A stretch of DNA of 64,000 nucleotides, taken from contig CAWDVW010000007.1 in NCBI GenBank assembly GCA_963805855.1, positions 288,001 through 352,000 on the forward strand. The letters run 5' to 3'. The position numbers were made by a program, and so were the translations under genes. This DNA comes from Candidatus Dadabacteria bacterium (GTDB taxonomy: Bacteria > Desulfobacterota_D > UBA1144 > Nemesobacterales > CSP1-2). Under the pieces are notes generated by a model that worked only from the letters and a program-made list of their open reading frames with translations, was not told where the DNA came from and made no database searches. Positions within the stretch are counted from its first letter, which is position 1, and every line of letters starts with the position of its first letter. This document shows positions 1 through 64,000 of this stretch, one piece after another.

Positions 1-49
1 GCGAAAACGTTAGCGATAAATAAATTAGAATTATAACAGCCTTATCTTC

Positions 50-550
50 TTAAATTAATCTGCTGTGTCTACTTATGCCGTAGAACCAATTTGTTGCTGT
101 ACTAAGGGGCATATCAATATCCAATGAAGATTTTATAGTTGCAGTTAATTTCCAAAGGCCTGGGATAAATATCTGATTACCTCTTCCTTCACTCAGAAAC
201 AGTGCGTATTCGCTTCTATTAGTTCCTTCAACTCTAAATAAAGGGTCACCCAAAAAAGGGATTTCATCAAACCACCAGAAATTATGCGTTGTTCTAAATC
301 GGTAAGTAAAAGTTCCGCTTGCTATAATTATTGGTCTGTACACAACTTCAAAAGCACCGCCGTCATCAACTGCCGCTCCATTGCCCCAAAAGTCCAAAGT
401 CCAGAAAATATTGTATGTTTCCCCTTCTGGAAACCCATCGATTGTTGTATGAATTGCGTTAAATTGTATACTGTCCCCTGGATAGAAATAATTTTTTCTC
501 GTATTTGAACCTTTTGGACTCGTATAAATATCGATTACACTTGGTCGCAT
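50..550 (-). CDS. hypothetical protein (166 aa)
   Basis: ATG-started ORF directly downstream of 580-777 on the same strand; no recognisable family. Confidence 0.6.
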   Translation of the reverse strand: MRPSVIDIYTSPKGSNTRKNYFYPGDSIQFNAIHTTIDGFPEGETYNIFWTLDFWGNGAAVDDGGAFEVVYRPIIIASGTFTYRFRTTHNFWWFDEIPFLGDPLFRVEGTNRSEYALFLSEGRGNQIFIPGLWKLTATIKSSLDIDMPLSTATNWFYGISRHSRLI

Positions 551-579
551 TTCTATTCACATCCTCAATCTAATCCTGA

Positions 580-777
580 TTATTTTTTCTTGCCTAATGG
601 CTTCCACACTCGAGTCCTTCGAGAATCATGTTCAATTATTTCGGATAGGAGTTTCTTATCACAGATTTCTACTTCTTCTTGACCAAAACCTGAATTAGGA
701 TTGTTTTTGCAGAACTCACTTAAGTCAATAACTTCTTTTAATAGGAATCCTGGCTGCTTATTTTTTTTCTCCTTCAT
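580..777 (-). CDS. small hypothetical protein (65 aa)
   Basis: Strong RBS AGGAGGAG (minus strand, ~790-797) upstream of ATG. Confidence 0.55.
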   Translation of the reverse strand: MKEKKNKQPGFLLKEVIDLSEFCKNNPNSGFGQEEVEICDKKLLSEIIEHDSRRTRVWKPLGKKK

Positions 778-977
778 CTATTATTTTATCTCCTCCTAGG
801 ATGTAGTCTTAGTATTGTCCAGTATAAATCAGGCAATAGTTAAAAGTCAATGCACGTGATTTTCTGAGGTTAGGGTGCCTAAGACACGAATTTATTAGGT
901 ATGAGCAAAACGGCAAATACGCTATCTTTGGCCAAAGATTAACTAGTAGTGAAAACCCTTGTGATGTTGTCTGTCAG

Positions 978-1160
978 GTGAGACATTACCAAGTACAACT
1001 AGGCTCACCGCTGAAGAAATTAATTATCACATTAGTCGTTGCTATTTCACTCGCTATGGGAGGTATTGTTTATAACGCTTCCGCTTGCGGTGGCAAGGAT
1101 AAAGGAGCTACCACGGAAGATACAGGTACCGTTGGCTCGGGCGACCAAGCTGAATCCTGA
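978..1160 (+). CDS. small secreted protein; natural N-terminus probably at 1011 (CTG-KKLII...)
   Basis: KKLIITLVVAISLAMGGIVYNASA resembles a signal peptide; followed by a terminator hairpin. Confidence 0.5.
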   Translation: MRHYQVQLGSPLKKLIITLVVAISLAMGGIVYNASACGGKDKGATTEDTGTVGSGDQAES

Positions 1161-1201
1161 TAAGTGCGTGTACTGAATCAAAAGCAATCCATTCTATTAA
1201 T

Positions 1202-1235
1202 AAAAGCCCTAGATTTTGTGATGCTAGGGCTTTTT
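1202..1235. terminator. intrinsic, probably bidirectional terminator
   Basis: AAAAGCCCTAG...CTAGGGCTTTTT inverted repeat with A and T tracts. Confidence 0.7.
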
Positions 1236-1494
1236 AGTATTTAGCTATAATAGCCACGATTTCACCAATCAGGGGGTGTGAGATGAGCTAGGAATCTGTC
1301 TATTCCCTGAAGACATAATACCACTTTCCGCACTAAAGTATGGGTGCTAAGCCATAGAAAACCCCAGTAAGCGCACAATTTCTAGGGATTTTTGTAAGAG
1401 GATTTGGGGAACAGCCAGTTGATTTTCGACCCCTCTTAGTTCAAAATCTACTTACAAGGAAGTAGTGAGAAGAGAGAAATAAAGTAAAGGCGTA

Positions 1495-1908
1495 ATGAGA
1501 CATAATTTAACTAAAGCAATTGCTTCGGCTGTAACTTTAATCCTGATATTTGCTTTTCTTGTAAGTTGTGACGATGACGATGGGGAATGTAATTTTGACT
1601 TTGACGATATTCTAAACGGCTCTACGAGACCATCACAGACATCCGAATGGGATTGCGTAGGAGATGGGGAGGTATTTTCTGTTGCTTTCTTTGAGAACGA
1701 AACAGGGTTTGACAGTGATTTGGGGGTCTTTACATGGGAGAAGAACGGTTGTAGGAGTCTAGTCTTCTTTTCAGGTTTTGGCGTGGGAGAAATATTTGAC
1801 CTCCAAGGTTCAATTGATTCAGGCATTATCAGTTTTGCTCAGACTATAGATAGAGATTTTTTTGATGTCGCATGTGAGTTGGATACAACTCCAGAAGATA
1901 CAATCTGA
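1495..1908 (+). CDS. putative acidic lipoprotein
   Basis: Hydrophobic signal followed by lipobox LVSC; D-rich mature N-terminus. Confidence 0.7.
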   Translation: MRHNLTKAIASAVTLILIFAFLVSCDDDDGECNFDFDDILNGSTRPSQTSEWDCVGDGEVFSVAFFENETGFDSDLGVFTWEKNGCRSLVFFSGFGVGEIFDLQGSIDSGIISFAQTIDRDFFDVACELDTTPEDTI

Positions 1909-2055
1909 GCCTTCTATATAAGTTCGAGCAATAATCAATAACCTATCTGTTAAGTTTGCAATAAAAGCATACCCTCATATTAGTGATTGGTAATCAAAAA
2001 GCTATCTGAAAATGCCTGTCACGTGAAGTATTGGCAACTACAACCATGCTCACAC

Positions 2056-2513
2056 CTAGAGAATAAGTTTGGGCTTCTCGGCGTTACTAAAGCTTCCTGA
2101 AGTATCCTTCCCTACAGGAACAGCCCCTAGAACTTGGACATATTTTGTTTGGTAACTCTCTGCTCCCAAGCCAATAGGCATTCCGCCTTTTAGATAGGTG
2201 TTCTTACTATGAGGAGGAATTGTGATGGGAAGGACAGCAGTGGTACTGCTTACTTGTTGGCCAGCGTTCTTATATGAAGTGGAGTAGTAGTTGAGTTTTA
2301 TTACAATGTCTTTATAAGCTATGTCTGCTGTATTCTCAATCGTAACATTACTTATCATAGCTACCCGCAAGCAACAAAATAAGACCAGTCAGTAACTTTA
2401 ATGTACCACTCGGGATGTTGTTTCATTGAAATGGTGGGGGCTGATTCTTGAGCTTTGGCAAGCGGAGAAAATAGGACTAGTAAGATAAATAATTGCGTGA
2501 CTATGTATTTCAT
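2056..2513 (-). pseudogene. secreted protein split by a frameshift near 2365
   Basis: MKYIVTQLFILLVLFSPLAKA signal peptide (ATG 2513) in one frame; beta-rich continuation RVAMISNVTIENTADIAYKDI in the adjacent frame. Confidence 0.6.
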
Positions 2514-2711
2514 ATTTGCGTTCTCAAATCTGATATACTTATGATTAGTATTATACACTAGCCCAGACAACGTCTTTAATGCTTATCGACTTTATTCTTT
2601 CTAACTCCATTAGATTTTTGAATGATTTAGTATTATATTTCGACAAAGCTTTTAGTGGGGAGAGGCATATGGAAGCTTACAATTTAAGATTTGAAAAGTA
2701 TAATTTTGTTT

Positions 2712-3056
2712 ATGTATACCATCAACCGCTCAATCGCAATAATAAAACCAAGGCAACCGTTTGTTGATTGGGCAAATCAATTGCCCGATGCCGATTGGAA
2801 AGTCTCTTTGGAAAATTTCAAGACTGATTGTCTCGCCATCTTAATACCTGAGTATGATACAGATGAAGAGGCTAGAGGATACATTAATGAGATATATGAA
2901 GATATTTTTATCGAAGAACTTTTCGGATGGTGTACTGAAGAGTCATGGTTTCCACAGGATAGGACTGATGAAATGTTCTGGCGATGGTTTGAGGTAGAGT
3001 TGCATTCAATTGTTATGGATACATCTACGGAACCAATATATAAAGAGGAATTGTAA
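2712..3056 (+). CDS. conserved hypothetical protein
   Basis: MYTINRSIAIIKPRQPFVDW...IFIEELFGWCTEESWFPQDRT...FWRWFEVE resembles a widespread uncharacterised family; ATG 2712 preferred over TTG 2691. Confidence 0.7.
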   Translation: MYTINRSIAIIKPRQPFVDWANQLPDADWKVSLENFKTDCLAILIPEYDTDEEARGYINEIYEDIFIEELFGWCTEESWFPQDRTDEMFWRWFEVELHSIVMDTSTEPIYKEEL

Positions 3057-3176
3057 ACATCATTTTGGAGTGTCCCCCTTTTGTCGAGTTCGGTTTAAAG
3101 TGGATTATAAAGAATCTAGCCAAGTCGATTCGAGATGATGGCAAACTCTAATGTGTATTAAACAACCCTCGCCGAA

Positions 3177-3374
3177 TTATTTCTTCTCTTCCAATATAAA
3201 TGCCACAGTCTGGAGTTTTATTTTCCCGATCTCAAAAATGAACGTGTCACTTGCGAAGGGGATTTTCTACCCATCTGATTCCGCATTCCAGAAAAGATAG
3301 GCGATATTGCCTTCCACCACCTTCTCTACGAGCTCAAAGTCTGAGCCCTGAGGGAGTATATTTTGGGTCAGTAA
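3177..3374 (-). pseudogene. SnoaL/NTF2-like protein, C-terminal remnant
   Basis: Manual translation QGSDFELVEKVVEGNIAYLFWNAESDG*KIPFASDTFIFEIGKIKLQTVAF; internal TAG at 3267-3269; no start codon. Confidence 0.55.
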
Positions 3375-3468
3375 CTAGTTATTCAAAACACAGCGGCGAA
3401 GAGGAGCAAAAACAAAAATAATTCATTTATTCATGCCTGACCCCGGAGTTTATTTTCCTGTGATCATT

Positions 3469-3933
3469 TTACACAGAAAATCCAACTCTTCCGTAACAGC
3501 TATTACCAAATCTGTCTTTGTGAGGATTTAGCTTGGTAGTATACTTCTTTCTCCTAAACCTCTTTCCGCAATATCTGCATTCTATTTGATAGTCGCTTAT
3601 AGAATCCCTAAATGTAGTTCCTCTACGTCTTCGTTGACTCTCAAAACGAGAGACAGTTTCAGATCCCCCGGCTTTTGCTATCTCTACTCTGTAACGTGGG
3701 CTAAAGGACTGCTCCGTGTTTTCGATCTCTTGAACCTTTTCAGATACAAATAATTTCAATCCTGCTCCCGAAACCCCTCCAACTGTGTCATACGCATAAA
3801 GGTATTCCTTCGCTACACCATCTTTACGAACCTTGAAAACCAACTCATAAGGTTCAACTAATCGCTCAACACCACTGTATTTTAGTTTGAGAACTGTAAG
3901 TGAATCGGCAGCCTTGAGAATCGGATTTCTCAA
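3469..3933 (-). CDS. WYL-like domain plus C-terminal Zn finger; probably the C-terminal part of the upstream NTase
   Basis: YSGVERLVEPYEL...EYLYAYD...LKLFVSEKVQEIE..F.PR WYL-like pattern; CRYC...H...C. Confidence 0.7.
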   Translation of the reverse strand: MRNPILKAADSLTVLKLKYSGVERLVEPYELVFKVRKDGVAKEYLYAYDTVGGVSGAGLKLFVSEKVQEIENTEQSFSPRYRVEIAKAGGSETVSRFESQRRRRGTTFRDSISDYQIECRYCGKRFRRKKYTTKLNPHKDRFGNSCYGRVGFSV

Positions 3934-4817
3934 TGCAGAAGGGAAGAACCTTCGATTAAATTCACGTGTGGGATTTCTCCCGGTATCAACTCATCAACCA
4001 GTTTAAGAAAACTTGCTTTTGCTTTCTTGAAGTCAAAAAATGTTGATACCGGACATGAAATGTGTTTTGTCCAAAAGTGGCTCAGTGTCTCCAACGGTAA
4101 GTCGATAAAAAGTCCTTTCGCTACCGACGGATTGGAACCAAAGATCGTTATCCGAAAAAATGTTGATATCAAGGCCATTCTATCAATGTATAGGGCTGGC
4201 TCAACGATTGTAGCATATACTAGGTCGAAAAGGTCTCCGATGTGCTTTCTTTGCAATAGGCATCGCATTTTCGTAGCGTATATCTCTTCAAGCTGAACGC
4301 ACCGAATAGTAGAAGCACAATCGTCTGAATCTGAGTATGGATGAATGAGTTTTCTTTCTTGCACCGGAAGATACAAGCGGTCGAACTGTGTGACATCAAG
4401 CCGTACTCCTATAATAATTTCGCTCTCCGCTCCATAAAAATTTCTGAAATATAGTCGTGCTTCGGAAATATCCTTTTCTGAATCAGCAAGCTTTTTCTTA
4501 TCGACTCTTGTTTTAGATGTGTCAAAGTAAACTCCAGATCGCTTATGGATGCCTTCGCAAACAGTGTTTAGTTCCCTGCCTAATTCCTCGTGCGATATCC
4601 CTTGTGAAGTACTAAAATCTAAGTCTCTTGAGTATCGAGAGTTTTCAAAGTAGGCTTTGCGAAGAGCATTGCATCCTTTTAGAACCACCCTGTTCGCAAG
4701 ATTGCTCGATTGATAGAGTAGAGATAGCAACCAGCCATGTACGTAATCTCTTTGTACATGAGATGGATGGACGCGTAACATCCCCGCCATCCTATCGATT
4801 TCAGATTGATTAATCAT
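3930..4817 (-). CDS. AbiEii/AbiGii-family nucleotidyltransferase
   Basis: VQRDYVHGWLL, VLKGCNALRKAYF, RYSRDLDFS, EIYATKMRCLLQR, DLFDL motifs. Confidence 0.85.
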   Translation of the reverse strand: MINQSEIDRMAGMLRVHPSHVQRDYVHGWLLSLLYQSSNLANRVVLKGCNALRKAYFENSRYSRDLDFSTSQGISHEELGRELNTVCEGIHKRSGVYFDTSKTRVDKKKLADSEKDISEARLYFRNFYGAESEIIIGVRLDVTQFDRLYLPVQERKLIHPYSDSDDCASTIRCVQLEEIYATKMRCLLQRKHIGDLFDLVYATIVEPALYIDRMALISTFFRITIFGSNPSVAKGLFIDLPLETLSHFWTKHISCPVSTFFDFKKAKASFLKLVDELIPGEIPHVNLIEGSSLLH

Positions 4818-5033
4818 CCAATGATTTTAAATAACTAAGCTACCTAATGATACGGAAATATTTATTACAACAAGCCGTAAGTAACCTATAAAAACTATTT
4901 TTATTCTACCCAAATCAAGTAACATTTCAGAAATAGTCACATTTAATAAATTCTACAGTACCAGAGACATTTCTTTTACAACTGATAGACATTTGGGTAA
5001 AGCTTGCAACTTCTTTTCTAAAAAATTCTCGGG

Positions 5034-5057
5034 TTAAAGGGGACGCAACCCTTTAAG
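5034..5057 (+). repeat. left 24-bp REP-like terminal repeat
   Basis: TTAAAGGGGACGCAACCCTTTAAG; exact reverse complement of 5767-5790 and itself a hairpin. Confidence 0.9.
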
Positions 5058-5766
5058 CGACCTTGGTTTTCGCCCTTTGGCGTCCTTGCGGTCTGTATCG
5101 TAATATTCGCCCTGCCATCCTCTCTAATTTCTGAATAAAATCATCCGTACCACAGGGCAATCCTTTCTTTATGTTTCTCCTCAATACTTCCACTTTCTGT
5201 AAATCATCACCCTCAGTTAACCAGCTACTCCAGTTCTCAATCCCACTCAAACTCCTCTAACCACCTCGAACTCTGGCTAATATACTTATCTTCCTTTAAC
5301 TTACAATGACCTGCCGCACTTGACCATTTGTAGTCCTGAGCGCTTCTAACGATTCCCGCTCTCACGGGATTGCGCTCGACGTAACGGACTGCTGTCCAGG
5401 TATACGATTCATCCAGCGGACTTGAGAAAAAACGCCCTTGCCATAAGATGTCCATCCCATCCGCGCTCGCGATTAATTCTCTGCGCATATCTCATATGAA
5501 GTGGTCTTAAGACCCTATGTAGACTTTCTTCTTTCAACGGAACCGCGACTAAGTGTACATGATTGGTCATTAGACAATAGGCTAGGATTTCAATTTTATG
5601 CTTGTCACCGTACTCTTTAAGCCAAGCGAGATAGCAGATGCGATCCTCGTCATTAAAAAAGACAGTCTCACGCCTGTTTCCGCGTTGAGTGATATGGTGT
5701 GGTAAGTCAGCAAATACGGTTCTTGCAACCCTAGGCATTTACATAAAGTTTAGCACCATAAATACC

Positions 5767-5790
5767 CTTAAAGGGTTGCGTCCCCTTTAA
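5767..5790 (-). repeat. right 24-bp REP-like terminal repeat
   Basis: CTTAAAGGGTTGCGTCCCCTTTAA. Confidence 0.9.
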
Positions 5791-5842
5791 ACCTAGCATA
5801 TCAGAACAAGTGAAACGTATTTCCTTTTTGAAAACTGACTGA

Positions 5843-5872
5843 TTGACAAGCAATACAAATTTATGATAGAGT
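5843..5872 (+). promoter_or_regulatory. possible sigma70 promoter
   Basis: TTGACA at 5843, 18-bp spacer, TGnTAGAGT extended -10. Confidence 0.35.
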
Positions 5873-6208
5873 AAGGGTTAGAGAGGAAGGGGTGGGTAAT
5901 AGGGGAATGTGCCGGGTGAGACGAAAGATTAAGTACCGAAGTTTGGTAACTTTCCAAGACAAAACACCTACTGCTGGGCCAGCCCTTCTATATCCCATAA
6001 GGCTCAAATTATATTTCGAAATTGACCTATCAAATATACTGAAACGTAGGGTGATATCCTATGATTGTATCAAATCCAATTTTATAGAGAATGGTCTTCA
6101 AGTTAAGGGTGTCATAGCCAGAAACACTAATTTGAAAGTAGAGAACATAGACGCACGTTTCCGGCAGGTACCTTCATTTTGACGATTACTAAACAATAGG
6201 AGGAAATT

Positions 6209-7130
6209 ATGAAATATATTTTAATACTTATAAGCGCATTGTTTGTATTTATGATTTTCACTAAAAATTCTTATAGTCAATGTGCGAGTGATGCCGATTG
6301 TGATGATGGCGCTTTTTGTGATGGAATGGAGTTATGCCTTTTAAACATTTGTAGTCCAGGTACCGATCCCGTCTTCCTGGACAAGTCTGTAATGGAGTTA
6401 TGCCTTTTAAACATTTGTAGTCCAGGTACCGATCCCTGTCTTCCTGGACAAGTCTGTGACGATGTAGCTGATATATGTTTTACTCCTTGTCATGATAACG
6501 ATGGTGATGGATTTGAGGATTCGGCCTGCGGAGGTGTCGACTGTGACGATAGTGATGGTGATAGATTTCCTGGGAACCCTGAAGTTTGCGACCCAGAAGA
6601 TCATGATGAAGATTGTGATCCTTCGACATTTGGGGAGAGAGACACTGATGGTGATGGCTTTTTTGATGCAACATGTTGTAATGATGATGGTACCGGTGCT
6701 ACTAATTGTGGTAATGATTGCGATGACTCAAGGGCTAGCACACATCCAATAGCAAATGATGTATGTAATGGTTTAGATGATGATTGTGATGGTAATATAG
6801 ATGATGAGACAACCGTTAGTCAGTATGTCGATTCAGACATGGACGGCTACGGTGATCCTAGTTCACTACCACAATTTATATGTCCAGACACAGCGGGATA
6901 CTCACCTCTTGATAATGACTGTGATGATACAAACCCGGCGATAACGCCCTGGCACTTTTATATGTCATCCAAATGAGAATGGACAAGGCGGACCTTTTGG
7001 TAATAATGGTGTTTTGAAATGTAATTCAGAAGGAATATTTGAACCATCTGTGTGTCCCGAGGAAAAAAGTGTTTGTGTTACGCAACCTAATAGTACTGGA
7101 GTTTGTCAAGTTAAGAATATAAATAATTAG
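6209..7130 (+). CDS. secreted Cys/Asp-rich protein with putative metal-binding repeats (DCDD...PG..EVCD type); frameshift near 6950
   Basis: RBS AGGAGG; signal peptide; repeated DxDGDG and DCDD motifs; Cys-rich reading continues in another frame (GTFICHPNENG...VCQVKNINN*) to TAG 7128-7130. Confidence 0.75.
6325..6457 (+). repeat. intragenic tandem duplication (66 + 67 bp)
   Basis: 6325-6390 and 6391-6457 identical except for one T missing from copy 1. Confidence 0.9.
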
Positions 7131-7142
7131 AAATAAATTAAA

Positions 7143-7162
7143 GGGGAGATTAATTTCTCCCC
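7143..7162 (+). terminator. stem-loop after the Cys-rich gene
   Basis: GGGGAGA-TTAATT-TCTCCCC. Confidence 0.55.
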
Positions 7163-7417
7163 CATTAAAACGAAAACCCCTTTACAGGGTCAATGCCCAA
7201 AATCCCCACAGCAATGACCTCATGTATACCCTTTCCAATGTCTGTGTGAACAATGAGACACTAGTACAATAACACCGCACTGGCTGTGGTCTGTGCATTG
7301 GTTTACATTGTCAGTGTCATAGGGCTATGTTACAAAGGTAAAAAAAGCACTGACATTGTGATCAGTGCTTGGTGGCTAATGTGTGTCATTAATTACTCTT
7401 TAATACAATCAGCCAAC

Positions 7418-7546
7418 TCAGAAATGAGTTGAGCGGAAATCCCAGACATCTGATGAAGCAGGGTACTTTGACCTTTTGAGGCAGAGCCAACGATATGCGT
7501 CTTTAAAGAGATGATCCAGGCGGGAGTTTGAAATGATGTTACTCAT
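7418..7546 (-). pseudogene. N-terminal remnant resembling a bacterial reverse transcriptase family
   Basis: MSNIISNSRLDHLFKDAYRWLCLKRSKYPASSDVWDFRSTHF*; AYxWLCxxRxxxPxxxDVWxxR pattern recalled from RT N-termini. Confidence 0.45.
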
Positions 7547-7900
7547 CAGGGTTAGTCTGTTGGTTGTGAGTGCGTCTTGAGGGAGATTTGGCAGTCATGT
7601 CGATGTGGTGGCTATAGAGAGAGCCGTGTAAAAAATCCAAAGGTGTTACTAATCCTATAAATCCTCTGTAGCTGTCAGTACATAATGAGCTTCCAAACTC
7701 TGAAACTAGATGCCCTGTTTCAACTAGATTGCTGTAGAAATAAATTATCTCTTTTTTCAAAAGATGTAAATGTATGTCTTAAATCATGGAATCTGCAATA
7801 TTCTATACCAGTTGTTTTAAGGCATTATCACTATAAAAATTGCAATTTCAGGTGGTTAGGATATGTCATTTTTTGTACGAAATATTTCCAGAAAAAGCCC

Positions 7901-7953
7901 TGAGGGGCAGTGCCCGAAAGGGCGTGCGGGTTCGACTCCCGCCTTCGGCACCA
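7901..7953 (+). other. 3' half of tRNA-Leu (probable att duplication at island end)
   Basis: Anticodon-loop remnant TGAGG, long variable arm GCCC-GAAA-GGGC, T-arm GCGGG-TTCGACT-CCCGC, acceptor 3' strand CTTCGGC-A-CCA; no 5' half or D-arm upstream. Confidence 0.85.
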
Positions 7954-8335
7954 TTTGGATATTATCCGTGTCACTGAGATTGTAATGAGCTGTATGTTTC
8001 GACATTTTGGTCGTAGGTCGTCTTATAAGTTTTCACATCTGGATTCATCTTCGGGATTTTTTTTAAGGCAATTCTCATAATCCCTCCTCGATTTTTCCAC
8101 ACTTTCTCGTGCATCGAGTAACTTCTGTCTTCTTTGTGACGAATCCAATGGTTTATCAACAAGCATCTCCTTACCTGTAGGATCCGTAATATCCACAACC
8201 TGCGAGAGGGATAATGATGATCGAGATCACAATTAATACTAGCCTTATCAATTGATTACTCCTGTTATGCTCGTAGTCTATATATACTAAATTCAGATCC
8301 TTTTCCAGCAAACGATTATTATTACTTTGCTTGAT

Positions 8336-8683
8336 TTATTTACGTTTTATCGGAAGATTCTTCGAATCGCGGTACCGGAATTCTGAACCAAATCTTTTTA
8401 TCATATCCGCAATCTCTTTGTTGTTTGTTGCTCGTAGATAGGTCTCGGCCAATCCGATAATTGTTTGGAAGTAATGAATATTAATCTCTTCTACGGTCAT
8501 TTCTTTGGTCCAGAGATCGATGCTTAAACTATTTTTTCTTTCGTGGTCCCAGATCGATACAAGCATCGCGCTGCAAGCTTTTGGCCCCTCTATATCAGAA
8601 TCCGTTGCATCCCAGTGAATTGACTCAGGGATGTTTTCTTCGTCTAACCGGACCTTGAATATTATCTCAGCTTCTTTTGACAT
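8336..8683 (-). CDS. gldC: GldC-like protein
   Basis: SKEAEIIFKVRLDEENIPESIHW.A.D...AMLVSIWD...LSIDLWTKEMTVEE...FQT...LAETY.RAT resembles the Bacteroidota GldC family; ATG 8683. Confidence 0.75.
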   Translation of the reverse strand: MSKEAEIIFKVRLDEENIPESIHWDATDSDIEGPKACSAMLVSIWDHERKNSLSIDLWTKEMTVEEINIHYFQTIIGLAETYLRATNNKEIADMIKRFGSEFRYRDSKNLPIKRK

Positions 8684-8854
8684 TTCTGACCTTTTACATG
8701 AATATTTAAAATTAGTATTTAACATAAACTATAATTGTACTTTTTGAAACACAAAACATTATTGTTGGAATACGGAATTCTATTGGATTTGCAATTCTGC
8801 TCGTCAATAAATCCCTGCGGTGTATCTATAATCTATTGATATAAAGAGTAGGAC

Positions 8855-9871
8855 GTGAATAACGCCTTTTCGGTTTATAAAGATTATGAAGTCATTGTTT
8901 TAGGTGCTGGTGTATCGGGCTTGACATGCGGCATTCAATTATTGGAAAGGCGATTCAGGGTGCAAATAATCTCCCATTGTGTGCCGCCGCATACCACCTC
9001 TGACATAGCCCCTGCCTATTGGAGCCCTTTTAGGGTATATCCGGGAGGAAGGGTCCTCAATGGGGTAAATATTCATATGAGAAATTTATCAATTTAACTG
9101 CAGAGAACGGTGCCGGAGTTTCTCTAGTTCAATTAATGGAGCTTTATGATCATGAGGTGGCTAATCCTTGGTGGGAAAAGGCGGTACCCGAGTGTGTTCG
9201 CGCAAGTCAGAGTGAGGTTCCTATGGGATTTAAAGATGCATGTCTTGTTGAGGTTCCGCTGATAGAGACTCCGATCTATATGAAATATCTTGTAAGGAGA
9301 TTCAATCACCTAGGGGGGGAAATCCATAAATTGGATAAAAGAATAACTTCAATAAAAGATTTGTATGCAGAGGATGTAGTAATTGTAAATTGCTCAGGTC
9401 TTGGAGCATATGAGGTTTGTGATGATAAAGATGTGTATCCTATTCGTGGACAAATAGTGAGAACAACAAACCCCGGGCTAAGACGTTGCTATCATTACGA
9501 GAGTGCCAAAAATGAAATAACCTACATAGTTCCCAGAACTGAGGATTGCATCCTGGGTGGAACAGCTGAGGAACATAATTGAACTACCGAAATAGAAAAA
9601 CAAACAGCAAAAAAAATACTTCATAATTGCCGGAAAATAGAACCCTCTCTTCATGATGCAAAGGTTTTCGAAAACAGGGTTGGATTGCGCCCCGGTCCGT
9701 AATGAAGTTCGACTCGAAATTGAGAAGGTGTCAAATACAAGTGCAGTAATCCATAATTATGGTCATGGAGGGGCTGGATTTTCATTATCATGGGGATGTG
9801 CGGAGGAGGTAGCCGGATTAGTTGAGCAATTTTCTACTGAAGAGATTAAATCAATTCGGGACAGATATTGA
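8855..9871 (+). pseudogene. D-amino acid oxidase (DAO), three lesions
   Basis: VLGAGVSG, VNCSGLGA, PIRGQ, ILGGT, GLRP, HNYGHGGAGFSLSWGCA; 1-bp deletion ~9060, in-frame TGA 9580-9582, 1-bp insertion ~9698. Confidence 0.85.
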
Positions 9872-9875
9872 GTGT

Positions 9876-11579
9876 TTATCCTTTAAACACTTTTTCATCG
9901 GCTTTGATAAAAGCATTTTTAAAGAGGTGTCTTTTTACTTTTCTTGTTGTCGTTTTTGGGAACTCTTCGAATCTAATTGCAAAATTGCTTATCCTTTTAT
10001 ATGCCTCAAGATCATGATTCATCCTTCTTATCTCGACCTTGATAAGCTCCCAAACATTTTCGTCTGATACTACCAGTCCCGTGGCTTCCAATCTACTACT
10101 CACCTGATCAAAGTCCGGATATATCAAGGCCTGAATGGTCTTGTCATCGGGGCTGAATACCAGCGCTTCTTCAATGTAGTTTGATTTTGTGAGCCTTTCC
10201 TCAAGCTCTTCAGGGGATAAGTTTTTACCTCCGGGGGTTACTATCAGGAATTTTTTTCTACCGGTTATGTAGAGATATCCTTCATCGTCAAAGAATCCGA
10301 TATCTCCTGTATATAGCCACCCGTCTGGTGTCAGGACTTCACTCGTCGCATTTTCGTTCTTGTAGTAGCCCTTCATTATATTGGGGCCACTCACAACAAT
10401 CTCACCATTTCCATCATCGTCCATATCTCTTATTTCGACCTCATCACTTTCTATAATCATTCCAACGCTGTCGTTTTTTGGCTTTGACGGAGGGTTCACA
10501 CTTACAAGAGGAGAAGTCTCGGATAATCCATAGCCCTGAACGATCGGAAATCCAAATTGCTCAAGCCCTCTCGAGACCCAGGAGGGAAGAGATGCACCAC
10601 CACAAATTATTAATTTAATTTTTTCAAGTCCTAATCGTCTCTTTATCTTATTCCCGGCAATCTTTTTTGGTAGGGCTCTTATGAGAATCCCTTTAAGGCC
10701 TACAGTGCTGGAAATTTCTTTATCTATCCTAAGAAAGAGCTTTTCCAAAATCAGCGGGGCGCTTAACCACATGGTGGGAGATGCTACATATAAATCTTCA
10801 AGCATTTCTCTTGGCTTTACGCTTCTGGCATAGAACACACTTGATCCGTTATAGAAAGAGCCTAAAAGCCCACAAGTGCACTCGTAAGAATGATGCAGTG
10901 GGAGAACGGAGAAAGCCCTGTCATCGGGACTTAAGTCAAGAATTTTATACATGTCTTCTACGTTTGACATGACGTTTTTGTGTGTCAGCATCACGCCTTT
11001 TGGGTTACCGGTAGTCCCTGAGGTAAATAGTATTTCAGAAAGCTCCTGCTCCGAAATACTCTTCCTTTCAACGCCCCAAGAATACTTGCTATATATATCG
11101 TCGAAGGTGTCCATCATAATCATGTGTTTCAATCCTTCGAGTTCTTCAAGCATTGGTCGTACATTAGGCAGATAAGGGGCCGATAAAAAAATCGCCTTTG
11201 CTTCTGAATAGCCCAGGATGAACTTATGGCTTTCTATGGATGCTCTTGGATCGAGTGGAACGGCGGTTCCACCAATCCAGGATATTGTTAAGTACGATAT
11301 GCCCCATTCAGGCCTGTTCTCCCCCAGAATTGCGATTTTGTCGCCCTTACCGATACCTAAATCTTTTAGATGTCTGCCGATACGTTTTACATATTCCAGT
11401 ACCTCCCCGTAACTTAATTTATGTATATTGTTGTTTCTTGGCGTTAAATATGCTGTTTTGTCTCCGTACCTATCTACACTATTTTCGATCATTTCGGGTA
11501 TTGATTTGATTCCGTAAGGGCTTCTTACCGTGTGTATTTTTCTGATTGGCTTATTAAATTTCTTCATAATGAATGGCAA
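9876..11579 (-). CDS. long-chain fatty acid-CoA ligase (AMP-binding)
   Basis: FTSGTTGNPKG, QGYGLSET, TGD, GRKK motifs. Confidence 0.9.
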   Translation of the reverse strand: MPFIMKKFNKPIRKIHTVRSPYGIKSIPEMIENSVDRYGDKTAYLTPRNNNIHKLSYGEVLEYVKRIGRHLKDLGIGKGDKIAILGENRPEWGISYLTISWIGGTAVPLDPRASIESHKFILGYSEAKAIFLSAPYLPNVRPMLEELEGLKHMIMMDTFDDIYSKYSWGVERKSISEQELSEILFTSGTTGNPKGVMLTHKNVMSNVEDMYKILDLSPDDRAFSVLPLHHSYECTCGLLGSFYNGSSVFYARSVKPREMLEDLYVASPTMWLSAPLILEKLFLRIDKEISSTVGLKGILIRALPKKIAGNKIKRRLGLEKIKLIICGGASLPSWVSRGLEQFGFPIVQGYGLSETSPLVSVNPPSKPKNDSVGMIIESDEVEIRDMDDDGNGEIVVSGPNIMKGYYKNENATSEVLTPDGWLYTGDIGFFDDEGYLYITGRKKFLIVTPGGKNLSPEELEERLTKSNYIEEALVFSPDDKTIQALIYPDFDQVSSRLEATGLVVSDENVWELIKVEIRRMNHDLEAYKRISNFAIRFEEFPKTTTRKVKRHLFKNAFIKADEKVFKG

Positions 11580-11771
11580 GGCTATATAGAACCAGCATTT
11601 TTTTTAAATAACTTCCGAAGAAGGGTTTTTTAATAGCTGATTTTCAGATAATTAATAAAATCTTTGCATACGTTAATTATCATACTCCTCGGGCTAAGAG
11701 AATATTTATTAAATCTTAATCAAATAATCTTCGTTTGAGAAATAATCATACAGTGTTTAGAATAAGAGGAA

Positions 11772-12854
11772 ATGCCGCTATTCGCACTCATAATGGCAGG
11801 TGGGGAGGGAAAAAGATTTTGGCCTCTGAGCCGGAAGGACAAGCCCAAGCAGTTTCTCAGTCTGATTGGACGAAAATCACTCTTAAGCCAAACCGTTGAG
11901 AGGATTCTCCCATTAATTCCTATTCAAAATATATTTGTGGTCACCGTAGAACGTTATGTTGAAGAAACCCGCACGCATCTACCTGGATTGCCTGCCGAGA
12001 ACATTATCATCGAACCCGAAGGGAAGAATACGGGTCCCTGCATAGCGCTGGGTACTCTTAAGATAAAAAAAATCTCCCCCGATTCTACGATAGTTGTGCT
12101 ACCCGCCGATCATGGGATAGCTGACGATAAGAGTTTTAGAAATGTTATTGAATACGGGCAAAGCATAGCAAACACCATGCTTGCTTCTAACGATTACCCG
12201 CTTGTGACTCTTGGCGTTAAGCCTAGCAAGCCTGAAACAGGGTATGGGTATATAAAGGAATCGACCGAATTAATAGACTCGTCCGGGCGTTATAAAGCCA
12301 AGAGAATTTTGAAGTTTATTGAAAAACCAGATTTAAAAACGGCATCTGATCTGATAAATGAAGGTGGTTATTATTGGAATAGCGGTATATTCATTTGGAA
12401 GACTACGGCTATATTAAAGGAATTCTCTGTGATCCTTCCGGAGTGGTATAGCTATTTTGACCGTATTCTAGACTCTTTTGATAACGAAAATGGTAGCCTT
12501 CTGATTCAGGATTTCTATGGAAACATACAATCCGGCTCGATCGATAAGCTTGTACTTGAGAAGTCAGGAAATAGTGTTGTAATACCTATAGATTTTTCAT
12601 GGAGTGATGTTGGCACCTGGCAGGCCCTGGATGAGTTCCTTAGATCAAATGAAACGGAAAACATCGGCATCGGAAATTGCATTTCATTTGATTCCGCTTC
12701 TTGCCTCTTATTTGCGCAAAGCAGGTTGATTGCCACGGTGGGCGTCAAAAATCTGGTTATAGTAGAAACCGATGACGCAATCCTGGTCTTGGATAAGAAT
12801 AAGGCTCAGGATGTCAAAAGCTTGGTGGCGAAATTAGATATAAAAAACGTTTAA
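11772..12854 (+). CDS. manC: mannose-1-phosphate guanylyltransferase
   Basis: MAGGEGKRFWPLSR..PKQF, EPEGKNT, PETGYGYI, FIEKP, WNSG, WSDVG. Confidence 0.9.
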   Translation: MPLFALIMAGGEGKRFWPLSRKDKPKQFLSLIGRKSLLSQTVERILPLIPIQNIFVVTVERYVEETRTHLPGLPAENIIIEPEGKNTGPCIALGTLKIKKISPDSTIVVLPADHGIADDKSFRNVIEYGQSIANTMLASNDYPLVTLGVKPSKPETGYGYIKESTELIDSSGRYKAKRILKFIEKPDLKTASDLINEGGYYWNSGIFIWKTTAILKEFSVILPEWYSYFDRILDSFDNENGSLLIQDFYGNIQSGSIDKLVLEKSGNSVVIPIDFSWSDVGTWQALDEFLRSNETENIGIGNCISFDSASCLLFAQSRLIATVGVKNLVIVETDDAILVLDKNKAQDVKSLVAKLDIKNV

Positions 12855-13088
12855 GGTAAGGGAGTTAATTGCAAATTCGCGATTAGTTCCCTAAAATATT
12901 CAGTATTATGTCAGGAGTAGAATGTAAGAAGCAACATGAATTATGCAGTTTATCTGAATCTTATTAAGTTGTAATATTGATCACAGCCTTGCGAAATTCA
13001 TTTCCTAAGCGTGTCTTCTATAAAGGGCATCTAAAAAATTGAGTTATTTAACGTAGCGATTGCTTCACCATTCTTGGCTTAAAAGAGC

Positions 13089-13706
13089 ATGAAAAAAGGA
13101 CAGCTATTTATTGTCTCTGGACCCTCAGGCAGTGGAAAGACGACTCTGTCAAAAAAGGTAATCCAGGAAATTAGCAATATAACCTTCGTGGTCTCCTATA
13201 CTACTAGGGAACCCAGACTAGGTGAAAGAGATGGTGTTGATTACAAATTTATTTCAGATAAAGAGTTTGATGACTTAATAGCGAACAGAAGATTATCTGA
13301 ATGGGCGATTGTGCATGGGCATCGCTACGGTACCCCTGTTGACCCAATCGACGAAGCCGCATCATCGGGTATCGATCTTCTTTTAGACATAGATGTACAG
13401 GGGGCCCGAAATATTAGAGCTAAGTATAGTGACGGTGTGTATATTTTTGTCTTACCATCGTCTCTTGATATTTTAAGAAAGAGGTTAATGGAGAGAAAAT
13501 CTGAAGGAGTGATTGAAATTGATGCCAGGCTCGAGGATGCTAGAAAAGAAATACAAGAAGTCGACAATTATGATTATATTATTATAAATGACTTTTTAGC
13601 AGATGCGTCAGAGAAACTTGCCGCGATTATACTTTCTGAGAGATGCAGGAAGGAAAGAGTTTTAAGGGACTCAAAATTAGGATTCTACGAGAAAAGAAGT
13701 GATTAG
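13089..13706 (+). CDS. gmk: guanylate kinase
   Basis: GPSGSGKTT, YTTREPR.GE.DGVDY, YGT, DIDVQGA. Confidence 0.95.
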   Translation: MKKGQLFIVSGPSGSGKTTLSKKVIQEISNITFVVSYTTREPRLGERDGVDYKFISDKEFDDLIANRRLSEWAIVHGHRYGTPVDPIDEAASSGIDLLLDIDVQGARNIRAKYSDGVYIFVLPSSLDILRKRLMERKSEGVIEIDARLEDARKEIQEVDNYDYIIINDFLADASEKLAAIILSERCRKERVLRDSKLGFYEKRSD

Positions 13707-15861
13707 ATTAAATGATATAGTTGAAAAACTGAATTCTTATCTATACCTGCCTGAAAATGACAGGGAGTTTATCAAGAAGGCATACGTCTATTCGGCAAAG
13801 GTTCATGCTGGTCAAAAGAGGAGCTCGGGTGAACCATATCTGAGTCATCCACTTGAAGTAACCGGGATTATAGCGGATATGAAGCTTGATGTCTCATCTG
13901 TGGTAACGGGGCTGCTGCATGATACCGTTGAGGATACGCTTACTACCCTTAACGAAATAGAATCCTTATTTGGCAAAGATATCGCCTTTCTTGTAGACGG
14001 CGTTACAAAGATTAGCCAGCTTCCGTACACCTCTAAGATAGATGAACAGGCGGAGAGTTTCAGGAAATTGATCCTGGCGACGGCAAAAGATATTCGGGTC
14101 GTGCTTATCAAACTTGCCGACAGACTTCACAATATGCGCACTTTAGAACATTTGCCGGATGATCGTCGGAAAAGGATAGCTAAAGAAACGTTTGAAATTT
14201 ATGCTCCATTGGCTCATAGGTTTGGCATCTACTGGGTTAGAACCGAGCTCGAAGATCTGTCCTTCAAGTTTCTGAATCCTGATGAGTATGAAAGGATTTC
14301 CAAACAAATCGACGAGAAAAAGAAGGAGTGGGAGACATATGTTGATGAGGTTAAAAACATACTCATTGCTAAACTCGAAGAGTTCGGGATTAAGGCTGAG
14401 ATTACAGGAAGGTTTAAGCATATTTATGGAATTTTTAATAAAATGAGGGTGCAGAATATCGATTTAGAAAAGGTTTATGATGTAATAGCCTTCCGTCTGA
14501 TCACAGACTCGTTAAGGGATTGCTATGAAGCATTGGGAGCGGTTCATTCCACGTGGAAACCGGTACCGGGAAGATTCAAGGATTTTATTGCCTTGCCTAA
14601 GGTAAATGGATATCAAGCTCTCCACACGACCGTTATTGGTCCCACCGGCGAAAGGATGGAGATACAGATCAGAACGCGGCGTATGCACCAAGTAGCTGAA
14701 TACGGCGTTGCTGCGCATTGGAAATATAAAGAGGGCAAAATCGAAAGCGACGACAGTTATAACCTATACGGAACCCTGAGACAGCTATTAGAATGGAAAG
14801 ACATCAAGGATCCAAATGAATTTTTGGAAGCCATAAAGGGCGAACTTATCTCTCATGGGGTCTATGCATTTACCCCGAAGGGAGATTTGAAGGAGCTTCC
14901 GGTTGGGGCAACTCCTGTTGATTTTGCCTACTCTATTCATACAGAGATCGGCAACAAATGCACCAGAGCTGTCGTTAATGGGAAACTGGTGCCCCTGGAT
15001 TACAGATTAAAGAGCGGGGATACGGTTGAAATTGTCACGTCCCCGGAGAAGCACCCAACCCGGGATTGGCTCAAGTTTGTCTCATCGTCACGCGCAAAAA
15101 ACAAAATTCGGTCATGGCTTAGGAATGAGGAAACTAAACAGTCTCGACTTGTTGGTAAATCAATTAGTGAAAGAAAATTCAAGCAGCATGGTCTCGATTT
15201 TCAAAAAATGCTGAAAAATGGAGAACTCAGTGACGCGCTCTCAGAACTCACATTTAAAGAGGTCGAGGATTTCTTTCTTGCCGTTGGTTTTGGAAAAGTT
15301 TCCGTGGCTGATCTCCTTAAACGCTTAGATACAAAGGTTAAGTTGGAACAGCCGCCCGACAAGGAATCCAGAATTGATAGAATAATTAAAACGATTACAC
15401 GTTCTACAGACGGTGGTGTTTTAGTTAAGGGGTACGATGACGTTATGATAAAATTTGCCCTATGTTGCTCACCCCTGCCCGGAGAGGAGATCCTTGGGTA
15501 TATAACTAGGGGTCGGGGTATTACCATTCATAAGCATGACTGCTCGCAGCTCCTCGACGTTGATCCGGTGAGAAGGATCGAGGTTGAGTGGGATAGGAGC
15601 TACAAGGGATTTCGACCCGCGAAAATCTTGGTGACTTGCAGTGATCGCCCTGGTATGTTATCTAATATCACAAACTCAATTTCCACCTCTGATATCAACA
15701 TCTCGAGAGCCGAAATGCACTCAACCGATGTCGATAGTGCTATTGGGACGTTTGATATAGTCGTATCGGACCTTCATCAACTCGAGAGTGTCATGAAATC
15801 TATAAAGAAAGTTAAAGGCGTAATTTCAGTGGAGAGGATAGTTGGAGGCGATGAACTTTGA
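13699..15861 (+). CDS. rel: bifunctional (p)ppGpp synthetase/hydrolase (RelA/SpoT)
   Basis: HD domain LLHDTVED, KLADRLHNMRT, GYQALHT, TGS and ACT domains. Confidence 0.95.
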   Translation: MIRLNDIVEKLNSYLYLPENDREFIKKAYVYSAKVHAGQKRSSGEPYLSHPLEVTGIIADMKLDVSSVVTGLLHDTVEDTLTTLNEIESLFGKDIAFLVDGVTKISQLPYTSKIDEQAESFRKLILATAKDIRVVLIKLADRLHNMRTLEHLPDDRRKRIAKETFEIYAPLAHRFGIYWVRTELEDLSFKFLNPDEYERISKQIDEKKKEWETYVDEVKNILIAKLEEFGIKAEITGRFKHIYGIFNKMRVQNIDLEKVYDVIAFRLITDSLRDCYEALGAVHSTWKPVPGRFKDFIALPKVNGYQALHTTVIGPTGERMEIQIRTRRMHQVAEYGVAAHWKYKEGKIESDDSYNLYGTLRQLLEWKDIKDPNEFLEAIKGELISHGVYAFTPKGDLKELPVGATPVDFAYSIHTEIGNKCTRAVVNGKLVPLDYRLKSGDTVEIVTSPEKHPTRDWLKFVSSSRAKNKIRSWLRNEETKQSRLVGKSISERKFKQHGLDFQKMLKNGELSDALSELTFKEVEDFFLAVGFGKVSVADLLKRLDTKVKLEQPPDKESRIDRIIKTITRSTDGGVLVKGYDDVMIKFALCCSPLPGEEILGYITRGRGITIHKHDCSQLLDVDPVRRIEVEWDRSYKGFRPAKILVTCSDRPGMLSNITNSISTSDINISRAEMHSTDVDSAIGTFDIVVSDLHQLESVMKSIKKVKGVISVERIVGGDEL

Positions 15862-15942
15862 GGATGATGATATAATGTTGGTTGGCATGATCCGCTTAGT
15901 ATTGAAACCATAAACTTACCTATATATACTCAATGTCTTTAG

Positions 15943-16872
15943 ATGATTAATTTTTGGTCGAGAGAGTACAGGGTTAGAAGAAAGGCGAGGCAAGTATATT
16001 CTGAAACAAAGAATCTGTATGAGAATAACATGCCAAAGCTTCAACCTGAAATTGCGCGACGTATTAAAGAGAACCTTGGCCGGACAGAGCTTGCCATCAG
16101 TAATGGTAATGTATCAGAGATTAAGTTAAGGACCGACGAGCTTGCGAGCGTAAATAAGGAGCATCTATCAAAGTTTGGAAAGTCAAAATTAAGGCAGAAT
16201 GTCGAGGCACTGCTATTTGCAGTTGTTCTGGCATTAATTATCAGAACATTTATAGTACAGCCGTTTAAAATTCCATCCGGCTCTATGATACCCACTCTCC
16301 TTGTTGGTGACCATCTCTTGGTGAGTAAATTCATGTATGGGACCAAGATCCCCTTTTCAGATAAAGTAGTTTTACCCCTGAGGGGAATAAAACATGGCGA
16401 TGTAATAGTTTTCAGGTATCCAAACAATGAACATGATCCATCGAAGTCTGGCCTCCATTATATAAAGCGGGTGGTTGGTCTCCCTGGCGACAAGATTGAT
16501 GTAGATGGGAGGAACGTGATAATCAATGGAGAGGAAGTGCCTCTTACCTACGTGGGTAATTACCAGGACGAAAGATTTGGAACTACATATGACAAATATC
16601 AAGAAGATCTACTTGGTAAAAAACATATCGTGATATATGAGAAGGGACGCGATTATACTCAAAGGGGTAATCTACCTGTGGTAGTGCCTCCGGGGCATGT
16701 GTTTGTCATGGGCGACAATAGGGATAATAGTCAGGACAGTAGGTTCTGGGGATTCGTTCCTATTCATAACATCGAAGGTGACGCTTTTATAACGCACTGG
16801 TCTTGGGATTTCGATAGTAACAGCTTTTTGAACAAGGTTAGATGGGACAGGATATTCTCCCTAATAAAATAG
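15943..16872 (+). CDS. lepB: signal peptidase I with N-terminal extension
   Basis: PSGSMIPTLLVGD, YIKRVVGLPGD, GDNRDNSQDSRFWG. Confidence 0.95.
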   Translation: MINFWSREYRVRRKARQVYSETKNLYENNMPKLQPEIARRIKENLGRTELAISNGNVSEIKLRTDELASVNKEHLSKFGKSKLRQNVEALLFAVVLALIIRTFIVQPFKIPSGSMIPTLLVGDHLLVSKFMYGTKIPFSDKVVLPLRGIKHGDVIVFRYPNNEHDPSKSGLHYIKRVVGLPGDKIDVDGRNVIINGEEVPLTYVGNYQDERFGTTYDKYQEDLLGKKHIVIYEKGRDYTQRGNLPVVVPPGHVFVMGDNRDNSQDSRFWGFVPIHNIEGDAFITHWSWDFDSNSFLNKVRWDRIFSLIK

Positions 16873-16913
16873 GCAAACTATGGATATCATGATCTTGCTG
16901 GAGGACAAATAAC

Positions 16914-17264
16914 ATGAGTATTAAACTTATGTTCTGGCTTTTGGTGATCGTTATTGCTCTTTACGTAGGATTCAAGGTAGTTCCCATATACTATAGGGGT
17001 GTTATAGGCTTAAGGGGGTTGTGCAAGGAAAATGCAGATGTTTATCATAAGTATGGACCTAAATATATCTCAAACGCACTTAACGAACAGCTCACCCGAG
17101 CGGGCATACCACCCGGTAAAGGGAAATACTCCATAACCCGCACAGAAAACGCTGTAGTAATTACAATAACATACCATGATAGAGCAGATTTCTTTGGTCG
17201 GTATAGAAAGGATTTTGATTTCCGCTATAAATGTGAAGGGGTCCTCGGAAGCGTTTACAATTAG
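16914..17264 (+). CDS. membrane-anchored protein, DUF4845-like
   Basis: N-terminal TM followed by GFKVVPIYY; lies directly after lepB as DUF4845 genes often do. Confidence 0.55.
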   Translation: MSIKLMFWLLVIVIALYVGFKVVPIYYRGVIGLRGLCKENADVYHKYGPKYISNALNEQLTRAGIPPGKGKYSITRTENAVVITITYHDRADFFGRYRKDFDFRYKCEGVLGSVYN

Positions 17265-17273
17265 TAATAGATA

Positions 17274-17807
17274 ATGGCTAAAAAAGTTATTATGGATTCG
17301 GAGACAATTGCTCAAACTGTTTCCCGAATTACGGATGAAATAATTTCTAGGAATCGCGATTCCGGACAATTAGTCGTTGTTGGAATTAGGACCCGTGGAA
17401 TATATCTAGCCCAGAGATTAGCCGAACAGGTCAGGAGTGTAACTGGTATAAAACCGCCTTTAGGTACTCTTGATATAAGTCTTTATAGGGACGACCTGCA
17501 GATTAAACGCGAGTGGCCCGAGTTAAAGAAAACGGACATACCTTTCACAATAGATCGAAAGACCGTTATCCTGGTCGATGATGTTATTTTCACCGGGAGA
17601 ACATCTAGGGCAGCAATTGAAGCCATCATGGATTTTGGTAGGCCTTCTTCCATTCAGCTTGCTGTTCTTGTGGATAGGGGCCATAGAGAATTACCGATAC
17701 AGCCGGACTACGTAGGGAATAGAATCAATACAAATAAGGATGAGAAAGTTAAGGTTCTCCTCGATGAAACTGACGGGAAGGACGAAGTGCTAGTAAATAA
17801 AGGGTAA
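17274..17807 (+). CDS. pyrR: pyrimidine regulatory protein / UPRT
   Basis: [35 protein letters not shown]. Confidence 0.95.
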
Positions 17808-17809
17808 AA

Positions 17810-18739
17810 ATGGGTTTCCATAGAAAGCACATCTTGGGGCTCGAAGAACTCACGGCAGAAGAGATCAATACTATTCTCGATACGGCTGCGTCCATGAAAG
17901 AGGTTTCAGAGCGTGATGTTAAAAAGGTACCTGCTCTCAAGGGTTTAACGGTCGTCAATCTTTTTTTTGAGCCTAGCACTAGGACGAGATCGTCTTTTGA
18001 GATTGCCGAGAAAAGGCTCAGCGCCGATGTCTTAAACTTTACACCTGATCAGAGCAGCGTTGTGAAAGGGGAAACCCTGCTCGACACTGCCAGAAACCTC
18101 GAAGCGATGGGAGCTGGCATAATTGTGATCAGGCACTCAATGTCAGGCGCACCGTGGCTACTGGCTAGAGAACTTAAATCATCAATAATAAATGCTGGAG
18201 ATGGTTCCCATGAGCATCCAAGCCAAGCATTACTAGATTTATTTACAATTAAGCGAATAAGAGGAGATATAAGAGGGCTTCGAGTGGTAATAGTAGGTGA
18301 TATCAGGCACAGCAGGGTCGCTAGGTCGGACATTTGGGGTTTTCTAAAGCTTGGAGCCGAGGTAAGAGTTGTTGGTCCCCCAACGCTAATCCCAAAGGAG
18401 ATAGAGGACATTGATGTAAGGGTATTTTACAAACTTGAAGAAGCTCTAAAAGATGCGGATGTCGTAATCATGCTTCGTATTCAAAAAGAGAGACAGGAGT
18501 CAATGTTCTTTCCTTCCCTCAGGGAATATTCGAAGTTGCATGGCCTTAGTCACGAGAAGTTGAAACAAGCAAATGATAAAGTAATTGTGATGCACCCGGG
18601 ACCGATAAACAGGGGGGTCGAATTATCTTCAGAGGTGGCTGACGATGTGAATTCGGTAATTTTAGATCAGGTGTCAAATGGAATTGCTGTCAGAATGGCA
18701 ATGCTTTACCTTGTGGCTTCCGGGGGAAGAAACGTATGA
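17810..18739 (+). CDS. pyrB: aspartate carbamoyltransferase
   Basis: [31 protein letters not shown]. Confidence 0.97.
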
Positions 18740-20019
18740 AGATACTTTTAAAAGCAGGGCGCATCATCGATCCTTCCGAGAAACTTGATATAGTTGGAAA
18801 CCTACTTATAGAGGACGGTAAAATAAGGGGTTACCCGTCAGAAACCAAAACAATTGAAAAAGATAAGAAGGTTAAAATAATCGATGCTTCGGGGAAAACT
18901 GTTTCGCCTGGATTTGTAGACCTCCATGTGCATATGAGAGAGCCTGGTTTTGAGCACAAAGAAACCATTATGACCGTTTGCGAAGCCGGAGCCGCTGGAG
19001 GGTTTACTTCGTTAGTATGTATGCCGAACACTAATCCGGTTAATGATAACGCAACCGTAACGGAATACATTCTGCTCAAAGCTCGGAAGGAGGGAATAGT
19101 GAACGTATTCCCCATTGGAGCTATTACAAAGGGCGAGGCTGGAGAATCTCTGGCGCAGATTGGTGAGATGTATGAGGCTGGTTGTGTCGCAATCTCGGAT
19201 GACGGGTTTCCGGTCATGAACTCAAGAGTTATGAGGCATGCAATGGAATATGTAAAGGCGTTTGATATTCCAGTAATTTCACATGCTGAGGATTTAAACC
19301 TTTCTGGTGGCGGAGTTATGAATGAGGGACACGTTTCTAATAAGCTTGGCCTTAGAGGAATACCAAATGCGTCTGAGGAAATAATGGTTGCCAGAGATAT
19401 CACCCTGGCGAAGCTTACAGGGGCTCGCCTTCATATCGCTCATGTTTCCGCCGCTGGTTCGGTTCAGCTTATAAGAGATGCGAAAGCTAGAGGAGTTAAA
19501 GTTACGGCGGAGGCTACCCCACACCATTTTATGTTAACTGATGAAGCTATTCTTGACTATGATACAAATGCTAAGGTTAATCCTCCAATTAGGGCCAAGG
19601 AGGATGTTGATGCGATAAGAGAAGGTTTAAAGGATGGCACCATAGATGTGATAGCGACTGATCATGCCCCTCATACTGAAGATGAGAAAAAGGTAGAGTT
19701 TGATCTTGCGCCCTTCGGTATTTCAGGACTTGAGACGGCTCTGCCGCTATCTTTAAAACTTGTCGAAGAAGATGTTTTGAGTCTACCCGAAGTGATTCAG
19801 AAACTCGCATTTAACCCGGCTCAAATAGTAAAGATTGGGAGGGGGACGTTGAAAGTTGGCTCTGTGGCTGATGTTGTGATTTTTGACCCGGATAACGTTT
19901 TTATCGTTGATAGAATGAAATTTCGTTCTAAAGGAAAAAATTCTCCCTTCCATGGATGGAGGCTATCCGGTCGTGTTGAATACACAATTGTTGGCGGAAA
20001 GGTAGTGTATACATCCTAG
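18736..20019 (+). CDS. pyrC: dihydroorotase
   Basis: [21 protein letters not shown]. Confidence 0.95.
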
Positions 20020-20124
20020 TATTTCCAACTTCCAGTCATAACTTTTATAACCATATTATATTTCCCTCTTCAATATTGTCTTAACTACGAAATTCCCTAC
20101 AGTTTGCTACGAGGGTACCGATGT

Positions 20125-20580
20125 GTCATTTGCGAGCACTTAGCTACACTCGGTGTTAACTCCGCGAAGCAATCTTCTCCATGGGGATTGCTTCATCCCC
20201 TTCGATTTCGCTCGGGATGGGGACAGGAGCGCTACCCAATAACGGCGGAGACTGATAAATTAGGGTAGGTCACGAGTCTTGCTCGTGACCATAGGTTATC
20301 CCACCAGCAAGGCTGGTGGGCTAACCTTATTCGTATCATTTCTTGGAAAAGAAAGATTTCTCCTTCGAGTCGAAATGACGGGAAGTTGTCGCAATTCTAG
20401 ATTCCCCGTAATTCATGGACAAGAGTTTTTAAATTTCAATGTTGTTTTCTTTTTCACTGATCCATTACGAAATGGAGAGGATTTAATTGGCATTCCAAAA
20501 ACTGCGTCAAGAAAATCAAAAACGAAGGCGTTAAAATTTTTGGACAGCCTTGTCCTGAGCCTGTCTTGAGCTTGTCGAAA
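20125..20580. repeat. cluster of degenerate palindromic REP/RPE-like elements
   Basis: GAAGCAATC/GATTGCTTC (20166-20194), CCCACCAGC-AAG-GCTGGTGGG (20300-20320), AGATTTCTCCTTCGAGTCGAAATGAC (20354-20379), TGTCCTGAGC...CTTGTCGAA (20551-20579). Confidence 0.7.
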
Positions 20581-20929
20581 GCCTAGGTCTAAAGATTGCT
20601 TCTTTGGGTCAAGACAAAGAAATTGGAAAGAAGTGTAAGATAAATGAAGAAAATACTTTTAAAGATTCTGTCCTCGAAATATCTGGCTTTTACAGTAATC
20701 ACTGAGATGACCATCCTTAAATTGAAGACGCCCTAAGTTGAAAATGCCCTGCGACCTGCTGTGGGGGTTCTATTTTAAAATTTATAAATTTCCAATAAAT
20801 GCTATTTTTATGTGCTAAGAAGTAAAGGTTGTAGTTTTGCGAACATTTTAAAGGTGCTGATCCTTTAAGATCGAAATAACTGGATTGCACCTGTAATATC
20901 TAGCTTCTATGGATCTTTTCTGAAATGTT

Positions 20930-22120
20930 ATGAATGAAGACGTAAAGGAGACTACTAAATTTGAGTTAGAAAGAAATATACCTTTTCTTAACCGGGATTT
21001 CATTCTTATTACTATTGCTAGCTTTTTATTCTTCTTCAATTTCCATTCCTTTATCCTTCTTCCAATTCGAATTCAGGAGCTTGGCGGTGGTGCATCTGTT
21101 ATCGGTTTTATAATGGGAATAACATGGATAAGCACAATTATTTCTACTCCGGCTGTCGGCCTATTTGTTGATAGGTGGGGGAAAAAGTGGTTTATGGCGA
21201 CTGGAGGGTTAATAATGTCTCTCACGACTCTTCTTTTTGCATATGTCAATGAATTAGATTTCTTGTTTCCACTTCTGAGGGTCATTCAGGGGGCGTCTTT
21301 TTCATTTTTCTTTATATCAGCGGGGACACTCACCGCTGAAGTCACACCGGTGGCAAAAAGGGCTCAGGCAATCGGTATCTTTGGAGTATTTACTATTATT
21401 AATTATGCGCTTGCTCCATATATAGGGAGAATAATTCTTGAACATTACGATTTCAGGGTTTTATTCCTGTCTGTTTTTGGATTTGGATTTTTGGCCTTTG
21501 TAATTGCAGTCCTCCTAAAGGAGCCTGAGAGGACAAAGGAAATCGAAAGTAAAGGCGGTAGCTACTTAACTATACTTCTGAGAAGAAATGTCTTGATTTC
21601 CGCCATTACGATTATGATAGCCGGTTCTGGATTTATCTCAACAATCACATTTTTGCCTGTGTTTGCTAAAGGGGTCAAGATTGAATCATTTCATTATTTC
21701 TTTATCGCATATACCATCGCTGTGATTTGTATGCGTCTTTTTGGAGGATGGATTCCTGATCAGTATGGAAGAAGGAAAGCTTTAATACCGTCGCTGTTAT
21801 TTTTTTCAATAAGTATTTTTTGGCTGGGATTGGCATCGAACGAGATCGATCTCATAGAGACAGGCGTCCTTTTCGGGCTCAGTCACGGGCTCCTATATCC
21901 CACCTTTTATGCCCTTGTCATTGATATAAGTCCGTTTTATGACAGGGGTAAGGCATTTTCTATTTGCAGCGTAGCATTTACCGTTGGAGGTATGCTAGGT
22001 TCTTTTGTTTATGGCTGGATAGCAGAATACTACGGATTTCGTGATATGTTTCAAATTATTGCTTTTGTTTGCCTGTTTGGTTTTCTCCTTTTTGCCCTTT
22101 TTGGTAGGGAGAGTAATTAG
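20930..22120 (+). CDS. MFS transporter
   Basis: About 12 TM segments; G.FVDRWGKK and G.IPDQYGRR loop motifs. Confidence 0.9.
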   Translation: MNEDVKETTKFELERNIPFLNRDFILITIASFLFFFNFHSFILLPIRIQELGGGASVIGFIMGITWISTIISTPAVGLFVDRWGKKWFMATGGLIMSLTTLLFAYVNELDFLFPLLRVIQGASFSFFFISAGTLTAEVTPVAKRAQAIGIFGVFTIINYALAPYIGRIILEHYDFRVLFLSVFGFGFLAFVIAVLLKEPERTKEIESKGGSYLTILLRRNVLISAITIMIAGSGFISTITFLPVFAKGVKIESFHYFFIAYTIAVICMRLFGGWIPDQYGRRKALIPSLLFFSISIFWLGLASNEIDLIETGVLFGLSHGLLYPTFYALVIDISPFYDRGKAFSICSVAFTVGGMLGSFVYGWIAEYYGFRDMFQIIAFVCLFGFLLFALFGRESN

Positions 22121-22236
22121 CATTTATTTCTTGCGAAAATCGCTTACTGATAATTGTCTATGCACAATTAGTCGAGGAACTGTGCAATCAAATGGAGTAT
22201 GATGTAAACTAGATATATTAATTTTCAACAAATGAG

Positions 22237-22644
22237 GTGATAAGATTGACCCTTGATAAGATGGATAGACAAAGAGCATTAGATGATGGTTTACAGAGAG
22301 ATATTACCGACATTTCCAAAGAAGCGGGCCTTTTTTTACCTGTATTCATTACAAATAAGGTTTTGGATCATTGGGTAACTAATGAGGGGAATGATCCTGA
22401 TTTTTCAGAAGTGGAAAAGGGAATAATCAAAGGTATCCTAAGCAAACTTGTTTACTTACTAAGGGTCCATAGACAAACCAGTAAATCAAATTTAATTTAT
22501 TTTAATGCCTCAATTGAGAAAGATGGTAAAAATGAGACTGCACTGCTTTTATCTCTTTTAGGCCCGATTGATTCAGATGATCATAGGCCCTGTATTACTA
22601 TTATGCTCCCAGAGGAATACCCTGCGGGATCAGATAGGGCCTGA
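22237..22644 (+). CDS. conserved hypothetical protein (DUF6573-like)
   Basis: RQRALDDG..DI...KEAG..LPV.IT ... GP.D...PCITIMLPEE pattern. Confidence 0.6.
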   Translation: MIRLTLDKMDRQRALDDGLQRDITDISKEAGLFLPVFITNKVLDHWVTNEGNDPDFSEVEKGIIKGILSKLVYLLRVHRQTSKSNLIYFNASIEKDGKNETALLLSLLGPIDSDDHRPCITIMLPEEYPAGSDRA

Positions 22645-22816
22645 AAAGGTCAATCGTTCCAGGTTATTGAAATTTATCCATAAAAAGTCTAAGTTACTAA
22701 GCCATTGATAGAAGATTCTTCAACGCGTCTTGGAACGTGGCATTAAATTTTAGGTATTGCCTATTGATATATCTTATGGATCAGCGAAATCAATTCTATA
22801 AGGATGGAGACGACTC

Positions 22817-23227
22817 GTGAACAGGGTCAGTGATTATGAATTGCCATTTCCACCTCCGGCTATATGGAATCTGCTGGGAATAGAAGTGGTCGAAATGGGA
22901 GATGGTTATTCGAAGCTTATTATGCCCTTTAGCGAGAAGCTAGCTCAACCATACGGCATAGTTCACGGGGGCGCAGTATTTACTCTTGCCGATTCAGCAG
23001 CAGCTGTATCTATTGCTTCATTGGTGGAACCGAATAGGAAATTTGTGACCCTCGAGATGAAAATCAACTTTTTGGAACCGATCAAAGAGGGAATTATTGA
23101 AGCAACGGCAATTGTGCTGAGAAGAGGAAGGATCATGCCTGCGGAAGTCGATATTATTAATAACCAGAAGCTAGTTGCAAAAGCAATCGCAACGTATATT
23201 ATACTTGACGAAAATAAGATATTTTGA
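22817..23227 (+). CDS. PaaI-family thioesterase
   Basis: QPYGIVHGGAVFTLAD, VTLEMKINFL. Confidence 0.9.
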   Translation: MNRVSDYELPFPPPAIWNLLGIEVVEMGDGYSKLIMPFSEKLAQPYGIVHGGAVFTLADSAAAVSIASLVEPNRKFVTLEMKINFLEPIKEGIIEATAIVLRRGRIMPAEVDIINNQKLVAKAIATYIILDENKIF

Positions 23228-23312
23228 CTAACCTAAGCCATAATACTTTGCGATCAAGTATAGGTACTCTCGATGCATTTTCCCTAATTGGGTAGAACAA
23301 GTACATGATATC

Positions 23313-24773
23313 ATGGACAATGAACTCATAGAGCAGCGAAAGCACAAAATAGAAGAACTAAAGAGGATCGGCATTGACCCCTATGCTAACTATTTCAAAA
23401 TCTCGCACTCTGCTTCCACCATACTTTCGTCATATGGAAAAGCTTCAGATGAACAGCTAAAAGCAATTGATGCAGAATTTTCCATTGCGGGCAGGGTAAT
23501 TGCAATAAGAGATTTCGGAAAGAGTATGTTCCTCCACATTTTAGATGGGTCAGGAAAGATTCAAGCTTATATCAGAAAAGATATTGCGGGTGACGAAAGT
23601 TTAGAATTTATTAAGAAGTTTGTAGATATTGGAGATTTTGTCGGAATAGTAGGGAATCTATTCAAGACGAAAACGGGAGAACTGACGCTAAACGTCAAGG
23701 AAATTAGGCTCATTACCAAGACAATGAATCCTCTACCCGAAAAATGGCATGGTTTGAGAGACGTGGAGCTAAGGTATAGGAAGCGCTATCTTGATTTGAT
23801 CTCCAATTCAGATGTTAAGGATGTCTTTTTTAAAAGGACAAAAATAATCAAAGCTATCAGGACCTTTCTTGATCATAAGGATTTTATCGAGGTAGAAACT
23901 CCTGTTCTTCACCCCGTAGCGGGTGGCGCAGCTGCTCAACCATTCAAAACACACCACAACGCACTGGATATGGATCTTTTTTTGAGAATAGCTCCCGAGC
24001 TTTATTTAAAAAGGCTCGTTATAGGAGGGTTTGATAGGGTTTATGAGATCGGAAGGACTTTCAGAAATGAAGGCATATCTACTCAACATAATCCGGAGTT
24101 TACAATGCTGGAACTCTACCAAGCATATGCTACTTACGAAGATTTGATGAATCTGCTCGAAGAACTTGTCTGTTTTGTTGCCGAAACCGTTTTTAATAAA
24201 AACCAGTTTGAGTATCAAGGCTTGAAGATGGATTTGAGCCGTCCTTGGAAGAGGATCAGTATAATCGACTCGTTAATAGACACCTACGGGGAAGATATAT
24301 TGAGAGATGACGAAGTTCTATTTTCTAAAGCAGATTCATTTGGAATAGAGTATAAAGGGGTTAGAGGCAAGGCTATAATCGAGTTATTTGAACATACTAG
24401 AGGAAAAGAGATAGTGGATCCGGCATTTATTTATGGGTTCCCGACCGATATATCTCCGCTGGCTAGGAAAAATGATGAGAATCCTGAGATTACGGATAGG
24501 TTTGAACTATTCATGGCGGGTAGAGAGATTGCGAACGCATTCTCAGAACTCAACGACCCTATAGATCAGAGGGAGAGGTTTACCAAACAGTTGGAAATAA
24601 AGGCAAGGGGTGGAGGTGAATATCAAGAAATCGACGAAGACTTCATATCTGCATTGGAGTACGGTATGCCGCCAACCGCTGGTGCAGGAATTGGGATCGA
24701 TCGTTTAGTAATGCTCCTTACCGATTCACCCTCGATAAGGGACGTTATTTTTTTTCCACAACTTAGAACCTAA
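23313..24773 (+). CDS. lysS: lysine-tRNA ligase (class II)
   Basis: [38 protein letters not shown]. Confidence 0.97.
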
Positions 24774-26071
24774 TGAAATACGAATTTTTTATCGGACTTA
24801 GATATCTGAGGTCAAAAAGAAGGCAAACCTTTATATCCATAATTGGCCTTATCGCCATTCTGGGAGTTATTATTGGCGTCATGGCGCTTAATGTTGTGCT
24901 GGGTGTAATGAGTGGTTTTGAAGAGGAACTCAGGAATAAGATATTGGGTGTCAGTTCTCATCTTGTGGTTTTGGATTATGATGGTCCGATTGAGGATTAC
25001 AGCGAGATAAGGGAGAGGGTCTTGGGTTTTCCCGGTGTTGTGGGGGCAAGCCCTTTCATTTATGGTCAAGGAATGATTGTAAGTGAAAACAACGTAATCG
25101 GGGCGGTTATAAGAGGCATTGATCCCGGAACCGCGGGAACAGTAACAAACGTGGAAGAAGCTATTGGGAGGGGTGTAGTAGGTAGAGGGGAAAAGGTAAA
25201 TAGCAATAAGCTCATACGTATTGGAAATGAGCAATTGACGAAGCTGACAGGAGAAACAGCCTCGGGGAAGCCGCCTATAATTATTGGCCGAGAACTCGGA
25301 TCTACCCTGGGCGTGAGTGTAGCTGATATCGTCAGTGTCCTTTCACCTTTGGGCACATATGGTCCGTTTGGTCCTCAGGCCAAGGTAAAAAAATTTGAGG
25401 TCATCGGTATTTTTGACTATGGTATGGTTGAGTATGACTCATCAATTGCGTACGTATCACTTGAAGATGCGATGAACTTTTTTGATATGAAGGACAAGGT
25501 ATCAGGCATTGAAGTTAAGGTTAAGGATATATATAAGGCGAAGGCGATTGGGGAGAAACTCTCTGCAATCTTGGGGTTTCCTTACTTCGTTAGAAATTGG
25601 GAGGAGGTAAACCGAAGCCTATTCAGAGCGCTTCGTTTGGAGCGATTGGCGATAGCTATTTTTCTTGGATTCATTATTCTTGTTGCCGCACTTGATATCG
25701 TCAGTACCCTAACAATGGTAGTCATGGAGAAGGGCAAAGATATCGCAATCCTACGCGCTATGGGAGCAACACGGGGAAGTATAATGAAAATTTTCATAAC
25801 TGATGGGATGATTATCGGAATTATTGGGACTGTCTTGGGTACCTTAGCTGGTTTTGGCATATGTTACTTGCTTAAAACCAACGAATCTATCAAACAGCTT
25901 ATTCCGTTTGACCCGGAAGTCTATCCGATCTCGGAGTTCCCGGTTAAAATTGAACCTCTGTTTTTTCTAATAGTGGCAATTAGCAGCTTAATTATATGTT
26001 TCATTGCGACCCTGTATCCGTCTTATCAGGCGTCTCGCAAGGATCCTGTAGAAGCTTTGAGGTTTGAATGA
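24773..26071 (+). CDS. lolC: lipoprotein-releasing ABC transporter permease (LolC/E)
   Basis: FIGLRYLR, VMSGFE, IAILRAMGA, YPSYQASR.DP.EALR.E. Confidence 0.9.
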   Translation: MKYEFFIGLRYLRSKRRQTFISIIGLIAILGVIIGVMALNVVLGVMSGFEEELRNKILGVSSHLVVLDYDGPIEDYSEIRERVLGFPGVVGASPFIYGQGMIVSENNVIGAVIRGIDPGTAGTVTNVEEAIGRGVVGRGEKVNSNKLIRIGNEQLTKLTGETASGKPPIIIGRELGSTLGVSVADIVSVLSPLGTYGPFGPQAKVKKFEVIGIFDYGMVEYDSSIAYVSLEDAMNFFDMKDKVSGIEVKVKDIYKAKAIGEKLSAILGFPYFVRNWEEVNRSLFRALRLERLAIAIFLGFIILVAALDIVSTLTMVVMEKGKDIAILRAMGATRGSIMKIFITDGMIIGIIGTVLGTLAGFGICYLLKTNESIKQLIPFDPEVYPISEFPVKIEPLFFLIVAISSLIICFIATLYPSYQASRKDPVEALRFE

Positions 26072-26796
26072 GTTCCATAATAGAGGCGAAGTGCATTTGG
26101 AAAGTTTTCGAGACAAAGGGGGATAAAGTTGAAGCACTTAAGGGAATTGACTTGGTTATAAACAGGGGCGACACGATTGGTGTCGTTGGTGTTTCGGGTT
26201 CGGGAAAGAGCACCCTATTACATATTCTAGGTACACTGGATCGTCCGACGGCAGGGGAATTGATCTATTGGAATTCGAGCGAGGTGCCTGATGGCAATGG
26301 GCATAGCGAACAAGTACAGGAACTCAATATTTTTCAACATAGTGATGGCGAACTCGCTACATTCAGGAATCATGAGGTTGGTTTTGTTTTTCAGTCTCAT
26401 TATCTTCTTCCGGAGTTTAATGCGCTGGAGAACGTTATGATGCCTGCATTAATTCAAGGAATTGGGAAGAAGCGGGCAAAGGAGTTGTCGGAGTCGATCC
26501 TCTTCAAAGTGGGTCTGCAAAACCGGTTATTTCACAGGCCCGGGGAGCTATCAGGGGGAGAGCAACAACGGGTTGCAATAGCTAGGGCTGTTATCTTAAA
26601 ACCAAGAGTGATATTTGCAGATGAACCTACGGGAAACCTGGATTTGGAAACAGGGATGTCGATTATGGATCTATTTTTAAAGCTGAATGAGGAAGACGGT
26701 ATTATTCTGGTCTTGGTGACTCATAATCCCCAAGTGGCAAGCAGGTTGAGTAGAACTATCACACTATCTGATGGATTGGTCGTCGATGAGAAATAG
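26068..26796 (+). CDS. lolD: lipoprotein-releasing ABC transporter ATPase
   Basis: [32 protein letters not shown]. Confidence 0.92.
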
Positions 26797-29083
26797 TAGA
26801 TCATATCTTAGGTGTACAATCATAACTGCCTTTCCTCTCTTGATTAGTCTGATTTTTATTCCTGTTCTTGCAATAGGACAGGAAACTATCGCAAAGATCG
26901 AAATTGAGGGGAATAAAAGGATTGAGACAAATATTATCAAAAACAATCTTTCTTCGAGAGAGGGTGAGCCTCTATCTTCAGACACCGTTAGGGAGGATAT
27001 AAAAAATATTTATAAACTGGGGTTCTTTGAAGACGTATCTGCGGAGGTTGAGCAAACTCCTGAAGGAGTTGTTCTTATCTATAGAGTCAAAGAAAAACCC
27101 GTTGTTGTCGACCTCAGGATTAGAGGGAATGATGAGATAAAAAATGAAGAGATAATGGATGTAATCGATGTGAAAGAGGGTCGTATTATTGAGCTTAACA
27201 AGGTTAAGAAAAGCGTTGAGGCGATTGAGAAACTTTATGCCGAGAAGGGTTATGTTGCAAGAGAGGTTACCTATAACATTGAACCTAAGGGAGAGGGGAC
27301 CGTAAGTGTTACCTTTGACATACAGGAAGGAAAACGAGCATATATTAAGAAGGTTAATTTTATAGGGAATGAAGCCCTTAAGACGAAGCAACTGAAAGAA
27401 GGGTTATACACCAAGACAAAAGGAATGTTTTCATTTATAACAAAAAGCGGTTTGTATAACCCGAATGAGATTGATAATGACGCACAAAGAATCAGGGCGA
27501 AATACTATAATAACGGTTACCTCGATGTGAAGGTGAATAAACCGGAGATTGAGTTCAACGAGGAAGAAGATGGTTATATAGTAACGTTTAGAATTGAAGA
27601 GGGTAAGCAGTACAAAATCAAAAACATCACTTTTAATGGAGATTTGGTTGTTCCAGAGGAAGAGCTGCGCTCGCTCCTCAAGTTGAAAAGCGGAGAAATA
27701 TTCCGCGGCGAACAGCTGGCAGATGATATCGAAAAACTCACCACGTTTTATGGTGATAAGGGATATGCGTTTGCCAATGTGGACCCCGGTGTCAAACAGA
27801 ATAGGGAAGAACTCACGGTTGATTTAAATTTTCTACTTGAGAAGGGGCCGGAGGTATCCATAAGAGATATAGATATTGTAGGCAACGCTAGAACGAAGGA
27901 TAAGGTTATAAGAAGGGAAATTCCCATCGAAGAAGAACAACTGTATAGCACAACTAAGGTGGATGCGATCAAACCAAGGGTTTCAAGGCTCGGGTTTTTT
28001 GATGAGAATGTTGAAGTTGCTACCAATCGTGTTCCTGGAACCGATAATCAGGTTGATTTGAGTGTCAAGGTAAAGGAGAAGCCTACCGGTTTCTTCAGCG
28101 TGGCTGGTGGATTTAGCTCAGTTGAAACTATTATCTTTGCCGGTCAGGTTCAGGAATCAAATATTTTTGGCACCGGGAAACGGGTATCTTTAAATGCGCA
28201 GATCGGTGGCGTAACTCAGTTATTTTTCCTTAATTATACAGACCCTCACTTTCTCGACTCTGACTGGACTCTTGATGCAGTGGGCTTTAGATCGAAACAG
28301 GTGTTTAGAGATTTTGACAGGACGGCATGGGGTGGATCTTTAACAGTGGGGCGCAGGCTATTTAGTCACTTAAGCGGATCACTAACTTATAGACTGGAGA
28401 GTCTCAAAATTGGCAATGTCGATAGAAATGCTTCGTTCCTAATAACTGAGCAGTCGCAAACCGTCAGCAGCTTCGCCCTCGGGTTTGTATGGGATACATT
28501 GAATAATGTACTGGATCCTACAAGAGGAAATATATCGAGGACAAGCATAGAATATGCGGGGCCTTTTGGTGGTGATACAGATTTTATTAGATATAATATC
28601 TCATCGAGACAATTCGTCCCGTTTTGGTATAATACCTATTTCTCCCTGTTTGGAACATATGGCATAGTAGATTTTCAAAACATAGGGAATGAATTGGTTG
28701 TGGCTGAAAGATATTTTCTAGGAGGTCCGAATACACTCAGAGGCTTTGGTTTTAGGAGAGTCAGTCCACGCGTTCCTGTCCCAGATGGAGGTTATGTTCT
28801 TATAGGTGGGGTTCAGCAATTACTGTTTCAGGTCGACTACATTTTCCCACTCCTTTCTCAGGTAGGCCTTAAGGGGGTTTTATTTTTTGATATTGGTAAT
28901 GTATTTAATGATGGACAAGACCTTACCTTTAATCCCAGTGATCTAAGGAAGGATTGGGGACTTGGTTTTAGGTGGAATTCACCTCTCGGCCCATTGAGGC
29001 TTGAAGTCGGGTTTCCCATAGGTACTCGACTTCCTGGAGAGAAATCTTACGAGATTCAGTTTACGGTAGGTACATTATTTTAG
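26786..29083 (+). CDS. bamA: outer membrane protein assembly factor BamA
   Basis: POTRA repeats, LRGF motif, WNSPLGPL, C-terminal Phe; start could be 26771 or 26786. Confidence 0.95.
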   Translation: MRNSRSYLRCTIITAFPLLISLIFIPVLAIGQETIAKIEIEGNKRIETNIIKNNLSSREGEPLSSDTVREDIKNIYKLGFFEDVSAEVEQTPEGVVLIYRVKEKPVVVDLRIRGNDEIKNEEIMDVIDVKEGRIIELNKVKKSVEAIEKLYAEKGYVAREVTYNIEPKGEGTVSVTFDIQEGKRAYIKKVNFIGNEALKTKQLKEGLYTKTKGMFSFITKSGLYNPNEIDNDAQRIRAKYYNNGYLDVKVNKPEIEFNEEEDGYIVTFRIEEGKQYKIKNITFNGDLVVPEEELRSLLKLKSGEIFRGEQLADDIEKLTTFYGDKGYAFANVDPGVKQNREELTVDLNFLLEKGPEVSIRDIDIVGNARTKDKVIRREIPIEEEQLYSTTKVDAIKPRVSRLGFFDENVEVATNRVPGTDNQVDLSVKVKEKPTGFFSVAGGFSSVETIIFAGQVQESNIFGTGKRVSLNAQIGGVTQLFFLNYTDPHFLDSDWTLDAVGFRSKQVFRDFDRTAWGGSLTVGRRLFSHLSGSLTYRLESLKIGNVDRNASFLITEQSQTVSSFALGFVWDTLNNVLDPTRGNISRTSIEYAGPFGGDTDFIRYNISSRQFVPFWYNTYFSLFGTYGIVDFQNIGNELVVAERYFLGGPNTLRGFGFRRVSPRVPVPDGGYVLIGGVQQLLFQVDYIFPLLSQVGLKGVLFFDIGNVFNDGQDLTFNPSDLRKDWGLGFRWNSPLGPLRLEVGFPIGTRLPGEKSYEIQFTVGTLF

Positions 29084-29098
29084 TTAAGGAGGCAGTAA

Positions 29099-29608
29099 AT
29101 GAGAAGTCTAATTGTTGCTTTTTTATTTACAGTTTTGACAGCAGGATTATCGTACGCCCAGTCAACCGCTAAGATTGGATATATTGATCTACAACGTGTG
29201 ATCCTTGAATCTAAAGCTGGAAAGACGGCAAAGAGTGCTTTTGAACGAGAGTTTAATCAAAAAGCGGCATTGATCGAACAAAAGAAAGCGGCCCTGGATC
29301 AAGAGAGGGAGAGTTTTTTGAAGCAATCTGCTGTTATGGACGAGGAAGCAAGGTTAAGAAAAGCCGACGAATTACAGAGAAAGGAGAAGGATCTCAATAG
29401 GACCCGCGACGATTACAGAGATGAACTTCAGAGGCGTGATCTCGATCTATCAAAGCAAATATTATCTGAGGTTGTGGTGATTATAAGTAATATGGGCCAA
29501 TCCGAGGGTTATGAGATCATTGTAGAAAAGAGTGAGGGTGGTATCTTGTGCTGCAAAGGTGCTGATATTACTGATAGAGTGATTAAGGCTTTTGACTCCA
29601 AGAAGTGA
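29099..29608 (+). CDS. skp: periplasmic chaperone Skp/OmpH
   Basis: Signal peptide, KIGYIDLQRV, coiled coil, DITDRVI; follows bamA. Confidence 0.9.
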   Translation: MRSLIVAFLFTVLTAGLSYAQSTAKIGYIDLQRVILESKAGKTAKSAFEREFNQKAALIEQKKAALDQERESFLKQSAVMDEEARLRKADELQRKEKDLNRTRDDYRDELQRRDLDLSKQILSEVVVIISNMGQSEGYEIIVEKSEGGILCCKGADITDRVIKAFDSKK

Positions 29609-29686
29609 TAAAATTACTTAAGCGAATTAAATTGCACTGTTTTTTTTTACATATAGGGATAAATAATAATTTTGTAAGGTGGAAGC

Positions 29687-30127
29687 ATGATATACAATAA
29701 AGAGGAGATAGAAAAATTCATTCCACACCGGGACCCTTTTCTTTTTGTCGACAGTGTAATTGAGCTTGAGCCGGAGGTGAGGATCGTTGCATCAAAGCGT
29801 TTTGGGGATGAGTTAGACTTCTTCAGGGGTCATTTTCCTGGTAATCCGATAGTGCCAGGGGTTATTCTCCTCGAAGCTCTCGCACAGGCTGGAGGGATTT
29901 TATTTGCCTCTTCTTATCCTGAGAAAATTAGAGAGAAGGGCAGATTCAATGTTTATCTAATGGGTGTTGAAAACGTCAAATTCAGGAAGCCGGTTTTACC
30001 AGGCGATAATGTGAAACTGGAAGTAAAACTTCTAAAAAATAGGTTAAGGGGTCTGAAGTTTAGTGGCGAGGCGTTCGTAGGGAAGAATAAGGTCGCCGAA
30101 GCCCAAATCCTTGCCGCAATTGTCTAG
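29687..30127 (+). CDS. fabZ: 3-hydroxyacyl-ACP dehydratase
   Basis: IPHRDPFLFVD, FFRGHFPG.PIVPGV.LLEALAQ. Confidence 0.93.
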   Translation: MIYNKEEIEKFIPHRDPFLFVDSVIELEPEVRIVASKRFGDELDFFRGHFPGNPIVPGVILLEALAQAGGILFASSYPEKIREKGRFNVYLMGVENVKFRKPVLPGDNVKLEVKLLKNRLRGLKFSGEAFVGKNKVAEAQILAAIV

Positions 30128-30268
30128 TCTATCAAGGTTTATATTTAAACTTATGATAAATTTGATAATTTCTCTTGCTATGTTAATTTAAATCCCTTTA
30201 AATAAATCCTTTTCTCCAGTAATATTTCACTAAGAGGGATATGATTTTGATGGATGTATCAATGAAAA

Positions 30269-30343
30269 GCTGGCGTAGCTCAGTGGTAGAGCAGCTGATT
30301 TGTAATCAGCAGGTCGGGGGTTCAAATCCCTTCGCCAGCTCCA
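30269..30343 (+). tRNA. tRNA-Thr(TGT)
   Basis: Cloverleaf, CTGAT-TTGTAA-TCAG anticodon arm, encoded CCA. Confidence 0.95.
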
Positions 30344-30347
30344 ATAA

Positions 30348-30424
30348 CATGATGCAGGATGCAAGATGCACGAAAGGAACTACTATAGTAATCATGCATC
30401 ATGGATCATGTATCATGCATCTTG
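30348..30424. repeat. inverted heptamer-repeat hairpin
   Basis: GATGCAG/GATGCAA/GATGCAC ... CATGCAT/CATGGAT/CATGTAT. Confidence 0.8.
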
Positions 30425-30428
30425 GGTT

Positions 30429-30514
30429 GGGGAGGTGGCTGAGTGGACAAAGGCAGCAGACTGTAAATCTGCCGGTGCAAGCCTACGTAGGTTCGAATCC
30501 TGCCCTCCCCACCA
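30429..30514 (+). tRNA. tRNA-Tyr(GTA)
   Basis: GGGGAGG/CCTCCCC acceptor stem, GCAGA-CTGTAAA-TCTGC, long variable arm, CCA. Confidence 0.95.
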
Positions 30515-30516
30515 TT

Positions 30517-30585
30517 CACGATACAGATCCAAGATGTAGGATGTATTGATGCACGAAAGGAACTACTATAGTAATCATGCATCAT
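30517..30585. repeat. heptamer-repeat element; shares an exact 38 bp with 30365-30402
   Basis: GATGCACGAAAGGAACTACTATAGTAATCATGCATCAT at 30365-30402 and 30548-30585. Confidence 0.85.
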
Positions 30586-30596
30586 TTTATGGGTGT

Positions 30597-30670
30597 GCGG
30601 GAGTAGCTCAGTTGGCTAGAGCGTCAGCCTTCCAAGCTGAGGGTCGCGGGTTCGAGTCCCGTCTCCCGCT
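30597..30670 (+). tRNA. tRNA-Gly(TCC)
   Basis: GCGGGAG/CTCCCGC stem, TCAGC-CTTCCAA-GCTGA; CCA not intact. Confidence 0.95.
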
Positions 30671-30683
30671 CATAAATTGCGGT

Positions 30684-30759
30684 GCCCACGTAGCTCAGTC
30701 GGCAGAGCACATCCTTGGTAAGGATGAGGTCAGCGGTTCAAGTCCGCTCGTGGGCTCCA
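30684..30759 (+). tRNA. tRNA-Thr(GGT)
   Basis: GCCCACG/CGTGGGC stem, ATCC-TTGGTAA-GGAT, CCA. Confidence 0.95.
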
Positions 30760-30762
30760 GTA

Positions 30763-30855
30763 TCACGATGCAGGATGCACGATACAAGATACGGAATGCA
30801 AGATGTATCTTCGGTCATCAATCATGAATCATGCATCTTGGATCGTGTATCGTGA
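30763..30855. repeat. inverted heptamer-repeat hairpin before tuf
   Basis: TCACGATGCAGGATGCACGATACAAGAT ... ATCTTGGATCGTGTATCGTGA. Confidence 0.8.
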
Positions 30856-30875
30856 AGAATTGGGAGGTAAAGACA

Positions 30876-32060
30876 ATGTCTAAGGCGAGATTTGAGAGGG
30901 GCAAGCCGCACTTAAACATAGGGACGGTGGGTCATGTGGACCATGGTAAGACGACATTGACGGCGGCGATAACGAAGGTATTGGAGAAGCAGGGCAGAGC
31001 GAAGTACGTGGAGTTTTCGGATATAGACAAGGCGCCGGAGGAGAAGGAGAGGGGGATAACGATAAACATAGCGCATGTGGAGTATGAGACGGAGAAGAGG
31101 CATTATGCGCATGTGGATTGTCCTGGGCATGCGGATTATGTAAAGAACATGATAACGGGAGCGGCGCAGATGGATGGGGCAATATTGGTGGTGAGTGCGC
31201 CGGATGGGCCGATGCCGCAGACAAGGGAGCACATATTGTTGGCGAGGCAGGTAGGGGTACCGTATATAGTAGTATGTTTGAACAAGGTGGACATGATGGA
31301 TGATGAGGAGTTATTGGATTTAGTGGAGTTGGAGGTAAGGGAGTTATTGGGGCAGTACGGGTTTCCTGGGGATGATGTACCGGTGGTGAGGGTGAGTGCG
31401 TTGAAGGCATTGGAGGGGGATGAGGGGGCGGAGAAGCAGGTAATAGAGTTAATGGAAGCGGTGGACAGTTATATACCGGAGCCCGTGAGGGAGATGGACA
31501 AGCCGTTTTTGATGGCGATAGAGGATGTGTTTACGATATCGGGTAGGGGCACGGTGGTAACGGGCAGGGTAGAGAGGGGGAAGATAAAGGCAGGAGACGA
31601 GGTTGAGATAGTGGGATTTAGTCCGACGAGGAAGACGGTGGCGACGAGTTTGGAGATGTTCAGGAAGATATTGGATGATGCGATAGCTGGGGACAACGTT
31701 GGGGTATTGTTGAGAGGGATAGGAAAGGAGGAGGTGGAGAGGGGGCAGGTGTTAGCGGCGCCTGGGAGTATAACGCCGCACAAGAGGCTAAATGCGGAGG
31801 TATATGTATTGAAGAAGGAGGAGGGGGGAAGGCACACACCGTTTTTCCCTGGGTACAGGCCGCAGTTTTATTTACGGACTACGGACGTAACTGGTTCGAT
31901 CAAGCTGCCTGAGGGGGTAGAGATGGTGATGCCTGGGGATAATATAAACATGGAGGTAGAGTTGATCTCGCCGGTGGCGATGGAGGAGCAGTTGAGGTTT
32001 GCGATAAGAGAGGGAGGAAGGACAGTGGGTGCCGGTGTTGTAACGAGTATTATTGAGTAG
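30876..32060 (+). CDS. tuf: elongation factor Tu
   Basis: [34 protein letters not shown] before ATG 30876. Confidence 0.99.
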
Positions 32061-32071
32061 GGAGACATTAA

Positions 32072-32230
32072 ATGGGAGACAATACAGTAATTATCGCGCT
32101 CGCTTGCAGCGAATGTAAGAGAAAGAACTATACGACAAGAAAAAATAAGAGAAACCACCCTGACAAACTTGAATTTAAGAAGTACTGCAAGTGGTGCCGA
32201 AACCATACCCTTCATAAAGAGACTAAGTAG
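32072..32230 (+). CDS. rpmG: 50S ribosomal protein L33 (Zn-binding form), absent from the ORF track
   Basis: [52 protein letters not shown]. Confidence 0.95.
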
Positions 32231-32237
32231 GAACTGA

Positions 32238-32630
32238 TCCCCAATCGGTCCACGTACTGATACCTGTTCGGGGGGCCGGGCCTTACAATCTGTGAAATTT
32301 GAGTTTTGGGGATTGGCATGTCTTTCGGGGCTGATCTCTGTGTCAGCTCTAGGTCCGTTCGGCAAGCCGACCCTGCATTCCATGCGGCAAAATGTCTTAT
32401 GTCATTTGACACAAAAAGGTCGTCATTTCGAACGAAGAGAGAAATCTTTCCTTGGCTTTTGTATTTACCGACTGAACTACAAGATCTCTCACAGCTCCTT
32501 CGCCTTGGCTCAGGAAGGGGTTCGAGATGGCAAATTGGCGATATCGACATAACAGGTGGTGAACCCTGAGGACATTAGGGGCACCGATCCCGGGTCGCTC
32601 GTTTGCCCATTTGGGGAAACGGCCGTACGA
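32238..32630. repeat. palindromic REP-like repeat cluster
   Basis: GGGGCTGATCTCTGTGTCAGCTCT hairpin; GTCATTTCGAACGAAGAGAGAAATCT (32422-32447, inverted near-copy of 20354-20379); GCCCATTTGGGGAAACGGCC (32605-32624). Confidence 0.65.
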
Positions 32631-32657
32631 AACAAAATCAAAAATTATAAATAACGC

Positions 32658-32687
32658 TTGACAATTAGCATCAAAAGGTGATATAAA
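32658..32687 (+). promoter_or_regulatory. sigma70 promoter of the inserted gene
   Basis: TTGACA (32658) - 18 bp - TGnTATAAA. Confidence 0.6.
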
Positions 32688-32722
32688 TTATGAAACTTCT
32701 TAGGGAGGATTTGAACTATAAA

Positions 32723-35088
32723 ATGGATAAAAACCCTGTGAAAAACCAAAGACTTAGAACGTTTCTTACACTAATTTCATTCTGCTGTTTTTTATTGTTT
32801 ACCACAAAAGCCCAAGCACTTGTTTATTGCGTTATTCCTAATCCAATGATGGGTAGTGGTTGTAGTGCGCCGTCTCTGCCACATGCACAGGTGGTAATAC
32901 TTGTGGTGCTCCCTGTAACACGGGTCCAAATGGAAACATATGCCCTACAATAGCTGATGCTCTTACTTGTATAGACAACGAACACTCCTGATGCTAACTG
33001 CAGAAATTAGGGTTGGTACGGGTACTCATACTGGGCCTGGCACTGCTAGCTCTATAGACAACACTGCGGCAGCCACTCAGGGTATTGACATACTTGGCGG
33101 TTTTGCCTCTAATTGCTTCGACAGGACTGATGATCCGATTGACCCGACAAATACTATTATCGAGGCTCCTATGCCTGGGGGTATGGGTGACAGGGTATTT
33201 CTTATTAATAATACTACAGCTAATCTCTCTGGAGGTAACATTCAAGGTCTTACAATTACCGGGGGAGATCCCACAGCAGCATGTGCCGCGTCTGGTAAAA
33301 CAGGAGGGGGAGTTTGTCTTACATCAAATCGGGTGATGGTGGGGTAATTTTACATCAAATTTTAACATATATGACAGCAATGATGCAGATGTTGGTGGCG
33401 GGATTGCTGTTATACCACAATCAAGAGGGCGATATCAATGCAACTTTTGAGCAGGATGTCATAACATTCAATGATGCTTTGAGCGGAGCAGGGTGGTGGT
33501 ATTTTCTTCTTGCGCGCCTGCGGGTGATACTGTCAACGCGTCAGTGAGCAAGACAGAAATAGGCAATAATACCGCTTTTACATTTGGGGGGGGAATTGCT
33601 TTATTTGGTGATGGAAATATAAACCTAGATCCAGTAGTCAACAATGTAATTCATAACAACATCGCTTTTGGACCAGAAGGTGGTGGGGCTGTTGCTGCAA
33701 CAACTGGCGGTGTTAGTTCTAACTACACTATAAAATTCGTAAATAATACAATATCCGACAATATGGCTGTTGGCGGTGCAGCGGCATTAGGCGGCGCGCT
33801 TTTCGTGGATAACACCGCTGGGGGTACGGTAAATTGGACGCTCCCAAATGATATCATAAAGTTTAATAGTAGCAGTGGTGACGGAGATCAGGTAGCTCTA
33901 ATGCCCACAATGAGTGGCGCAACTATGGCGATCCGTTTTTCCGATATCAGTCAAGGCGTAGGCAATACCGATATTGTTGGTTTTGGTGCAGGAGTTGGAT
34001 TTGTTAACTTAGTAGCAGCTAATGTTGATGCAGACCCACTATTTGTTGACCGGTTTAATGCCGATTATCATATCGAAGCCGATTCTCCGATCGCTGATGC
34101 CGGTACAAAAACTGCGATAGCAACGGTCGCTGGGGCGGAAGCGAACCCACCCTCGGAAGACTTTGATGGAGTGCCGAGGGATATATCGATAGGCGCTTTT
34201 GAGCCACCACCTTCGCCCACCCCGACTCCGACTGGATCACCAACACCGACACCGATCCCGTGTACAGCGGATGATGAATGTCCAGCGGGGGCTATCTGCG
34301 GTGACTTCGTAGATGATATGGGCGTATGTGTGGCTGGATGTACAGCAGACCATCCGTGCCCCGAGGGGGAGGTATGTGACCCTCCGGACGCTACGGATGT
34401 AGACCCGGGAGTGTGTGTGGTACCAACACCAACACCAACACCTACTCCTACACCCACTCCTACTCCAACTCCTCCGGTTTCACCAACCCCTACACCGATG
34501 CCAACAACACCACCAAATATGGAAACATTCCCGAATGCCAAGAACGGAAAGCTCGTGACCATAGAATCGGAAGAAGGTACGATTCTCTCCGATGTAAAAC
34601 CACTGTCAAAGAAGGTTCAGGGTTGCCCTGACGGGTTCAACGGCCAATTTCTTAGCTTCCTAGTAGGGTCTTATCAATATGTAGTTAGTGGAATCAATCC
34701 GGGGGATGAGACTACGGTTATAATCGATTTTCCACCGGGAACAATCATTAATTCATATTTTAAATTTGGACCCACGCCGGATAATCCGCAACCCCATTGT
34801 TATGAGTTCTTGTTTGATGGACAAACGGGGGCACAGATATTTGGAACTACCGCTGTCGTTCATCACATAGATGGAGCGCGTGGTGACGATGATCTGACTC
34901 CTAATGGTGTAATCGTGGATCCAGCCGGCCCGGCACTATTGAGTGACGAACCACCCAACACCTCAGGTAACGGATGTTCAATGGCTCAAACGGTTTCCTC
35001 TCAGACGGCACTACTTAATCTGTTAGTACCTCTGCTTCCGGCATTTGCCGTTGGACTGAGGGGCTTGAGACGAAAAAAGAAGAAGTAA
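32723..35088 (+). CDS. large surface protein (beta-helix-like repeats, choice-of-anchor Q- and U-like domains, PT linkers, GC-TM-basic C-terminal sorting signal); 5' part multiply frameshifted
   Basis: Signal ...TTKAQA; GGG-rich repeats across several frames 32870-33510; ADPLFVD..DYHI...SP..DAG..D.DG.PR..IGAFE; YFKFGPTPDN..PH.YEF.FDGQTGA..DG.RGDDDL..NG.IVDP.GP; GCSMA...TM...RRKKKK. Confidence 0.75.
34422..34515 (+). repeat. Pro-Thr linker repeat (coding)
   Basis: (PT)n encoded by CCAACA/CCTACT units; a second tract lies near 34205-34260. Confidence 0.85.
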
Positions 35089-35120
35089 TCTGGGCGCGTG
35101 CACATAAACATACCGCTTAT

Positions 35121-35249
35121 GGACTGATATCCAATCAGTCCGCGGCCCATATGGGAAACGGGTCGTCGTATAGGGCGTAAGACTAATATTCTGGGGACCG
35201 ATTCCGAATCATCCCTCATACAAATGCCCATCTGGGAAACTGGCACGAC
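35121..35249. repeat. repeat cluster downstream of the inserted gene
   Basis: GGACTGAT-ATCCA-ATCAGTCC hairpin; GCCCATATGGGAAACGGGTC (35145-35164); GGGGACCGATTCC (35193); GCCCATCTGGGAAACTGGC (35226-35244). Confidence 0.65.
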
Positions 35250-35301
35250 ATGATCAATTTGGAAATATGATTAAATATCTTACTAATTTGCCGATGAGTT
35301 C

Positions 35302-35330
35302 TTGACAGTTGTTTGAACATTAGTAATAAT
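35302..35330 (+). promoter_or_regulatory. probable sigma70 promoter for tRNA-Trp-secE-nusG
   Basis: TTGACA (35302) - 17 bp - AATAAT. Confidence 0.45.
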
Positions 35331-35544
35331 ATAAGGTTCAAGTTACTTATAGTGAGCGCCAATCTTAAATAGAAATTCTTGTGGGAAAAAATTCTCTTTG
35401 GTATAATTATATTGTTCAGTCATTATCGGTAATGTCGTTACCTCTTAATATTCTATCACAATACTTTACGGTCATCTAATTAGGAATACATTTGGAGAGT
35501 TTTTGATCTATTATATCATAGAAGCTACATATAAGGCGTGCGAA

Positions 35545-35618
35545 AGGGCAGTAGCTCAATTTGGTAGAGCACTGGACTCCAAATCCAGCGGTTGGGGGTT
35601 CGATTCCCTCCTGCCCTG
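35545..35618 (+). tRNA. tRNA-Trp(CCA)
   Basis: AGGGCAG/CTGCCCT stem, CTGGA-CTCCAAA-TCCAG; sits before secE; CCA end not encoded. Confidence 0.95.
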
Positions 35619-35636
35619 GATTGCCTAGGAATCATT

Positions 35637-35840
35637 ATGGAAAATCCAAGAGAATATTTAAATAAAGCGGTTGACTTTTTCAGTGACGTCGAAGTCGAAA
35701 GTAAGCGAGTAACGTGGCCCTCTTTAAAAGAAACGGTAAGATCCACTGGTGCAGTCGTATTGATCTCGGCAATTCTGGCGGCCTTTTTAGGTTTAGTGGA
35801 CTTTTTGTTTTCAATAGCAGTTAAATCTATCTTGAGCTGA
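35637..35840 (+). CDS. secE: preprotein translocase subunit SecE
   Basis: ESKRVTWPS..ET..ST..V, single TM; ATG 35637. Confidence 0.95.
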   Translation: MENPREYLNKAVDFFSDVEVESKRVTWPSLKETVRSTGAVVLISAILAAFLGLVDFLFSIAVKSILS

Positions 35841-35866
35841 TAAGGACGACGGAGAAAATAATTTTC

Positions 35867-36424
35867 ATGAAGAGTAGGTGGTATGTGGTTCATACAAATA
35901 CTGGTTTCGAAGACAGAGTGAAGACTTTGATCGAAGACAGGGCTAGGTCTGAAAGTCTTGGTGACTTAATAAATGAGGTGCTAATTCCCACTGAAACCAT
36001 AGTTGAACCGGTCAAAGGGGGGAAGAAGAAGACCTCTGTTAGAAAATTTTTCCCTGGATATATATTGGTAAAAATGGAACTCAACGATAGGAGCTGGCAT
36101 TTTATCAGGAGTATTCCGAAGGTAATAGGTTTTGTGGGGGGTAAATTAAGGGATGGGATGATTGATCCTGACTCGGTTCCTGCCATACAGGAAGATGAGG
36201 TTACGAAGATTAAACAGCAAATACGGGAAGGGACACTGAAGCCTAAGCCGAAAATTTCCTTTGAGAGAGGGGAAACGGTAAAAGTCATCGAGGGACCATT
36301 TGCAAACTTTACCGGTGTAACAGAGGAAGTAAACCCTGATAAGGGAAAGGTTCAGGTTCTTGTGACGATTTTCGGCAGAACTACGCCAATTGAACTAGAT
36401 TTCAATCAAGTGGAGAAAATATAG
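35867..36424 (+). CDS. nusG: transcription termination/antitermination factor NusG
   Basis: [19 protein letters not shown] domain GPFANF, IFGR.TP.EL. Confidence 0.97.
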
Positions 36425-36425
36425 T

Positions 36426-36842
36426 ATGAAGAAGGTGATAGGAGAAATTAAGCTCTTGATACCTGCAGGTAAAGCAACACCCTCGCCTCCGGTTGGTCCA
36501 GCGCTTGGACAGAGGGGGTTAAACATTATGGAGTTTTGTAAGGCGTTTAATGCACAAACCTCAAAGCTAAATGACTTGATACCGGTGATAGTAACGGTAT
36601 TTGCAGATAGGTCATTCACATTTGCTACTAAATCTCCGCCGGCATCCTATTTGCTGAAAAAAGCTGCAGGCATCGAAAAGGGCTCTGGTGAGGTTCCTCG
36701 TGTGAAGGCGGGTAAGATTACAAAAGATCAGATAAAAGAAATCGCGGCAAAAAAAATCGAAGATCTAAATACCGATGACATGGAAATGGCTGAACGGATA
36801 ATTGAAGGAACTGCTAGAAGCATGGGGATCGAAGTGGTTTGA
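36426..36842 (+). CDS. rplK: 50S ribosomal protein L11
   Basis: [27 protein letters not shown]. Confidence 0.98.
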
Positions 36843-36925
36843 CACGATCCAGGATGCATGATGCATGATGCAGGATAACGAATAGAATTTTAATCATGAA
36901 TCGTGCATCGTGAATCTGGCATCAT
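36843..36925. repeat. inverted heptamer-repeat hairpin in the rplK-rplA spacer
   Basis: CACGATC CAGGATG CATGATG CATGATG CAGGATA ... AATCATG AATCGTG CATCGTG AATCTGG. Confidence 0.85.
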
Positions 36926-36943
36926 TTTTTAAATGGAGGGATA

Positions 36944-37666
36944 ATGGCAAGAGGCAAGAAGTATTTAAACGTTAGCAGTAAAGTTGATCTGGCGCATGCC
37001 TACAGTCTTAATGAGGCGCTGACTCTTTTAGAAGAGACGAAAACCGCGAAATTTGATGAGACTGTGGATATTGCTGTCAAACTTGGGATAGACCCGCGCC
37101 AGGCAAATCAGCAGGTTCGAGGAGCAATGGTACTACCTCACGGCATAGGTAAGAAAATCAGGGTCCTCGTATTTGCGACTGGTGAAAAGGTTACAGAGGC
37201 GGAGGAGGCTGGTGCAGATTATGTAGGGTCTGAGGAGCTGGTGAATAAGATCACTAAGGAAAATTGGCTGGACTTTGATGTTGCAGTTGCTACGCCTGAC
37301 GTAATGAGCTTAGTCGGGAAGCTAGGTAAGATACTCGGTCCTAGAGGACTGATGCCTAGCCCGAAGGTCGGCACCGTTACGTTTGATGTTGCTAAAATGG
37401 TTAAAGAGGCAAAAACAGGGAGGATCGAGTTTAAAAACGATAAGGGCGGTGTAGTTCATGTTCCAATCGGAAAGATATCTTTTGGCCAAGACAAGTTAAG
37501 GGATAATCTCCTTGTGTTTATGGATAACTTAACAAAGATGAAACCCTTGTCATCAAAAGGCGCATTCATAAGAAAGGTGGTAGTCTCAAATACGATGGGG
37601 CCTGGGATTAAGGTTGATATTGTTAGTATTCGTGAGGCGTTAAAGGGGTTCGAAATTGCGGCTTAG
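36944..37666 (+). CDS. rplA: 50S ribosomal protein L1
   Basis: [25 protein letters not shown]. Confidence 0.98.
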
Positions 37667-37749
37667 AGTTGATAATTATTATATTAATTGTCGCTTTGGT
37701 GGAAAGCTTTTTCTAACATGGTTATTTAAGTTAAATCAGGGAGTTTGAT

Positions 37750-38289
37750 ATGTTGAATAAAGCCTTGAAGCAGGAATTAGTACGAGAAATTAACGACCGG
37801 TTTAAAGCTCGTCCTACCGTTATGGTCATTGAGTATAAGGGGCTTAGTGTAAAGGAAATGCAGGGTCTTAGAAAGCAGCTTAAAAAGGCAAAGGCAGAAT
37901 TAAGGGTAGTTAAGAACTCGCTTCTTAGGATAGCTTCTAAAGAGACCGGGATTGAAATGATAAACGACCTTTTTGACGGTCCGACGGCAGTTGCCATTTG
38001 TGATGATGATCCGGCACCTGTTGCAAAAGTATTCGTTGATTCAATGAAGGCATACCCTGCAGTGCGGCTTAAGGGCGGGATAGTCGATGGCAAAGTGGTT
38101 GGATCTGAGGAGGTCACGAGATTATCCAGACTTCCGTCAAAAGAGGTCTTATTGTCTCAATTTGTCGGTATGCTTTCCAATCCGATTGCAAATTTCATCG
38201 GTGTACTTACGGAGCTTCAGAGAAGTTTACTGTATGTGCTTAATTCTTTGAAGGAATTAAAAGAGAAAGACGAGAAAGAAAAAGGATAG
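37750..38289 (+). CDS. rplJ: 50S ribosomal protein L10
   Basis: EYKGLSV, VVKNSL, GPTAVA, LPSKE. Confidence 0.95.
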   Translation: MLNKALKQELVREINDRFKARPTVMVIEYKGLSVKEMQGLRKQLKKAKAELRVVKNSLLRIASKETGIEMINDLFDGPTAVAICDDDPAPVAKVFVDSMKAYPAVRLKGGIVDGKVVGSEEVTRLSRLPSKEVLLSQFVGMLSNPIANFIGVLTELQRSLLYVLNSLKELKEKDEKEKG

Positions 38290-38341
38290 TATAAGATATC
38301 AAGGTTTAAATCTTTAGATTAAACAAGGAGGACGTAAAAAA

Positions 38342-38737
38342 ATGGCAGAGATTACAAGAGCCGACGTGATTTCGTACCTCGAGGGTGCGAGCATGCTAGA
38401 GATCTCGGATTTAATTAAAGAGGTTGAAGAGAAGTTTGGTGTAAAAGCTGCGGCCCCTCAGATCTCAATGGCACCCGTAGGCGTTGCCGCGGCTGGAGCT
38501 GAAAGTGCACCTGCGGAAGCTGAGAAGACCGAGTTTAACGTAATATTGAAGGCGATAGGCGAAAATAAAATTCAGGTTATCAAAGCGGTTAGGGAAGTAA
38601 CTTCCCTCGGTCTGAAAGAGGCAAAAGAGCTCGTTGAAGGGGCTCCAAAGACAGTAAAAGAAGGCGAGAAGAAAGAAAATGCGGAAGCGATCAAGAAGAA
38701 ACTCGAAGAAGCAGGGGCTACTGTAGAGATTGATTGA
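38342..38737 (+). CDS. rplL: 50S ribosomal protein L7/L12
   Basis: [27 protein letters not shown]. Confidence 0.98.
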
Positions 38738-38841
38738 TCACGAGGTTCTCGAACGAGTGAAATCAAGGGTTTTGATTTCTATTTCAAAAACATTGCCAAT
38801 TCACCGAGCGTAAGAATTGGCATGTAACAGGGGGTTTCAAG

Positions 38842-41800
38842 GTGAGTAATAATGGACAAGGCATGTTTAGGATGAGAAAAAGTTTTGCAAAGATCTCTCG
38901 GGTTCTGGAGATACCTCACCTGCTGGATGTGCAGATAAAATCGTATAACGATTTTCTTCAAGCAGATATAAAACCTGACGATCGACTGGATATTGGCCTA
39001 CACCACGCATTTAGTATTTCATTTCCTATTGAGGATTATAATGGTAAAGCATCTCTGGAGTATGTGGGCTATAGGATCGATAAGCCTAAGTATGAAGAAA
39101 GCGAGTGCAGGCTTAAGGGTTACACTTTTGTTGTACCACTTTATGTTACCTTTCGACTTGTAATATGGGATACGCCGTCGGAGGGCAATCCTGAGAGAAC
39201 AATCAGGGATGTTAAGGAGCAGGAGGTTTATTTTGGCGAGATCCCGCTCATGACGGCGAGCGGTGCATTTATTATAAACGGTACGGAAAGGGTCATAGTA
39301 AATCAACTGCATCGGTCTCCGGGCGTGTTCTTTGATCAGGTTAAGAAAGACCTGACCTCGGGAAGGGTGTCATTCACTGCAAGGATTGTTCCTCAAGATG
39401 GCAGATGGCTGGACTTTGAGTTTGATTCAAAGGAAATTCTTCACGTTAGGATTGACAGGAAGAAGAAGTTTCATGTCACGGTACTTTTGAAGGCACTTGG
39501 GCTTAATGCGAAGCAAATAATGAACTATTATTATCCAGTAGAAACAGTTTATTTTGACTCTGATGGGTTAAAAAAGAGTATGGATCCTGATGTTCTTGCT
39601 TTTCAGAGGGCGAGCTCGGATATCATCGACTTAAAAACAAAAGAGGTAATTGTCAGAAAGGGTAGAAGATTTGTTCCGAATCTAATAGAGAAGATTAAAA
39701 AAGCAAGAATAGAGCGCATCTCTATTCAGGAAAGCGAATTGATAGGTAGGCCATTTGCCGAGGATGTTGTGGATGAAGAGACGGGTGAGGTATTGGTCAA
39801 TTTTAATGAAGAAATAACAGAGGAAAGTTTGAAGACTTTGAAAGAGAAGGGCATAAAAGAAATAAAGACCTTCTATATTGATAACATCTCGGTAGTCGGT
39901 TCAATTAGGAGCACACTATCAGCGGATAAAGTAGAAACTAAAGAGGACGCAATCACCGAAATATACAAGAAGTTCAGACCCACCGATCCTCCGACGCCTC
40001 AGGTGGCGGAAAACTTCTTTAACAATATGTTCTCTAACATAGATACCTACAGGCTATCTCAGGTAGGCCGACTCAAAATAAACTACAAGCTCAATCACGG
40101 AGTACCTGACGATGTTCTGACCTTGAAGGAAGAGGATATCTTGGAAACAGTTAGGTATTTACTTAACCTGCGAGGAGGAAGGGGTTCGACCGATGATATA
40201 GACCATTTAGGTAACAGGAGGGTGCGGACGGTAGGGGAATTAATTCAGGATCGATTTTATGCAGGGCTTGAAAGGCTTGGTAGATCGGTAAGAGAAAAGA
40301 TGGGCTACCAGGCGATAGAAAATCTCATGCCCAGTGAGCTTTTAATTCCGAAAACCGTCATCACTGTTGTAAAGGAGTTTTTCGCTACCGGTCAGCTCTC
40401 TCAATTCATGGATCAAACAAATCCACTGTCTGAGATCACTCATAAGAGAAGGCTGAGTGCACTCGGGCCTGGCGGTCTTACACGCGAAAGGGCAGGATTT
40501 GAGGTACGGGACGTGCATTCATCACATTACGGAAGAATTTGTCCGATTGAAACCCCTGAAGGGCCTAACATAGGACTAATATCGAGCCTGGGGACATACG
40601 CAAAGATAAATGAATTTGGATTCATACAGACACCATACAGGGTATTGAAGAACGGGAAGGTCACGAATGAGATTGTTTACTTGAATGCCTTAGAAGAAGA
40701 GAAATATATAATTGCCCAGGCGAATGCCCCCTTGGATGACGAGGGCCGGTTAGCATTGGACTTGGTTTCAGCTCGTCACAGGGGTGAATTTCTCATGATT
40801 GAACGTGATAAAGTTCAACTTATGGATGTGTCACCGACTCAGCTAGTTTCTGTGTCTGCGTCATTAATACCGTTCCTAGAGCACGATGATGCGAACCGGG
40901 CTCTTATGGGTTCGAACATGCAGAGGCAGGCTGTTCCGCTGCTTCGCACTTCTTCCCCCATCGTCGGCACCGGTTTTGAGGGTACAGTGGCAAAGGATTC
41001 TGGCGTAACTGTGGTTGCTAAGAGGGACGGAATTGTTGAGTATGTGGATGCCGCACGCATAGTTGTACGGGCTACTAGTAATGAGGGCGAAGACGGCGGC
41101 GTCGATATCTACAATCTCGTTAAATTCCAAAAGTCTAATCAAAATACATGTTGGAATCAGAGGCAGATCGTTAAAAAAGGGGGCAATGTTGCTAAGGGTG
41201 ATGTGATTGCTGATGGTCCGTCCACTGATTTCGGAGAACTTGCGCTGGGACAGAATGTTTTGGTTGCATTTATGCCATGGGGTGGATACAACTTTGAGGA
41301 TGCGATCCTTATTAGCGAGAGGCTTGTTAAAGAAGATAGGTTTACATCTATTCATATTGAAGAGTTTGAATGTATAGCCAGAGAAACCAAGCTGGGGCGC
41401 GAGGAAATTACCAGGGACATACCTAATGCAGGTGATGAAGCATTAAGAAATTTGGATGAAAGTGGAATTATTAGAATAGGTGCTGAGGTAAAGCCCGGGG
41501 ATATATTAGTGGGGAAGATTTCGCCAAAGGGCGAAACGCAGCTATCACCTGAGGAGAGATTATTGAGGGCTATCTTCGGAGATAAAGCGGGAGATGTGAA
41601 AGATACCTCGCTGAGGGCGTCGCCAGGGGTTACGGGTACCGTAATTGATGTAAAGATGCTTTTATCCAGGATAGTCGATAAGGATGAACGTGCCAAGAGC
41701 ATTGAGGATCTTGAGATTACAAAGCTCAAGCAGGATAAAGATGATGAGATAAGAATATTAAAAGAGGATGCTTTTCAGCGGATCAAGGAATTGCTTGTTG

Positions 41801-42948
41801 GTAAGATTGCATCTGCGAGACTTATAGTAAACAGGAAAACGGTCCTAAAAAAGGGAGATAAGATCACAGAGGACATACTTCGCAACATATCATTTGAGAA
41901 GATCGCTGATATCAGTATTGAAAAGGGCGAATCAATTGAGACCGACGTTAACAGGGGTATTGAAAGAGCACTTGAGCAGATTGATTTAGTCAAGCTCGTT
42001 TATGATCAAAGGATATCCAAACTCGTACGTCCAGATGAACTCCCTCCTGGCGTGCTCAAAGTTATTAAGGTTTATGTCGCTGTAAAGAGGAAACTCCAGG
42101 TAGGAGATAAAATGGCAGGTAGGCACGGAAATAAGGGGGTTATATCTAAGATTTTACGACAAGAGGACATGCCTTACCTGCCGGACGGAACCCCTGTGGA
42201 TATGGTCCTTAACCCACTTGGTGTACCGTCGAGGATGAATGTCGGTCAGGTTCTGGAAACCCATCTTGGCTGGGCAGCTCAGAAAGTGGGTGAACAGTTA
42301 AATGAACTTATTGAAAAAGCGGTTGATTACAATTCTCTCAGAAAAAAGATAAAAGAATTATACGATTCGAGGAAGATGAGTAAGTTTATCGATGAATTGA
42401 GTAATGAGGAATTGTTCGAGGTTGTCAAGACACTTAAGGACGGCATTCCGGTTGAGTCACCCGTCTTTGACGGAGCAACTGAAGGTGAAATAAAAGAAAT
42501 GCTTATCTCGGCAGGTCTCCCAGAGGATGGCAAGACAATACTATTCGACGGATTTACTGGTGAACCTTTTGATCAAAAGGTTTCAATTGGGGTGATGTAT
42601 ATGCTTAAACTACATCATCTTGTAGAGGAAAAGATTCATGCTCGGGCCATTGGTCCTTATTCGCTTGTGACTCAACAACCGCTGGGAGGAAAAGCCCATT
42701 TTGGTGGGCAGCGACTTGGAGAGATGGAGGTTTGGGCACTTGAAGCATATGGAGCAGCGTACACCCTTCAAGAGTTTCTGACCGTTAAATCTGATGATGT
42801 AGTGGGAAGGACGCGAATATTCGATTCGATCGCGAAGGGCGACAAGAGATTCGAACCCGGTCTACCTGAGTCGTTTAAAGTCCTCCAAAAGGAGCTACAG
42901 GCCTTATCGTTGGATGTCGACCTCATGGAGGATGTTGTTGACAGTTGA
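38842..42948 (+). CDS. rpoB: RNA polymerase beta subunit
   Basis: [36 protein letters not shown]. Confidence 0.99.
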
Positions 42949-42989
42949 TGAGTATATGTACAAATACTTAAGTGGGAGGTAGGGAATAA

Positions 42990-45900
42990 TTGGATATTGA
43001 AAACCTATTTGAGAAACCAAAAAATCCTTCGGAATATAGGGCTGTAAGGATTTCAATTGCATCGCCTGAGAAAGTTAAGGAGTGGTCTTCTGGTGAAGTC
43101 AGAAAACCTGAAACAATAAATTACAGGACTTTCAAGCCTGAAAGGAGTGGGCTATTCTGTGCAAAAATCTTTGGGCCTGTGAAAGATTACGAATGTCTTT
43201 GCGGTAAGTATAAGAGATTAAAGCACAGGGGTCACACATGCGAAAAGTGTGGGGTTGAAGTCATATCGAGTAAGGTCAGACGTGAGCGAATGGGCCATAT
43301 TGAACTCTCTTCGCCTGTTGCGCACATTTGGTTTCTTAGAAGCATACCGAGCAGAATAGGAATGCTACTAGATATGACTCTAAAGGAGTTGGAGAAGGTA
43401 CTTTACTATGAGGCATATGTGGTTCTTGATCCAAGTAGTGCTCCGCTAAAATTTGGTGAGGTTCTCAGTGAAGATAAGTACAGAAGACTCTTAGAGGAAT
43501 TTGGTCCAAGTTTTAAGGTTGGAATGGGTGCAGAAACCATAAGGGAAATGCTGAAAAAGATTGATCTTGTTGAGCTTTCTGAGCAGCTAAAGATGGAATT
43601 AATGAGTGTGACCTCTCCTATAAAGAGGGCTAGAATAGCGAAGAGGCAAAGAATTGTCGAAGCCTTTAGACAATCCAAAAACAAGCCGGAGTGGATGATT
43701 CTCACTAGAATTCCGATACTTCCGCCGGACTTAAGACCTCTGGTACCTCTTGACGGTGGCAGATTTGCTACATCTGATTTAAATGATCTATACAGGAGGG
43801 TTATAAATCGGAACAATCGTCTAAAGAAACTGCTTGAGCTTGGAGCCCCAGATATCATTGTGAGAAACGAGAAAAGGATGCTCCAGGAGTCGGTGGATGC
43901 ATTATTTGAGAACGGTCGCCGGGGAAGGCCTGTTCTGGGTCATAACCATCGTCCTCTAAAGAGTCTAAGTGACATCATTAAGGGTAAACAGGGAAGGTTT
44001 AGGCAAAATTTACTCGGGAAGAGAGTCGATTATTCTGGTCGTTCAGTGATTACGGTCGGACCGGAGTTAAAGCTCCATCAATGTGGTCTTCCTAAGCAGA
44101 TGGCCTTAGAGCTTTTCAGACCATTTATCTATCAGAAACTCGAACAATGGGCAGCTGCATCGACTATCAAGATTTCAAAGAAATTAGTCGAGCAGGAGGC
44201 ACCCATCGTGTGGGATGCCCTGGATGAAGTTATTAAGGAGCATCCTATTTTGCTAAACCGCGCTCCCACGCTTCACAGATTGAGCATTCAGGCATTTGAA
44301 CCCATTCTAATTGAGGATCTCGCGATACAGATTCATCCACTGGTATGTCCTGCTTATAATGCTGATTTTGACGGAGACCAGATGGCTGTCCACGTACCAC
44401 TTTCTATTGAGGCGCAGACCGAATGTAGGACACTCGTAATGTCCACGAATAACATCCTGTCGCCTGCGCATGGAAAACCGATCATACTTCCTACCCAGGA
44501 TATAGTTCTTGGTGTTTATTATATGACTAGAGAAATGGTGAATGACAAAGGCGAGGGCAAGATGTTCTCTAGTATTGAAGAGGTCAGGATGGCCTATGAC
44601 TCGGGCGAGATAGGGCTCCATGCAAGGGTAAAGGTCCGGATCGATGAGACAATGCATGATACGACTGTAGGAAGAGTGCTTCTCTATGAGATAATGCCCA
44701 GGGTAATACCGTTTGATCTAGTGAATAAGGTTATGACAAAACGCGCTATCGAGGAATTGATTGATGGATGTTTTAGGATTGCAGGAGGTAAGAGCACCGT
44801 GCTTCTTGCTGACCGGCTGCGTACATTAGGCTTTCAGTATTCTACCAAAGCGGGTATCTCAATCTCGATAGATGATATGAAGATACCTATTAAGAAGAAG
44901 ATGCTTCTAGATAAGGCTTATGAAGAGGTTGTTAAGGTGCAAAATCAGTACTCGCAGGGTTTAATCACGGATGGTGAAAGATATAACAAGGTAATAGATA
45001 TCTGGGCCAAGACTAGCGACGAGGTCGCGCAAGAGATGATGGATGAACTATCTCTCGAAGTTTTAAAGGACGGCAAAAACAAAGATACAAAGGTTCCAAG
45101 TTACAATCCTATATACATGATGATTGATTCGGGCGCAAGGGGAAGTCAAACCCAGGTTCGTCAGCTAGCTGGGATGAGGGGACTGATGGCAAAGCCTTCC
45201 GGTGAAATAATCGAAACGCCAATCACATCAAATTTTAGGGAAGGATTGACGGTACTTCAATACTTCATTTCGACGCATGGAGCAAGGAAGGGTCTTGCCG
45301 ATACGGCTCTCAAAACCGCAAATGCCGGTTACCTTACGAGGAGGCTAATTGATGCCGCACAAGAAGTAATGGTTACCGAATACGATTGCGGGACAAACGA
45401 AGGTATCACTGTTGGAGATCTAATTGAGGGTGGTGAGATAATTGATAGGGTAAGCGAAAGGATCTTGGGCCGTGTTGCCGTTGAAGATATTAAGGATCCA
45501 CTGACCGGTGAAGTTATTGTCAGAAGAAATGATGAGATAGATGAGCATGTTGCTAAGAGGATAGACGAGACAGGGAGCATAAGTGAGGTGAGGATTAGAT
45601 CGGTCTTAACCTGTGAGTCTCGACATGGCGTTTGCATCTTGTGTTACGGAAGGAATCTTTCTGCGGGGAAGCTCGTGAACATAGGGGAAGCTGTAGGTAT
45701 CGTAGCCGCACAATCAATTGGAGAGCCGGGAACTCAGCTTACTATGAGAACGTTTCATATTGGAGGGGCTGCCAGCCAGAGGGCTGCCGAGAGTACCCTC
45801 GACAGTCAACACGAAGGAATCGTCAAGCTATATGGAGTGCGTACGGTAAAGAATAAGGAAGACAAGTTAGTCGTAATAAATCGGACCGGGATCTTAGCCA

Positions 45901-47075
45901 TAGTTGATGAAAAGGGCTATGAGCGCGAAAGATATCCCTTAGTTTTGGGTGCACGATTAGGCGTTGATGAAGGAAAAAAGGTGAAGGAGGGAGCACTCTT
46001 AGCGGAATGGGATCCCTACACCACTCCGTTTATCTCCGAGATTACTGGTAAAGTGAGTTACCAGGACTTAGAGCAGGGGATCAGTCTAAAAGAGCAGGTC
46101 GACGAGGTTACAGGCATATATAAGAAGGTTGTTATTGAATCAAAAAGTCCTGACCTGCATCCTGCGCTGGTTGTGACTGATGGCGGTGGGAAACAGGTTC
46201 CATATTCGGTCCCGATAGGAGCTATTATTGAGAAGAATGAGGGAGAACTCATTTACGCTGGAGACATCGTCGCGAAAATTCCTAGGGCAACGGCAAAGAC
46301 AAAGGACATAACAGGCGGGCTTCCTAGAGTCGCGGAACTTTTCGAGGCAAGAATTCCTAAGGACCCGGCAGTCGTCAGTGAAATAGATGGAATTGTATCT
46401 TATGGGAAGGACCTCAAAGGAAAGCGAAGATTAGTCGTAACGCCCGATATTGGGGAAGCTAAGGAGTACCTTGTCCCTCGGGGGAAACATGTACTTGTTA
46501 GAGATGGCGAAAGGGTTTCCTCGGGAGATCAAGTTGTGGATGGTGCCATAAATCCACATGATATTCTCAGAATCCGTGGAGAAAAGGCGCTGGCCAGATA
46601 CCTTGTAGATGAAATCCAAGAGGTATATAGATTGCAGGGCGTTAAGATAAATGATAAACATATTGAAGCTATTGTAAGACAGATGCTAAAGAGGGTAAGG
46701 ATTAAAGATCCGGGCGACACATCTTTTCTTGTGGGTGAGGCGGTGTCAAAACAGGAGTTTTTTGAGGAGAACGAACGAGTAATTTCTCAGGATGGAAGAC
46801 CAGCTTCGGCTGAGCCTCTTCTATTAGGTATAACGAGGGCTTCGCTCAGCACGAGCAGCTGGCTATCGGCAGCGTCATTTCAGGAGACGACTAGGGTTCT
46901 TACAGAAGCTGCCTGCGAGGGAAAGGAGGATCAATTAAGGGGACTCAAGGAAAATGTGATTATGGGAAGATTGATTCCTGCAGGTACGGGTCTTCCAATG
47001 TACAGATTTATCGATGTCGAGGTGCCGGTCCCTGAAATTCCTGTGCCAGTCCCGGTTGAAGAAGAAGTTACCTGA
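42990..47075 (+). CDS. rpoC: RNA polymerase beta' subunit
   Basis: [12 protein letters not shown] catalytic motif, N-terminal Zn finger; TTG start with GGAGG upstream. Confidence 0.99.
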
Positions 47076-47168
47076 TTATGCTTAAATGGTATTTAGGATT
47101 AGATTAGCAGTCTTAGAGGCTCAAAAACCTCCTAGTCCTGTAATATCAACTCCTGTTGCTTTCTCGGT

Positions 47169-49886
47169 ATGAGTGACAAGACCAAATTGATTCTTGAAAA
47201 AACCTATAACCCTAAGGTCGTAGAGGAGAAATGGTATAGTTTCTGGACAGAAAAGGGTTATTTTACGGCATCCACAAAGTCTAAAAAAAAGCCTTTCACG
47301 ATAGTTATCCCACCCCCTAATATTACGGGCTCACTTCATATTGGTCATGCCCTAAATAACACACTTCAGGACATTTTGGTACGTTACAAGAGAATGAAGG
47401 GGTATGAAGCTCTCTGGGTGCCGGGAACGGATCATGCCGGCATCGCAACTCAAACAGTCGTAGAACGAGAGCTGATGAGAGACGGTATAAAGCGAAGCGA
47501 TATGGATCGTGAAGAATTTGTAGATAAGGTTTGGAGGTGGAAAGGACAATACGGTAAGAGGATAGTCCAACAATTAAAGAGGTTAGGGGCTTCTTGCGAC
47601 TGGTCAAGAGAAAGGTTTACGATGGACGAAGGGTTTTCACTCGCAGTCAGAGAGGCGTTTGTTAGACTTTATGATGAGGGTCTGATTTACAGGGGCCATT
47701 ATCTTGTGAACTGGTGTCCGAGGTGTGAGACCGCTCTTTCTGATTTAGAGGTTATAAGAGAGAATACAAATGGGAAGCTTTATTATATCAAATACCCGTT
47801 CGTACTCAATGACAAAAGTAAAAGAGAAGAGGGCTACATAGTTGTAGCTACTACAAGACCGGAAACAATGATGGGTGATACAGCCGTCGCGGTCAACCCA
47901 AGGGATGAGAGGTATAAGGGGATGGTGGGGAAAAAGGTAATGTTACCTGTCGTGAATCGTTTAATCCCGGTGATTGCTGATGAGGGTGTTGATATTGAAA
48001 TGGGTACCGGGGCTCTGAAAATAACTCCCGCTCATGATTTCGCAGATTTCGAAATTGGTAACAAGCACAATCTTCCGAGGATGCAGGTTATTGACTTTAG
48101 GGGTGTTATGAATGAAAACGCTGGGAAATATAGAGGCCTAGATAGATTTGATTGTAGAGCACGCATAGTAGAAGATTTTGAGAAGGACGGTCTACTTGAG
48201 AAGGTCGAGGATTATCTGATCCAGCTGGGGAAATGCTACAGGTGTGGAACTGTGGTTGAGCCCATGCTATCCCTGCAATGGTTTGTCAGGACAAAATCAC
48301 TGGCAGAGCCAGCACTGGCCGCGGTTGAAGAAGGGAGGACAAAAATCATTCCGGAGGGTTGGAATAACACATATTTTGAATGGATGCGAAATATCAGAGA
48401 CTGGTGCATATCAAGGCAGATTTGGTGGGGTCACAGAATCCCTGCCTGGTTCTGCGAGGGCTGTGATGAGATAACCGTGTCGGTGGAGGAACCGGCGCAG
48501 TGCGGTAAATGTGGATCAACGGATTTAAGACAGGAGGAAGATGTACTCGATACATGGTTCAGTTCCGGTCTCTGGCCTTTTGCGGTTTTGGGCTGGCCGC
48601 AGCAAACGGAAGAACTTCAGATCTTTTATCCCACAACTGTACTTGTCACGAGTTTTGATATTCTTTTCTTCTGGGTTGCGAGGATGATGATGATGGGGAT
48701 AAGGTTTATGGGCGACGTTCCATTCAGGGATGTTTATATCCACGCCCTTGTTAGGGATGAACAGGGTGAGAAGATGAGCAAGACAAGGGGAAACGTAATT
48801 GACCCTTTGGAAATAATGGACGACTTCGGTGCTGATGCGCTAAGATTCAGTCTAACTGCACTGGCTTCTCAGGGTCGCGACATAAAGCTATCACTACCTG
48901 TTATTGAGGGCTACAGAAACTTTATGAATAAAATATGGAATGCCTCTAGATTTGTCCTTATGAATTTGGGTCATGGAGAAAGGAACCGTTGGTCGGTTTC
49001 CGAATATAATATGGATCTATCAATTGCCGATAGGTGGATACTCACCAAATTGAACATGATGCTAGAGGAAATAGAAGATTGTTTCGATAAGTATGAATTT
49101 GATAAGGCCGCCCGAATTATTTATCAGTTTGTATGGGGTGATTTTTGCGACTGGTATATTGAAATAGTTAAACCGGCGCTGTATGGAAATAATAAAGATG
49201 CGAAAAGAAGAGTACAGTTGATCCTTGTCAATGTGTTATCATCTGCTTTACAAATTCTGAGCCCCATCGCACCTTTTATAACGGAAGAGATTTATGAGAG
49301 ATTACGGGAATTCGGATTTAATCTCCAGACACCCGAAGGAAATGATGCTGAGAGCATAGCAATGAGTTCATACCCGAGCTTCAACCGCGATTATATTCAC
49401 GAAGAGGAATATAGAGAAATAGAGTTTGTAAAAGAGGTGATAGTTGTTATAAGGAATTTAAGAGCGGTGGTGGGATTGCACCCTACTGATAAGGTAAAGG
49501 TATTCTTGCGTCCGGACAATGAAAAGAATCTTGAAAGGGTAAGACGTAATAATGAGATAATAATTAAACTTGCTGGAGCCTCCTCGCTCGAGTTTTCAAA
49601 GAACGGAAAGCCAAAGAAATCTGTTGCTCAGGTCATAAATGGGATGGAGGTATTTCTTCCGGTTGAAGGATTAATAAATGTTGAGAAAGAAGTTGGAAGA
49701 ATAATGAGGGAAATAGAAAAGGTCAAAAAAGATATCGATACTACGAGGAATAAACTCTCAAATGCTAACTTCCTCGATCGTGCCCCGGAGGAGGTCGTTG
49801 AGAAAGAGAAGGAGAAATTTGAGGAGCTTTCACTTAAAAAAAAGAAAATGGAAGATGTGCTCAATAAATTGAGCGAGATAGGTTAG
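47169..49886 (+). CDS. valS: valine-tRNA ligase
   Basis: PPPNITGSLHIGH, DWCISRQ.WWGH, KMSKT, C-terminal coiled coil. Confidence 0.98.
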   Translation: MSDKTKLILEKTYNPKVVEEKWYSFWTEKGYFTASTKSKKKPFTIVIPPPNITGSLHIGHALNNTLQDILVRYKRMKGYEALWVPGTDHAGIATQTVVERELMRDGIKRSDMDREEFVDKVWRWKGQYGKRIVQQLKRLGASCDWSRERFTMDEGFSLAVREAFVRLYDEGLIYRGHYLVNWCPRCETALSDLEVIRENTNGKLYYIKYPFVLNDKSKREEGYIVVATTRPETMMGDTAVAVNPRDERYKGMVGKKVMLPVVNRLIPVIADEGVDIEMGTGALKITPAHDFADFEIGNKHNLPRMQVIDFRGVMNENAGKYRGLDRFDCRARIVEDFEKDGLLEKVEDYLIQLGKCYRCGTVVEPMLSLQWFVRTKSLAEPALAAVEEGRTKIIPEGWNNTYFEWMRNIRDWCISRQIWWGHRIPAWFCEGCDEITVSVEEPAQCGKCGSTDLRQEEDVLDTWFSSGLWPFAVLGWPQQTEELQIFYPTTVLVTSFDILFFWVARMMMMGIRFMGDVPFRDVYIHALVRDEQGEKMSKTRGNVIDPLEIMDDFGADALRFSLTALASQGRDIKLSLPVIEGYRNFMNKIWNASRFVLMNLGHGERNRWSVSEYNMDLSIADRWILTKLNMMLEEIEDCFDKYEFDKAARIIYQFVWGDFCDWYIEIVKPALYGNNKDAKRRVQLILVNVLSSALQILSPIAPFITEEIYERLREFGFNLQTPEGNDAESIAMSSYPSFNRDYIHEEEYREIEFVKEVIVVIRNLRAVVGLHPTDKVKVFLRPDNEKNLERVRRNNEIIIKLAGASSLEFSKNGKPKKSVAQVINGMEVFLPVEGLINVEKEVGRIMREIEKVKKDIDTTRNKLSNANFLDRAPEEVVEKEKEKFEELSLKKKKMEDVLNKLSEIG

Positions 49887-50060
49887 AATCCGATTTTTCT
49901 GATGCATTTGTTTAACTGGGGAATTCACTATAAGCGAGTGCATGTTTACATAGGAGTCAGTGCAGTAATAGTCAGATATTGTGAGACGGACTCGTAAAAA
50001 GTAGTCGCTTTGCTTATCTTAACGTTTCTTTCTAACTTCTTTGTCTTGATACTCAATATA

Positions 50061-50266
50061 GATCCTGACTTTCGTCAGGACATGGTTCAGCACAGGTACA
50101 AAGAAGCAACCCTTCGACGGCGCTCAGGACAGGCCCTTGGATACTTCGACTAACTAAGGACTACGGGCTCAGGGCAGGGCTTCCCCTTGTTGTCATTCCC
50201 TAATTCCTCAATAGGGAATCCATGCTTTTAGCTCTGGATCCCCGTCTACTAATTTCGCAGATGACA
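50061..50266. repeat. REP/RPE-like palindromic cluster between convergent valS and purF
   Basis: TCCTGAC-TTTC-GTCAGGA (50063-50080); CTTCGACGGCGCTCAGGACAGG (50112-50133); TGTCATTCCC...GGGAATCCA...TGGATCCCCG...GATGACA (50191-50266). Confidence 0.75.
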
Positions 50267-50436
50267 TAACGACTACAAAAATTGGTCCAACCGTAATCCG
50301 CAAATTCTATTATACGTCTTCGTTTCTGGTTTTCTTTACGCAATTTTTGGAAGGCTATTTGTGAGTGTTATTTGTAGGAATTTCCACGGTAGGGGTGTCC
50401 GCAAGTGTTTTTGCACATCTTATTATCCGAGGTTGG

Positions 50437-51852
50437 TTACCGGTCAAATAGATGGAACTGTTTGAGTGGTTTTTTGAAGTCCGCTATTGGTACGCGGTAG
50501 TTCCCGGTGAAGCAGGCATTACAGAAGCTCTCCTTATTGTCAAGTGATTTATAACTTGATACCGCCTTCATAACACCATCGAGACTTAGATATCCAAGAG
50601 TATCAGAGGTTATATATTTATTTATCTCTTCGACATCAAGAGAGTTTGCAATCAGTTCCTCTTTTGTAGGGGTGTCTATGCCATAGTAGCAGGAGAATTT
50701 CATAGGGGGCGAGCTTATCCTCATATGAATCTCTTTAGCGCCTGCAGCACGAATCATCTTTACTATTTTTCTGCTTGTAGTTCCTCTGACAATTGAGTCA
50801 TCCACTATCACAACCCTTTTGTCACGAAGTACCTCTTTGATTGCGTTTAGCTTTAGCTTGACCCCGAAATTTCTTATTGATTTTCGCGGTTCTATAAATG
50901 TCCTACCCACATAATGGTTCCTTAGTAGTCCAAGCTCCAGAGGGAGACCCGATTCTTCAGCATAGCCTATCGCCGCAGGAACACCGGAGTCGGGGACAGC
51001 AGTCACAATGTCTGCGTCGGATGGTTGTTCTCTCGCTAATTGTTTCCCCAGCTCTTTTCTCACCTGATATACGTTTCTATCAAAGACCTGGCTATCGGGT
51101 CTCGCAAAGTATATAAATTCGAAAACGCAGTGAGCGTGTTTGACCTTTTTGAAGGGTTTAAATGATTCAAGTCCCTTTTTGCTGACAACCAAGATCTCGC
51201 CGGGCTCAACCTCTCTGGTGAACTCGGCTTCTATCAAGTCAAAGGCGCATGTCTCAGAGGCTATAACCGGGGCATCATGTAGCTTTCCTAAGACAAGTGG
51301 TCGAAAACCGTACGGATCTCGAGCGGCAACCAGATAATCTGGTGTGAGGAATAAAAGAGAATAAGCTCCCTTACATCTCATCAATGACTCGATAATGCTT
51401 CTTACTAAATTCTCCTCTTTGGATCGGGCAATCAGATGTACTATAACCTCCGTATCAGTTGTAGATTGAAAGATAGCACCATCCCTTTCCAGTTCCTCCC
51501 TTAAAGTTCTTGCATTCGTAAGGTTGCCATTATGCGCAATAGCGAGATGTCCCTTGGAATAGGTGATGACTATGGGCTGTGAATTCTTACTATGACTTGA
51601 TCCCGTGGTGGAGTATCTCACGTGACCTATTGCATTTCTCCCTGGAAGCCTGTCAATCGCCTGTTCAGTAAAGATCTCGGATACGAGACCCATTTCCCTG
51701 TGCGAGTATAGGTTTTGACCGTCTGAGGTCGTTATACCGGCGCTTTCCTGACCACGGTGTTGTAGGGCGTGAAGACCAAGATATGTGAGGTTTGCTGCCT
51801 CGGGATGGCCAAATATTCCAAATACACCACACTCTTCTTTTAGCTCATGCAT
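50437..51852 (-). CDS. purF: amidophosphoribosyltransferase
   Basis: [12 protein letters not shown] propeptide and catalytic Cys, [20 protein letters not shown] 51852. Confidence 0.97.
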
Positions 51853-54064
51853 AGCTTTTGAATAAATTCTCAAGTCCGGTATTCCAGACTCTATGGGCAT
51901 CCAACATATCAATGTCCAGAAGCCCATCAATTAAGAATCTATCTCCTCGAACCTCTCCTATTATCTCCATCGGAACGCTGTAAGTTTGGCATATGCTCTC
52001 CAAATGGGGCAAATCCGTTCTATCCAGTGATACCAATGCCCTTGATTGGGATTCTGAAAAAAGTATTGCATCCTCTCTCACATGGTGATTGTTATCTATT
52101 TTGATCTTTGCTCCAATGGGTCCAGACGGGGTGAAGCAGGATTCAGCAAGAGCAATTGCCAAGCCCCCTTCCGAAAGATCGTGTGAAGACTTTATTATAC
52201 CGTTTTTAGATGCTTCAAGCAAAGTTCTGACGAGATTAGATTCTGCTTCTAGATCTACTTCAGGTGGACTACCACAGACAAGTCCGTGGATCTGACTGAG
52301 GTACTGACTACCCCCAAGTTCTTCTCTGGTTTTCCCGAGGATTACTATTATATCCCCCTCATTCTTAAACCACTGTGTAAGATGGTTTTCGGCATCTTCA
52401 ATGAGTCCTACCATTGCGACGGATGGAGTTGGATAAATTGCCTTAGCCCCAGTTTCGTTGTAAAGGCTTACATTTCCGCTCACAATTGGAGTACCGAGAA
52501 AATTGGCGGCTTCTGCTAGCCCCTCAACCGATTTAACGAATTGCCACATAATTTCAGGATTTTCCGGACTTCCGAAGTTAAGGCAATCTGTGATAGCTAA
52601 GGGCTTTGCCCCTGAACAGGCAAGATTTCTTGCGCTTTCTGCAACTGCTATCATCGCCCCAATGTAAGGGTCAAGATAACAGTACCTTGAGTTGCAGTTA
52701 GCGGTAAGTGCTATGGCCTTCGTTGTTCCTTTGATTCTTATTAATGCCGAATCGGAGCCAGGGGGGGTGATTGTATTAGTTCTCACCATGTGGTCGTATT
52801 GTTCAAAGATCCATTTCTTATTCGAAAGTGTAGGCGATGAAAGAAGCTTTAAAACGACGGATCCTAAATCATTTGGTATTGGAATTGATGATAGTTTTAA
52901 TTTTACCGAATCTTTCATGTAAGCCGGCTTTTTAAAAGGCCTTGAATATACTGGCGCTTCCATTGTGATTAAGCTGATCGGAATGTCTGCAACAATACCT
53001 TCATTTCCGACTATCTCCAGCCTGTTATTACCTGTAACTTCTCCAATCACACTGAAATCAAGACCCCACTTCTTGAATATTGCTTCGGCAATATTTTCCT
53101 TTCCTTTTTCTGTAACAATAAGCATCCTCTCTTGAGACTCTGATAGCATGACTTCATAGGGAGTCATTTTCTCTTCTCTCTTTGGTACTTTATCGATGTC
53201 GATTGTAATTCCAGTACCCGCGCGGCTTGCCATTTCAGTTGAAGAAGATGTTAATCCGGCAGCTCCCATGTCCTGAATGCCTATCACAATGCCAGTTTTA
53301 AAGAGTTCAAGACAGGCTTCTAACAGTAGCTTTTCCGTAAATGGGTCGCCCACCTGTACCGTAGGTCTTTTTTCCTCTGCTTCTTTACTAAATGTTTCTG
53401 AAGCCATAACTGCCCCATGAATTCCGTCCCTACCTGTCTTTGAACCGACATAAATAACTGGATTTCCAACTCCCTTCGCGGCGCCCCTGAATATTTTATC
53501 CTTTTTCGTGATTCCAAGTGCAAAGACGTTTACAATGGGGTTTCCATCATAGCATTCGTCGAAATAAACCTCTCCACCCACAGTTGGAATACCAATGCAA
53601 TTTCCATAGCCTGCTATACCGGAGACCACGCCCTCTAGCAGATATTTCGTCTTTTGAAGTTTAGGATCACCGAATCTGAGTGAATCGAGAAGTGCGATTG
53701 GTCGCGCACCCATAGTAAAAATATCCCTCAGAATACCTCCGACACCGGTGGCCGCACCCTGATAGGGTTCTATATACGACGGATGGTTATGGCTCTCCAT
53801 CTTAAAAACAACGCAAAGATCATCACCGATGTCAACAATCCCCGCATTTTCTCCCGGCCCCTGAATAACCCTTTCCCCTTTGGTTGGTAATTTCTTTAGA
53901 TGCGCCTTAGAGCTTTTATATGAACAGTGCTCAGACCACATTGCGGCTAATATGCCGATTTCAGTTACATTAGGTTCCCTTCCAATGTGGGCTACAATCT
54001 TATGATATTCATTCTTAGTTAGACCGTGATCTAGGGCAAGTCTTAGATTATTCAATTTGGACAT
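51845..54064 (-). CDS. purL: phosphoribosylformylglycinamidine synthase subunit PurL (small type)
   Basis: [31 protein letters not shown]. Confidence 0.97.
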
Positions 54065-54297
54065 ATTTGGAGATAATTATACCTGTTAAAAAAAAGGGAA
54101 TTGGTGCTATGTACAACGTCTGCATTATTGTTTACAGAAATTTTGAGTACTATTTAATGTCTCAGGATAGATAGACTTAATACCGTGAATTCATTTTTAA
54201 ATTCAGGTGAAAAGTAAATTCCTATTGAATTGAAATTCAGAATATTTAATATACAGAATAAAATTTAGGTATTAGGATAGCAATTAAGTTATATAGC

Positions 54298-55170
54298 GTG
54301 GACGTTATTTTCATTGTGACTAGAAGACGAAAATTTCTCAAGTTATTAATTTCTGCACCGGCTCTTATCCTAGTTTTTCTTTCTTTTCCGTCAGACGTGC
54401 TTTCACGACCGGTGACATCTGACCAAATTTATGAACTCACAGTTAAGATCGAGAAAGATCCAAACAATGCAGAGTTATATCTCCGAAGAGGTGAATTATT
54501 AAGGGGACTAAAGAAGTGGGATGCTGCATTGGTAGATTTAGAGCACGCGGGCAGCCTTGATAATGAACTTAAAGTTGTCGACTTGGCTAAGGGTCGGTTA
54601 TTTTTAGAAGCTGGCTGGAGCCGGGTAGCAGAATTTTATCTTTCACGCTATCTAACTTTTAAACCGGATCATCCTGACGGTTTGCTCCTGCTGGCCCGTT
54701 GTGTTGCAAAACAGGGCAGGGGAAATGAAGCGGGCGAAATATATACTAAATTCATCGGTATAACAAAAAATCCAAAGCCCGACTATTACCTGGAAAGAGC
54801 CGATGCCCTGGCTTCTGCGGGTATGAAGCCGGAAGCATTAAAAGGACTTGATGAGGGTCTGGTTAGGTTTGGGCCTGTTACGTCACTTCAGAAAATGGCT
54901 ATCGATATAGAACTTGGGGATAAGGACTATGACTCTGCGTTATCAAGGATTAATTCCCTTATAAAGAGTTCTCCACAAAAAGAGCGTTGGCTGCTGCTCA
55001 GAGGTGAAACGCTTGAAAAGGGAGGTCGAATAAAAGAAGCAAAAGAATCTTATGACGAGGCTCTGAAAAATCTTGATTCTCGTCCACCTAATAAACGAAG
55101 GACTAAATATTTTGCAGAGCTGGAGAAGGAAATCCGTGAAGCTATCACGCGTATAGAAGATAAGACTTGA
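54298..55170 (+). CDS. secreted TPR-repeat protein
   Basis: Signal-like N-terminus; DPNNAELYLRRG and further TPR-like helices. Confidence 0.8.
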   Translation: MDVIFIVTRRRKFLKLLISAPALILVFLSFPSDVLSRPVTSDQIYELTVKIEKDPNNAELYLRRGELLRGLKKWDAALVDLEHAGSLDNELKVVDLAKGRLFLEAGWSRVAEFYLSRYLTFKPDHPDGLLLLARCVAKQGRGNEAGEIYTKFIGITKNPKPDYYLERADALASAGMKPEALKGLDEGLVRFGPVTSLQKMAIDIELGDKDYDSALSRINSLIKSSPQKERWLLLRGETLEKGGRIKEAKESYDEALKNLDSRPPNKRRTKYFAELEKEIREAITRIEDKT

Positions 55171-55232
55171 ATATTCCGAAAAATCGTGATAAAGTCGCTT
55201 GAGAAATAGCATCTTGTACTGAAGGATGAAAA

Positions 55233-57842
55233 TTGAGCGATAAACTGAAAGGGCATGGATTCTTACATAGAATCTTAATAAAATATCTCTTCGTTGTATC
55301 CATAATTTTTTTATACAATGCTATATGTGTAAGTGCTGCAGAGGATTTACTGATACCTCAGGGATCAATTTGGAAATATCTGGATGATGGATCAAACCAG
55401 GGAACTTTATGGAATGATCCCAATTTCAATGATTCGGCCTGGTCTTCTGGACCCGCACAGCTAGGTTATGGAGACGGTGATGAAGCAACAGTTGTAAGTT
55501 TCGGTCCCAGTTCCACCAACAAAATTACAACTACCTATTTCCGTCATAGCTTTCAGGTCACAAATGCTAATGCATACAACAGCCTAAATTTGCGTGTTTT
55601 GCGGGATGACGGAGCAGTCGTCTATCTGAATGGAAACGAGGTGTTTCGAACCAATATGCCCGGTGGAACAATTTTTTCAACAACATTTGCGTCGTCTGCA
55701 ATAGGTGGAGCGGAGGAGTCAACATTCTTTGAAGCTTCGATAGATCCTGCATTATTAGTTGATGGCGATAATGTGCTGGCGGTAGAAGTTCATCAGGCTA
55801 ACCTCACTAGCTCAGATATTAGTGTCGACTTGGAGCTTATTGCATCTGACAGTTCGGTTCTTCTCACGCGTGGACCCTACCTCCAGATGGGTACGCAAGA
55901 CGCTGTTACTTTGAGATGGCGGACTAATTCCCCGTCGACCAGTCAGGTACGTTACGGAACGAATCCTGCGAACCTGGAGTTTACAGAGGACAATACGAAC
56001 ACAGTCGCCGAACATGAGTTGCGTTTAAACAGCTTGACTCCGGATACGAAATACTACTATTCTGTGGGTACTACCGACGTAACGCTAGCCGGTGGCGATG
56101 CGGAGCACTTTTTTGTTACCGCGCCTCCCGCAGGATCATCCAAACCGACCCGCATATGGGTAATCGGTGACTCGGGAACAGCAAATTCAAATGCGCAAGC
56201 TGTGCGCAATGCATATGAGGCGTTTAGCCTAGGTCAGGACACGGACCTCTGGTTCATGCTGGGTGATAACGCTTATGATAATGGTACAGATCTAGAATAT
56301 CAGGCCGCTGTTTTTGATATGTATCCTGATATTCTCCGCAATACTGTTCTGTGGCCGACCCTGGGAAACCATGATGGGCACTCAGCAGATTCCCAAACCG
56401 AAAGCGGTCCCTACTATGATATATTTACGCTGCCAAGACAAGGAGAATCAGGCGGCGTTCCTTCGGGGACAGAAGCCTATTATTCCTTTGATTATGGCGA
56501 CATACACTTTATATGCTTGGATTCCTATGACAGCGATCGGTCACCGAATGGTGCAATGATGACATGGCTTCAGGATGACCTTTCGCAAACGAACGCTAAC
56601 TGGATAATAGCATATTGGCATCACCCTCCTTATTCCAAGGGGTCGCATGATTCTGATACTGAATCACAATTAATAGATATGAGGCAAAATGCATTGCCCA
56701 TCCTAGAGGATTTCGGGGTGGATTTGGTGCTGTCAGGACACAGCCACGTCTATGAGAGGAGTTACCTGATTGACAGTCACTACGGAACTTCAGACACCCT
56801 TCAGCCATTCATGGTTCTAGACTCAGGAGATGGTAATGTTAACGGAGATGGGGAATACGTGAAGCCGACACTCGGCCCTTCATCACATGAGGGTTCGGTT
56901 TATGTTGTCGCCGGCAGCTCAGGTAAAACAAGCAGCCTGCAGCCGGATGCTCCACATCCTGTGATGTTTGCAACGCTTCCAGAGTTGGGCTCGCTTGTAG
57001 TGGATATAAATGGGAACAATTTAGAGGCCAGATTCTTAGACAGTGATGGTAACTTCTTAGATGATTTTACGGTTGTAAAGGGATCGACAGGACCGACATG
57101 TGGAAATGGCATAAAAGAGTCAGGGGAAGAGTGCGATGATTTAGATTTTGGTACGGCTTCTTGTAGCGACTACGGATGTGCAAATGGAACCTTGACTTGT
57201 AACTTATTGTGCATGATTGATAGCTCATCTTGCCCAAGCTGTCCCATATGTGATAACGACGGGTTATGTGAGGAGGGCGAAGACTGTAACTCATGCGCTA
57301 ACGATTGCATATCGGGGGCGGGGGCAGTATGTGGTAATGGGATTTGTGAGGCAGGAGATGGTGAAGATTGTTTGTCCTGTCCGCAGGATTGCAGGGGGAA
57401 ACAATCTGGTAAGCCCTCAGGTCGATACTGCTGTGGCGATGGTGATGGACAGAATCCCCTATTCTGTGCCGATTCCATATGTACATCTAGCGGTTTTTCA
57501 TGCACTGATGTCCCCGCATCGCCTTTTTGCTGCGGAAACCTTCAGTGCGAAGGAATAGAAGACGGTTTCAATTGCGAGGTAGATTGTGGTCCCCCACCTG
57601 TTTGTGGCGATGGCAATTGTGATCCAGGTGAGACCTCTTGCTCGTGCGAAGCTGATTGTGGTGTCCCGCCTCCCAACGAGGGAAACTGTACGGACGGGAT
57701 TGATAACGACTGCGATTCGTTTGTTGATTGTGCTGACGGAGAATGTGCAGGAATCCCCGAATGCTGCCTTCCCAAAGGTGACTCATGCACTTCGAACTTT
57801 GATTGTTGCTCTAACAAGTGTAGGGGAGGGAAATGTAGGTAG
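55233..57842 (+). CDS. secreted purple-acid-phosphatase-like metallophosphoesterase with N-terminal beta domain, FN3-like domain and Cys-rich tail
   Basis: RGPYLQ, GDSG, GDNAY, GNHD, HHPPYS, GHSH.YER; tail of CGNG/CGDG..C..GE.C repeats. Confidence 0.85.
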   Translation: MSDKLKGHGFLHRILIKYLFVVSIIFLYNAICVSAAEDLLIPQGSIWKYLDDGSNQGTLWNDPNFNDSAWSSGPAQLGYGDGDEATVVSFGPSSTNKITTTYFRHSFQVTNANAYNSLNLRVLRDDGAVVYLNGNEVFRTNMPGGTIFSTTFASSAIGGAEESTFFEASIDPALLVDGDNVLAVEVHQANLTSSDISVDLELIASDSSVLLTRGPYLQMGTQDAVTLRWRTNSPSTSQVRYGTNPANLEFTEDNTNTVAEHELRLNSLTPDTKYYYSVGTTDVTLAGGDAEHFFVTAPPAGSSKPTRIWVIGDSGTANSNAQAVRNAYEAFSLGQDTDLWFMLGDNAYDNGTDLEYQAAVFDMYPDILRNTVLWPTLGNHDGHSADSQTESGPYYDIFTLPRQGESGGVPSGTEAYYSFDYGDIHFICLDSYDSDRSPNGAMMTWLQDDLSQTNANWIIAYWHHPPYSKGSHDSDTESQLIDMRQNALPILEDFGVDLVLSGHSHVYERSYLIDSHYGTSDTLQPFMVLDSGDGNVNGDGEYVKPTLGPSSHEGSVYVVAGSSGKTSSLQPDAPHPVMFATLPELGSLVVDINGNNLEARFLDSDGNFLDDFTVVKGSTGPTCGNGIKESGEECDDLDFGTASCSDYGCANGTLTCNLLCMIDSSSCPSCPICDNDGLCEEGEDCNSCANDCISGAGAVCGNGICEAGDGEDCLSCPQDCRGKQSGKPSGRYCCGDGDGQNPLFCADSICTSSGFSCTDVPASPFCCGNLQCEGIEDGFNCEVDCGPPPVCGDGNCDPGETSCSCEADCGVPPPNEGNCTDGIDNDCDSFVDCADGECAGIPECCLPKGDSCTSNFDCCSNKCRGGKCR

Positions 57843-58098
57843 TCTCTTAAAGGTGTTTTCAGTCGAGGTCTTAAGATTGCGTTTCCTGTAGATCGTCCCG
57901 GCCTTATTGAGTTTTTGATATAAAGACGATCCAGAGCCCTTCAGAATATCTTGCTGATCTCATCTGTCGCGAAAATTAGGACGAAATTTAAGCTTTAAAT
58001 CTACTTAACAACCTTGCTCTTCTCATAGAATCTAAGGGAATTGTTATATTTCTGATTTGGAAAGGAAATTAAACTCTGGTAGCTTTTTGCGATTTTAC

Positions 58099-59172
58099 AT
58101 GGAAAAGAAGAGAATACTTGTAGCTATGAGTGGAGGAGTTGACAGCGCGACTACTGCCGCCCTCTTAAAAGAGGAAGGACACGAGGTCGTTGGTGTAACC
58201 ATGCAGCTTTGGGACTACGGGGATGCCGACGGTGGTTGTTGTTCTGCGGACGATGTTACCGACGCGAGGAGGGTAGCCGATCAAATCGGTATCCCTCACT
58301 ATGTTGTTAACTACATGGAATTGTTTAAGAAATATATTGTTAGCGATTTCGTGAGCAAATATGAATCTGGGCAGACCCCGATTCCCTGTGTTCTCTGTAA
58401 TCAATTCATGAAGTTTAATTTTCTCTTAACGAGGGCATTGGAGCTGGGTGCAGATTACCTTGCAACAGGCCATTACGCTAGGATTGAAAGGGGGGAGAAA
58501 AATGGGACTTTTTATCTGGGAAAGGCTTTGGATGATGACAAAGACCAGTCGTATTTCCTTTTTACTCTGTCACAAAAGGAACTGAGGCACCTAATCTTTC
58601 CCTTGGGTTCCAAGAGAAAAGCTGAGGTTCGAGAAATAGCTAGGCGGATGAACCTCAATGTGGCCAGTAAACCCGAAAGTATGGGTGTATGTTTTATCAC
58701 CGGTGAAAAGTACAGGGATTTCCTTGATGATTATTTGAAAAGGGGTAAACAAAGGGGTCTGATCGTGGATGGAGATGGAAATAAACTTGGGGAGCACAAT
58801 GGGATTGCCTCATATACCGTTGGCCAGAGGCGGGGCCTCGGAATAGCAAAGGGCAAACCTATGTATGTTATAAGGATCGAACCGGAGGAAAACAGAGTAT
58901 ACGTTGGAGAGTCAAAAGATTTATTGAGGTCGGCCCTAGTTGCTGATAATGTCACGTGGGTGGGTGGGGTTCCAAGCGGTGAAGTTGATGTGAAGGCTAA
59001 AATACGTTACAGGCATCCAGCGAATGAATGCATTTTAAAGACTGAATCAGGTGATAGTGCATTTGTCCAATTTAGAGAGCCGCAGCGTGCCATTACGCCT
59101 GGACAGGCGGTCGTTTTTTATAAGGAGGACAGGGTGTTGGGTGGCGGATGGATTAAAGAGGTCATCCGGTAA
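58099..59172 (+). CDS. mnmA: tRNA 2-thiouridine synthase MnmA
   Basis: AMSGGVDS, TP.PCV.CN, ATGHYA, KDQSYFL, T.GQRRG, TPGQ. Confidence 0.96.
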   Translation: MEKKRILVAMSGGVDSATTAALLKEEGHEVVGVTMQLWDYGDADGGCCSADDVTDARRVADQIGIPHYVVNYMELFKKYIVSDFVSKYESGQTPIPCVLCNQFMKFNFLLTRALELGADYLATGHYARIERGEKNGTFYLGKALDDDKDQSYFLFTLSQKELRHLIFPLGSKRKAEVREIARRMNLNVASKPESMGVCFITGEKYRDFLDDYLKRGKQRGLIVDGDGNKLGEHNGIASYTVGQRRGLGIAKGKPMYVIRIEPEENRVYVGESKDLLRSALVADNVTWVGGVPSGEVDVKAKIRYRHPANECILKTESGDSAFVQFREPQRAITPGQAVVFYKEDRVLGGGWIKEVIR

Positions 59173-60464
59173 TGAAGAAAATTTCGGTGGTAACCCTAGG
59201 TTGTAAGGTTAATCAGTATGACACTGCAGCTATCCTGAATCGACTACCGGAGAGCAGGTATAAGAGGGTTCCGTTCTCTGAAGGCGCGGACGTATATGTA
59301 ATCGATACATGTACTGTAACACACAAGGCCGACTCGGAGGCAAGGAATTACATTTATCGTGCCAGGAGGGCAAATCCCGATGGTATCGTAGTTGTAACAG
59401 GTTGTTATTCACAGGTATCGTCGGACGAGCTTAGGAATATTAATGGAGTCGATTATATTGTAGGCAACTCACATAAGTTTTCTTCTCTCCTTAAGGTTAT
59501 CCGGCATGGCAAGAAGCAATCCGAACCCTATGTCTTCGTGTCGGATTTTCTGAAAGAGAAACATAGACAATTTGAATCTCCCGACATAAGGTATTTCCCG
59601 GACCGAACGAGGGCTTTTCTGAAAATTCAGGATGGTTGCAATTACAGGTGTTCTTTCTGTGTTATACCGTTTGCACGGGGCAGATCCAGAAGCCTGGGCG
59701 TTGCTGACGTATTGGAACGGATGAAGAAGCTTGCCAATGAGGGTTACAAGGAAATTGTGCTTACCGGTATCCATCTTGCCAGTTATGGAAGGGATATCGA
59801 ATCGAATCTCCTGGAATTGCTGCGAGAAATCGAGAGGTCTAAGGTCTTGAAATGGGTAAGGCTCAGCTCGCTTGACCCCGCGGATATCTCTCGTGAGCTG
59901 ATCGAGTTCGTTGCATCTTCAGAGACGATATGCCCGAGTTTTCATGTGGCACTTCAGAGCGGGGATCGCGAGGAATTGAGAAGAATGAGACGGAGATACA
60001 GCCCTGACAAATTCAAATATGTCACTGATCTTATACGTGAGAAGCTTCCTGATGCAGCAATCGGTACAGATGTTATGGTGGGTTTCCCTGGTGAAACCGA
60101 CCGTGAATTCGGAAATACCTTCGATTTATTGCGCGAATCACCATTAACCTATTTTCATGTCTTCCCTTATTCGGACAGAAAGGGAACGGCAGCCTGCAAG
60201 ATGTCAAACAAGGTGCCTGTAGAGTTAAAAAAGATGAGGAGCCGGACTCTACGGGATCTGGGTACAAAGAAGAAGCATAAATTCTACCGAGGTTTTATCG
60301 GTAGAAGGATGCCTGTGATAGTGGAGAAGGGAGCCCGAGGGACTTCACGAAATTACATGAGTGTTGTGATTCCGAATGTGAATTTGAAAATTGGTCATGA
60401 GGTTGAAGTTGAGATTAAGGATGTAAATGGCGGGCACGCCATAGGTTTACTGCGATCACATTAG
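59172..60464 (+). CDS. mtaB: tRNA t6A37 methylthiotransferase MtaB
   Basis: TLGCKVNQY, KIQDGCNYRCSFC radical SAM motif, HVFPYS.R.GT.A. Confidence 0.92.
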   Translation: MKKISVVTLGCKVNQYDTAAILNRLPESRYKRVPFSEGADVYVIDTCTVTHKADSEARNYIYRARRANPDGIVVVTGCYSQVSSDELRNINGVDYIVGNSHKFSSLLKVIRHGKKQSEPYVFVSDFLKEKHRQFESPDIRYFPDRTRAFLKIQDGCNYRCSFCVIPFARGRSRSLGVADVLERMKKLANEGYKEIVLTGIHLASYGRDIESNLLELLREIERSKVLKWVRLSSLDPADISRELIEFVASSETICPSFHVALQSGDREELRRMRRRYSPDKFKYVTDLIREKLPDAAIGTDVMVGFPGETDREFGNTFDLLRESPLTYFHVFPYSDRKGTAACKMSNKVPVELKKMRSRTLRDLGTKKKHKFYRGFIGRRMPVIVEKGARGTSRNYMSVVIPNVNLKIGHEVEVEIKDVNGGHAIGLLRSH

Positions 60465-60499
60465 TCCAAGCCGTATTTTTTTAACAACCAATCCTTTAA

Positions 60500-61414
60500 A
60501 TGAAAGCAATCCTAAAATATATATTTTATTTTATAATAATTCTTCAATTTCCTACCGGATGTTATGCCGGGAATACATCCGGCCTGATAACCAGGGATGA
60601 AATCTGGAATGATCCCCAGAGAACTATTAAGATCTGGGTACTCTCTGATATTCAACCTAGGAACAACGAAGATAGAGATGCATTCAAGGATGCTATCACA
60701 GACGTCAACAATAACATCCCTGGTATAGAAATGGCTATAGTCGCCGGTGATATTGCCAATAGAGCTAAACCTGAAACGTATGATTGGTACCTGTCAACCA
60801 GGGAGCTTTCATACATAAAAGACTGGAATGAGATTGCTGGTAACCATGATTTGAAGACAGATTTGGGAAAACTCTTTCGAGAAGAAATTAATCAAAACTT
60901 TAACTATTCTTTAACGAAGGGGAATATTCTGTTTATATTCATGTCTGACGAGGAAAGGGGAAAACCGACCGAAATATCCGATGAAACGTTTAATTGGTGG
61001 AAGGACTTAGTTATCAACAATCAGGATAAGATCATTGTGGTGGTAACTCATGCCCCTCTCGACGGAAGTGGAATTCCCTTTTCCAGATTTAGGGATAGAC
61101 AAATAATTGATTCAGGAAGGTTTACTGACGTGCTAAAAAAATATAAGGTGGACCTCTGGCTGTCCGGCCATCTCCATTTACCTCATTATCTCGCAAATGT
61201 AGTGCAAAAAGAAGAGTACAATGGAACAATGTTTGTTAGCATATCGTCGATCAGGCCCGAGTTCTTAGATATTAAGCATTCCGAGTCGAGAGTGATTACT
61301 TTTTTGTGCGGTTGGGATTATGCACTTATTCAGGCTAGAGACCACGACAAGAGACAATTTGACGAAAATTTGAGTTCTGTGTATCAACTGTCGAAGAAGT
61401 ACAGATGTGAATAA
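60500..61414 (+). CDS. exported metallophosphoesterase
   Basis: SDIQ, AGD, GNHD, THAP, SGHLH motifs; N-terminal signal. Confidence 0.8.
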   Translation: MKAILKYIFYFIIILQFPTGCYAGNTSGLITRDEIWNDPQRTIKIWVLSDIQPRNNEDRDAFKDAITDVNNNIPGIEMAIVAGDIANRAKPETYDWYLSTRELSYIKDWNEIAGNHDLKTDLGKLFREEINQNFNYSLTKGNILFIFMSDEERGKPTEISDETFNWWKDLVINNQDKIIVVVTHAPLDGSGIPFSRFRDRQIIDSGRFTDVLKKYKVDLWLSGHLHLPHYLANVVQKEEYNGTMFVSISSIRPEFLDIKHSESRVITFLCGWDYALIQARDHDKRQFDENLSSVYQLSKKYRCE

Positions 61415-61428
61415 TAGCCCATAGGACC

Positions 61429-63033
61429 TTAAATAAGCCTTCTTTTTCGTTTCAAGTAATCAACGAGGAGGAACTTCCCCAACCGGGTAGGCGTCGTGAA
61501 AAATGCCCTTCCCCTGTTTATCCGAGTCATATCCTCTACAAATCTTCTTAGAGAGGAGCTATCGTCAAGCATGAATGTATTAATCGTGATTCCCTGCCTG
61601 CTTAAGTTTTTAACCTCTTTCAGTGTTTCAAACGTTGCTCTTGGGCTCAGCCCTCCAAAAAACATAGGTAGCTCAACTTGCAGGTACCCGTCCAAGAAGT
61701 ATGCCGTTGGCTGGCCATCGGTAATGAGGATTATTTGCCTGTTTGGTGTTCTATGTTTTCTTATAAGCCTAGAAGCCAGTTTTAAGGCTTCCTGTATATT
61801 CGTAAAAGGGTCATTTGAATCCCATGTTGTTTTTACAAGCTGGTCAGTGGAGAGGACCCTGGCTCTTGTTGAAAAGCCGACAATATAGAAATTATCCCTT
61901 GGGTATCGTGTCCTTATGAGATTATCGAGTGCCAGCGCCACACGTTTTGCGGCCGGAAACCTTCCCTGAAAGCTCATTGACCAGCTCAGGTCCAAAAGAA
62001 CCGCAGTCGTTGATTGTGTGTGATACTCCATGTCGTAGACCTTAAAATCTTCTGGCTCCACTTTTATGGTATTTCCACTCACTCGGCGAAGGAGAGATTT
62101 TTTAAGTGTGCCGACGACATTCAGGTTAAAGGGGTCGCCAAACTCATACTCCTTTGAGTTTTCGGGCTTCACCGCACCAAAACCTTGTTCTGTGGTCTCA
62201 TGACCACCAAATTGATGTTTGTTCATCGATGAGAAGATATCCCTCAGCGCTCTTTCCCCTATTTTTCTGATCCCTTTTGGAGTTAGCTCTATTGTTTTTA
62301 CAGATTTTTTTATCAAACCTGAATTTTCCAAATATGGCTTAAGGTCCTTAAGGAAAATAAAAGAATTGTATCCTTGCTCGCTTAATATTCTCCTTAGGTC
62401 CTCAAGATTTATCTTGTCAAAAGAACCCGATATGAGGTTGTGTTCAATTGTTTCAATTTCCTCAAATTTTCCTATTAGCTCTAGGGTCTCATCAAAGCCA
62501 ATAGAGCGATCTCCACGAAATTTGTCACCATATCTATTGATGAAACTTTCCACTTGCATAATTTTATCCAATTTTTGCTTCAGCTCTTCGAAGCTGCTCT
62601 TCGCGTCGGGGCTGAGAAAATCATAGTTTGAAAGAGCTCCGACCGCTAAACTAATTTGTTTTGGAAGATTCTCAAGGAAATTCTCCCTGTTTTTATGTTC
62701 GGAAGAGTTGTTAGATAGTTTCTTCCTTATTTCGCTTAACTCTGTATCTACGATTTTCAAAAGCTCCTCATGTATTTTTGATAGGGAATTTTGAAGATTG
62801 TAATTTTTGAATTGAGCCTCTCTGAATTTGGAGAATTCAGAGCGGAGATCATCAATTCCCATTACACGTATGTTTGATCCACGTATACCTTGTTTAAGCA
62901 TCCACTCAAAAGCTTCCTCGGGTGACCAACCCTCCATTAGAAAATTTGCAAATTCCTGCAAAAGATCCTGAGAGTGGAAATTAAACTCCTTTTTAAGACC
63001 GTCCCATTTCAAGTACCTGAAGGTCGTATTCAT
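61429..63033 (-). CDS. VWA domain protein
   Basis: MIDAS DLSWSM, ITDGQPT, ELTPKG.RKIG..AL. Confidence 0.85.
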   Translation of the reverse strand: MNTTFRYLKWDGLKKEFNFHSQDLLQEFANFLMEGWSPEEAFEWMLKQGIRGSNIRVMGIDDLRSEFSKFREAQFKNYNLQNSLSKIHEELLKIVDTELSEIRKKLSNNSSEHKNRENFLENLPKQISLAVGALSNYDFLSPDAKSSFEELKQKLDKIMQVESFINRYGDKFRGDRSIGFDETLELIGKFEEIETIEHNLISGSFDKINLEDLRRILSEQGYNSFIFLKDLKPYLENSGLIKKSVKTIELTPKGIRKIGERALRDIFSSMNKHQFGGHETTEQGFGAVKPENSKEYEFGDPFNLNVVGTLKKSLLRRVSGNTIKVEPEDFKVYDMEYHTQSTTAVLLDLSWSMSFQGRFPAAKRVALALDNLIRTRYPRDNFYIVGFSTRARVLSTDQLVKTTWDSNDPFTNIQEALKLASRLIRKHRTPNRQIILITDGQPTAYFLDGYLQVELPMFFGGLSPRATFETLKEVKNLSRQGITINTFMLDDSSSLRRFVEDMTRINRGRAFFTTPTRLGKFLLVDYLKRKRRLI

Positions 63034-64000
63034 CTATAGATAATTTTTCCCTGGACAATCTCTTTGTTTAGCTTATTGCTTAGATGAAGTCCCTCAAGGA
63101 TTAGCTCGATGGCTGAAGCTGTTTCTGCTGAGGAACCGTCGATTTCAAGCCTGTTGATGCATTTCTCCAAGCCCTTTATTTCTTTAAGTCCGACGAGATA
63201 TTCGTCTGAAGGCATTGTATTAGCTACTTCTACGTACCCGTGTTCAAAGCTTTCAAGTAATTCGGTAAATATGTTATGTGTGGGGAAGTAAGAATCGAAT
63301 ACGTTCTTAATCGCGCGTTTGATGAGATTATCTATTACATTGACCTCGGATGTATCCTCGCCCAAGTATTCCAATTCGATTTTTCCAGCGGTAGACGGAA
63401 TCAGCGCTGGTAAATCTGTAATTCGTGGTGCAACCTCTCTTTCTCCGATGTTAATTGCCCTTTTCTCTGCGTTTGCAATCATCGTTTCGTAATTGGCGAT
63501 TGTAGTTCTTACGCTTACACCCGAGCGTTGATTTATTTCGTGCGATGCCCGAGCTTGGAAAGTAATCTCAGCGATTATATTCTTTATAAACTTGGGAACC
63601 TTCACGCAATAACCATCCCGTGGCAATATTCGCGCTTCCTGCTTCATAATCTTAATTTCATCCTCAATGGTTGCTGGATAATGAGTTCTTATCTGTGCCT
63701 GAAAACGATCTTTAAGTGGCGTAATGATTCTTCCTCTATTCGTGTAATCCTCGGGATTAGCGGTGGCTACTATGCAGATATCAAGGGGAAGGCGTATTTT
63801 ATATCCTTTAATTTGAATGTCTTTCTCTTCCATTATATTGAAGAGGCCAACCTGAACTTTCTCGACGAGGTCTGGCAATTCGTTTATCGCGAATATTCCC
63901 CTATTACTTCTCGGAATGAGGCCGAAGTGGATTGTGAGTTCATCAGAGAGGTATCTTCCTTCTGCAACTTTTATTGGATCAACTTCTCCTATGAGATCCG
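63030..64000 (-). CDS. Mg-chelatase-like AAA+ ATPase (5' part beyond the window)
   Basis: Frame open to the window edge: DLIGEVDPIKVAEGRY...GIFAINELPDL...ANPEDYTNRGRIITPLKDR. Confidence 0.85.
   Translation of the reverse strand, partial: DLIGEVDPIKVAEGRYLSDELTIHFGLIPRSNRGIFAINELPDLVEKVQVGLFNIMEEKDIQIKGYKIRLPLDICIVATANPEDYTNRGRIITPLKDRFQAQIRTHYPATIEDEIKIMKQEARILPRDGYCVKVPKFIKNIIAEITFQARASHEINQRSGVSVRTTIANYETMIANAEKRAINIGEREVAPRITDLPALIPSTAGKIELEYLGEDTSEVNVIDNLIKRAIKNVFDSYFPTHNIFTELLESFEHGYVEVANTMPSDEYLVGLKEIKGLEKCINRLEIDGSSAETASAIELILEGLHLSNKLNKEIVQGKIIYR

Follow-up and report, generated by a model that had tools for sequence, protein, structure and literature searches.

A nucleotidyltransferase-WYL-zinc finger gene, probably a single gene split in its assembly, from a clade without AbiEi neighbors

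To our knowledge, every described MenT/AbiEii toxin belongs to a two-gene toxin-antitoxin pair. Motif I of these nucleotidyltransferases (NTases) reads h-G-[GS]. Excerpts of the published accounts of MenT toxins describe extension of tRNA 3' ends and an antitoxin-induced auto-phosphorylation of S78/T39 (PMC11375011, PMC10435456, PMC11541572). Section 8 of Makarova et al. 2014 (PMC4012209) records a fusion of DUF1814, an AbiGII-like NTase, to a WYL domain, and the domain combination considered here is thus not new. In DriD, PafBC, CapW, and BrxR, the WYL domain reportedly binds single-stranded DNA (ssDNA) and switches the activity of the protein.

The window, a 64,000-nucleotide stretch of a Candidatus Dadabacteria genome assembly, contains two overlapping open reading frames (ORFs), designated ORF1 and ORF2 (Table 1). 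These are the two parts of one gene, cut in the assembly by two extra bases, from a widespread family of ~450-470-aa proteins with the order NTase-WYL-linker-CCHC zinc finger. The overall reading, in which the NTase would act like a MenT toxin under the control of the WYL-zinc finger module, is probable, though far from certain. A profile of the fused family matched ORF1 with 499 bits over its positions 1-281 and the downstream frame with 235 bits over positions 281-462. The two frames thus tile the profile, and so they are not two ORFs adjacent by chance. The first-pass annotation had noted a 4-bp overlap and a downstream frame that is open ahead of its TTG, and both are present in the sequence: the overlap reads TCAA on the plus strand and TTGA on the minus strand, and upstream of the ORF2 TTG the frame stays open for 19 codons (VDTGRNPTREFNRRFFPSALRNP).

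Table 1. Coordinates of the gene, its domains and motifs, and adjacent features (positions within the window)
Feature	Position	Strand	Basis or remarks
Whole gene, AbiEii(DUF1814)-WYL-Zn-finger family, interrupted by frameshift	3469..4817	-	Frames tile fused homologs
ORF1, 295 aa, ATG start	3930..4817	-	Complete MenT/AbiEii-type NTase (residues 1-280) plus 15-residue out-of-frame tail
ORF2, 154 aa, TTG start	3469..3933	-	WYL barrel plus CCHC zinc finger
WYL domain (ORF2 residues 1-82), five-stranded Sm-like barrel preceded by a helix	3688..3933	-	AF2 model, pLDDT 87.5
Basic low-confidence linker, ORF2 residues about 83-114	3592..3687	-	pLDDT 52-73; length varies among homologs
C-terminal CCHC zinc finger, C119-x2-C122...H138...C146 of ORF2	3472..3591	-	pLDDT 96-97
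T-run (A-run on coding strand), two bases more than in-frame allele	3974..3976	.	Frameshift site; metagenome contigs
NTase motif II, R61-Y-S63-R-D65-L-D67, catalytic DxD with Ser two residues ahead	4617..4637	-	Alignment
Cys49 codon TGC, NTase motif I, K-G-C vs family K-G-G	4671..4673	-	Homologs, X1 contig, P0272
AT-rich spacer, 31% GC, 235 bp	4818..5052	.	Upstream of gene; no AbiEi ORF, no conserved small ORF

Close homologs of the joined protein are single polypeptides, as had been expected. A search with the NTase half returned 724 matches, and 91 of the 119 homologs listed (49-70% identity) are 440-473 aa long. At 27/27 genome loci the gene is one ORF of 408-543 aa. The WYL-zinc finger half is represented by 359 cluster representatives. 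The family has spread horizontally over many bacterial phyla, and in this lineage the gene is accessory and absent from close relatives: it was found in none of 2 same-genus genomes and in none of 14 same-family genomes. A literature search found no experimental study of any family member.

ORF1 was assigned to AbiEii by Pfam (PF08843, 79.2 bits; cut-off 22.5) and by PADLOC (PDLC02304, 7e-43 over residues 1-276). The structure model of a homolog, P0014 (pLDDT 85), matched MenT3/TglT, MenT4, and JHP933 in Foldseek with E of about 6e-9; the values against 6j7o, 6y56, 6y5u, and 4o8s, all with the MenT/JHP933-like fold, ranged from 6e-9 to 1.5e-7. The motif II residues R61, S63, D65, and D67 are invariant in the homolog alignment A2 and are present in the window, as are K183, R190, D195, and D198 of the K...R...D helix motif. 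Motif II lines up with RFSTDLDF of MenT4 (6y56) and SRSTVDIDF of AbiGII (9hlo), and the KGG motif also aligns to both proteins.

The C-terminal part of the protein has the WYL fold that the first-pass annotation had proposed. The 14 best entries in a VIA-align comparison of the WYL model were all WYL proteins, among them PafBC, DriD, BrxR, and CapW (Z 8.1-10.5, rmsd 1.6-2.3 A, and 15-26% identity over 70-75 residues), whereas Sm/Hfq proteins scored 7.7 or less. ORF2 alone scored 13.2 bits against Pfam WYL (PF13280; cut-off 21.8) and 3.6e-4 against PADLOC WYL. Distant homologs (P0239 at phmmer 7e-12, P0244, and P0264; L037-L040) reached 23.7-34 bits over the aligned region with the same Pfam model and cut-off. 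The stretch of the P0014 model that matches the linker (394-424) has pLDDT below 50. Alignment A3 shows complete or almost complete conservation of the zinc ligands C119, C122, H138, and C146, the zinc finger is always present in the aligned sequences of the clade to which the window belongs, and ORF2 scored 19.1 bits against Pfam zf-BED (PF02892; threshold 20.6). The WYL module was also found behind a TIR domain (P0233). Complex prediction with ORF1 residues 1-281 and ORF2 gave scores of 0.58, 0.10, and 0.00 (mark, 0.32), which weigh on neither side of the question of contact between these domains.

The close clade has no conserved partner gene. AbiEi was identified by Pfam or PADLOC in 0/94 ORFs flanking 27 close-clade loci, and no conserved ORF of 25-130 aa lies within 500 nt of the close-clade genes. 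The surroundings of the gene in the window agree with the earlier description of AT-rich DNA followed by a transposase, with no AbiEi gene upstream: beyond the spacer (Table 1) lie fragments of an IS200-like Y1 transposase (5056-5759). A promoter and terminator scan of the locus gave 4 promoter-like sites, with 4.1 expected, and 0 terminators. We do not class the gene as an AbiE system, as it has no AbiEi/MenA gene and no conserved small ORF. The expectation that homologs would lack AbiEi neighbors was, however, only partly borne out. A distant clade shares this NTase-WYL(-zinc finger) architecture and has AbiEi directly upstream in 9/13 loci; at two of these the zinc finger is present. Because that clade keeps AbiEi, the WYL-zinc finger module is not in itself a substitute for the antitoxin.

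Homologs were also expected to be enriched in defense islands, and close-clade genes are indeed often beside defense or mobile genes. Strong PADLOC neighbors are DrmD (9e-197), PDC-M56A (6e-149), PDC-S02 (2e-131), RTasSbcB (2.5e-113), and a PDC-S35 TIR (4.5e-74), and integrases and recombinases are also among the neighbors. PADLOC defense matches were made by 21/94 flanking ORFs versus 3/37 control ORFs, an enrichment that is only suggestive (Fisher p = 0.078). Some of the defense-neighbor matches are to generic ATPases or desulfurases. In the window itself, PADLOC gave no matches for a transposase fragment and five ORFs without an assignment in positions 1-7000, and so this search lends no support to a defense island around the gene. 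There are no tRNA genes in positions 1-12000 of the window and hence no evident tRNA-linked island border.

An in-frame version of the window allele exists in the environment. Contigs from three salt-marsh metagenome runs (X1, X2, and X4; X3 has no coverage of the break) have 2 letters fewer at 3974 and are otherwise identical to the window over 171, 841, and 156 nt, respectively. In a database protein of 448 aa (P0272, an NCBI protein on a 2,075-bp contig), ORF1 residues 1-280 are followed by a D and after it by the downstream frame, with all else identical. The first-pass annotation had predicted a single ~450-aa protein upon repair of the frame, and the natural in-frame allele is indeed 448 aa, with LIPGDPTREF at the junction. 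It had placed the repair at one extra base in a C-run near 3970. One base added, or two removed, anywhere in about 3934-3993 gives a single open frame, but the natural allele is two bases shorter and differs in the T-run a few bases away. The profile score peaks with 2 nt taken out anywhere in 3963-3978; the contigs fix the exact site.

The split has one of two origins, a mutation at the level of the strain or an error of assembly, and the two look alike in these data; the chance that the frameshift is real in this genome is about even. The possibility that the frameshift is an error of assembly or consensus, and that the organism has an intact 448-aa gene with no decay beyond the substitution at residue 49, is a serious contender, if a shade short of an even chance. 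All independent sources are in frame, and the split allele is on record solely from the 727,604-bp contig to which the window belongs. The genome, at 3.11 Mb in 9 contigs, would also fit a long-read assembly. However, errors are not general across the window, because housekeeping genes are unbroken: two ORFs of rpoB/C size (1,368 and 1,361 aa) and a PurL of 739 aa match those of relatives. Besides frameshifts, the DAO gene close by (8855-9850) has a TGG-to-TGA substitution, and decay within this 6-kb stretch is therefore genuine. A 2-base gain at a single-base position is atypical of a homopolymer miscall, and this too counts against an assembly error. Furthermore, Logan contigs drop rare variants, and the split allele could therefore coexist unseen in the environment.

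The substitution in motif I, which is the NTP-binding motif, is certain. The usual KGG reads KGC in the window, as had been remarked, whereas among the matches listed 91/91 full-length homologs have Gly at the position of Cys49. KGC is also found in P0272 and in an X1 contig that covers 4504-4696 with no differences. The change, G49C, is therefore not tied to the frameshift, and the enzyme of this lineage may be inactive in either frame because the intact allele carries it as well. The earlier suspicion that this copy is decaying is uncertain: the frameshift is found in this assembly only, the metagenome runs X1, X2, and X4 and the database protein P0272 are intact, and the intact allele shares KGC. 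Most likely the gene in this genome is nonfunctional or weakened.

In the mechanism proposed for functional members of the family, the NTase would act like MenT toxins and add nucleotides to tRNA 3' ends, a modification that would stop translation and lead to growth arrest or abortive infection. The WYL-zinc finger module would restrain or target the NTase in cis, and single-stranded nucleic acid bound by the WYL domain would release or activate the NTase, as in DriD, CapW, and PafBC. The tRNA substrate and the ssDNA or RNA ligand are candidates carried over from relatives that share 14-20% identity over the Foldseek alignments. Self-phosphorylation at Ser63 would be a plausible off-switch because this invariant Ser sits at the site of the inhibitory auto-phosphorylation of MenT3. 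We infer a role in defense and gating by nucleic acids. A further proposal is that the AbiEi-less clade forms a one-protein abortive-infection or growth-arrest system, in which AbiEi was lost and the WYL-zinc finger module took over control of a MenT-like tRNA NTase; the module would hold the NTase inactive, perhaps through auto-phosphorylation of Ser63, with release by single-stranded DNA or RNA from phage or damage. This proposal is tentative and on balance rather doubtful.

It is also possible, though unlikely, that the family is not directed against phages and is instead a growth-arrest module for stress or DNA damage, or an RNA-modifying enzyme, with a WYL domain that senses ssDNA arising from damage. 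The nearest WYL structures include the damage-responsive, ssDNA-binding activators DriD and PafBC beside the defense regulators CapW and BrxR, and excerpts of the MenT literature describe these toxins as regulating the growth of M. tuberculosis rather than as phage defense. In addition, 14/27 loci have no PADLOC match in the four flanking ORFs. Against this, the patchy horizontal distribution and the absence from close relatives are typical of defense islands, as are the frequent DISARM, TIR, Bil/E1-E2, OLD-type ATPase, and DRT-associated neighbors and the integrases.

A functional split, with ORF1 as a free NTase toxin and ORF2 as a separate WYL-zinc finger regulator or antitoxin coupled to it at the TTGA, is improbable. 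The 4-base overlap is the classic form of coupled genes, ORF1 retains the entire NTase, and ORF2 retains the entire WYL domain with its N-terminal helix as well as the zinc finger. Proteins of 141-166 aa that span all of ORF2 exist (P0123, P0134, P0171, P0174, and P0223), but these may be fragments at contig ends. The gene is fused at all 27 loci, and the split allele is one 2-base indel away from an otherwise identical intact allele, which indicates that it is very recent. The TTG start also lacks an evident ribosome-binding site at the usual distance. Programmed -1 ribosomal frameshifting that joins both frames in the organism is scarcely credible and was rejected, for although the required shift is -1 (or +2) and the frames overlap by about 60 nt, the junction has no X XXY YYZ slippery heptamer, 0/27 loci need a shift, and an identical allele minus two bases is known.

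The favored reading, one interrupted NTase-WYL-zinc finger gene, has consequences for annotation. Both ORFs should be annotated as one interrupted gene, and a pseudogene label would be premature before there is read support at the break. If the one-protein proposal is true, it would be the first case of cis gating of an NTase toxin by a nucleic acid sensor. A widespread antitoxin-less clade with a ligand-sensing domain would be a simple model for the cis control of a toxic NTase and would also inform which signal WYL domains read in defense.

The systems closest to this gene share parts of it. The type IV AbiE system consists of AbiEi and AbiEii (COG5340 plus DUF1814/COG2253), and by Pfam and PADLOC the NTase in the window is an AbiEii, with the S-x-D-x-D and K...R...D motifs and, in the family, KGG. 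In contrast to AbiE, neither the window nor any of the 27 close-clade loci has AbiEi, the protein of the window's family is longer at its C terminus by about 170 residues, which make up the WYL domain and the zinc finger, and motif I is KGC here. The best structural matches to the NTase are MenT1/3/4 (TglT; 6j7o, 6y5u, 6y56, 8xhr, and 8an4, E 6e-9 to 2e-3 for the P0014 model), and the conserved Ser of the family, which precedes the DxD by two residues, occupies the place of the auto-phosphorylated S78 of MenT3. Identity to MenT over the Foldseek alignments is 14-20%, however, and the family has fused sensor domains and no MenA-type antitoxin. The PADLOC AbiEii model PDLC02317 (396 positions) is matched by ORF1 at 1-200 and by ORF2 at 319-392. 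The members of PDLC02317 that were found are from one genus of the same order and about 29% identical; several lack the zinc finger that the window's clade has, and AbiEi is upstream in 9/13 of their loci, whereas the window's clade is solitary. DriD, PafBC, CapW, and BrxR have the same Sm-like WYL barrel as ORF2. They are HTH-WYL-WCX transcription factors, whereas the WYL domain in the window has no HTH and stands after an enzyme and before a zinc finger.

Sequence comparison indicates that the nucleotidyltransferase ORF1 and the WYL and zinc finger ORF2 are one gene, as the first-pass annotation had proposed. The two frames overlap by four bases on the minus strand (TTGA), and 19 codons are open 5' of the ORF2 TTG in the downstream frame, as had been noticed earlier. 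ORF1 is a full-length AbiEii/DUF1814 protein (PF08843, 79.2 bits against a Pfam cut-off of 22.5), and its residues 1 to 276 match PADLOC model PDLC02304 (7e-43). Direct matches to ORF2 were weak (Pfam WYL, E value of 0.09; zf-BED, 0.0014; PADLOC WYL, 3.6e-4). The earliest sign that fused forms exist was the 396-position PADLOC "AbiEii" model PDLC02317, which spans both frames, its first 200 positions matching ORF1 and positions 319 to 392 matching ORF2. A search with ORF1 returned 724 proteins at an E value of 0.001 or less. Among the 119 homologs listed, which were 49 to 70% identical, 91 are 440 to 473 amino acids long, and those below this range are mostly on short contigs. Ten aligned homologs are covered by ORF1 followed directly by the downstream frame, and in a profile built from 31 fused homologs positions 1 to 281 correspond to ORF1 (499 bits) and positions 281 to 462 to the downstream frame (235 bits). 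When genomes were scanned at one per species, 27 loci were recovered, and each of the 27 had a single ORF of 408 to 543 amino acids.

Features of the split gene, of broken genes nearby, and of the modeled homolog P0014
Feature	Position	Strand	Remarks
ORF1, AbiEii/DUF1814 nucleotidyltransferase	3930..4817	-	295 aa, ATG start
ORF2, WYL + zinc finger	3469..3933	-	154 aa, TTG start
IS200-like Y1 transposase, broken	5056-5759	-	three frames, two frameshifts
D-amino-acid oxidase pseudogene	8855-9850	+	frame segments 8855-9061, 9007-9696, 9692-9850
NTase domain	P0014 residues 1-280		AlphaFold2 model
Helix + five strands	P0014 residues 293-371		AlphaFold2 model
Disordered stretch	P0014 residues 394-424		AlphaFold2 model
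Small beta-rich C-terminal module	P0014 residues 428-467		AlphaFold2 model

It had been suggested that one extra base in a C-run near position 3970 would restore the frame. A single frame can be recovered, but the allele that is observed instead lacks two T's at 3974 to 3976. The junction is spanned by contigs from three salt-marsh metagenome runs (X1, 171 nt; X2, 841 nt; X4, 156 nt), all of which lack two letters at 3974 and are otherwise the same as the window; contigs of a further run, X3, do not reach it. The indel site is the T-run at 3974 to 3976 within GGGATTTCTCC. Deleting two bases brings the frames into register, and the junction then reads ...DELIPGDPTREFNRRFFPS, which fits the LIPG...FFPS pattern of the family with spacing equal to that of the aligned homolog rows. 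Database protein P0272 (448 amino acids, from a 2,075-bp contig), which by exact look-up shares a 90% cluster with the window protein, consists of ORF1 residues 1 to 280, an Asp, and the downstream frame to its end, all identical. At 3970 to 3980 the coding strand of the in-frame allele is GGAGATCCC, which includes GATC, where the window has GAAATC; conceivably, methylation of such a site could have played a part in miscalling bases there.

The frameshift could be a real mutation in the source organism or an artefact of assembly, and we consider the two roughly equally probable. Consistent with a real mutation, other genes nearby are broken, namely the IS200-like transposase and the D-amino-acid oxidase, and the oxidase, besides two frameshifts, has a TGG-to-TGA change at 9580 to 9582 that an indel error cannot produce. 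Long intact ORFs across the remaining window point the same way. An artefact, on the other hand, is favored by the intact allele in every independent assembly; the split allele is recorded only from the window's own contig (727,604 bp). Furthermore, the 3.11-Mb genome is in nine contigs, which suggests a long-read assembly.

The transposase adjoins the upstream side of the gene's AT-rich spacer, and its relatives are 162 to 234 amino acids long and 79 to 88% identical; those of the oxidase have 332 amino acids and are about 89% identical (P0279). A short dispersed repeat of about 30 to 65 bp, with 14 occurrences genome-wide (78 to 100% identity), lies just 3' of the gene's stop at about 3415 to 3444. 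In all four metagenome runs it (3392 to 3448) was matched by contigs with unrelated flanks. It may be an element of the REP or MITE kind and may be tied to the Y1 transposase. The product of the plus-strand gene at 6209 to 6976 is rich in Cys and Asp, looks secreted, and has a MopE-type metal-binding motif together with an internal direct duplication (...MELCLLNICSPGTDP... present twice); it forms a single-member protein cluster.

The KGC motif, previously read as a sign that this copy may be decaying, is real and unique to the window lineage, position 49 being G in 91 of 91 full-length homologs. This position belongs to the G-G pair in NTase motif I that binds NTP, and G49C may weaken or kill the enzyme. 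Cys49 is also present in an X1 contig (4504 to 4696, zero differences) and in the intact P0272, and is thus a lineage trait separate from the frameshift. Of the 101 columns in which the 91 homologs are conserved to 95% or more, the read-through protein differs from the consensus in 4 (V44, C49, N126, and Y180). The homologs themselves have a median of one departure, with four or more in 13 of the 91.

Structure prediction bore out both domain assignments. The AlphaFold2 model of P0014 (31-sequence alignment, pLDDT of 85, pTM of 0.78) has an N-terminal domain resembling MenT3/TglT, MenT4, and JHP933 (E values of 6e-9 to 1.5e-7, Foldseek against PDB) and a C-terminal domain resembling PafBC, DriD, CapW, and BrxR (6e-4 to 2e-3). 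For the model of the window ORF2 (53-row alignment, pLDDT of 87.5), the top 14 VIA-align entries were WYL proteins (Z of 8.1 to 10.5, rmsd of 1.6 to 2.3 A, 70 to 75 residues aligned at 15 to 26% identity), with Sm/Hfq proteins ranking below them at 7.7 or less. Distant relatives of ORF2 exceed the Pfam WYL cut-off over the aligned region (P0239, 29.7 bits; P0244, 30.2; P0264, 23.7), as do loci L037 to L040 (29.5 to 34). The WYL assignment is upheld because of this ranking and these relatives. The C-x2-C...H...C ligands of the C-terminal zinc finger are invariant or nearly so in alignments; its resemblance to the Pfam BED profile is only below threshold. The NTase motif R61-x-S63-x-D65-x-D67 is invariant and aligns to MenT4 RFSTDLDF and to AbiGII.

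The lack of an AbiEi antitoxin gene, first noted for the window, extends to its close relatives. Among the 94 ORFs flanking the gene in the 27 loci (two on each side), none matched an AbiEi family (Pfam E value of 0.001 or less or PADLOC E value of 1e-5 or less). Nor was any ORF of 25 to 130 amino acids within 500 nt conserved between loci; the sole match among the 348 compared was one weak antisense pair. Neighbors vary by locus and include integrases and recombinases, as well as defense-type genes: DISARM DrmD/DrmB/DrmC, PDC-M56A/B, PDC-S02 (YhcG nuclease), a PDC-S35/CAP12-type TIR protein, Bil/E1-E2-like genes, OLD-type ATPases, capP, an SbcB-like exonuclease of DRT systems, and a PIN-TPR protein. 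PADLOC matches occurred in 21 of the 94 flanking ORFs, spread over 13 of the 27 loci, and in 3 of 37 ordinary window ORFs. The difference (Fisher's test, p = 0.078) hints at enrichment in defense islands but does not prove it.

The loci are labeled Sedimenticola, Chloroflexota, Polyangiaceae, Planctomycetota, Acidobacteriota, Nocardioides, Kribbella, Roseovarius, and others. A 3,528-bp contig labeled Promethearchaeota (L008), binned as Asgard, has a full-length member of the solitary clade of 461 amino acids, 47% identical to P0014; the gene may have passed to archaea, or the contig may have been binned wrongly. The gene was found in neither of two same-genus genomes and in none of 14 same-family genomes, and so it was acquired horizontally by the window's lineage. 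Organism names on PurL and transposase proteins that are 90% identical suggest that this lineage belongs to the Thermodesulfobacteriota.

A full HMMER scan with ORF2 gave 359 cluster representatives at an E value of 0.001 or less. In a Pfam scan of 40 chosen representatives, 22 had AbiEii, and TIR_2 (P0233), a DNA polymerase A fragment, and a zinc-finger run were found once each; the remainder, many of them fragments, had no Pfam match. P0233 (478 amino acids) has TIR_2 at residues 104 to 198, its TIR part matching PADLOC PDC-S66 and ThsB-like, followed by the same WYL module at residues 356 to 466. The sensor module is thus common to NTase and TIR effectors, and the TIR fusion fits a portable module.

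Fold, motifs, architecture, and lack of a partner gene are demonstrated here, and a mode of action can be proposed by analogy. By analogy with the toxins of the MenT studies (PMC10435456, PMC11541572, PMC11375011), the NTase would extend tRNA 3' ends and block translation. The WYL barrel would bind single-stranded nucleic acid and switch the protein, judging from the entry titles of solved WYL proteins. By motif spacing, S63 is probably the counterpart of MenT3 S78; in MenT3, auto-phosphorylation of that residue, induced by the antitoxin, blocks the active site (PMC11375011). Speculatively, auto-phosphorylation of Ser63 could serve as an off-switch in cis.

Section 8 of Makarova et al. 2014 (PMC4012209) names "AbiGII-like nucleotidyltransferase (DUF1814)" among WYL partners, and a full-text search, judged by titles and the starts of abstracts, returned no experimental study of an AbiEii/DUF1814/AbiGii and WYL fusion. 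Thus, the architecture is already known but uncharacterized. The solitary zinc-finger clade and its contrast with an AbiEi-paired clade appear to be undescribed in the literature searched.

That paired clade was found through full-length matches to PDLC02317 at 13 places in 12 genomes, which are kin from a single genus (g16) of the same order and not independent. These AbiEii-WYL proteins are about 29% identical to the window protein, with the zinc finger in L037, L038, and L040 and without it in L042 and L043. An AbiEi-like gene (265 to 273 amino acids) is directly upstream in 9 of the 13 loci (L037, L040, L042 to L047, and L053), including the zinc-finger-bearing L037 and L040; the highest AbiEi_4 score is 28.1 bits, where the cut-off is 25, and several fall below it. 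L038, L039, L041, and L048 have no upstream AbiEi ORF of 90 amino acids or more, and AbiEi may have been lost repeatedly. Therefore, the fusion coexists with an AbiEi-like gene in the g16 clade, whereas in the window's clade it is solitary.
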